A stretch of DNA of 64,000 nucleotides from positions 16,167,028 to 16,231,027 of the forward strand of contig CM082576.2 in assembly GCA_040954595.2 (NCBI GenBank), written 5' to 3'. The stretch's first letter is position 1. Every line of letters starts with the position of its first letter. Below are positions 1 to 64,000 of this stretch, piece after piece. The notes under the pieces were generated by a model that was given only the letters and a program-made list of their open reading frames with translations, was not told the origin of the DNA and ran no database searches. Position numbers and translations under genes: made by a program. Source of the DNA: Balanoglossus misakiensis (taxonomy: Eukaryota > Animalia > Hemichordata).

Positions 1-551
1 CCTTGGTATGCTCCCGCGCTCACTTTGGAACCCCTTGCTGTGGTCAGACTGATTCTATTTCTCCACAACTTTTCTGTTCATAAACACACCATCAGCATTG
101 TTCCTACTTAGTACTATCTGGGGAAAATTGCCAACCAATACATGTTTCGTAAAAGTTAAATGGAAATGTGATCAATACAAATTGTTTTCAATACAAATAG
201 TTTTCCATGACGTACAGTGCAACTGACAAACCTCTGAAGAGTTAAGCCTCAGTCTTCATCAAATTCTGGATTCTGATCAAGTCATTATAAGCCTAGTCGT
301 TCACTGATGCACTCTAAACTCAGACTAAAAACATGGTGGACGTGTTGTTGCATCAAAACTTTGGAATAAATTCTCTGCCATCTGACATTCACCAGGCTTC
401 TAGTCTTAACATCTTTAGACCAGAAGCAGATAGGTTGACCCCACCTTCTAAAGTATCTTATATGAGGTTCGTTGCAGTAAAATTTGATTTTTTTGTTTTG
501 TTAATCCAATGCGTACATGTAAAACCCTTGTTTTTTTTTTTTTATATTCAG

Positions 552-19762
<19,211 letters not shown>

Positions 19763-21934
19763 TCTCCTGGTCATCCCGGCATTAAGAGTCAACCCATCTT
19801 ATGTGCGTGTAATTGCAAAGATTGGCTATCAGAGAGAATTCATTGCACATTTCTTTTCTTTTTGTAGATACTTGTACATGTAGTTACAACTGTTGCATTA
19901 TATATTAACAGCAACTTTCTTGTGTATACCTGTCAAGCCATAGGTAATTAGAGTTAAAACAACCCCTTTTCGTGATTATTCAAATTCTATTTTGTGAACG
20001 AAAAGTTCAACAAATGTATATTAAGGTGCATACTGATCATACAAAGCTTAATCTGTCATATTTAGTGGACAAGAGATTCTCATATTTTTGTATATTTTGT
20101 ATGATTTAAACTGTTAGGACAAGGCTTATTTTTGTATTAGAAATCTAAATAGAGACAAATTATTTACTTTGCAAAAAATGGTAGCTAAATATTCTCTTAC
20201 AGGTTGCTGATGAAAGTCGAGGCTATGTTACTTTGTTTTGTGTAAGATTACCTGTAGTCAGTTCAGTAAAGTCTGTACAATCCAAATTTGAAATAAGCAC
20301 CTCTTTGCCAATTAAACATACAGGTACATTACCCACCTAAATCACTGTGCTATTCATTTGCAAACTGACATGGGAAAATCAAGAGTTTAAATCTCTCTGG
20401 CAATGAATGGCAATCATGGTAGATACTAGTCATCTATGATTCAAAGTGTGATAATAATATACACAACTTTAAGCACACAAGTATAAGCTACAATAATGGA
20501 ATTGATAGATTAGATAACATGATTCAATAACTTCTGAGACTTTCTAGGTTTTAATAATTTTGCTTGTTAAAACTTATTTGTTAAACGGGAAGTTACCTTG
20601 GAATCTTGTGTAAATAAATCTATTCATTGGAAATCGTTGATGAAATTATGTAGGAATTATTGACTTTCACATCACTTGAGCGATGGCAAGCCCTTTGGCT
20701 GTTGTTAACTGGCAGAAATGACGTAGAGATCTTTGCATAGCCTGGCCAGTCTGTGTCTATTTAAGGCAGAATAAATTTCACTGCTGTTTACACTCAGGCA
20801 TATACTGGTACGTACCAATGATACACTCTGTGTTAAGTTATGGAAACTTTGTCTGTGTTATAAGTGTGCAACACGTTTGCCTTGGAACTTTGACCTACCA
20901 GCGCTAGGCTCCTACGTCACTTTGCCTTTGGCAAGAAGGTTTTTTTAAAAGGGTGCAAATAAGTGACGAATAACAAACACAGATTTCGTATCAGTTCTTC
21001 GTGAATATTTTAGTGATGAACACCAAATCAAAATGTAACTTTCCCCTTTAATATTAAGGCAAATTCAAAAACATGACTCTTTAAGAGTGAGACTGTATAT
21101 GATTAAATCAAAGAAAATTCAGGAAAACAGATATCTATGTAAGTGCACATACAGTTACAAAAGATATTATTGTCAGCAGTATAAGGAGCTGGCACATTTA
21201 GAAAGTTTCTTAATAATTGTATAGGTGGGAAAATTTTTACGTTTCATTGATGACGGTGGAAGTTAAAAATGTGCACGTGAAATGGCATGTGTCTATTTAC
21301 ATGTACCCATGTAAAACTACTCTGACCTCTTGATAATGTACCATTGGGCTTTAACTGGAAAATCTAAAGTACAGTAATTTTCATGGTGGATTGATTCCAA
21401 AAGTTGAAATTTGCATTTCCATGTCACTTCATGAGTTTCCAACATGATTGTAAATATGGTTTAATTTTGAGAAAACAAATTATGTGAGATGTCATTAACT
21501 GTCATTTCTGTTTCAGATTATGTACGACTGTGATCAGCAAATAAGAATTAGTCTTTAAATTAAATGTGTCTGTTTTTCTTGACATTTAAATTTTACAAAT
21601 TACAAATTCATGTGAATAATTTAACAAGGTAAACCTGTGTTGAACTATTCAATCTATTGTTGACCACCACCTTATCAACAATGGTACTAAAGTGGTTTAT
21701 GCTGATTTGTGATAGCAGTCACTAGAAAAATCAATAATCAAGGACTCTGTTTACAGTCGAATATAAATCTGTCAGCAGTGGATGACATGAACGATTAAAG
21801 TCTCAAAGAAATGCCGACTTCCCTGTGCCACAGTACACATACCAGTACACTGCTTTGATTTTACAATGGAGCAATATCTGACTGTCGTGTCAAAAGCAAG
21901 AAAACTATTTCAATCAACACCATTGCCACATATA

Positions 21935-22126
21935 CTGTAAAACCTGAAATTTTTGCATACAATAAGTTTTCGTGAACTCTACGAGAGCCAAAAACTGAAG
22001 AAGTAAAATATTTTTCAGAGATATCGATGCAGTGAAATACGAGAGCGCGCAAATTAATTGTTGCGTAACATTTGCTGATGTAGATATCACGAAAATTTCC
22101 TGTCGCAAAAATTTCCCGTTTTACAG
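21935..22126. mobile_element. MITE family B
   Basis: TA|CTGTAAAACC...CCCGTTTTACAG|TA. Confidence 0.75.
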
Positions 22127-25100
22127 TATGTTCACATTTTGTGTACTTCATTATTGTATAAGTGTTACTTACAGACACAGACTGAATTTTAAATGGCACC
22201 GTTGATGTTTGTAAAGTGACCTACAGAAAGTGTCACTGTATAGGTTTTTATACACTCCATAACCTAACACTATCCAACTTTTCTAAATGCACACTACAGA
22301 ACAAAGCACATACTGCAGATAGTGTTTTATGTAAAGGTTTAACAAAATGAATGTCTTATTTTCAGAACAATTTTTGATCAATTTGCTAATGATTGGCAAA
22401 GTAGACTTTAATATGAACCTTACTTGTAAGTTAAAGTCCCAGATTCAAATGAAGACCAAATATATTAAGTTTTTTATACTCTTGCCAACAACTAATGTAG
22501 TACCGGTAAACTATATTTATAAAATTATGTCTTTTAGCTTCTCATAATAAGTCTATTTACATGTACAAAGCCATTTTCCTGAAACACCATCTTCCATCTG
22601 TTATCGATAGAAAAAATATTATGGGAAAAGTGGTACTATCTCTACCAGTAGTTAGGTTTTTTTAATAAACAATTTTGGTGATTGTCTGTCATATCCTTAA
22701 TGCTCATATTTTATGTTAAATACCAAGCTGAAATAAAAGACCAATCACATGAACTTTGACCCTGAATGCATGGACTGATTTTATCAAGTAAACACGGTCC
22801 TCTCCACTCCCACCCCGGGCCCACCATGTGGTGCCAAAATGAAAAGACACACCATAATGAGTGACTACATAGCAGACTGTGACTGATCTGGCTTGATTTC
22901 AAAGTTGTTCACAAGAGAATAACAAGAACGGCGATATGAAAGACTACAAAGCACAGCAAAGATTTGAACCGTAAACATTTGTCAAGGCAAGAGTAACCAA
23001 GCTGGCGATTCGGTGACATCTTTGCTTGTGGTTACTGATATCTGCCAATGCAATCCAATACATCATAGCAGAGTAGAGTAGCACAGGTAAATGCCAAAGT
23101 TTTGACACTTATCTACCTGTACATGTTTTTTGGATGAAATTGAGACATTTGCAGAGAGTGTGGGTAGCAGCCTCACCTTTGTTGTTGCACAGTGCAGAAA
23201 ACTGGCTACCTGTGACTGCCAAAAGGAGAGTTTATTTCTGGTTGGATTGTGAGGTTGATAGGCAAGTTTGATTCAACGGGAAGGATCTGAATTTGAAAGG
23301 AAAACTGCTGTTCCGAGGGTCTGTTGTTGTGTACATAACAAAAACCCCAAAGAACTCTGTGCTCCCATTTGAAGTGTGACATATACTTGGACTGGTTAGA
23401 GTATTCTCCGTCTCATGCTGATCAATTTCAAACACACACCTGGTCCATCAGGGAGACTTATTAGAATTTTATGTGTGCACAATGAACTATTAGTTGTCCT
23501 GTGATTTGGGGAAATCAGTGATGGGAAAAACCAGTCCCCTAGAAACCAATCTCAAACCAGTGCGACAAAGAAATTTCCTCATATATAGTGCAGTATTCCT
23601 CTGGATGATAATTACACTTAATTTTCAAATAGCAGTTCATTTACATGACACTGCTTAGCATGTAATGGTATGTCAGATAGTTTACATATACACACGCATA
23701 CCGGTACATACATACATTTGTACATACAATGTAGGGATACAACAATGTAAATACACATTCTCCCGAACCAGAGCCAAAGTTGATAACACCTTCCCTTGAC
23801 GAGAAATTTCAACCAATACTTTGCAGAATCTTTCAGTTTTATAGCTTTATTTCAACCAATACAAAGTGATGAGAAAACAACCTATCATTTTGGAGTATAA
23901 TTTACAAGATAATCAGAAACATCACACACAACACCATTATAAAAAGAAAAACTACATAATTACTATCTGCAATGATGAAACTTTACATCTTGTCAGCAAT
24001 TGTAAAATGCAAAACCAATGGTGCAAGATTTCCAAAATCTTCGGATACTTGTAGCAAGTTTCAGCAAATTTGGTGCACTTATTTGGAAATTCACAAATCC
24101 TTTGTTTCGAGTCTTTTCCGACTAGGGGTTTAATGTTGTCGGTGTTGATCAATCCGATATCTGGAGCACATTTTCATTCCCTGGACAGACACATGAGGAC
24201 ACTACATGCACCTTTTCTTCAAATAATGATACATTGTATCAGCAAATATTTACAACAAATAAACAAAGTTATATTATTTTCAAATATTTCCTATCAAAAA
24301 GACATAATTTTGAGATTGAAGCATCAGCAATGAAAACCAGTGACAATGTGATTTCAAGCTGCAAATGCTGCAAGATACTTGCATGGTTTGTTTTCTTAAC
24401 TACTGCCATGCATGTCAGTCAGTCAGTTCTGAAGTTCGACTGAGACAGGTTGGTATGCAAGGTTCAGATTGGACGGACGTGCAGGCTGAGCTAAATCTCT
24501 CATTTGGAAAGATGTAAAAGGAGTGTTGCAATTTAGGAAAAATATGTATTCTTATCTTCTGCATGCTGTACATTGTCCAAAAAGAGACTCCAATCTCAGC
24601 CATTACAGTAAAAAAAGTGTCAAAGAATTTGATCAGAATTGATATCCAGTATTCAACTGTGCAACATACTTCATCATGATCCTTTCACCAGCTTTGAGAA
24701 AATTTGTAACATTTTTTGAGTTGTGTGTATAAATTGCTTTCTGTCTATTTCACTGCACTTATAATTGTTACCCAGTACCCGACATAAAAGAAGTTTACAT
24801 TATAAATATTTAAAGTTAGCATGACTCAATATATATATATGAATTCATGATGTCAGGATTTTTAAAATGATAATACAATGTGCAGCTGCCATTATGTGAA
24901 TTTTGCCAATTATACTGGATCGAATTTTAGTACATTGTATCATGACTTCGTCCCTGTTTCACACACAATGGTTTGAGCTTTGCTTCCAAATCATTCCACT
25001 GTGATGGCAAATTGGGGACAGACATTCCCTGAAATAGAGTTACCGGGACAATAATTTGAAAACCCTGGAGTTGAAAACTGCGCCACATGTAAATTACATT

Positions 25101-26090
25101 TTCTCCCATTTAAATATTGTCAACACTATTAATAAGCAACTGTTATTCTCTTCTCAAGGCCTGGAGCTGGCAGTTTCATAAAAATCCATTTTTTTTTCAA
25201 ATTCATACATAAAATTTAGCCATCATTTGAACATCGAATCTTGGATCCATATTTGTATTCTGCAGAGTATGGATACACATGTACTGGACAAGCATTCCTA
25301 GAATTCTACAAAATTGATCTTACCACACAATTTGTTTTACAAATATATAAATTTCATGAAAGTATAGCACCTCAAATATAGTATACAGACATGGCCACAC
25401 ACAATTTCTCTAAACCTATCAAACAAGTCAAATTTATTTTACATGTATACTTTACATTTTTCATACAAAATGACACCAAAGCAACAGCATAGAAATAGCA
25501 GATTGCATAGAAATAATAAGATAAGGCAATGTTCTGCAGTGATTTTTTTTAAAAGTTAATAAAAATACAGAAACCCAGCTGTTTAATGAAAATATATGTA
25601 GAAAGTACATTTCTGCTGAATATACATGAAAAAAAGCCAATTTACATGTTCAGTCTATTTTCAACAGAATAAAAAGCATTATTAACTTCTTAATACTGTT
25701 ACATGTACTTTTCATAGGCAGCCATTAAAAGTGAAGGTAACAAGCAAGTTGCACTGGTAGAGAAAAGCAGAGTCATTTTGACTTTAAAGTAAATACTGAG
25801 TGTGAGTATGTATTTGCACATAGGACAATTCAGTAAGATTAATCAGTTTGCAGTGCATTTGTGCTACATTCAAATGGAAAGCTGCACTGAGCCATTCAAT
25901 GATGCAATGCTCCAAACCATGCTGTAAATACTATAACATCTTTACACACACATCATACAGAGGTATGTCTCATGATTAAAATAAAAAAGTAAAGTCTTCC
26001 ATTCTATTGTCGCTATATCTTGCCTCAAAGAACAGTTCTCGGGGGTTGGAAAAGACCACAGGGTTCAATATAAATAGTTTTGTTTTTTCT

Positions 26091-27757
26091 CTAGGAGCTT
26101 GGCTCACTAGTTCCATCCGCTTTTTCCTTCTGAAGTTTCAAGATTTCATCAAGCATGAATTGTAATGGATCTTCTGGTCGGTGGTACACTAAATTGGCAG
26201 TCAGTTGCTGTGTAAAGAAAATGAATGGGATTAAAATCAGTATCACCGGATTTATTTGATGACATTATTTGAGCAAGGTTCATATTGATAAGATCGGTCA
26301 AATATATTTGACTATCATCCTACAGAGTACAGGGAACATAGATTAAATTTACACTCGGAAATTGATTCAACTGCTACAATGATTTCATTTCATATATTCA
26401 TTTATAGCCATATCCCTTATTTACCCCGGTAGCAGTTCAGAGCAGTTATCTGAGGCACAAAAAGGTGGGCAGTTTAGACCACAGGACCACAAAACAATTG
26501 TTTTAAACAATGATGTAAAACTAAAATTCTGTGTACAGCTTCCTGCTTTTAACAGTCATGTGATATCAACAGGCAGCATTTTCTGATAGGTATGCAATGG
26601 ACAACAATACGTAAATACACAGTCTGGGAAAAACATGAGTGATTTAACAATGCCATACGTCGGATAATGGTCCCTGCAATATCACATGACAAAAGTGCCA
26701 AACTTGGCACTTTTTTCCTCTTTTAATATCAAATGTATACAGTTGATGAAGCCCTAGAATGCAATTCTGACACTATTTTGTTTGTATTTGTGAAGTACAT
26801 GTATTATACACTGCTTTTCAAAATAACCAAACACAAGACGTTATGTATTGTAAAAAAAAATAGAATTGCTGAATTTCCCCTTTAAATTGTAAATCGAACT
26901 TTGAAGTAGGAGAAAAATGATGGAAAAACACACTGAATAGTGCGCCAATTTCATTAACTGAGTCTACTTTGATCATCAACTTGTAAGAGCACATAACTGT
27001 CAGTCACTAAGAAGTGTTAACATTGGCTGAAAAGAGAGTTTAGTAACATTTGTCACCAAGAGGCGTGACCGTTCTACAGCTACGTCAGCTTGGCAAACAT
27101 GTCTCAACTTTAAAAAGTCAAAGTGTAAAAGTTACATGTAGCCGAATGGCTGAGTAAACTTACTGCAGTGCCAATTAAACAAATTCAAGACTTCACAGAT
27201 ATTTTGTATGTTTTTTTTTATCATTATGGATCAAAAGATGTTGAGTTTTCATTCCATATATACTATGCCGAATGAAGGTTAAACATGAAACGCTCAATAA
27301 TGTATAACATGCATAATGCGTGTTCTTTTGTTTTGTTATTGTTGACAACGTCGGCGTGCATAGAAACCACTTTTCATGACGAATATAACCAGTCGAGAAG
27401 TATCAAATACAACAGAAAATGAAACGTGTATATCTTTCCACCTCCTTAAACACCACTTACCTGAAATACGTGCATGACGTTGTATTTTTCTAAATATTTT
27501 ATTGCTCGCGTGTAGGGGTCTTCGACAGGGGGGACGTAAGCATACGAAGGGTCTTCGTCAACGCGGAGATCCTCCCCCAATTTTCTTTCAATTTCGTCTG
27601 TTACCGTTGTTGCATGATCCAAAGTGCTTGATATCGATGGAGCCACGTCTCTGAGTGGTTGATCGGGCAACGGCGTTGGGGCTTCACTCAAATCGCCCTG
27701 AGTTAGGAGGACATTCTGCAACTGTTCATTCTCCGGCTGCTGTAACACGTCCGCCAT
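26091..27757 (-). CDS. TEX55: TEX55/C3orf30-like protein with C-terminal Dpy-30/RIIa-like dimerisation-docking domain, 137 aa
   Basis: Exon 27757-27461 (MADVLQQPEN...[21 protein letters not shown], donor gtaagt) joins exon 26207-26091 ([24 protein letters not shown]...*). The joined motif [31 protein letters not shown] closely resembles the TEX55 C-terminus as recalled ([31 protein letters not shown]). Confidence 0.8.
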
Positions 27758-27799
27758 GATTCTTGCTGTTGGCTTCTTTGGGCACAATGCGTATCATCG

Positions 27800-27945
27800 T
27801 TGGTGGCGTCAGCATGCAAGACGCGGACGCGCGCGTCAAGGCGCCGTGGAGGGCGCGCGCGCGTCGGCGCTGGTATTACCCACAAGTCACTTCGATGGAA
27901 CACTTCCGGGGTATTTCCAAGACGGCCCTGGGACTTCCCCATATT
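27800..27945. promoter_or_regulatory. CpG-rich, probably bidirectional promoter between TEX55-like and Rel genes, with kB and Ets sites
   Basis: Local GC/CpG-rich patch (gcgcgcgc runs). CACTTCCGG (Ets/GABP) at 27901-27909, GGGGTATTTCC at 27908-27918, and GGGACTTCCC (fits GGGRNWYYCC) at 27930-27939. Confidence 0.55.
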
Positions 27946-29635
27946 CTATTTTTAGACATAACAAGAATGGGGTTTATAGCCGCATTTAAAAGTATACCTA
28001 GGTTATACTTCCAGTTGCTTATTTAAATCAATTTGAAACTAAAACAACACATGTGAACAAGCAAGTAAGCACTCAGCGTGCGTGTTGCAAATCTGACTGA
28101 AGATTCCGGACTCTGGACAGGGCCAAAAATAGAGGAGTGCAGTGTACATCGCGAAGTTTCATCAACGACACGCCGACTGACACATGTAGTTGTGGGTTGA
28201 GAATGGCAAGGAATGATATTTTAGAAACAGGTTTAATGCCATATAACGACATCGATCAAAGCAGCTTGACAGGTTGGTACTGATAAAACCGATAAGGTGA
28301 CTGTGTATCGTGTGTGGGGTGTGGGGTGTTGGGGGATGGGCAACTTGATGAATGAGAGAATGTTTGGTGTACAACTATCTCCTCTGCTACTAGTACTACT
28401 CCAGTACTCATGCTACTTTAGAAACTCAAGACATATAGCACGTGGTAAACTGAATCTGTCGGTCGGGGACGTCATCATGATCGTCTCCGTCTGATAAACA
28501 AAATATATTTTACCCTACATACGGACCGGTCGAGCCTATAAACCCGAAAACAAAATTGCGGTTCTTGAAATTTAAATTTTGTTCTAAATTACAGTGCCAA
28601 ATGTTCATTACAGACGCTCATATGAGTCATGACTTCCATATATGGAATCCAAGGGTGCGTAAGCGTTTACTACGTCCGGAAGTCATGTGAACTGAAAGTC
28701 CAGTTGATGAAATCATGAACGTAAAATTTATATCAATGTATATGGACTATCGATCTTTTCTTCTATTAGTATTATACCATATTTCCTGTTTATAAATGTC
28801 GAGTGCTAATTTTTAATTGGGACAGTTTTAATATCACTTCTTGGTTATTATGCAAATTTATGTCAACAAAATGACTGCTGATGAAAGTGATAAATTGATC
28901 CTAACCCTACCTAGTAATACTTATAGTATTGGGTGATTGAATGTCCGAATGCCAGTAAAGGTGTTATCGTAGTTATTCCAACGAAGTTACATGTACCACA
29001 GAATGAACAAAATGGCACTCTGCATATTTATAGCACATGTCATCAGCCTATGAAGAACACTATTCATCAGATCCCTCTTGTTCTCAGGAATATAAAACTG
29101 TCACTGTGTCATATTACTCCTTTTGACCAACTTTTTGAAGAACTAAATCCGCACCTTGTGAAAGTCGGTCACTGATCCAGTTCACAGACATTTGAATACA
29201 CTGCCAATACCAAGAGGGAATCTTCAAGTTGATTTAACGAGATAATTTTGAAGCCTTGCTGTTTTGAATCTGTGAGTGTTACTCAACAAACTAAACGTTA
29301 AAGCAAATGTCATAAAAATTCAGGAGAAATCCTAATTAGATTATAGAAACTGCAATGCATATACATTCCATTATGGAAGCAGTACTAAGTGTCCCTAATA
29401 TTCAAACTCATTATTTGGACAAATTTTAACAAACTAATACAGCCATGTGTGATATGATTTATAATATTGTTAAACACTATCATCATTACTTGTAATTACT
29501 GCCAGTGCTTCCAAGTTAACTTATGTCTCGTATTAAAAGATCACATTATATCAACTGCAATATATGTGTAAATATAATCATTAATAGATAATCAATCCAT
29601 TTTCAGCATGGTCAGGTAATTTACATCTGCAGCCA

Positions 29636-32600
29636 ATGGATTGCAGTATGATTGATGAAAATGCAACAGGGCTTATCATCATAGAACAACCACATGCAAG
29701 AAAACTGAGATTCCGTTACAAATCGGAAGGAGAGACTGCGGGAAGTATTGTAGGCGAAAATAGCACTGCAGAACGACCAACCTATCCCACTCTCCAGGTG
29801 AGTGATTATACATGTTCGAGTAATACATGTAATGTAACACGTTAGGCTATAATTCTGCTCTCTGGCCATTATTTCAACATTTACACTTCTAGTTTCCAGT
29901 TGCCGTAAGTACAAATGGCAGTTGAAGCTGTTTGTATCCGCTGCACAAGAATTAATAATCCTTTACATGTATGTGTGTAAATAACAGTACATCTATATGT
30001 TTTGATATTTGGTGTGCGAATTTCAATTCATCTTTTTATTCAACTATAAATGTTACTGAAAATGATGAACATGCCATTCACTGATTCAGTGATGATGAGT
30101 TTGTTGAATCTTAAGAGAAGTGTGCCATTTCATCTCAAGCAGTTGTCTGTTAATAGGTCTCTTGTTATTCCCTTTGGATGAAAGCCCAGGGGGCAAATAG
30201 ATTACCCTTTGTCTGTCTGTCATTTAGTCCATCTGTCCATCCACCTAGAGCCATTATTCAGTCAAATGCTTGGACTGATTCAAGGTTGACTGATTCCATT
30301 CAAACTTTGCACATGGGCAAGGCTTGCAAGCTAAAAATAACACATGACCTATACGTGACCTGGGTGTGCATGTGGCTGTGTTCTCTTGACTTGCATATGA
30401 TCACGTTCCTGGCATGTTTGGAGACACAGATGTTAATTAAAATTATCGCAACACAGTTTTATCAGACAGAGTACAGATTTCATTTGTCATCATTTTTGAT
30501 ACCTGTCTAACTGAAACAATGTTATTAAAGGTATACTGTCACCTCCAATTTACATACGCCCATATATGGCTGAAATGGCGTATTTGAGCGTTCTAAAGAA
30601 CATATGGTGGCGCTCTTTTTTTTCGCGTGTGCCACTGAAAATTAGTGATTGGCTAGATCTCAATGTGCCATGGTAACTATAGTATAGCTAATTTTCAATA
30701 GGTGACCATGTACCTTTAACTTTTTGAACCAACGTCATAGTGATGTGTATAATCCGTTCTTTGCATCAGTGTTTTTGGTTCTGTTTGTGACGACACCAAG
30801 CTTTTCTATATGTGAGAGCATATCATCACCTCTGACAAGACAGTGTGTATCAGTCAAAAGTCAGTCAACAAAAAGTTTTGTTAAGTTTGTAAGCATGCTG
30901 GCAAAAACACACATGAAAGGGTGTGCAGTACGCCGAACTATCAACACCACACATTGATTTATTTTATCACATGAGACCGACAACTGAGCAGCATATCAAC
31001 CAACAGTTGGCCCCTACACCTACAGCTATCTGGAAAAGGAGCTATTACTAACAATGATTTGCTTTTTGTGTGAAAGGTAATCAACTGTCAAGGTCCTGCA
31101 GAAATTGTTGTGAGTGCCGTCAGTAAAGATGATCCAGTATGTCCGCATCCATACAGTCTGGTGGGCAAGGATTGCAAAGATGGAGTGTGTATTCTCAAAG
31201 TAGCACCAGGACAAACAATTGTCAGGTAATCCATGTCAAGAATTATTAGACTTGTGAAGAAAACCATTACTGTCTTATAATTATACATTTTCATAAATTT
31301 CAGAAATTACACAGTATTTTCTTCTTTTTCACAAGTACATTAAATAAAAAAAGGCGCACACTCATTCCTGCATATGTGGAAATACACACTATCCCACTTG
31401 CATATGTTTTCTAACCTAAATTCCCAAGCCATTTCATCCACGTGCACATATTGCATAATCTATTACATTTAGGAAGACAGTTTCAAAAGGTTAGTCAGAA
31501 TAGGGTCTAGTGCACATGACTGGTTTTGGTGACAGAAGTGAAATCTTCAAAGCAATATGGTTATGACCTATTGACCTTTTCTGAGGCCAAAGATCGTGCA
31601 AATTGGTTCTAAGTTTAGAAATAATTGTTTAAAAAGAAGTCTGAGAAAGACTGAGCCAATTATCGACATGAATAGGTAAAATTTTAACAATGACCTACAC
31701 TGGAATATACGATTTATAACTTCTTAATGTAAAAGTTAACCTACATTTATGTTATAGGGTTAAAAAAAATTATACATATTTGGGCATTGATAAGTGAAAA
31801 TTATCTTTGATGAACTACATGAAGTTTCAAAGTTTGTTTCCATTAGTTTGTAAGCATCAACCTAAAGTGTTGGCTTTGCATAATCGTTTGTAGGTCAGTA
31901 GCCTTTGGTGTTTATTTTAGATACTTTCAGTTCCCTGTGACTTTATCAAGCAAGGCAAATGGAAATAAAAGGTTCCAATAGTTCACTATAATATTGGCAA
32001 ATGTCTTCTCTATTAAATTGAATCAATGAAAAACAGAAACTAGCAATGGTCTCCAACTATGATTATGAAGTTTTCACAGTTTTACATCTGTATCTTTTGC
32101 ATTGTTTCTTATTTCTAGCACATACCATGTCCACTTAACTTTTTTCTGTTATAGCTTATTCATATTGGTTTGTACATGGTGATATATTGTGTTTTTATTT
32201 TATGCACTCTTGAAATTTGTCATCTTGTGTGGTGATACAGCTAGATGATGGTTACCTCCAATTTACATACGCCCATATATGTCAGAAGTGGCGTATTCGA
32301 GTGTTCTAAAGAACATATTCTGGCGCTCTTTTTTCGCGTGTGCCACCCACTGAAAATCTGTGATTGGCCAGATCTCAATTTGCCATGGTATAAACTGTAG
32401 CTATATTTGCATAGGTGACCGTATACCTTTAATTTCTGTGTGACATGGCCGTATGATCAAAAATAACAGTGCATGATGATATTTGTCCAACAGCTGTTTT
32501 GGTATGGGTGTAAGGTGTGAAAAGAAGAAAGATGTCCCAGAAGCCTTTGGACTGAAGAAGAGAAATCCCAGGCAGGCATTCAGAGGTGAGAGAAATTGAG

Positions 32601-35600
32601 ATTCAACATGAACATTCAATTACTCTAACATTCAATGGCTCTTTGTATTAGGCTATTCCTAGATGACGTTACAATTGCAGAATTTTTTTAACAAACATTG
32701 TGTGCTTTGGAAAATTTAAAAAATGTATGAGTAGAGTACTCTGACATAAAATACACAATGATCAGTTGCCCTGTTTTACTGAAAAAAGTAATATCACATT
32801 GTGTGCACATTGTATGTCATGATGTCCACTGCAGTCCCAAAATAATGGTGAGAATAAAAGGACACACATGCCAGTAACACAATTGTATAATTTTGCACAC
32901 TTACAGTTAATATGAATATTCATTAGTGAACGAAGGGTGTGTTTGGGATTATTTGCATAAAAAGCCTGAGATTTGATTTGATTGATTGGGTGAGTGAGTG
33001 AGTGAGTTGTTGTTGTTCATTTATTCCTCCTCGAAGTATGAGAAGAGTTACATCAACACATTAAATTACAGAGGTACTGAGGGAAAAAAAGTCAAAATAA
33101 TACTAAATTATACAGGAAGGCTTCTGAGTGAGTGAGTGAGTGAGTGAGTAACACTCTGACTGACAGACATGAAATATTCGTAAAGTTCTCCGCTGCTTAG
33201 AATCTGATAATGCCACTTGAGTGCATTTGCAGAATTGACAAGGCTATGATTTATGCTGTGTCATGTTAGATAATAAGCAAATGAGTGTTTTTATCATCAT
33301 GTCTTGGAGCAAGATTTATCACTCAAACAACTGCTTCTACAGTGAAGACTTTGTTCGTAAAGGGACAAAGTCTCTCTCTCGCTGTACTTTTTACATTAAT
33401 TATGAATGATATAAGACACCGTTTAAGTTGATGTACATGTGGATATATAGTGAATCAATGTTCGACCACACACAACTTCCATCCCGTTTGTAGGATATGA
33501 GATTAAAAATCTCGCCCAAGTGTCTACAAGTGGGATTGAAGTTGTGTGAGGTTGAATGTTGATTCACTATATATCCACATGTAGAATAACATAAACATTG
33601 TCTTGTATCAAACATAATTAATGGGAAAAGGGCAGCGAGAGAGAGACTTTGTCCTTTTCCAGCAAAGGACACCTTTCAAGGTATGTTACACTTACAAGAA
33701 ATCTATCAAGTATTGCATGTCAAACTTACTCTTTGTTGTGGATGTGAATTTCAGATGAAATGTCTCGAAGACCAGATGATCTGGACGTCAACTGTTTGCG
33801 GCTCTGTTTCCAACTCTATCAGCCACATCCGGAATTTCCAGATTCCATGTCCCTTGTTTCGCAGCCTGTCTTGTCAAATCCCATCTTTGATAAAAGTAAG
33901 TCATATATGGGGGTCACACACACACACCATTAAGATGGTTCTTAAGCATCTCTGATCAGATATCCCGTCTTTAAAACACGTGTGGACGGTGTATAGTGGT
34001 TCTGAAACGGCTTAGATTTGAGACGGCTTTGCCGGCCAGACCTGACCGGTGTAAGGATTAACACCTCTCTGCAACTCATAGTCTATGGGACCACATACCC
34101 TAGAAAATGGGACCGAGCCTCAGTGCCTATACATAAACTTTGTGTGTGTGTTGACACAACGCGACTCAAAGGATTAATGCTCTGTTTTTACCATAGGCAA
34201 ATAGTGTCTCAAATTTTACCCTGTGTGAACCTGGTATTAACCAGTTGTTTGTAATCTGAGGAAAGTTGCTCGACATGCATAAATTTTAGTATTGACCTAA
34301 AATTAAATAAAAGACGTATTCATGTATTTTGCCCATATATGTAGACCTCGAGGTGAGCTGTGATTATTGGGCAGCAAGTTGGGAGGGGAGAGGGGTGGAC
34401 AAATGAATGGACTAAATTGAAAATACTTTACACTTTATTTGTGGACTACAGAAGCAGCTGGAACCTGTAATTTACAAATTGTCCGAATGGATAAGACAAG
34501 TGGAAAAGTGACTGGTGGCGATGAAATCTACATGTTTGTAGAAAAAGTGAAAAAAGGTGAATAGGCTCTTTAATGTGCAGATTAAGAGTTAATCAAACTG
34601 TTGATTTCATTTGCTTTTTCTAGAGTAAGACAATGATTTTTTTATTGTAAGACAACTATACTTAATTCAAAAGCAGCATGCAACAGTGATAAAGCAACTC
34701 CAAAACATAGTTTAGATGTTCACTGTTCTAGTGAAATGCATGTGTTGGGAAAACTAAAACAGGACATCAGAAAGCTTGGTTGTTCGGACTTTAAGTACCA
34801 GTATCTTTTTTGACGTTTTGGGATGTTACCGCTCCGGTTTGGACGAATCAATCTGTGCATCTAACCAAGCGATGACATTAATTAAATATGCCAAAATACA
34901 AAACGCTAATGTGACCTCAAAACCAAAATTGATACATATTCATGAGTTGCATGGGCCGCGAAGGATTTTGTTTCATGTATGATTCGCATACCTGAAGATT
35001 TCAGAATGGTTTCATTCAAAACTGAGTGTTCTGTGCTACAAAGGCCCGCAGGTGTGCCCCATCTTCAGCAATGTTTCATGAGCTTTATTATTTATACAAT
35101 ATTCTAATCTGGTGTATGTTATTTCTGTGCTAGATGACATTGAAATTCGATTTATTGACGGAAAATGGGAGTCCAAAGCAGAGTTTGGACAAAGTGATGT
35201 TCATAAACAGGTGGGTACCTGAAGATTAATTTTTAACTTGTGGTCGGTCGGTTGTTTCGTGCTGTGTTTATGTTTAAGTTGCAAGCCGTGTATTAGATGA
35301 GCCCACCACAGATGATAGCAGATCTTTGAACTCTCTCCAGCATGAGAATGCATGTCAGTATGTTGTGTATGTTTATACCTCTGGATTGGTCATCATTTCA
35401 GTCGTTCCTCCCATAGGAGATTCTTCAGACTGTCAGTTTTCCAGAAAGTGTTTTTTTAGGTAGAGCTATTAATTTAGATTATGTTTTGTTTCATTTTATG
35501 CTGACTTGTAAAATCAATTTTTCTTCATTGTTGGGCAAAAAGTCCTCTAAGAAGCAACCTGTCTAACTGTTTTTGAATAGTTGTTTTAACATACATCGTA

Positions 35601-38600
35601 CCTAGGAATGTTTAAGCAATAACCCCCGCCGCAGGCGGGTATATGCAAGATTTGGGTACAATTCGAGACATATAGCACGAGCCGTCAGGCGAGTGCTATA
35701 TGGAGCGAATTGTACCCAAATCGAGTGTATACCCGACTGAGGCCGGGGTTATTGCTATTATATGATATCAACAACTGTTTTTGTGGCATATCAGTGTAAT
35801 TTTCTTACCGAAATGGCGTCAGAAAGAGAAATTATGATCGTGAACCAACATGGCGACGATGAATGTAAACACGAGCGGCCGCGATCGAGCATTAAACATG
35901 AAGCAGACGACAAAAAGTGACAAGACGGGCATCGCGCGTGGCAAAGTGACAAATATTTCCACAGAGCAGTTCCAAAATAAAACGTCTGTTAATTCAAATG
36001 TATTTTTGTTTTATTTATTTGGTTTAAACACGCGCGACTGTGGTTTAACCGCACATTTTTGCTGCCGTATGCTAGTTCAGGGGCCCATTTTAGCACTGCC
36101 AGCAGTGCATTATGAGTATTTTAGCATCGCTGGATTGAGCTCTCGTCCAATCAGAATTGCGGACGGTAGCATGATATAATATAATCAAATTTATACAACT
36201 GATGACATTTGCAATATTGTATTTTTGGTAGTTGTCATTTTGGTCGAGAAATCTTCTCAGAAACCTATGTCTGATCATGCCGGTTTATATTTTGTTTGAA
36301 GAGTCAATTTGTATGTGCATTTTTTTTATATTTTTAAGGCTATGCCTAAAATCACAGTTTCTGACAAATCCTTGTTTCTGTTTAATTTCAGTATGCCATT
36401 GTGTTCAAGACACCGGCCTATCAAAAATTAGACATTTCCAATCCAGCAACAGTTCAAATTAAGCTCTACCGACCTTCCAACAGTGAATACAGTGATCCTG
36501 TCAAGTTTATATACAAGCCGGCTATCTCAGGTAATTCTTCAGAGGGATACTTGGTTTTGAAATGTCATATTAAAGGGACAAAGTCCCTCTCGCTGCCCCT
36601 TTTCCATTAATTATGTTTGATACAAGACACCATTTATGTTAATGTACATGTGGATATATAGCGAATCAATGTTCAACCACACACACCTTCCATCAAATAT
36701 ACTTAATGGAAAAAGGACAACGAGAGAAAGACTTTGTCCCTTTAAAAGAAGATGACCCTTTTTTTTTTCTTATCTGTGACCATTGCCATAGATGTAAAAT
36801 GAATTCTCTAGGCAATAAAGTTTCAAGAGTGGATGCCAATTAATGACTTAGAGCAATATAAAAGCTCGTATCTTTTTGTTTTCCCGTTACATGCTGTTAA
36901 AGGTTTTATACTTGGGTACATTTTCAGTAAAAGAAGTTATACTTATAACACCATAAAAGTCAAATGGAAGGCCGGAAGAATGATTGCAAACAAGGTTTTG
37001 AAAGACGTTACCAAGATTTACTGTTGTTCATGCACAAATTACAACCCGAAATCACTGATTTTTAGAAGGTCCTTGAAAATGCATGTCATGTGACCACTTC
37101 ATAAAAGATTATTGTCGTTTGTGGAGTGACTGTGGTACTGTACATGATCAGGTTCCTGCTTTTTCAAAAAAAAAACAATCAAAAAACTTCTGCTAGTTCT
37201 GCGCATATATAGTTTATGAAGACTAATGAATAGACTTGGATTTTGTGCAGTTTATGAAGCAATGACTTTCTTGTGTTCCTTGCTTTGTTCTCTGTTTTTA
37301 GATAGCGAAGAAATCCAAAGAAAAAGGAAGAAGTTTGCAAGCTTTGACAAATTTCTTAAGGGGAACCAGCCATCTCTATTCAGAAGTAAGTATCAAACAA
37401 TTGATCCTAGTGGACATTGGTGGCAGTACAGGAGTGTGGTGGTACCTTCAGCAAAGGGCGAGATTGTAAGACCCTGCTCTGTGAAGTCTTCAGATACTCA
37501 GATACAATTTCATTTATCTCACATGTAATGGCATTGGTGTGGCCATTTATTAATAGTCTGAGCTGCCCTGATCCAGTTTAGATTGTACATTTTGCTGTAA
37601 GTACGCTTGTATATACAAAACAATTCTAAACTCTTAACGAATATGATGAATAACCACGTAAGATGAGGTATTTCAATTTATGTGAATACCTTCCCATTTT
37701 GTATGTGGATATATACCCGGGGAGCTTATGAAATCAGTACACTCACATGTATATCTTTATGTTTTCTCTTCAGAACCACTACCAGAACCAGAACTCCTTC
37801 CCAGACCATCTCATTATGTAAGGGAGAGGTTGCCAATGAAAGCTGAACACTCTGCTGATTCCAGTATGCCTATCCCGTATCAAAGAATGAACCATTGGCA
37901 GAACGTCACGGGTCAACAGCAGCGCTTGCCAGCAATGCCCTCTGGAGGTCAACCACCAAACAGACAAGCGTTGAAGAGGCCACTGGAGAATCACGGCGCT
38001 ACCACAACTCAGACAGCACACATGGTTTCTGGGCAAAGGCAGAGCTTTAAGTTTTGTGCCGGAAGAACCGCTGGTATCCCGGGAGAGTATCAGCAAGTGC
38101 CTGCAATGCCACCAGCACTGACAAAGCCACCGGACGAATTCCCGATTCGCAGCGTTCTCGATTTCGCCGAGACGCATTCGGTGCCGGTGATCGGACGGGC
38201 CATGAGCGAAATGCTGGAACGGCGGACGCCTTCGCCTCACGGTTCGCAGAGGGAACAAGGCACGAGGGACGTCAGACTGGAGAGAAAGACGCCCCTTCCA
38301 CACGGCTCACCACGGCCGGCATTCGAAGCCAATCCGTCTTCACCCAGTCATGGCGGCAGCTACAGTCAACAGTCGCCAACCATCGAACCCAGCGCCACCG
38401 AGGACAAGTTCTTCGATCAGATGCTGACCAGTCTGTCGCAGACTCCACAATCATCCCTGGAAGGACTCACACTGGAATCGGTCGATGAATTCTTCGCAGC
38501 CAGCGAGCTCCAGACGAACAACTCGTCCACTCCAAAACAAAACGTCCGTGTCAACCCAGCCCGTAAAGATTTGCAATTTCTACACAGTGATGTTGTGTGT

Positions 38601-41600
38601 GATGGCAGTCCTCTGACTGAACTGGTGGATCCACCATTCACACATGTGGTGAAGACAGACACGGCTTTTCAACTGAACACCGCTGCAGACTTGCTGGACA
38701 CAGGTTCCCTCGACGCACCCAGAATGCACGGCACAGTAGATCAAACGGTGCCCATCAACGATGGCGACATGATCAATCACGTAGGTACAAATGCATTCCA
38801 AGACGAGCAGGTGGTTCCCGTCGCTGGACTCTACCCTACGGTGTCCTCTGTGATCGACCACAACGGCGGAAAGCTAGAAATGTCCGACCTTGGTGTTTCT
38901 TTGGTGGTGCCAGCCAACGCCCTTGCCCCTGGAAGAACAGAGCGCATATCGCTCAGTATCAGCTGGCATAAACCTGACAAACCTGCCTTAGGAGACGGTG
39001 AAGCTTGGATCAGTCCAGTTGTTTGTTGTGAACCCACAGGAATACGGTTCGACACACCAGTTGCTTTGTCTTTCGAGCATTGTCTCAATTTCAAAGACAA
39101 ACATCGAGGGAGGATCAACCTGCAGTGTAGTAATACTGAGTTGGGTAAGTCTTCTTAGTGTATACCATATTAATATATGCATACTTTTATGTGATTATCA
39201 AAGATTTCTTCCCATAAAGTAAAGAAATACATGTAATGTTGAAATGAAATAGGTCAAATAAAATGGATCGTGAAAATGGAGCTGTAGAATAGGAAACAAA
39301 GTATTATTTGTAGGGTAAGTAAGTGGTGTCATTAATAAAAATTTGTTGGGGAAATCTACACTGAACATGATTTTTTCATGCCATGAAGTTGGCAGATGTT
39401 TTCTTGTACATAATGTATGTACATGATGGATGGATGTACCGGTAGTGTGGGGAATCACCATCCAGCAAAATGCTCTAATTTCTACATTTAATAATGTCAT
39501 TAAATTTTACATTTCACGTTGGTTATTTAGTTATTTTTCTTTCATGAATTTGTAAAAAGAAAAAAATAACATTGTTAGAGAGATACAGAAACGTACAGAT
39601 GCTGTTTACAGACATCTATATGTACTGGGCACAGTCAAGTTGGCGTACTTTGGCTATGTGATCGTCTTCATGATATGAAAGCTTTCAGATTGCCGTCAAA
39701 TTCAACAAAAATGGGGAATTTTATTTGTTAAATTCTCATGGTTCTGTATTTTACGTATCACATACAGGAGCTCAAAATAGATGGATGAAGAAATCCATTG
39801 AGGACACAGACGAATGCACATGTCTCGTCACTGAGAATAGATGTGTTGTCATCACGGATCATTTCACAAAGTACGGTTTGAGCGCCGATATGACGGAGGA
39901 AATGTCCAAACGGATCAAAGTTGCAGTCTTCACAGCGCCGATCGAACATCCCCATTCTGATGTCATCCTCAGGGTGTACGCTATTGATAACACAAAAGTG
40001 GCCTATCAGGTGTGTACAAAGATCATGTCTTGCGTATCACGTGTAATATGGATTGTAGTTCACTCATCATTAAGCTTGTGATTTGTGAATAAATAGAACT
40101 AAAATCTCAGCAGAAAAAAAAACATCTCCCTGAAAGAATTCCCTTCAAATCTATATTCTGCATTAAATTTCCAGAAACTCCAACTTTGCGCTTTTTTCTT
40201 CATGTTTTTGTTTTGGGTATAAACCACGTTTTTTGGTTCTACTCTGTACTATATAAACATGAATAATTTCTCAGTATTGGGTTTTTCAACACAGGCCTTT
40301 TGTACATGTAGTAAATAGCATTGTTATTGTTAAAAATTGAATTAAAGTCCGGACTTGAATTCATTTGTCAACAATAACAATGGCTAGAACTCATATACAG
40401 GCTTTGTTGAGAAACAAAAAACTGAATATTTCATAAATCTAACCAGAGTAGATACATGTACTTGGGAGAAAAATACTGGAAAAATAGCCAAAAGTTGAAG
40501 TTCCTTAGAGTCTATCATTGACCATGTGACAGACATTTGCCATGACTGGATCTGACGAATGAAATGATGATTTTCTTGTCCAGGAAATGATAACTGAAGA
40601 GGAACACATGAAAGGGTCACTGGCTGAGGCTACAAAGTATTATCATTTTTTCGACAACCAAACAGACCTGGATGTTATGTTGGAATCTCTTGATGATGGC
40701 TGGCAGTTGGTCAAATGTCAAACGTGCATTGTAAGTACTGTTTTATAATTGCATTGGTCTTACCAGAAAGTTTGACGGAAAAAAAATATGTCAGGTTTTT
40801 GAGATTTCATCCAGCAGAGTTCAGAGCTTGTTTACAACCAAGTCACAAAATTAATTGGAGTTAACTTTTTCTTGACTATCTGGCAGTGAGATGATTGTTG
40901 TGTTCTACAATCTTATCAATCTCTTGCTATTAATACACCCATTGCAAATACTATAGCTTTTAATAACATCTTCCATCACAGGGATAAAATGAGTCAACAA
41001 ACAAGGTGATTGTCACAATGAAACCTTAATAACTATACCAAAAGCAATGGCATTCATTTTCGCGACCATTTGTGGAGTGACCGCGAACAGAAGAAGCACC
41101 AAGTTGAAGAATGGTGATCAAAAAGCTGTGTCACCCTGTAAAATTGGTCTTGCAGTTTTCATCTTTTCTGGTGTATTTACAGTCATTTAGTCTACAGTTT
41201 GTGTACCTACAATGTACCCGGTACAGACATCACAAGTAGCCATAGCAACTGTGGATGTTGCTTGATTAATAGTCACTGAAATGTACTGTGTGTGTTTTTA
41301 TTATAGGCCTTACCTAGAAAAGACATTCTGGAAGGTTTGAAGACAAGCTGTACGTTCCGATTCTCTAACCGCGGAAAATGTTTGCAATTTGGATCCAACG
41401 TCCAAGTGCACCAGAAAAGCAATACCAATAGCCCCATACTCTTTACCATCAGTAAGAGTATAAAGGTATGTTATATTATCACTTAAATTTCAATTTACTT
41501 TATAGTGTTTGTTTTATGAACATACATGTAGCCTCTTTTTTTGAATCAATTGTTTTCTTCATCCACTAGCAGCTGTATGTCCACTATCTGCAACTTTCAG

Positions 41601-42878
41601 CTTTATTTTTTTTAATTCTGTGAATTAACCTTGGTTTCTTGATCTAAAGTGTTAGGCTTCCAAATATAGGCCATGTGTGCACACTCGACATTGTTTTTGT
41701 TTGCAAAATATTTTCAAGTCCAGACTTGAATGCATTTGTAAACAATAACAATGGTCTCTCCAAATACTGTACTGAACTGTACTGTCTGTCTGTCTCTCTG
41801 TCTGTCTGTCCGTCCGTCTGTCTGTCTCTCTGTCTGTCCGTCTGTCTATGTGATGTGTCTGTTTAAAGTGTGCATGTTCATAGGCAGTACTTTATTCAAT
41901 TCATTTGTTTTAAACTTTTATGCGCATTTGCTCATTTTGCTAAGGTTTATTTACTACATCTGACCTGCATTTATTTATTTCCTAACTTTTTAGCAACCGG
42001 AGCAGTTGCCAGTAGTACCCGTTGGAGCAAGTATGATGTATCGTGAATCATCCACTTTAGTGCATCAGCCCTACCCTGTTACTGATGCAGCTGTACAACA
42101 GTCATCATATGCTCCAGTGACACCCCAACTGAGACCTGTCAGAAGACCCGTGCTTGCACTGCCAACAAATGAAGCTTCATTCTCCTCCGATTCTGGCATG
42201 GAGTCGTCGCTGGCAAGTCTGTCTTTCTCCCCGGATGATTTAAAGAATGTCATCCCGTTCGATGTCAAACAAAAGCTGAGCTTGCTGTTAGACCCGATAC
42301 GCGACCCCACTGGAAATGATTGGCGCATGTTGGCGTCGAAGATGGGGCTCAGCGCGCTCATCCCGAACCTGTCAATGCAGCGGAGCGCAACACGGTCACT
42401 GCTACTGCACTGGGAAACAAACCACGATCCCAGTGAAAATCTGCACGAGCTTATAGGGATGGTTGAAGGTATAGGCAGACCGGACGCGGCAAGGATCCTT
42501 AAGGAGTACGATCAGCTACAGCAAAGACAAAGAAACACTAGCAGTCAGAGTTTACCCGCCCTTGTAGCTCCCGACTCTGTAGATGGTGAGTGTGTTCTGA
42601 CAGCGAACAGTTCTGCTCCCGATTTGCTTAATGTCAAAGCTTGTAATCTGACCACACCGGACATTCACCAACTCTCCTCTGATGTCAATCGAAATCCTGC
42701 TGCTAATGTGACTGAAATGACCGGAACAGTTCAACATACACACGAGCAATTCCCAGAATCCGGGGATCTGCTTCAGGCTTTGAATGAGAGGTGTAACCGC
42801 ATCCAAAATTCGCAAATGACAGACCATCGAATTCTGGCCCAAAGATCAGGGTCTGATGAAACTAATGAAAATTTCTAG
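29636..42878 (+). CDS. Rel/NF-kB family transcription factor fused to ZU5-UPA-Death domains (~1250 aa)
   Basis: 13 phase-compatible GT-AG exons: 29636-29797, 31077-31225, 32494-32585, 33755-33895, 34452-34556, 35134-35210, 36392-36530, 37302-37385, 37774-39144, 39768-40009, 40584-40730, 41307-41465, 41994-42878. Total 3753 nt = 1250 aa + stop. RHD motifs: EQPHARKLRFRYKSEGETAGSI, PHPYSLVGKDCKDGVC, LRLCFQ, VLSNPIFDK. IPT motifs: GGDEIYMFVEKVKKDDIEIRF, DVHKQYAIVFKTP. NLS RKRKK, followed by ZU5, UPA and a death domain. The exact start is uncertain because the frame is open back to the acceptor at 29607. Confidence 0.9.
30529..30715. mobile_element. MITE family D
   Basis: TTAA|AGGTATACTGTCACCT...AGGTGACCATGTACCT|TTAA. 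Confidence 0.72.
32251..32428. mobile_element. MITE family D, left end eroded
   Basis: Same body as 30529-30715, ending AGGTGACCGTATACCT|TTAA. Confidence 0.68.
33361..33655. mobile_element. MITE family A
   Basis: AGGGACAAAGTCTCTC...GAGACTTTGTCCTT in Rel intron 3. Confidence 0.75.
35615..36180. mobile_element. Unclassified element beginning with a ~145-bp hairpin
   Basis: AGCAATAACCCC...GGTACAATTCG...TATAGCAC[GAGCCGTCAGGCGA]GTGCTATA...CGAATTGTACC...GGGGTTATTGCT, then a CpG-rich body. The right boundary is approximate. Confidence 0.5.
36574..36741. mobile_element. MITE family A, internally deleted
   Basis: TTAA|AGGGACAAAGTC...GACTTTGTCCCT|TTAA. Confidence 0.75.
38841..41465 (+). other. ZU5 and UPA domains (UNC5/ankyrin/PIDD type) of the Rel gene
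   Basis: ZU5: VIDHNGGKLEMSDLGVSLVVPANAL...ISPVVCCEPTGIRFDTPVALSFEHC...W...VVITDHFTKYGL. UPA: KRIKVAVF...ILRVYAIDNTKVAYQEMITEEEHMKGSLAEA...DLDVML...GWQL...SCTFRF...VQVHQ. Confidence 0.87.
42246..42509 (+). other. Death domain (UNC5/p105-like) of the Rel gene
   Basis: IPFDVKQKLSLLLDPIRDPTGNDWRMLASKMGL...SATRSLLLHWE...LHELIGMVEGIGRPDAARIL. Confidence 0.9.
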
Positions 42879-43590
42879 TCCCCATGAACAAAGTGTAGAG
42901 AGGACTTGTGGATTTCCGTTGGCCTGTCTGTCCATGCGTCCGTCCATCTGGAGTCATATTACACAGACATGCCCAGACCAAGTATCATTCACACTTGGTA
43001 CACGGGCAGTGTACTATCACATATAGATGCAGGTCAATCCAATATGGCTATCGGGTAGCCATTTTATTATAATTTTTGCATGTCTTGATCTATTACTTGG
43101 ACGAGCCGTAACTGATTCTATGTCATGTCAATTTCTGTTGCTATACAATCCAGTGTGACCACTGGATGATCATGTTGTTGTGATATTTTCACGTCTGGAG
43201 CTAATATGCGGATATGTTTGAATACACTGCATTCAGACTTGGCATAAAGGACAAAGGGCCATGATGTACATAGATAGGCATATCAAATTATGGTGTGGTG
43301 TGATCCAATATGGCTGCTGGATGGCCATTTTGTAACATTTTTTTTTCATGTTAAGAGCCATTATGCAGGCATGCCTGAACTCTTCTATTTTCAGCAAGAT
43401 TTTTTTTGTCTTTTTCTTCACTTTCGGTCAAAAGAGTGTTTCTCAAAATGCCTGATTTCTTTGAAACATGATGTAGAGGTGTGCAAGGATGCTGTCTTCA
43501 AGATTTGGTCAAATCATGACAAAATTAATGCATGTAATTATTTTTCAGGATATTTTTTTTTTCATTTTTGTGTGACATTTCATTTATATA
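42874..43590 (+). mobile_element. Degenerate Helentron/HINE-like non-autonomous repeat starting at the Rel stop codon
   Basis: tttctAGTCCCC...AGGACT short hairpin, then gtcc/gtct microsatellite-like tract, then internally repeated CCAATATGGC...CCATTTT units. A similar opening occurs at 30165-30250. Confidence 0.4.
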
Positions 43591-43591
43591 G

Positions 43592-43830
43592 AGGTGCCTC
43601 AGAAGGCTATCTGCGACCAAAAGTGCGAGTCGCACTTTTGTGGCAAGTCACTATCTGTGAGTGTCTATAATGGTATCTGCAACTGGTCGCACATGGTATC
43701 TGCGACTGTTGCTGTGTTGTACGACTCTCAAGGTTTATTAGAGATATAACTATACAATTTGCGTATTCTTCCGTTCCTCTCTCGATCTCAAATAAAAACT
43801 AGCGGTCGCAGATAGCCTTCTGAGGCACCT
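43592..43830. mobile_element. MITE with 27-bp terminal inverted repeats (possibly hAT)
   Basis: AGGTGCCTCAGAAGGCTATCTGCGACC ... GGTCGCAGATAGCCTTCTGAGGCACCT. Confidence 0.75.
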
Positions 43831-46375
43831 GAATGTACCAATTCTGATTGGACTGAGAGCATGCATGGTGTCTCCAATGCTATTTTTATATAATCTAATT
43901 CTTACAAGTATAAAGTCAATTGCATTCTTAAGAGTGATTTTGTGGTTGTACATTTAGTTAATATATATAAAGAGAAGCAAACAGTGCATTTTTAAAGTGT
44001 ATCTAGCATCATTTTTAGATTGTGACTACTTATAAAAGACTGTAAAGTTTAAAATTGAATTATTCTCATTCACAAAGTTTTAGGATTTCTACAGTTTGGA
44101 CTTAGTCTATCAGTCCATGTATTTCTGATCATACAAGTTCTAAAAGAATAATTTAAATGCTTTCTTTCAAACTATTGTGGTATACATGATAACATTGGCT
44201 TATATTGGAATGATCCTAAAGTTGGTACATTGGCATCTTTTGACTTAATAAAATGTATGTTTTTTTTTTCCTTTTGTGTGACACAATCCATTATAAGACC
44301 CATGTCTGGGACAGCCTCTTTTTTAAGTTAATACAAACTTAAGATAAACTTGCATATTAATATTTGGCATAATCAAAAGCATTCTTATTGCCATGAGTCA
44401 TATTGTATTTATATCTAAAGAGGGAATGACCATACATGTAGCTCAACCATGTTTGATCCATTTTCTCCAAGGTTTTTTAATAGTGTCCGGAAAGCGCACT
44501 GTGTTTTCAAATGCAGAGCAGCACTTTGTAATAGAATTAACAAATTTGAAAGTTGATGCACTGTTTCTCTCGAGTGAATGTGTATAAATTATTCACTGTC
44601 ACACTTTGTGTGGATCATTGCCATCACCATGGAAACTCATCACCAATATCTTGTTTAGAGGTGTTGACCATTTCTTCTTTGTATTGACTCATTCAAGTGT
44701 CGAGTATGCTACCAGTTGGTTTAATCTTTTACAGAATTTTATATTGAAACCATATTTTTCAGGCTTGACATGAAAGCAAGGTTTGAAACAAGCAGCTTAT
44801 TTTTTTATTCATATCTGCTTTAGCAAGTCATTTCAGCTTAAAATAAGCTCTAAAAATCATGTGAAACAATGTGTATTGTATTATAATAGTGAAATATTTT
44901 TAATTCTTTCTGAGTACTTGTAATTCATTAGCCAAAAATAAAGATGAAAAAGTAGTAGCTCCCATTTATTATTGTGTATATAGCAGTCGGTTTCTGGTTG
45001 TATCACACATGTGAGTATATAGTACTTTGGCCACAGCTGCCTACACTACATACCCCTGAGCTTATGAGATTGTCCACTGCCTGCCTGTATGTATGTATTC
45101 CCTCTCAACTAGGTAGTTGAATCCTTCTTTATCATTGGAAAATCCTTAATGCATACTGTTTTCTCATTTAAAGCACTGACTGAGAAAATGAAGACTTAAA
45201 AATTGATCAAATTCAATATGGTGAAGAGCAACTCTGTCTCTTTTAATATGACTCTAAAAACCACTCATAGTTTAACTTTCCATTGTGAACATCAAATTTC
45301 TTTTTTTTCACATTCCACAGTATAAAGCTTTGATTTGACAAGTGAAAGACTCGAGTCTGACCACAAAAGGTTATAAAGTCGATAGCACAGTAGATATGCC
45401 ATTGTAAAGGACTTTCCACTTGATGAATAAATATCATGAAATTGCACTTCAGTTGCCATATGCTTGTTGAAATCGTCTGTAATGGTTTGAAATAGTAGTT
45501 TTTACGTCAAGATACATATCTTTGTTCATGATATTTATCTTGTTACTTTAAAACTCCTTGCTGGAAAACTTATCCAAGCGTCCCAACTCCTACCAGACTG
45601 CATAATTGGACATTAAATTGTCTATCTTTTAGTGTTTCATGGATGCGCCGTTTAATACTCCTTGTTTTTCATTGAGAATTTTAACTAATGATCGTACCGT
45701 ACCGAAATAAAAAGAAAAACAATGGAATACAATTTCAATACAATGGAATATTTTTTCATTATTATTTGGCCTATGTAGATTTTGAACATTTGCATGGTTG
45801 AAACCGTTTTTGACATTTTGTCTTTGCTTGACACCTATATCGACCCTCCGCATATACGTGTACAGAATTTAGTGAGCTTCCCATAGTCACCAGTAAGTAA
45901 AAACGGATCCGGAACTCTGTAATTTCAACAAACGAACATATAGGAAATTTCCAAGTTCTATGGCCAACTTCTCGATTCATACAAGCACAGGTAACCATGT
46001 AGAGGTGGACTGCCGCATAGCCACACGGTCGTACATGTAGTACTCTCACATTCCACGATTCTTTATTGAAAATCAGTGAATACGAACGCCTGTGCATACA
46101 AACTCTAAAAAGATTGTCTAGTTCATTGTGGAGTTAAATGCATTATGAAAATTGCTCTCGGTCGCCATTATTAGAACAAAACGGCAATCACAGGAGCACT
46201 GGTCAGCTTTTACGACCATGCTCATGATATATTACATGTACTTACATATTTGAATTGAACTGAAAACAGCGTCGTAGTTGAGTGCATTCACCATGACAAC
46301 TTTTGTTGCGTTTATATGACGTCACGGAAGTCAAGCGGCCTTGTTCACCTTGCTGCGTTCTTCTGAAATACCACG

Positions 46376-49037
46376 ATGAAGTCGAGTTATCGCAATTTGG
46401 GGAGTATTTTCCTCCTGACGCTTCTGTCACTGAACGGTAAGAACATCAAATTGAGACCCCAAAATATAATATGCTTTTGACGTGAATTCGTTTGGAGTGA
46501 TTTTCGTTAAATTCCACTGTACCGGACTGTCCGGTCCACTGTGATTTAAAAGTGCACAGGTATTCAGGTCAGGACAGTAGTTGATTGTAACAATAGGTTT
46601 ATGTTTGCGTACTTCGACATGGGGACATGGCTTTCACAAAGAGTTTTGAAGCATTGCCAAGAAGAACGTGAATGTAAAGAATGGCGTCACATTGTTTGTC
46701 GAAAGGTGTTTTGGACACTGTCCGTCCACCAAGGCTTGTAGCCTTTTAATATGTCGCCTCAGAATTACTTTCAGTTTGGTGTACCCAGGCACTAAATCTT
46801 GTCTTCTCATGTGACGACTGCCTGGTTGTGAATAACACCGCTTGCTGAACTAGTTTGAAAACTTATGAATAACCTATACCACTCGTGCGAAAACGAAAAC
46901 GAAAACGTTGTTCGGTTTTAAGCGGGGCAGGTTTGGATCATAAAAAGGGGGAGGGTGGTTAATTTATTATGTTCTGGTGTCAATTTTTGGCGCGCATTTC
47001 GGGCGTGATTACGTACTCATTTCTTCTATATATTTTGGATCAGTCACGGTACTGTTACCGTGCAGTACGCGTGTTATTTATTCTTTTAACACGAAATGCC
47101 CTACATAAATACAAGTAATGTACAGGCATGCCTTGACCAGCAGCCTCTTCTCAAAATAACAAACAACACTTTACTGACCATTTTAGTTTATATTATACCA
47201 GGGTACGTAATTCAGATTGATTAGAACATTTGATGTATGTGGATAAATATTCATTGATCGACAAAATTTGAAAATACGGAGCCAAATAGATTACTGGCTC
47301 GTATACATATATGGTCAGCTACAAAAACTTTTTTTCCGAATGTATGTCATGCCGTGTATTTCCATTTTTATGACGACTGTGCTCCCCATATGAGTTTAGA
47401 GATATGCAACATTCATTGTTTAGTTCAATCTATAAAAAAACTTCCGATAGTGTCAGAGGGACACTTGCACCCCTACCATTCCCTCCCCCACTAAAATTAT
47501 TCATTCCTGATTATATCTAGACTTTCTTTAATAAGTTGTGTCTACTTCGAAGCTTCCTCCCACCCCTGCTCTAGAAACATTCTGAACATATCTACATCCA
47601 TGCATCCTGTTCTCCGTGCTTGACTGCTATAGTGATACGCGTCATTATAATTTTTTCATGACAAAACCTTGTGTGAGATTTGCAGATAAACGGATAATTG
47701 ACGATGCATAGTGCAGTCATAGCCTTCTGTGATTGTGATCTGCTGTATATTAATCGAGTATGATGCAGTATTAAGATCTGTTTTTATGTCAATACTATCA
47801 TCATTTTTCAGACAACCGTCATTGGAAAATATACATAATTTTTCTTTAAAATAAACCCTTTACTATCAAAATGAACTTTTTGCCACTCCAAAACTTTATC
47901 GGTCCACGAAATGTGGTTTAAATCTACTCAACTGTTCTTGAGATATCGATGACATGAACAGACAGAAGTCCCTGTATGTGTTTGAGCATTGTGATTTAGA
48001 CTGCTGTGCTCTGTAAATGAAGTTACATCGGCAGTGTTCTATGTGACTTGTGATTTTAGGGATAAAGTGCGACTACTGTTATGGCATTGGGCAAAGCTGT
48101 CCCGGTTGGTTCCAGCCCTATTCCAAGACCTATTGCTGCGGGTCTGGATCCGACGAATATTGCTGTGACTCTGACGAGTATTACGGCACGATGTCGTAAG
48201 TTTGGCTTCAGAATGTTATTTCAAATTATATGACTTTACTTGGCGATTATCAGGCCTACTGATCCGAAAAGCAAACATTTTATATACGATCAATTTAGAT
48301 TTGGTGGAACTATACATGTATTATTGAATATGATTACGCAGTCCTGTAATTTTCTGGGTACACTTTGAACTTTTTTGACCTTCATACATTATATCAAACC
48401 ATAGGGGTGGAGCAATTGCGGGAATCGTTATTGGATTAATTATATTCATCACCGTTGTCGTGGCATCGATTGTGGCCTGTGTCTACTGTTGCGCCCAACC
48501 ACACAACAGGAATACCACTAGAGTTGTTCGTAAGTAGTATACATACTTGACTAGCCCACTTGTCTTAATAAATAATTGCAATACTTTTTGCGTGCATGCT
48601 TGCCTTGAGCGTGTTTCTGGTAGTGGAGTGGGTTTCGAATTTGGGACTGAGCTTGTGGTTTCGGGTAGCGTCGATCAACACGTTCCCTACACATGATGAA
48701 GCCCGTAGACTTGGAGCAAGTTTATATACATACGTAAAATTTCCTACTTACTCATATTTTATCACATGTTGTATTTTATTTCTTATGGTCACATGATAAT
48801 TCAGCTTCAATCGAACTACGTGTAAGTGTAATATGCAATCATTCCTGTCATTTTACAGACAACCAAGTAATGCCATCCGCAGGAGTGACAGTTGTGTCTA
48901 ATAACCACGCCATGACCACGGGATACGGCTACGGACAACAACAACACGTAACCACGGGATACGGCTACGGACAACAACAACAACACATAACCACCGGGTA
49001 CGGCTACGGACAACAACAAAGTGTGTTGGTCGTGTAG
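46376..49037 (+). CDS. Shisa-like / CYYR1-like single-pass membrane protein, 166 aa
   Basis: Missed by the ORF track because the exons are short. Exon 46376-46436: signal peptide MKSSYRNLGSIFLLTLLSLNG. Exon 48060-48195: Cys-rich CDYCYGIGQSCPGWFQPYSKTYCCGSGSDEYCCDS. Exon 48405-48529: TM helix GAIAGIVIGLIIFITVVVASIVACVYCC. Exon 48859-49037: G/Y/Q-rich tail. Phases 1,2,1 are compatible. Confidence 0.85.
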
Positions 49038-49082
49038 TCCGTCTTGTGCAGACGAAGTTGGACTCGGTTCAATTCAACATTA

Positions 49083-50282
49083 GGGACCGTTCAGTTTTTA
49101 CGGCCGGGGGGGGGGCGGCAAAATCCAGAGGGGGGGGGGGGGTCACTTGAATTTTGAAGTCCAAAAGGGGGGGGGGGGTCATCTGTTTTTTTTAAACGTT
49201 TAGGGGGGGGTCACATACTTTTGCCACCAAACTTTTGCTTTTGAGTCCACAAAATTGCAGTTTCGCGCCCTTTATTTTACAAAATTTTCTAATGTGAGAG
49301 GGGGACACCCCCTCCCACACCCACCCCCTACATTCTTTGCAACATATCGATTTTTGCTGGTTTGACTATTCTACCAGGGCAGAGTGCTTGCCACCCCAAA
49401 CCCACTGATGATAATATTTAACAAAGTTAATACATAAAGGAGAATAAACGTTTAAACCATTTTGCATAACTGATAGTTTCGTGCTGCATCTTCTATATGC
49501 TGGAAGTTCTATAAATGATGTCATGACGAAGATGACGCCAAATCTTCTAACTTTGAGTGGAATGGCAAAAAATAAAATTGGTCCTCTCAAACATTGAGAT
49601 GAATTCGCTTTTGAGTTCATAAAAATGCAACTTTGAGCTACATATTTTACAAAATTTTCTTATGTGGGAGGGGGACACCGCCTCCCACACCCACCCCCTA
49701 CATTCTATGCAACATATCATTTATCCGCTGGTTTGTCTAGTGTACCAGGGCAGACTTATTCCCACCCCACCCCTATGCTTACTTTGAGTGGAGTGGCAAA
49801 ATCAAAATTCGTCCTGCCTAACATTGACTTTATTTGCTTTTGAGTTCATTAAAATGCAACTTTGAGCACCGTATTTTACAAAATTTTCTTATGTGGGAGG
49901 GGGACACCCCATCCCATGCCCACCCCCGCCACTTTTCTTGTTTTACCAATTCTAGCAACTATTGTATTGACTTGTCATTTTATTTTGTTCATAGATTTCT
50001 TTATTGCAACGATATTATTAAATAATTCAATTACTTTAAGAAATTTATAATTGAGGGGTGAGGAGCCCCATTCCCTTTATTGCATACAGTGTATACATAG
50101 GATCAGGACGGCGAATGTTTTCGGCGTGGGGGGGGGGGGGGGGTCATCATATTTTTGGGTCTGTCAAAGGGGGGGGGGTCATCATTTTTGGGTCCTGGGT
50201 GAAGGGGGGGTCGGCCTGATTTTGAAAACCGATGACACAAACTTGCCGCCCCCCCCCCCTGCCGTAAAAACTGAACGGTCCC
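49083..50282. mobile_element. 1.2-kb non-autonomous PIF/Harbinger-type element
   Basis: TTA|GGGACCGTTCAGTTTTTACGGC-G(n)-CGGCAA ... TTGCCG-C(n)-TGCCGTAAAAACTGAACGGTCCC|TTA. The 3-bp TTA TSD is intact, and there are three internal direct repeats (~49275, 49643, 49873). Confidence 0.85.
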
Positions 50283-50384
50283 TTATGGCAGCCCATCGCC
50301 GGAACTGCGTCCGAGCCAGTGTCGGCATCGAACTCACTGGTTATAAAATGCGTTTTACTCAATATCCATACAAGATTCTTTATA

Positions 50385-50545
50385 GTGAACACCTATTGCC
50401 TGGCCATGAGGGCCATAGCGGCCGTTGATTACACCCGAGGGGCTGTGAGTTACCAGAATCATATGCTATTTCCTGAGGCACAGTCACGAGGGGGTAAAAA
50501 CGGCTGCTATGGCCCGAATATAGGCCAGGCTATAGGTGTTTTATA
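50385..50545. repeat. ~155-bp imperfect palindrome
   Basis: AACACCTATTGCCTGGCC...GGGCCATAGCGGCCGTT ... AACGGCTGCTATGGCCC...GGCCAGGCTATAGGTGTT. Confidence 0.65.
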
Positions 50546-50806
50546 ATAAACCTCATGCTAACAGCTGGGAAAATCTTGCTATTTTCTCTTGAGGTTGGCA
50601 GACGACATCTTCCGGTGGCCATTGTGTCAGACGACGCGACGCTGATTGACGTGACCGAGTACGCGCACTCACGCTGGTCACGTGACCGGTTTATATTTTT
50701 TCTGCTATTTCCCTATAGGGATTCATGGTCGATTCTATTTTCCTATCACGTGACGGATTCTGGCAAATCACGACACAGTATTAGCATGAATCGTATTCCG
50801 GTAGCC

Positions 50807-50894
50807 GTGGAAACACAGCTATTTGGTGGGGTAATCGGTATGCTGGTTACCCACTCCCCCCACACACCACCACCAAATAGCTGTGTGTTACCAC
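50807..50894. repeat. Small inverted-repeat element
   Basis: GTGGAAACACAGCTATTTGGTGG ... CCACCAAATAGCTGTGTGTTACCAC. Confidence 0.6.
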
Positions 50895-51267
50895 ACTGAG
50901 ATCCCTACCACAGGCCCTCCAGATACTCAGTTCATATTTATTATGTGTGAGACATATAGAATTTAGGTAATTCTAATTTTTATATATTTATCCAAGCCTT
51001 TTTATGAATTTCTCAAAGTGTTGCTTTTGCGTGACAGAGAGATACGTAGGGACTAAACGGAACAACATTGTAATTGATAGCTAGTACATGAGGTGGTTAG
51101 ACTGATGGGACATATGTACATAAGCACTTACAGTTATGTGGTGGTTCGGATGAAATAGCCATCAGAGTAACAGTCCTATATTTTGCAATGTACTGACACA
51201 GTTTTGTATAATTTTAGGCTCTATGCACAAAATAACAATAGCTGCCCTTGTTTCGACACGTACATTA

Positions 51268-51405
51268 AAATTATGTTTGATACAAGACACCATTTATGTT
51301 ATTCTACATTAGGATATAGTAAATCAACGTTAGACCACACACAACTACCATCCTGTTTGTAGGATATGAGAGTAAACACCGATTATTCGTTTTGGCGAGT
51401 TTTTC
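51268..51405. mobile_element. MITE family A internal fragment
   Basis: TTATGTTTGATACAAGACACCATTTATGTTATTCTACAT... matches the family A body. Confidence 0.6.
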
Positions 51406-52364
51406 CCTCTAGTGTCCCTCTAGTGATAAATTTTGATGTACCGTTGCTCACAATTAAAACGCACATACCACAGGGTGCCCCCACCCCACCCCCCTAAAAA
51501 TCCATCGGTCCCCCACCTCAGCACGGGAAAAACTGACTAGTACCGGTAATTGACAATAACCCTTCGTGAAATTCTTTGACTTAATATAAATTCCGGTTTA
51601 CACTTCCAACACAAAGGAAGGGAATTTGCACATGCGCAGAAGCTAAACTTTAACGCAATATCACTGCGCGCAGCAATAATTCTCACACAGACTCTGTAAT
51701 TTGTTTGTACAAAGTGATATCATTGTAGCTTACATTACAAATTTAAGTACATTTATGACAAAGTTTCTATATACAGATTCACCTCACAAGACTTAGTTTT
51801 CCACTAATTTTACTACGCGTTTTCTAGTCTTTTTGTTTGAAGACTCAAAGAATTCATACTGTGTTAAATTGTTTGTTTGAATAATGTATTATTTTTTGTG
51901 TGTAATGTATTTTACTCGCTGATCGAGAGATGAATCCCAATATTGCCATTGTTCAGTAAGGCAGCAAACTCAGTCACGGCATCAAGTTTTCAAATTTGTC
52001 AGTTTTCTCTTTCTACATTGCTTTCTTGATTGTATATGGGACAGTTCAATAAAACGTTGACCGCCTTTTAATTGATCAGTATTACACAAATTAAACAAAA
52101 AAACATATAAAAAACTTTACTTTGTGACTTCATATTGCCAGAGAGAGAGAGGGGGGAGGGAGGGAGGGAGGGAGGGAGGGAAATTATCAGATCATTATTT
52201 CTCCACTGAAATACTTTAATTCCATGATCACTTTTTGTTGAATATAACAAGACCTTGGATGTACTTTTGCATATCTCGACATCCACAGCAGATACAACCT
52301 TGGCGTTAAGAGGTGTGGGGCCATAATGAAAAGCCAAAGTTTTGGGTCACCTGTGACACCTGCT

Positions 52365-52525
52365 TAACTCATGTCTGATACATGTTACGTGTCTGGCGGT
52401 TCTAAAGTAAAAACATACTCGGAAAAACTTTAACTGAATGCCGAAGTATTGCTTGCCCATCGCCTGGAAAAGCCAACTCCGTGGGTAACATGGCCAGACC
52501 ATGTGGTTGATAGTAAATAATTTGC
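52365..52525 (+). repeat. Dispersed repeat, copy 1 (copy 2 at ~63443-63590)
   Basis: Both copies share GGTTCTAAAGTAAAAACATACTCGGAAAAACTTT...ACATGGCCAGA...ATAGTAAA. Confidence 0.7.
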
Positions 52526-53710
52526 ATTTATCTCAGTTCATGTACATTAAGAAATCTGCATCAATGAATCATTTCGTAGTGAAACATTTATATATAACAC
52601 AAAGTATCAGCGGTTCTCTGCTACTGGCCGACTTCTCTGGGCACCAAAATGACAAATTATCTTCGGCCTAGACTGAAAATTCTGTCGTCCGAGGGCGCTC
52701 ACCAAAGAGACAGCCGTGTTCCTTTACCTTGTCGGAGCCGGTCGAAACACAGACTTGAAACGAAATGAAAATATACATGGATGCGTGTCTAATAGTGTAA
52801 ATTTTGAACTGCAATGCCATGGCGAGCGTAACGCCAGGCTAGAGATACCAAATTTTCACAAATATAATATGGTGTACGTGCGAAATGCTTGATATTCCAG
52901 GTATAACAAGGAATTTTCCAGGGTGCAACCACAAAGAGTTCTGTAGCACAACCTGCTTACCGCCTTTCCCATAGAAGCAGCGAGTATCCGGTGACATCAC
53001 CATACTATCTTCTTCTGAACACCTACTCACGGTAGCGAAATCTCGCCTGCTATACGCCCTGTAAACTCTTCGTATACATCGCATCAATGGCTTCTCAGCC
53101 AATAGCGGTATTTAGGAAGCTTACTTTGGACACCAATTCTCAACCACGAACGGCTATTTAGTTCATGCCGTTTTGTTCGCCCGACAATTTTTATTTCCAA
53201 CAGCAATGTCATGTCAGGGTAACTGATCAAGTATGATGAGAGGAGTCGCGCTCACTCCAGTGACCTCGGACGCCTCGGAGGAGTGAGGAACCGTGAGTAA
53301 ACGGATGGGACAACAAACAATTGTCTAAAGGAGAACATAGGCAGGGGCAATAAATACAAACTGGCGCTGCATCCAGCGTTGAAAGTGATTTTATTAAACA
53401 GCATCTCACACGAAATACAAGCAATTTAGACTATGTCATAATAATTCCACCACCATGTGGAACCCTCGTATATTTTTTATGCACGGAGATTTCTGTTTCA
53501 ATGTGAAAATAGAGAAATACTAATATGATAGAAACTGATTAAATTTGCTGTCCGTCAGCTCTTCTGTCTTTCTCTTACCGATAAGATTCTAAACCGGAAC
53601 ATTGTCGCTTCTCTGCTCGCGCTGACGTTTGCGCTACCTGACTGGTAAAAGGTACGTTCTATAATGAGTGGTGATGAAATAGCCGATGCAGCAAACCAAG
53701 ATGAACTGTA

Positions 53711-54570
53711 CTATTGTGAAAGGTTTGAATCGGACGCGATAGACTCAACGCACTCGGTGTCAGGAATTGCAAGGCCCCATTTGCCCTCGCTATCCAGAAC
53801 ATGGAGAGCCCTGGATTTCTTACCAATTCCGAAGATGAGACCGTTTTTCTGAATGGCAATGTCCCTGACGCCGAGTCCTTCGGTCTTGAAAGTGGCCCAA
53901 GTGCCGCCCAGACCGTCGCGGACCTTCAGAAGACCTTCCTTGGTGACACCGAAGATTCTTCCGTCGGGGTGGACATCTACGGCCACCACTCCCTTGCTGC
54001 GACGAACGTCGGTCCAAGCGCTGCCCGGAGTCGTTCGGGGGTCCGGACGCGTCACCAGCAGCCCTTCCGTGGACACTCCCAGCAAGGTGCCGTCCGACAT
54101 GACGGTGACATCTTTGACGCAGCAGCTGTCGGGAAGCGGCCCCACCCAGTCGCCAACGTGCGGTGATTCTTTCCTGTAAACCTGATGGTCGTCTTTGACC
54201 CCCAGCAAAGAGTGGTCGTGCAAGATGCCAATACTCTCGACGCAGCAACTGCCTCCCACCTTTTCCCATTTACCAAGCATTGATGCGCGCTGAACCAATT
54301 TCTTGGTGCATTCTACACCGATCATAGGTGCTGTGGAAAAAAAACACAAACAAAAACAAATGAGCACGTGTATATATCGGGCATGTTTTTTTTCTGTCTT
54401 CAATCTCCAAACCTCACCACAAACACACATTTTGCCGACTGGAGAAATTCATTGAGCCAATAAGAAGAATAGTATGGACTATTGAAATACATGTACACGT
54501 ACTTACCAATACCATATGCTGTGTGAATTATCAGCTGAAGCAACAGCGTCGATACTAATACTCGCCACAC
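53711..54570 (-). CDS. Tectonin/tachylectin-like beta-propeller repeat protein, paralog B (~227 aa; GTG in place of start ATG)
   Basis: Signal exon 54570-54507 ([V]WRVLVSTLLLQLIIHTAYGI, donor gtaagt) joins exon 54330-53711, which has about five ~38-aa repeats (W-x4-6-S-CC-V-x2-V-x4-DG-x-LLGV-x4-L-x2-R). AATAAA at 53395-53390. A probable non-coding exon has its donor at 54951-54946. Confidence 0.75.
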
Positions 54571-57349
54571 ACTTTTTGTGAAGGTACCGCCCCGAAGATT
54601 TGAAGCAAACGTCTTTGACCTTTCTGACAAAATTTAGGTAAACTGATTCTTTTGAACAACTGCATGCTCTCGCTGCAAGTATCATACTATGAATGTTCCC
54701 CACGAAGTTGCCTTATCGATTTAAAAGATTACTACAGTCTCATGCACAAAACGTATTGTATGTTCCGAATATGAAGATTTAAAAGGTATAAATGGTGGTT
54801 CAGAAGTATGATGAACAAACTTAAATGGCGCTTTAGCTATATTTATTGGTCTTAGAAAACTATATGTAGAGTTGGCTACACGGAGAATTCATAGTGAGTA
54901 GACGGTAACAATGTCAAAAGTACATAGATCCCGTCACCGATGTGAACTCACGTTGTTCTGTTGGAGATCTGGAGGTTTGTGGAGAACAGGGCGCTCTGTT
55001 CGTGCCTGATATAAAGGTGTTCCCCAATTGTGAATGATAGGGACTAAAATAGACAAGAAACAATCGTTGGTAAGATATGTAAATTAAAAGCGAGTATATA
55101 GATACATGTAGACATAATAATTATTATTCTTTAATAAGGTGTCTAAAAGACTCAATCAACGGAGTTTTTGTCATAATATTAGTTCTATATGAAGCCCCCA
55201 TTTAATTCATTTGATTGTTTGCTTGATTATAACAAGTTTCGGTGCGTTACTGCTGAATATGCATGTCATCGCTTGAGCGATGTATATGTACATGTACATG
55301 TATTGGGATTCGTTGTTCCAGTTTGTTGTACTGTATGAGAAAATGGGTAGTTCAAAATTTACCACACCCTTGCCTTTGTCACCAAAACATGTTTTAACTT
55401 ACAAGAGTTTATTCCATTCATGCTTTCATTTGCAACGTCTGGTCTTTGCTGAGCGCCTATCATTTAATGGACGCCCCCAACGACACCCAGAAGACAATTT
55501 ATGTTGTTTAATCATTCTGATGACTATTGCTTTCTGTTCTTGGACGGTTCTTTGAGTGCACTGTGGATAATTGGGTGATAATTGAGTTTAGGTCTATGAA
55601 TTTCAGTTGGACAGTGACGTAGGTTGTGTGTCAAAATACGTCTGTCTTCCGGTGCTATGTTTAACCACCATGGTGCCAAAATGATATATTTCCCCCCTGT
55701 GTGATGCATACATTTCGTGTAACGTCTCAATATGGATATTTTGAGTAAACCTTATGTGGGCTCGCACATCGACTGAGTGAAAACGCACGGTCAGAGTAAA
55801 AAATAGTTGACATGATTAATGTCACTCGACTATTCATGCCCGGTTTTCTAACAACTGTCAGAATAAACTTTCCCCTCTGTACGTGCAACTCAAAATCACT
55901 TGATTGACATTTTAGGAACGTGTTTGTCAATGCTATATTTGAATCGCCGGTAGCGGAAAAAATAGAGCAACTCAGTATACTGAACAATTGATTTTAATTG
56001 AAAGTTAATGAATACTGGACCTCTGTACTTTTCTGTTAACGCCCTACAAATTATTAAATTATTTTTAGCAAGTATATTGTAGTTGTTTCGGCTTGTCACA
56101 ACAAAGACTGTTCGTAATTTTGATAGACGGATTTGAGTTTACAGCTGCCGTGTGTTCTTTCACCCCCCCCCCCCCCTCTTCCAACTGTGGACCCAGGACA
56201 AGTTCAATCAAGTCCCGACAGAATTTGGGTGAAATTTCTCCTTTTCAGTGAATTTAATGTATTTGATCAGTTTCGGGTTGAATTCGATTTTGCTGTCATG
56301 CGAAATTACCAGGACCACGTGATCTCTCTTTGCGCATCAGGCAATTATTGACGTGGCTGCTTAGTGGCGATATTATCTTATCATAAACCGAAGTGCAAAT
56401 ACAATGTATATAGGCCGTTCACATGCTCAAAAAAGGCTAGGCCCTTGTCCTAGACTCTCTCACAGCCCCTCTCGCCGTCCATGCAGGCTTATAGTCTGAT
56501 TGCATGTGTGAACACAACTCAATATTGGGCTTCTCCTTTGCTAAATGGTTGAGGGCGCGTCCGTGAAGAGCCTTGTAGCTGTGAGAGAGTATTGGCCCTT
56601 GTCCAAGCCAGGTACGTGGCCGAGCAGACAAAAAAGGTGTGAACGGGCCTGGCCGGCCATTGTCCGGACAATTTTGTGTCTCAGTCGAAAGGGGTTGTCT
56701 GCAGCCGACCCTGGTCCCAGCCTGGTGTGTGTGGACACGTTTTGTCCGACTCTGGTGCTGGTTGACACCTTTTACAATTGACATAAACAGTGTAGTCTGT
56801 CGTTTGACAATGGTGAAAATCGTATAAACAACGAACCAGAAGAGGACCAACATGGTTCTGCTTTATACGGTCAAAGCTTGGCGGGACGATGTTGGCCAGG
56901 ACAGTGCCAAACACAATGTGAACAGGGACTAAAGATTAGCTTATCTTGTCACAATCATCAGGATTAGTTTTGCCCGGCCATGGGCCTAGATGTGAACACA
57001 GCAGTAGTGATTGGTGGCTTTGGACATGACTTTAAGGATTTACGGCAATATCACAATAATGTTCGTTTAATTCATTCGTTCTTCTCTCTCTGCCTTTCGT
57101 TCTCCCCCTCCCTATGTGTGTCTGTCTGTCTCTTCCTTCTCCTTATATGTTAGATATACACATGTACATCGTCACTGTAGTTGTACTGACAGAGCTGACA
57201 CGAACAAACGTTTGCTTAATTAACCTTTTTATTGCTTTATTAACACGGTTAGCTTACATCATCATTCAATTACTTTTACTACTAGACCGCCGGACAAGGA
57301 CAGTAAAGACTTGTTGAAATCTGAGAGATTAACTTTCCGTTTGATTTTT

Positions 57350-58232
57350 CTATACGTACATATTGTCTAATGATGCAATAGATTCGACGCAACCGGAATC
57401 AGGGATCAACTCCCAAGTACCATCTTTGAGGACGTAGAGGGAGTCCAATTTCTTCCCAATTCCATATATGTCACTGTTTGGCTGTATGGCAATATCCTTG
57501 ACATTTACACCGGATGACTTATACAGACTCCAGGTTGAGGATAAACCATCGCGAACCTTCAGTGACCCTTTTGGAGTGACGCCGAGTATTCGACCATCTG
57601 GGAAGACATCTGCAGCAACCACTCCGAGGCTGTGGGGGACGTCGACCCAATCGCTGTTCAAGTCTGCACGATGCACCAGCTTCTCGTCCTTGTGAACGCC
57701 CAGGATGGAACCGTCTGCCATGAAGGCGACATCTTTAATGCAGCAACTGTTCTCAACGGGCCCTTGCCATTCACCGACATTTGGCGCCACTTTGTAGTAC
57801 AACTCTCGGTCTTTCACACCCAGTACAAACTCGTCATCACGTATCGCCACGTCATCCACGCAGCAGGTACCTTCAGCCAAATGCCAATTGCCGTCATGGT
57901 GACTACGTGTAACCAGGTTGCCATCACAGTCAGCCCCGAGCATTCTAGTTGCTGAAAGACAAAACAGCGTGGTGAACATCCGATATAACTCGCCAACCTA
58001 AAAAAAATATTGATTTAGAGGGAGCAAATGGAATGGATGGCCCCCACCCTACTTCCCGCCCTCCCTCGTTCCCTCCCTCCCTCCATCTAAACCATCACAA
58101 GGCCCACCCCGTGACACACATGCTGGCATTCCCTCAGTCACAGCGTAATATCAGAGTTTAATACCTACATCCACAATCTCCAAGACAAATCCACAGTTGG
58201 ATTATCAGTAGAGAGGCACAAATTCGCCACAT
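57350..58232 (-). CDS. Secreted tectonin/tachylectin-like beta-propeller repeat protein, paralog A (221 aa)
   Basis: Signal exon 58232-58169 (MWRICASLLIIQLWICLGDCG, donor gtaggt) joins exon 57951-57350. It aligns end to end with the 53711 gene (GVVAADVFPDGRILGVT vs GVVAVDVHPDGRIFGVT; IPDSGCVESIAS vs IPDTECVESIAS). AATAAA at ~57220-57240. Confidence 0.82.
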
Positions 58233-59469
58233 ATTTCTGGAATGTTCTTGATTTCTGCAAAATAATAGACCATATGAACTTCAAACAGCAATTACACACA
58301 ATACTCTTATTCGGTTCAAACAACTGTTTCTGTAAACACAAATTTGAAACCTGTCTTTTCGTCAACCTTTCACCAATAGCATGGACTACTTGACGTGTAT
58401 AGATACTGCATTATCGAAGCTATGGAAAGACTGTCACTTACCTCGCAGATTCAGGCAGCACCGACTAGACTATGGTGAATCTCTCTAAGAAATTCGGATG
58501 TTGTGATCATGCGTAGATTTTTTGTGTTAATATAGCATTTGCTATAAAAAAGATTTGCATATATAAAAACGTGCTATATAAAGTAATCTAAAAATACTCG
58601 TGGAAAAGAAAGTTCGACAATAGACATTTTTAAAAGCTGGCATACGGCTTGCTCAATAAATCACAGTAATTTACTACAGAATTCAAAATAGCTGCAACAA
58701 GCGCCAAACTAGAAACACCGTATTTCTTTCATGTACGCAACGCGTTATCTCTAAAATTGTAACAACGTCACAATTTAGTAGACAAAGAGGCGCCCCATCC
58801 CAATTGCGCAGTCATGAGTTGAAGTAGAGCGAGACATGAACAGAAAGAGGTAGGAGACTCGACTCTACACAGACGACGAGAGTTGTCTAGCGTGTCGAAC
58901 GCTGCTCTACGAAGCTCGTAGTTACCTTTTGACTGGGACATTTGTGCTTGAACGGACTGGGTTCCTCCCGATGGGTTCTTGCCGATTGCCGCACGCTGGC
59001 GGGTATGAAAGTGGATATATACTAATCATGAACGCCTAACAAACACGTTTAAAAAGCCAGATGTGAAAAAAAATCACGTGGCGTCCGCTGCTGGGCGCGA
59101 TGACTCGTCAACGTTATTTTTCAAACAATGTAACCTGTCACGCTGAGTTCATATATTTTGCTGCCACAAACAACAAGTTAATGCGTAGGTCGAGAAAGTT
59201 CTCAAGCGGCCGGGTGATCGCTACAAGGTTAGCGGCGGCCTCGCACGCCCGAATTTGCCACAAAACTATCAGTCCACACAGTAATGCGGTTCAAACTCTT
59301 CCGTCGTATTTTAATATTTCAACAACACAAATTCAGAACACTGTTTCTGGCGAAATTTCAAACAGAAAACTGGATGCTAACGTCATGATTTCATTAAAAT
59401 CGATACTTTAATTATATTTCGTGAGATTGATGGACGATGTTTCTCAAACCGTTTTCATCGCATATTTTT

Positions 59470-60500
59470 TGTTTTATAAACTTTTTTATTCGAGTCACAA
59501 CATGGAAAGATTCCATATATCACTGTCAGAAATGTCAATCAAAAAGATTACAACATGATCAATGCTTCAGTGTAAGTTACAAATCATAGTTGTGGACCAG
59601 TTAGTTTCAGATATTTTCCCCATTTCTTTATGTGATTATTCAGTTTGTTTGTTTTCTATTTGCAATGAATAATTCTGTCTTCTATATCTGCTGAACATAA
59701 TTCATAAAATCATAAAGTTAAGCTCCTTTTTGTTACATCTCACAATATAAAAATATCTCTTTGCAGCTATAGTAAAAGAAAATTAAAATCTTCGGAATCT
59801 GCGAATTTCCGAGCAACACTGTCTCTGGATTTAGAGCGGAAACCCAGCCCTTTTCCAAATGTATCACAGAACATTCTCCAGAATCGGCTAACATGCCTAC
59901 AGTGAAATAAACAGATGAATAAACGTTCCCTCGCCGTGTGCACAAAAAGTGCAAGCACTCGAGGGAGCTCATTTTGTTAAGCATTACATTTGTTACTTGT
60001 AAGGATATAATGTGACAACTTCCACTGGAATTCGCGTAGTTTTGTGTCCAATGTTAACTGAAAAGGAGCCTGATAAATGTATTCCCACTGTCGAATGAGA
60101 CTGTTCAGGGTGTTTATGAAAAAATATTTCTTATCGAGGAGAAATAAAGTAATGTTTGACAATACCAGCTACAATACGCTTAGTGGTACATTCACTGACA
60201 TGATATTGAGTGCTTTTGTGTCACTGAAAAGGATACGGAGCATGCCTTCATCTTTACCCATTGTAAAAGTTGACATATCAGCAGTCTTTTTTCCAATCAG
60301 CTGGCAATGCTGACATCAAAGCATACCATCTTAGAAGAATGCTGGTTTGTTTCACCCTTTTGCAGTGGAAAACAACGTGCTCTCATTTTAAGTAATACTA
60401 TGTTCCCGGTGGTATCGAAAAGGTGTCCAATATATTTGAAACCGAATGCGTACAATTCTTTAAAACATGTGCTTTTTCCCCGCAACTAAACTATTTTCAT
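59470..60500 (-). mobile_element. 5'-truncated, degenerate L1/Tx1-type LINE 3' end (zf-RVT region)
   Basis: Broken frames give W..IYQAPFQLTLDTKLREFQWKLSHYILTSNK, (E)RLFICLFHCRHVSRFW and LNPETVLLG. AATAAA and an A-rich tail lie at ~59490-59465. Confidence 0.75.
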
Positions 60501-61822
60501 TGTTTAAAAAATGAGTCTTACAAAGAAATTAAACCTCCAGGCAAAAATAGTGTCATGTAAAGTCAGTTAATCTGCTTAAAGTATACGATGACAAGGGGGC
60601 AAAACCCCATGTTTGTTAATGGTGTTTCATTTTTTACAGAACACTGTAAATCTTCCAGGACCATTTGGTCGGTCGATAACGTTCTTGATGGAAGATATCA
60701 GAAACAGTTGTCGGTGCGTCCAGCCATTCTCTTATTCTTCAGAAATGAGTGGTCGAATTTTATTACACACAATGCAACCACTACAAATGTACAATGTGAT
60801 TTGATAAACTATTAGCAAGAATTGTAATGGTGTAAATTCGATATTTTCCAAATCATATTGAAGAGTTTGCACCAAGACACATACATAGTCCATGGACGCA
60901 CGCAGACACACATACATACACATACAAAACTCGGTACATATCTGGATGTCCAAAATGCTTGCACAGAAATGAGCAAATAAATAAATACACGTCGTACTAT
61001 ATCAAAAGGGGATCCTGACACCTGGTTTGGAAAAAAAACAGATGTCATGTCAACTTGCTTGACAGAAACACCCAAATAATTATTTTAGATGTCGACACTT
61101 TCAGTCAACATAATACCATGTAACAGCCGTAGAATGAGTTATTCTTACTTGCATGAATGTTTTACCTAAATATTGCACTGTGATAAGTGTTGCCCATATC
61201 GTCGGTGTTACCCATAAAGCGCAGCGACACCCTGCAGTATCTAAGGCCAAAGGTCAGCTCACTGAAGCTATTGAGATTAAACATATTAGCTTCTGGATGC
61301 AGATCTACAAACCAAACGGGAAAAATTGTCGAGTTTTCGAGACGAGACTTATCCCATCAAGTTCCGTGTAGCGCTGTAATCATAGATATGGTACAGTATA
61401 CAGTGTATGCACAGTTCAAAAGTGAACTACAGTAAGACAGCGGCAGACTAGATAGACATATTGATGGATGGGTGGGTTGGTGACTGTGTGCAGGGATGGA
61501 CAGACAGACAGACAGACAGACATATACACAGGTAGACATATTTATGGCGCTCACACGGAAACCATTGAACGTTTATGAAACGCACGTCTCAACTCAAATA
61601 CTGGCATAAATTATTATGTGTGAACAGTTTAAGTGGTCCTGGAACGTTTCATGTTTGAAAAGGCATTGTTGGCCGTTCAGACCTGGGCTGGTTAAAAGAA
61701 TTAATACCTCCCCGTGGCACACTGTCTATGAGACCGCCAGAGTCTATGTTTGTGTGTGATACTCTGTCTTTACAAATGGCAAAATAGTGTAACTGAAACG
61801 CTATAGTGTGTGTGTGCGTGTG

Positions 61823-61845
61823 TAGATAGATAGATAGATAGATAT

Positions 61846-61878
<33 letters not shown>
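61823..61878. repeat. (AGAT)n microsatellite
   Basis: Seen directly. Confidence 0.95.
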
Positions 61879-61879
<1 letters not shown>

Positions 61880-62168
61880 TTGTTTGTTTGTTTCGACCAT
61901 AAGGGATGCTTACATGAGCATTGATGAACGTTTACCTCCGAGTTTAATTTACTGCAGTGTGTCGTGCATTTGATCTCTCGAAAGTGGTCGAGGTCAGGGG
62001 TCAATTCACCCGATGGCAGAGGCACTACACATCAATACATAATCAGGCACCTTTTGGTTTTCTCTGAAATGGTGAAAGGTGGCTTTTACTAGTTGACCGT
62101 TTTAGAATGAAAAAGCAGACAGTTGCCATAAATTCTGTGTCCCGTGTCCATAAATTGCGTATCCCCCC

Positions 62169-62435
<267 letters not shown>

Positions 62436-63442
62436 ACAAATTAACGACGACGACCATGATTATGATGACGATGCCAATTTCTGTTCAGATACAGAATCGA
62501 ACAGAAATTCATTGTTCGTTTTGCATTAATAATTCCAAAGGTACAGGACACATAGAGCAAAATATAAATATTTACATAAACTGAAATGCTAAACACAACC
62601 AACGCAACCTTATAAACCACAAAAATGTTCGTTCCTTAGTCCGAAGGTAAATAATGATTGTGCATAATACACCACTCGTTGGAAATGACCGCAGTCTTGA
62701 CCAAGATCTGCCCATAGGAAGCACTAAAATAATACCATGTCATATATTATTGACTTCCGTGTGAAACGTCAAACAAGTAACAACATGCATAAAACCAATG
62801 TAACATTTAAATACCATGTAGAAATTAAGTCGAATAACACGTTTCAGAAAATCGATAATAAACAACATTACAAGTCTGTACAAATCTGAGAAGCGGTTAT
62901 CGTAAATACTAATATTGGTGATGTGGACGGTTATATTTGATTACGGCAAGTCTTTTTTAACGAGCGTTGAATTCAAGGGATATAATCATAACCAAGTTCT
63001 CCTGAAAATTGGTGGGGTAAAATGACTGATTTATTAATGATATTACAATATGCACATGGCCGTCGACTTTCAATCATGTGACGATTGAATGACATGTGAT
63101 TAAAAAAAATACAAGTGCCTATTATATTGTTCTTTCGAGTTCCTGAGAAAATCTTGAAAAAGATAACATTACAAATGAATTACATGTATTAGATTATCTA
63201 ACAGGCAATTAATAGAAACAATAATAATGACAAAAAGAATGACAAACAAAAATAATGACAAACACTCTTAATGAATAATCCACACCTCCACTAATACGAG
63301 AACCAGGAATTGAAAAGGGTGGCTTATATGATAACATATAAAACTGTCAAATTCAAATTTCCAGATGACGGGCAACTTCAGCAACGTGGTACAGGCAAAG
63401 ACTGCGGGCGAAACTCAACGAGGCTAAGAATAAGGCTCCATA

Positions 63443-63590
63443 TCTGATACAAGTTTCGTTTCTATCGGTTCTAAAGTAAAAACATACTCGGAAAAACTTT
63501 TACTGGATGCCGAAAAATAGCTTGCCCGTTACCTGGAAATGACAGCGCCATGGGACACATGGCCAGATCACGTGATTAATAGTAAAGAAT
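63443..63590 (+). repeat. Dispersed repeat, copy 2 (see 52365-52525)
   Basis: Direct similarity to copy 1. Confidence 0.7.
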
Positions 63591-64000
63591 TGCCAAGATT
63601 GTCGAAGTACAGTAGAAATAAACTCTTGTTCTCTGTTTAGCAGCAGGAATAGGGCCAAATCACCCCAAGCACCAACAGGATGTTCATGAAAATAATATAT
63701 TCATGCCACACATCTGTTTTGAATTTGAGTCCAGAAAACAATCGTGGTCGCGTAAGTCAATTTTGATTGGTATTACACGTATTTTGACTCATAAACATAC
63801 CCAAAAGTAACTGCAGGGTGGCGCTTTTGAATGGTGTTTGTTTATCTTTGCGTTCTCACTGCATATTTGCGTCGGAGCGCTGGCCCAGCACTGGCCCTGA
63901 CCCACCTCTCATCGCCGTCGCAAATTAACACCGGCGCAGCACCGGTGTAAATCGTTCTCACTTACTTTTTTCCGTCGGAGTTGAATCTGGGCCGGTGTAG

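What the first reader, a model, noticed from the sequence alone, without database searches (positions are those of the whole stretch)
29636..42878. Rel/NF-kB transcription factor fused to a ZU5-UPA-Death supramodule instead of ankyrin repeats
Seen: 13 exons splice in phase into one 1250-aa ORF reading RHD-IPT-NLS, a ~390-aa P/Q/S-rich linker, ZU5, UPA, Death domain and a tail. The linker and ZU5 share one 1371-nt exon with no signal peptide or TM segment, and the RHD exons have no stop before it, so a merge of two genes is unlikely. Established: NF-kB proteins are either RHD+TAD (RelA, c-Rel, Dorsal) or RHD+ankyrin(+DD) precursors (p105, p100, Relish). ZU5-UPA-DD belongs to UNC5, ankyrins, PIDD1 and UNC5CL, and PIDD1 and UNC5CL act upstream of NF-kB. 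I know of no characterised RHD-ZU5-UPA-DD protein. Inference: a third class of NF-kB that joins a death-fold signalling scaffold and the transcription factor in one chain.
Basis: partly seen in the sequence, partly recalled or inferred. Interest (0 to 1): 0.95.

Follow-up and report, generated by a model that had tools for sequence, protein, structure and literature searches.

The report
Rel factor fused to death-fold module
An acorn-worm-type gene encodes an NF-kB (Rel) DNA-binding domain and a ZU5-UPA-death signalling module in one reading frame, a layout shared with two other acorn worms and, in decayed form, a sea star; the protein likely cuts itself into a transcription factor and a death-domain adaptor that stay attached.

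Summary
Confirmed and extended. The exons splice GT-AG into one stop-free frame: RHD, IPT, NLS, linker, ZU5, UPA, Death. One upstream coding exon was missed; the model is 14 exons, 1283 aa. Colinear proteins with the same five Pfam domains exist in Ptychodera flava (54% identical, also across the RHD/linker junction) and Glandiceps talaboti. A sea star (Patiria) has RHD-IPT-kinase-like-ZU5-UPA-DD with the DNA-reading loop lost. The RHD is Rel/Dorsal-like, not a p105 that lost its ankyrins. The C-terminal module is predicted to fold like closed UNC5B (Z 37.4, rmsd 2.5 A, 371 residues) but keeps an HF|T motif at the self-cleavage site of PIDD1, CARD8 and NLRP1. Best reading: a self-processed Rel factor tethered to a UPA-DD adaptor. 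Rival: an NLRP1-like decoy guarding NF-kB. No RNA evidence could be obtained, and cleavage, DNA binding and signalling are untested. Three direct paper searches found no paper holding all the terms. New architecture built from known parts.

The parts
   Evidence: tblastn of the P. flava N-terminus, 52% over 25 aa, E 0.003; in phase with exon 2
29607..29797 (+). exon 2: start of the RHD with the DNA-recognition loop (RFRYKSEG at aa 58, nt 29708)
31077..31225 (+). exon 3: RHD DNA-binding domain
   Evidence: Pfam RHD_DNA_bind 2.1e-12
32494..32585 (+). exon 4: RHD DNA-binding domain
   Evidence: GT-AG, in phase; aligns with P0001
33755..33895 (+). exon 5: end of the RHD DNA-binding domain
   Evidence: Pfam 4e-6
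34452..34556 (+). exon 6: IPT / dimerisation domain
   Evidence: Pfam RHD_dimer 8.3e-6
35134..35210 (+). exon 7: IPT / dimerisation domain
36392..36530 (+). exon 8: end of IPT
   Evidence: Pfam RHD_dimer 7.2e-13
37302..37385 (+). exon 9: basic NLS-like stretch QRKRKK (37316-37333)
   Evidence: basic stretch kept in P0001 and P0002
37774..39144 (+). exon 10 (1371 nt): linker, basic first half and acidic second half (possible activation region), then the first part of ZU5 from about 38835
   Evidence: Pfam ZU5 3.5e-20; linker 42% identical to P. flava and 25% to Glandiceps; 16 of 20 listed variants synonymous; charge
39768..40009 (+). exon 11: end of ZU5 and start of UPA
39860..39868 (+). HFT motif (aa 838-840 of the 1283-aa model): predicted self-cleavage site F839|T840
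   Evidence: aligns with UNC5B QLG, whose Leu677 equals CARD8 Phe296 (PMC3210808); the NLRP1 FIIND chain 7crv_B aligns from this Thr on; kept in 4 of 4 full-length fused proteins
40584..40730 (+). exon 12: UPA
41307..41465 (+). exon 13: end of UPA
   Evidence: no Pfam hit on its own
41994..42878 (+). exon 14: spacer, Death domain (about 42273-42509), tail and stop
   Evidence: Pfam Death 3.1e-13
27930..27939 (+). kB-consensus 10-mer about 270 bases upstream of the start codon, in a GC- and CpG-rich stretch (possible self-regulation; weak)
   Evidence: 1 of only 3 matches outside a tandem repeat in 64 kb; 2.79 expected by chance in the window; GC and CpG

Best explanation
The locus encodes in one reading frame a Rel/Dorsal-type NF-kB domain joined by a long linker to a ZU5-UPA-Death module, and the protein likely cuts itself inside ZU5 into a Rel-like transcription factor and a UPA-Death adaptor that would stay bound until a signal opens the module. 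Shown: the gene structure, the domains, their conservation in two acorn-worm families, the Rel-class motifs and the HFT motif. Predicted by a model: the closed, UNC5B-like packing of Death on ZU5. Inferred by analogy: cleavage at F839|T840 (as in PIDD1, UNC5CL, CARD8, NLRP1) into an 839-aa chain (RHD, IPT, NLS, linker, most of ZU5) and a 444-aa chain (last ZU5 strand, UPA, Death, tail); docking of the Death domain on a death-fold receptor complex of the MyD88/IRAK or RIP type; release or activation of the Rel chain, which binds kB DNA as a dimer. This would wire a receptor complex directly to a transcription factor. Odds: one real fused protein about 0.9; self-cleavage about 0.7; DNA-binding factor in acorn worms about 0.7; Death-gated release about 0.4.
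For: Stop-free 14-exon frame. P. flava XP_070578737.1 aligns end to end, 714 of 1316 columns identical, also across junction 37385/37774; G. talaboti XP_077998854.1 has the same five Pfam domains; they belong to Ptychoderidae and Spengelidae. Identity to P. flava: RHD-N 79%, IPT 82%, linker 42%, ZU5 69%, UPA 67%, DD 60%. 19 of 24 listed exonic variants in DNA runs are synonymous. The RxRYxxEG loop is intact in both database acorn-worm proteins and the window. Best solved matches: c-Rel 263.7 bits, p65 241-242, RelB 232-235, p52 up to 219, p50 up to 213. Model of the P. flava ZU5-UPA-DD: pLDDT 84.9, pTM 0.78; UNC5B 3g5b Z 37.4, rmsd 2.5 A over 371 residues including the Death domain; CARD8 and NLRP1 FIIND Z 16.1 (rmsd 3.7 and 4.1 A, 250 and 247 residues). 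HFT in 4 of 4 full-length fused proteins and in 0 of 4 aligned UNC5 receptors with a netrin-receptor ectodomain. Thr can act as the nucleophile and the fragments often stay associated (PMC3210808 passages).
Against: No transcript across any junction was seen; the three orthologues are automatic gene models, and the RNA support behind them could not be inspected. HF[S/T] is the default in this ZU5 family (34 of 48 rows), and ZO-1 has HF without a downstream nucleophile, so the motif does not show cleavage or selection for it. The recognition loop has Ser for the usual Cys and Glu for the usual Arg, so DNA affinity may be altered. The sea-star relatives have lost the loop altogether, which shows the fusion can persist without DNA reading. 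The closed pose in the model may reflect the UNC5B structure the predictor knows. No partner of the Death domain was identified.
Confidence: 0.55

Rival explanations
1. Decoy or guard of NF-kB, working like NLRP1/CARD8: the RHD is bait; anything that destroys or cuts NF-kB proteins also sends the N-terminal chain to the proteasome, freeing UPA-Death to polymerise and trigger cell death or inflammation.
For: Same ZU5-UPA-death-fold layout and cleavage position as the FIIND. [quoted passage not shown] The sea-star protein carries an RHD without its DNA-reading loop plus a kinase-like domain lacking the HRD and DFG motifs, as expected of bait domains. The same module is fused to CARD, TIR-LRR, SH2 and Ig domains in other invertebrates.
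Against: The acorn-worm RHD is the best-conserved part (79-82%) with recognition loop and NLS intact, and variation is mostly synonymous; a pure decoy would be expected to change faster. Pfam FIIND does not hit P0001 or P0002. The closed model keeps Death on ZU5 as in UNC5B.
Confidence: 0.2
2. Uncut cytoplasmic scaffold or inhibitor: the IPT dimerises with the animal's ordinary Rel/NF-kB proteins and the ZU5-UPA-Death tail anchors them in the cytoplasm or at receptor complexes.
For: IPT is the most conserved domain across the three acorn-worm proteins (71% of positions identical in all three). Hemichordate proteomes hold 4 to 7 RHD domains, so partners probably exist (PMC8662601 supplementary table 2; count includes NFAT, recalled). 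UNC5 receptors use the closed module without cleavage (PMC10084454 passage).
Against: HFT is kept in all four full-length fused proteins; NLS, recognition loop and an acidic, hydrophobic linker block are kept.
Confidence: 0.13
3. The main product is a short RHD-only or RHD-linker isoform and the full fusion is a minor splice form.
For: Reading through intron 9 gives an open 74-aa stretch ending in a stop. Intron 10 has 3 poly(A)-like hexamers, and the unnamed relative P0136 stops just after the equivalent of that donor.
Against: No poly(A) hexamer in intron 9 or exon 10; UPA and DD are 60-67% conserved to P. flava; intron 10 is 31.5% GC, where such hexamers arise by chance.
Confidence: 0.08
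4. Two neighbouring genes (a Rel and an UNC5C-like gene) merged by prediction, or an assembly chimera.
For: No RNA could be laid; stand-alone ZU5-UPA-DD genes are common in these animals, and Patiria has one on the same contig as its fused gene.
Against: Same order and phase in three acorn-worm genomes and a sea star; sequence conservation runs through the junction; a 388-base intron leaves little room for an end and a promoter; the RHD exons have no stop of their own; P0136 carries RHD-IPT-ZU5 in one unbroken frame on a 4026-base record; single-copy depth is even from 36808 to 40100 in run X1 (may be the source sample).
Confidence: 0.04

Closest known systems
Class II Rel proteins (c-Rel, RelA/p65, RelB, Dorsal)
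   Same: RHD-IPT-NLS followed by a low-complexity linker; motifs of the AGS-I, C-x-KK, D-KK-A and RPS type; best solved match c-Rel
   Different: Carries ZU5-UPA-Death behind the linker; Ser for Cys and Glu for Arg in the recognition loop; long branch outside the sampled vertebrate plus protostome Rel group (85/82)
Class I precursors p105, p100, Relish
   Same: RHD at the N-terminus, Death domain near the C-terminus (p105, p100), probable processing into a shorter factor; NLS reads like that of p105
   Different: No ankyrin repeats, no glycine-rich region, no PSHGG motif, no p50-type insert; processing would be self-cleavage, not proteasome or caspase trimming (the latter recalled)
UNC5CL and PIDD1
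   Same: ZU5-UPA-Death with an HF[S/T] self-cleavage motif; both act upstream of NF-kB (titles and passages)
   Different: No TM helix, no LRR, a single ZU5; the N-terminal part is the transcription factor itself
NLRP1 and CARD8 (FIIND = ZU5-UPA, then CARD)
   Same: Same fold and cleavage position (Z 16.1); N-terminal chain bound to a UPA-death-fold chain
   Different: Death instead of CARD; no NACHT or LRR; HFT instead of SFS; no Pfam FIIND hit
UNC5B cytoplasmic domain (PDB 3g5b)
   Same: Best structural match over the whole module, closed pose
   Different: UNC5 receptors lack the cleavage motif and have Ig, TSP1 and TM parts
Uncharacterised database models XP_070578737.1 (P. flava), XP_077998854.1 (G. 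talaboti), XP_038072325.1 (P. miniata)
   Same: Same domain order; the first two are colinear orthologues
   Different: Named 'uncharacterized' or 'Netrin receptor UNC5'; the sea-star protein adds a kinase-like domain and has lost the DNA-reading loop

Membership tests
NF-kB/Rel family | RHD DNA-binding domain plus IPT dimerisation domain | tested here: met
   Pfam on exons and on orthologues, 7.9e-51 and 4.4e-34
NF-kB/Rel family | RxRYxxEG recognition loop and basic NLS after IPT | tested here: met
   Cys is replaced by Ser
NF-kB/Rel family | Binds kB DNA as a dimer | not testable with these tools
   needs EMSA, SELEX or a binding array
Class II Rel (RelA, c-Rel, RelB, Dorsal) | Class II RHD motifs and no p50-type insert | tested here: met
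   GETAGSI against GPSHGGL in all 7 ankyrin-class rows of 43; C-x-KK, DKKA, RPS; insert absent, LCFQ
Class II Rel (RelA, c-Rel, RelB, Dorsal) | Groups inside class II in a tree | tested here: inconclusive
   Split from the ankyrin class 100/99; outside vertebrate plus protostome Rel at 85/82; grouping with vertebrate Rel not rejected, p-AU 0.176; no NFAT root and no ordinary ambulacrarian Rel in the set
Class II Rel (RelA, c-Rel, RelB, Dorsal) | C-terminal activation domain | tested here: inconclusive
   acidic second half of the linker (net -16, -18, -25) with an aromatic block shared with P. flava; activity untested
Class I NF-kB (p105, p100, Relish) | Ankyrin repeats | tested here: not met
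   no ankyrin family hit on P0001 or P0002 or on the window exons scanned
Class I NF-kB (p105, p100, Relish) | Glycine-rich region after the NLS; RHD nests with p105/p100 | tested here: not met
   linker 5.9% Gly; nesting with vertebrate p105/p100 rejected, p-AU 2.8e-5
ZU5-UPA-Death supramodule proteins (UNC5CL, PIDD1 type) | ZU5, UPA and Death in order with the UNC5B fold | tested here: met
   (model made from the P. flava orthologue)
ZU5-UPA-Death supramodule proteins (UNC5CL, PIDD1 type) | HF[S/T] at the self-cleavage position | tested here: met
ZU5-UPA-Death supramodule proteins (UNC5CL, PIDD1 type) | Actual self-cleavage | not testable with these tools
   needs expression and a T840A mutant
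UNC5 netrin receptors | Signal peptide, Ig and TSP1 domains, TM helix | tested here: not met
   UNC5 rows form their own group, 100/98
NLRP1/CARD8 inflammasome sensors | FIIND followed by CARD | tested here: not met
   no FIIND or CARD hit on P0001 or P0002; fold is related, Z 16.1

The most novel reading that the evidence does not exclude
An NF-kB architecture as old as the common ancestor of echinoderms and hemichordates, in which a Rel factor carries a self-cleaving FIIND-like switch: it is at once a death-domain-gated transcription factor and a tripwire that fires when NF-kB is destroyed; acorn worms kept both roles, sea stars turned it into a pure multi-bait decoy (decayed RHD plus kinase-like domain).
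Probability: 0.25. Interest if true: 0.9.

Novelty: new variant of a known kind. Interest (0 to 1): 0.74.

Why it matters
NF-kB proteins are taught as two layouts: RHD plus activation tail, or RHD plus ankyrin repeats. A conserved third layout that couples the RHD to a probably self-cleaving ZU5-UPA-Death module would give a different way to switch on NF-kB, without an ankyrin inhibitor, and would join two branches of innate immunity (Rel transcription and PIDD/NLRP1-type death-fold signalling) in one chain in the sister group of chordates. The pair acorn worm (intact RHD) against sea star (decayed RHD plus kinase-like domain) is a natural experiment on how a working signalling domain becomes a decoy. 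All steps can be tested in cell lines with ordinary tags, point mutants and reporters.

Tried and rejected
No whole genome is held for the window, so paralogues in this animal were not examined. No RNA holder listed. DNA runs X1-X3 are one sample and may be the source; no listed contig has 31 bases on both sides of the acceptor at 37774. Single-sequence fold of the exon-10 frame: pLDDT 34, unusable. Complex prediction of RHD with ZU5-UPA-Death from P. flava: no answer, score 0.00 against a mark of 0.34, alignments not used. ESM Atlas: no listed cluster with both RHD and ZU5; whole-protein hits under 0.9. Search for short relatives: 182 hits, 120 listed, none with ZU5 and none named as hemichordate or echinoderm, so whether acorn worms also have an ordinary Rel, and whether Saccoglossus has the fusion, stays open. 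The DSGMES motif at aa 1055 looked like a degron but is absent from P0001: rejected. 17 of 20 kB-consensus matches lie in a tandem repeat at 16.4-17.2 kb: not counted. Liao 2014 and Heinz 2012 were not held; the first surveys ZU5 proteins and could mention this fusion. The RHD tree in the supplement of PMC8662601 was cut in the text held. Earlier findings of this scan: none. Tree rows dropped: 18 of 52 RHDs, 27 of 52; 8 of 43 modules, 22 of 43.
Full report
1. Observation. Pfam on 11 separate exon frames finds RHD_DNA_bind, RHD_dimer, ZU5 (3.5e-20), Death (3.1e-13) and, weakly, UPA. No stretch looks like a TM helix. One correction: a coding exon at 28203-28272 matches the N-terminus of the P. 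flava orthologue and splices in phase to 29607, giving 14 exons and 1283 aa. Residue numbers below refer to this model.

2. One gene, not two. A search with the ZU5 part among long proteins returned 1 hit of 146 candidates, P. flava XP_070578737.1, with the same five Pfam domains. It aligns end to end (714 of 1316 columns identical), including the NLS/linker junction at 37385/37774. A search with its RHD listed 120 of 167 hits; 2 of the 120 carry ZU5: itself and G. talaboti XP_077998854.1. These species lie in two families of Enteropneusta; the window's protein is closer to P. flava (79-82% in RHD and IPT, 42% in the linker, 60-69% in ZU5, UPA and Death), so the animal is inferred to be an acorn worm near Ptychodera. 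Of the 24 exonic variants listed for DNA runs of one sample, 19 are synonymous, 16 of 20 in the linker exon (one search hid 274 rows and hid 5). Against this: no RNA holder was listed, no genome is held, and the orthologues are automatic models whose RNA support I could not see.

3. Range. The representative search with exon 10 listed 150 of 317 hits. Besides the two acorn-worm proteins, 2 of 148 also carry an RHD: Patiria miniata XP_038072325.1, 1645 aa, RHD-IPT-kinase-like-ZU5-UPA-Death, and the unnamed P0136, RHD-IPT-ZU5 in one frame on a 4026-base record (a transcript, by inference). P0134 is the kinase-plus-ZU5 part of the same kind. In P0126 and P0136 the DNA-reading loop is gone, and the Patiria kinase-like domain lacks the HRD and DFG motifs (read). 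Acorn-worm and sea-star-type proteins group together in both trees but weakly: RHD 87/77 on a very long branch, ZU5-UPA-Death 77/80. P0136 and P0134 break off at the position of the window's exon-10 donor, but a few unfused ZU5 proteins break near there too. A single ambulacrarian origin is plausible, not shown; two independent fusions are not excluded, since this module is also fused to SH2, CARD, TIR-LRR and Ig domains in other invertebrates (53 of the 150 hits scanned; names).

4. Which NF-kB. The RHD scores best against c-Rel (263.7 bits), then p65, RelB, p52 and p50. All 7 ankyrin-class rows of 43 have GPSHGGL; the acorn-worm proteins have GETAGS, C-x-KK, DKKA and RPS as in Rel and Dorsal, and no p50-type insert. 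The tree separates them from the ankyrin class at 100/99; nesting with vertebrate p105/p100 is rejected (p-AU 2.8e-5) and grouping with vertebrate Rel is not (0.176). They fall outside vertebrate plus protostome Rel at 85/82, so a deeper origin is open; the set had no NFAT root and no ordinary echinoderm or hemichordate Rel. The reading 'p105 with ankyrins swapped out' is therefore not supported. The Arg, Arg, Tyr and Glu of the recognition loop (base contacts in solved Rel structures; recalled) are kept, with Ser for Cys and Glu for a second Arg.

5. The tail. A model of the P. flava ZU5-UPA-Death from a 48-row alignment has pLDDT 84.9 and pTM 0.78 and matches the closed UNC5B cytoplasmic domain at Z 37.4, rmsd 2.5 A over 371 residues; CARD8 and NLRP1 FIIND follow at Z 16.1. 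ZU5 ends in HFT (aa 838-840, nt 39860-39868). The profile aligns this with UNC5B QLG, whose Leu677 corresponds to CARD8 Phe296 at the cleavage site; PIDD cuts at HF/S, and Ser, Thr or Cys can be the nucleophile (PMC3210808, passages). The NLRP1 chain 7crv_B aligns to the model from exactly this Thr (that it is the cleaved C-terminal chain is my inference). HFT is in 4 of 4 full-length fused proteins and 0 of 4 aligned UNC5 receptors, but also in most of the family (34 of 48 rows), so it signals competence, not proof.

6. How it likely works. One chain is made, folds, and likely cuts itself at F839|T840. The Rel chain (RHD, IPT, NLS, acidic linker, most of ZU5) would stay bound to the UPA-Death chain, with Death masked on ZU5. 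A death-fold receptor complex would capture the Death domain, open the module and free or activate the Rel chain for kB DNA. Gene, domains, conservation and motif are shown; the closed pose is a model; cleavage, partners, release and DNA binding are inferred. The main rival is an NLRP1-like decoy: destruction of the RHD-bearing chain would free UPA-Death (mechanism in PMC7483925, passages). The sea-star form fits that rival; the well-kept acorn-worm RHD fits the first. Lesser rivals: uncut scaffold or inhibitor, a minor splice form, or a merge of two genes.

7. Literature. No paper held all of 'Rel homology', 'ZU5', 'death domain', 'NF-kappaB', of 'hemichordate', 'NF-kappaB', 'ZU5', or of 'ZU5', 'Rel homology domain', 'echinoderm'. 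In looser searches no listed paper had both ZU5 and RHD terms (30 of 55 listed, 20 of 26); searches listed nothing whose title or abstract start pointed to it. Seen as passages: PMC11432056 (no ZU5), PMC8662601 (states a lack of architecture diversity among NF-kB and IRF proteins; supplement parts 1 and 7), PMC8195603, PMC10210618, PMC3210808, PMC7883297, PMC10084454, PMC13673367 (sea cucumbers have a Rel and a p105), PMC7483925. Seen as listing only: PMC13037943 and 10.1101/317834. Not held: Liao 2014, Heinz 2012. Subscription journals and most supplements were not searched, so a passing mention in a genome paper is possible.

8. Verdict. Real, conserved and, as far as these searches reach, undescribed: a new variant of the NF-kB family built from known modules, with a concrete and testable mechanism.

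Noticed in passing
window 18082-18483 (+): Exon of an EML-type beta-propeller gene (Pfam Beta-prop_EML_2, 1.6e-14), the upstream neighbour; useful as a synteny marker.
   Followed up: partly
window 53714-54448 (-) and 57353-57997 (-): Two long frames with Tectonin beta-propeller matches (2.3e-6, 5.9e-6), lectin-like immune candidates downstream on the other strand.
   Followed up: partly
window 16395-17223: Tandem array with a 46-base unit whose copies each contain a kB-consensus 10-mer: 17 of the window's 20 matches. Probably a chance property of the repeat.
   Followed up: no
window 27907-27939: A near-consensus kB site sits about 20 bases upstream of the consensus site at 27930, in a GC- and CpG-rich stretch before exon 1.
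   Followed up: partly
window about 30520-30720, 32250-32430, 33360-33680, 35610-36190, 36570-36750: High-copy interspersed repeats in the introns, some with inverted arms (depth up to 10^5-10^6); likely small non-autonomous DNA transposons.
   Followed up: no
P0126 (Patiria miniata XP_038072325.1) and P0128 (XP_038073248.1): The sea-star fused protein has a kinase-like domain without HRD or DFG; a ZU5-UPA-Death-only paralogue, 59% identical in the module, lies on a contig of the same length and has HFC at the cleavage position.
   Followed up: partly
P0196, P0144, P0139, P0240: Other invertebrate fusions of ZU5: LRR-TIR-ZU5 (Branchiostoma floridae), CARD-ZU5 (Lingula), SH2-ZU5-UPA-Death (Glandiceps), Ig-ZU5-Death (Dendronephthya).
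   Followed up: no
P0339 (lamprey p65-like): Also has Ser for Cys in the recognition loop (RYPSEG) and Thr for Arg, a parallel change to the acorn-worm protein.
   Followed up: no
window 42600-42878: The tail after the Death domain has conserved blocks (PDL-L, L-x-x-LN-x-x-C, RS-x-SDE-x-N) in all three acorn-worm proteins, with a faint echo in the sea star; function unknown.
   Followed up: no

Follow-up and report, generated by a model that had tools for sequence, protein, structure and literature searches.

A Rel homology domain fused to a ZU5-UPA-death-domain module with a predicted self-cleavage site in a hemichordate

The NF-kB proteins known so far are regulated in three ways: IkB binds them, the proteasome trims them or a caspase cuts them. 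In a stretch of 64,000 nucleotides from the acorn worm Balanoglossus misakiensis (the window), a gene was found whose product carries a Rel homology domain (RHD) near one end, a death domain (DD) near the other and a His-Phe-Thr tripeptide at the end of a ZU5 domain between them. An earlier note on this DNA proposed that the protein cuts itself at this tripeptide and thus matures as an NF-kB precursor with neither proteasome nor caspase. The locus raises the question of whether self-cleavage is to be expected here and, if so, which end of the protein it would serve. Judged by its sequence, the gene encodes a DNA-binding domain of the NF-kB family linked to a death-domain module of the PIDD/NLRP1 type, and this fusion, not the motif, is the finding. 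The chemistry and the motif are of known kinds; the Rel-ZU5-UPA-DD fusion is the new part, as far as the literature was searched.

Gene structure, orthologues and the Rel domain

As seen in Table 1, the gene lies on the forward strand (28203-42878) and consists of 14 exons encoding a protein of 1283 aa. The spliced model was derived from AG/GT junctions and from the collinear sequence of an orthologue, P0001; all 13 introns are GT-AG and the reading frame is open throughout. The tripeptide, encoded by CATTTCACA at 39860-39868, is found in the context VVITD-HFT-KYGL, just as the earlier note had read it, and lies in exon 11, with AG at 39767 before this exon and GT at 40010 after it. An initial 13-exon model gave 1250 aa and placed the motif histidine at H805, the same as in the note. 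Addition of the exon at 28203-28272 and the acceptor at 29607 supplied 33 more residues, for which P0001 and a second orthologue, P0002, have counterparts at their N-termini. With this correction the site becomes H838-F839-T840, and a cut there is predicted to give fragments of 839 aa (93 kDa) and 444 aa (49 kDa). The earlier numbering (H805-F806-T807, fragments of about 806 and 444 aa) had missed exon 1; its 444 aa stands, and its 806 and H805 are replaced.

Table 1. Positions of the gene and its features in the window
Feature	Position	Strand	Basis
Whole gene, RHD-IPT-NLS-linker-ZU5-UPA-linker-DD-tail	28203..42878	+	open frame, GT-AG introns; collinear with P0001 and P0002
Exons 1-7	28203-28272, 29607-29797, 31077-31225, 32494-32585, 33755-33895, 34452-34556, 35134-35210	+	
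Exons 8-14	36392-36530, 37302-37385, 37774-39144, 39768-40009, 40584-40730, 41307-41465, 41994-42878	+	
First coding exon	28203..28272	+	alignment to N-termini of P0001, P0002
RHD DNA-binding and dimerisation (IPT) domains, exons 2-8	29607..36530	+	Pfam RHD_DNA_bind E 1.4e-13, RHD_dimer E 8.8e-13 (single exons)
Recognition loop of RHD	29699-29743	+	
Basic NLS-like motif, aa 327-332, after IPT	37316..37333	+	sequence; aligns with NF-kB NLS, kept in both orthologues
Acidic-hydrophobic segment, aa 559-590, possible transactivation region (inferred)	38400..38495	+	composition; similar in P0001, weaker in P0002
Linker island SDVVCDGSP, aa 621-629, caspase-site-like V-x-x-D/G (putative)	38586..38612	+	conservation in three acorn-worm-type proteins
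ZU5, aa about 703-846, interrupted by intron 39145-39767	38832..39886	+	Pfam ZU5 E 3.2e-20; orthologue model
H838-F839-T840, predicted scissile bond F839-T840	39860..39868	+	sequence, alignments, orthologue model
UPA, aa about 854-986, exons 11-13	39908..41456	+	weak Pfam UPA on single exons; E 4.3e-11 in P0001
DSGxxS degron-like motif (putative), aa 1055-1060, UPA-DD linker	42189..42206	+	sequence
Death domain, aa about 1076-1163	42252..42515	+	Pfam Death E 3.1e-13
Pair of kB-like sites, some 270-295 bp before the start codon	27909..27939	+	pattern, suggestive

From N- to C-terminus the protein runs RHD, IPT, NLS, disordered linker, ZU5, UPA, linker, DD and tail, and Pfam on seven exon pieces returned RHD_DNA_bind, RHD_dimer, ZU5, a weak UPA and Death in that sequence. 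A search with the first RHD exon (12 candidates) returned a single protein, P0001 of Ptychodera flava (1299 aa), which is 54% identical to the window protein over its full length. A search with the ZU5-UPA of P0001 (427 candidates, 2 proteins returned) added P0002 of Glandiceps talaboti. Both are 'uncharacterized' in NCBI and carry an identical set of five Pfam domains; with two independent database orthologues of identical order, a mis-joining of neighbouring genes was rejected. Identity to the window protein is 80% and 68% over the RHD in the two acorn-worm orthologues, and 69-70% over the ZU5-UPA of P0001. The neighbours of the gene are EML6-like and Tex55-like. As a separate observation, a strict kB pattern occurs at 3 sites in the 64 kb, one tandem array being excluded.

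Among the 120 RHD matches listed of 167 (714-2274 aa), ZU5 was present in just P0001 and P0002, and no RHD was seen in the ZU5, ankyrin, DTHD1 or FIIND clusters listed under 0.8 in the ESM Atlas (clusters of at least 50 members). The fusion was not found in the literature searched, though a survey of ZU5, GAIN and Nup98 outside that literature (Liao 2014) could list it; 'ZU5' does not occur in the main text and one supplement each of PMC8662601 and PMC10210618, on hemichordate and metazoan immune domains.

The RHD of P0001 has its best PDB match in c-Rel (E 2.9e-77), followed by p65, RelB, p52 and p50. In the alignment, a Rel-type loop and an NLS can be seen, and the p50/p52 insert and the EGPSHGGL-type loop are absent. 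The window protein is therefore like the Rel class (c-Rel, RelA, Dorsal) in its best matches, its loop and its lack of the insert, but differs from it in two loop substitutions, p50-like residues in the dimer domain, a separate branch and the C-terminal ZU5-UPA-DD. The two substitutions, shared by all three proteins, are Cys to Ser and, at the following residue, Arg to Glu; both original residues are presumed here to have roles in recognition. Arg, Arg, Tyr and Glu, which are taken to be the kB base-contact residues, are retained at the corresponding positions of the alignment. In an unrooted RHD tree of 20 rows, built without NFAT or deuterostome invertebrate Rel, the three proteins stand apart on a long branch of their own, which belongs neither to NF-kB (98) nor to Rel/Dorsal (87).

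An N-terminal RHD, an NLS and a C-terminal death domain, whose ends proteolysis could separate, also recall p105, p100 and Relish. The protein falls outside that class, however: ZU5-UPA stands in place of ankyrin repeats, a glycine-rich region and the p50/p52 insert. Pfam on the full P0001 and P0002 gave RHD, IPT, ZU5, UPA and Death only, with no ankyrin repeats, and no glycine-rich region follows the NLS, where the linker has 6% Gly and the p105/p100 rows turn Gly-rich.

Position and conservation of the HFT motif

The tripeptide alone is weak evidence. The initial 1250-aa model holds no other H[FL][ST], with 0.19 HF[ST] expected by chance in a protein of such composition, and the motif gains meaning because of its position in ZU5. 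The best PDB match of a two-orthologue ZU5-UPA-DD profile is UNC5B (3g5b, E 5.2e-36), with HFT over QLG. The Leu of this triplet, chain position 137 (chain start 541), is L677 and is aligned with F839; L677 is the published equivalent of CARD8 F296, the residue preceding the scissile bond (D'Osualdo et al., PMC3210808). The claim that the motif occupies the autoproteolysis-equivalent position of ZU5 is thus borne out by alignment, and the model of the orthologue agrees with it.

Since the ZU5-UPA of the window protein spans four exons, the module of P0001 was folded in its place (ZU5-UPA-DD model, pLDDT 87.3, pTM 0.81). In this model HFT (residues 138-140) forms the turn that connects strand 131-138 with strand 141-147. 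The closest match is 3g5b (Z 38.8, rmsd 2.5, 371 aligned, target TM 0.86), a structure that AlphaFold has seen, so that the closed ZU5-UPA-DD arrangement of the model is not independent evidence. CARD8 (7jn7; Z 16.4, rmsd 3.7, 249 aligned) and rat NLRP1 (7crw; Z 16.4, rmsd 4.0, 246 aligned) were also matched, and a GAIN domain weakly (Z 8.9). No PIDD1 or UNC5CL ZU5 structure was among the structure matches listed, and Pfam found no PIDD-type peptidase family on exon 11. Two features of autoproteolytic ZU5/FIIND domains can be recognized, namely a ZU5 sandwich followed by UPA (Pfam, orthologue model and fold search) and an (H/S)-F-nucleophile sequence in the turn preceding the last ZU5 strand (alignment and orthologue model). 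The alignment of the ZO-1 ZU5 on the model ends at residue 139, the Phe, when ZO-1 is free and at 148 in its peptide complex, suggesting that the strand after the bond completes the ZU5 sandwich. In cleaved NLRP1 the same strand lets ZU5 hold UPA-CARD (Huang et al., PMC8081665).

When 1.84 billion representatives were searched with the profile, 969 matched at E 0.001, and the best 150 of these were analysed. A ZU5-UPA stretch was present in 148 of them, with HFT in the motif columns of 60 and HFS in 17. Removal of 4 short rows and addition of the window protein left 145 rows, and the tree of these separates a 52-row UNC5-receptor clade, including all 13 Ig/TSP-bearing UNC5 receptors seen among 60 Pfam-scanned proteins, from 93 others. 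The pattern xF[S/T/C] is found in 89 of the 93 non-UNC5 rows versus 1 of 52 in the UNC5 clade, and HF[STC] in 78 versus none; Phe precedes the nucleophile in 92 of the 93, counts that are not independent, as the relatives share ancestry. Ranked by S/T/C content, the nucleophile column is first of 254 columns; it changes 12 times on the tree, and only 3 of these changes leave S/T/C. Within the set of the 22 best-conserved columns, those of H and F are the ones whose residue is lost in UNC5, whose receptors are reported as non-cleaving (PMC10084454). Together with TDHFTKYG in both P0001 and P0002, this answers the check on HF[ST] conservation proposed earlier: on the aligned sequences, the pattern is that of a catalytic site.

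HF[TS] also occurs in distant relatives, including Saccoglossus, amphioxus, a mussel, a soft coral and echinoderms, which indicates that the motif is inherited; as far as these alignments go, it is the family norm and came along with the ZU5-UPA module. The idea that Thr is a special feature of this protein was rejected, Thr being the commonest residue in the invertebrate family (71 of 93 non-UNC5 rows, a share that may be inflated by a search profile that carried HFT and by use of the best 150 of 969 matches). Thr nucleophiles are documented for GAIN/GPS (PMC9539791) and, at the level of general chemistry, in PMC9162469. In the cited portions of the sources, those tested in ZU5 proteins are Ser, and no tested Thr-type ZU5 was found.

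This last point is one reason to consider that the motif is only a structural turn, inherited with no or slight cleavage, in a Rel-family factor or scaffold whose ZU5-UPA-DD is autoinhibited as in UNC5. A family norm is uninformative for an individual protein, 125 of the 288 ZU5-UPA columns are invariant anyway across the three closest proteins, and the nearest solved structure is that of non-cleaving UNC5B. However, interchange almost wholly within S/T/C looks catalytic, as does the fact that UNC5 receptors have lost H, F and nucleophile together, and in the 11-protein group of acorn-worm and echinoderm sequences treated below, Phe never varies and is followed by T, S or C throughout. A purely structural role is thus considered unlikely, and self-cleavage of the ZU5 between F839 and T840 is predicted with good confidence from the sequence comparisons.

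Echinoderm relatives and the origin of the fusion

An RHD profile matched 6 of the best 150 representatives: P0001, P0002, P0122 of the sea star Patiria miniata, and the crinoid proteins P0145, P0179 and P0205. P0122 contains RHD, IPT, a partial kinase-like domain, ZU5 and DD; its RHD is 31% identical to that of the window protein, its recognition loop is degenerate and its NLS is lost. The three crinoid proteins have only the IPT of the Rel region, which lacks the conserved dimer motif yet folds confidently; in the crinoid model the linker is disordered (pLDDT under 50 for 149-354) and HFS occupies the same turn. The acorn-worm proteins, the RHD/IPT-bearing echinoderm proteins and four RHD-less echinoderm models form an 11-row ZU5-UPA clade. 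A single ambulacrarian origin of the Rel-ZU5-UPA-DD lineage is likely from these trees; with support of 0.91 (FastTree, 145 rows), 96 (quick, 52 rows) and 89/75 (careful, 31 rows), it was not accepted as proven. The site has been kept where the DNA-binding domain decayed or is absent, a sign that selection acts on the ZU5-UPA-DD part; the N-termini of the crinoid, brittle-star and urchin proteins are those of database gene models and possibly incomplete.

Consequences of a predicted cut between F839 and T840

By the chemistry and clasp known from PIDD1, CARD8, NLRP1 and Nup98, Thr840 would attack the preceding carbonyl in an N-O acyl shift, assisted by His838 and with Phe839 buried, and hydrolysis of the ester would yield two chains. 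Given the position of the cut, the last ZU5 strand would go with the C-fragment, and the RHD would stay joined to almost all of ZU5. This strand, now at the N-terminus of the C-fragment, would complete the ZU5 sandwich and keep the halves together. If cleavage occurs, the halves very probably stay bound; the non-covalent association suggested in the earlier note is still the best prediction, by analogy with CARD8 and NLRP1 and from the position of the strand. As the RHD would stay on the ZU5 that grips the C-fragment, the cut alone would not separate RHD from UPA-DD. For this reason, and because the defining parts of p105, p100 and Relish are absent and echinoderm relatives keep the site without the DNA-recognition loop, the proposal of an NF-kB precursor maturing without proteasome or caspase is not supported.

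In CARD8 cleavage is constitutive (PMC9213247); in CARD8 and NLRP1 the halves remain together until degradation of the N-fragment frees the C-terminal part (PMC9213247, PMC8081665), and cleavage of PIDD1 is described as constitutive, necessary and not sufficient (PMC7883297). Functional degradation of this kind, in which loss of the N-fragment releases the C-fragment, may be extended by analogy to the window protein. The Rel-linker-ZU5 half would be clipped, degraded or displaced, and the freed UPA-DD would nucleate a death-domain complex of the PIDDosome or IRAK type, the Rel half serving as a sensing or coupling arm; this last step is the weakest. Given cleavage and bound halves, comparison with these systems leans towards UPA-DD as the main primed output. 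For the whole chain, in which the protein cuts itself constitutively in cis, its halves stay clasped, UPA-DD is primed for later release and the cut alone probably does not mature a transcription factor, a probability of roughly 0.45 is assigned.

Among the three acorn-worm-type proteins the RHD is strongly conserved, and the NLS and most base-contact residues are retained, a pattern as compatible with a working transcription factor as with a sensor. Because the RHD and NLS are so well kept, two explanations centred on transcription stay in play. According to the first, UPA-DD would retain the self-cleaved Rel half in the cytoplasm until a signal (an IKK/beta-TrCP degron or recruitment of the DD) removes the C-fragment and frees the 93-kDa fragment with RHD, NLS and activation region. 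The break would then replace the glycine-rich stop signal of p105/p100, with the proteasome or a partner most likely still needed. Besides the conserved RHD, NLS and acidic segment, it can draw on the ZO-1 ZU5, which ends at the equivalent Phe and whose structure was solved without the last strand, and on DSGxxS at aa 1055 in the C-fragment. Three crinoid proteins have DSGH[TA]S in a comparable position, and DSGxx[ST] follows UPA in 16 of 90 non-UNC5 rows versus 0.9 expected; this pattern was chosen after inspection of the sequences and is to be read only as a lead. However, DSGxxS is missing at the corresponding place in both closest orthologues, which also lack ankyrin repeats; the RHD and ZU5 are separated by a 355-aa low-complexity linker, and the site is retained in relatives that have lost the recognition loop and NLS. 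Release of Rel by this route is regarded as improbable.

The second explanation concerns that linker, which is 18% invariant across the three proteins and contains 3 conserved islands. One island, SDV[VE]CD[GS]SP, is shared by the three acorn-worm-type proteins, with similar motifs in crinoids, and we take it to resemble a caspase site. The protein would be Relish-like with a built-in adaptor: the primed UPA-DD would recruit a caspase, whose cut at VVCD626/G would free the RHD and activation region (about 626 aa). A like motif lies N-terminal to ZU5 in 6 of 7 RHD/IPT-bearing proteins versus 2 of 78 other non-UNC5 rows, an enrichment that is inflated because this pattern too was drawn after viewing the sequences; it is only a lead. 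The motif region is disordered in the crinoid model, hence exposed. Against this, the caspase specificity is putative, the island may be a binding motif instead, P0122 of Patiria does not contain it, and those crinoid models in which it occurs have no DNA-binding domain. As an explanation of its own the caspase route is quite unlikely; it is compatible with the preferred reading, priming of UPA-DD, as a downstream step.

Comparison with known systems places the protein among several families. The nearest relatives of its C-terminal half are the invertebrate 'UNC5C-like' cytosolic proteins, which like UNC5CL have a single ZU5-UPA-DD with HF[ST] at the same column. Autoproteolysis of UNC5CL has been stated (PMC10084454). 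UNC5CL, likened here by description for vertebrates, has a transmembrane helix, whereas the window protein has an N-terminal full Rel homology region, an NLS and the long linker. PIDD1 shares the ZU5-UPA-DD C-terminus, and its HF/S autoproteolysis yields PIDD-CC (PMC9162469), but it has LRRs, two ZU5 and two cuts; in the window protein one ZU5 and Thr are found, with an RHD instead of LRRs. Pfam on both orthologues gave no LRR and one ZU5 stretch, so the PIDD1 layout is not matched. NLRP1 and CARD8 (FIIND) resemble it in the ZU5-UPA fold, the position of the cut (predicted for the window protein) just ahead of the strand holding the halves together, and the disordered N-terminal region; they differ in SF/S with a distal catalytic His, a CARD effector and DPP9 control, where the window protein has HF/T, a death domain (Pfam Death) rather than a CARD, and a Rel domain. 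The UNC5 netrin receptors provide the nearest solved structure, but their Ig/TSP ectodomain is absent here.

The motif alone is ordinary, being the default of the family, and a cut would by itself probably not bring about NF-kB maturation. The protein offers a clean test of whether Thr-type ZU5 sites cleave, a matter of relevance to the many invertebrate members of the family, among which HFT is found most often. It is conceivable, though doubtful, that Ambulacraria have evolved a third Rel-family lineage, fused to a self-cleaving ZU5-UPA-death-domain trigger and serving as an NF-kB look-alike tripwire: a death-domain signal would be freed when the Rel half is attacked or turned over, and in acorn worms the protein could, by means of its caspase-like site or its degron, set free an active Rel factor as well. 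With a Rel domain and a predicted self-cleaving module of the PIDD/NLRP1 type in one protein, transcriptional immunity and death-domain signalling would be combined on a single chain in the sister group of chordates.

Regulatory sites and neighbouring genes

The features surrounding and within the Rel-ZU5-UPA-death-domain gene are listed in the table below. The two kB-like sites lie in a head-to-head promoter region that is common to this gene and the Tex55-like gene, and expression of the Rel-ZU5-UPA-death-domain gene may be NF-kB-inducible. With a looser kB pattern, no window-wide enrichment was found (6 sites, against 3.4 expected). Separately, a tandem array with a unit of about 45-50 bp is located inside an intron, at 16395-17183; the kB pattern is matched by a GGGAC-A-Y-CCC core in every unit, 16 sites in all. 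Among the neighbouring genes, one exon of the EML5/6-like gene matches Pfam Beta-prop_EML_2, and the two tectonin-like ORFs are possibly immune lectins.

Features of the window
Feature	Position	Strand	Basis or remark
EML5/6-like WD40 microtubule-associated protein, many exons	about 490-18500	+	one exon matches Pfam Beta-prop_EML_2
Divergent-gene exon, Tex55-like	27452-27793	-	weak match to Pfam Tex55 (E 5e-5)
Pair of kB-like sites, 21 bp apart	27909-27939		upstream of Rel-ZU5-UPA-DD gene
Conserved linker motif, caspase-like or binding	38586-38612		putative role
Two paralogous tectonin-like beta-propeller ORFs	53711-54430, 57350-57979	-	weak Pfam Tectonin

Echinoderm relatives

The linker motif is also present in crinoid relatives. 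In the sea-star protein P0122 (Patiria miniata), the RHD is degenerate and is separated from ZU5 by a partial kinase-like domain. A paralogue of this protein in the same species, P0123, is encoded on a contig of equal length and has HFC at the predicted self-cleavage site. The start of the brittle-star model P0185 (Amphiura filiformis) resembles the C-terminal end of a kinase, and this gene model may be truncated.

Cytosolic ZU5-UPA-DD proteins of invertebrates

The non-UNC5 rows of P0124-P0267 represent cytosolic ZU5-UPA-DD proteins that make up a large family in invertebrates and are often wrongly labelled as netrin receptors. Site variants in this family include HFT, HFS, SFT and TFT, and DSGxxS frequently follows UPA (16 of the 90 non-UNC5 rows). 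One member, P0151, also has an SH2 domain. The family is likely an unstudied set of self-cleaving immune adaptors.
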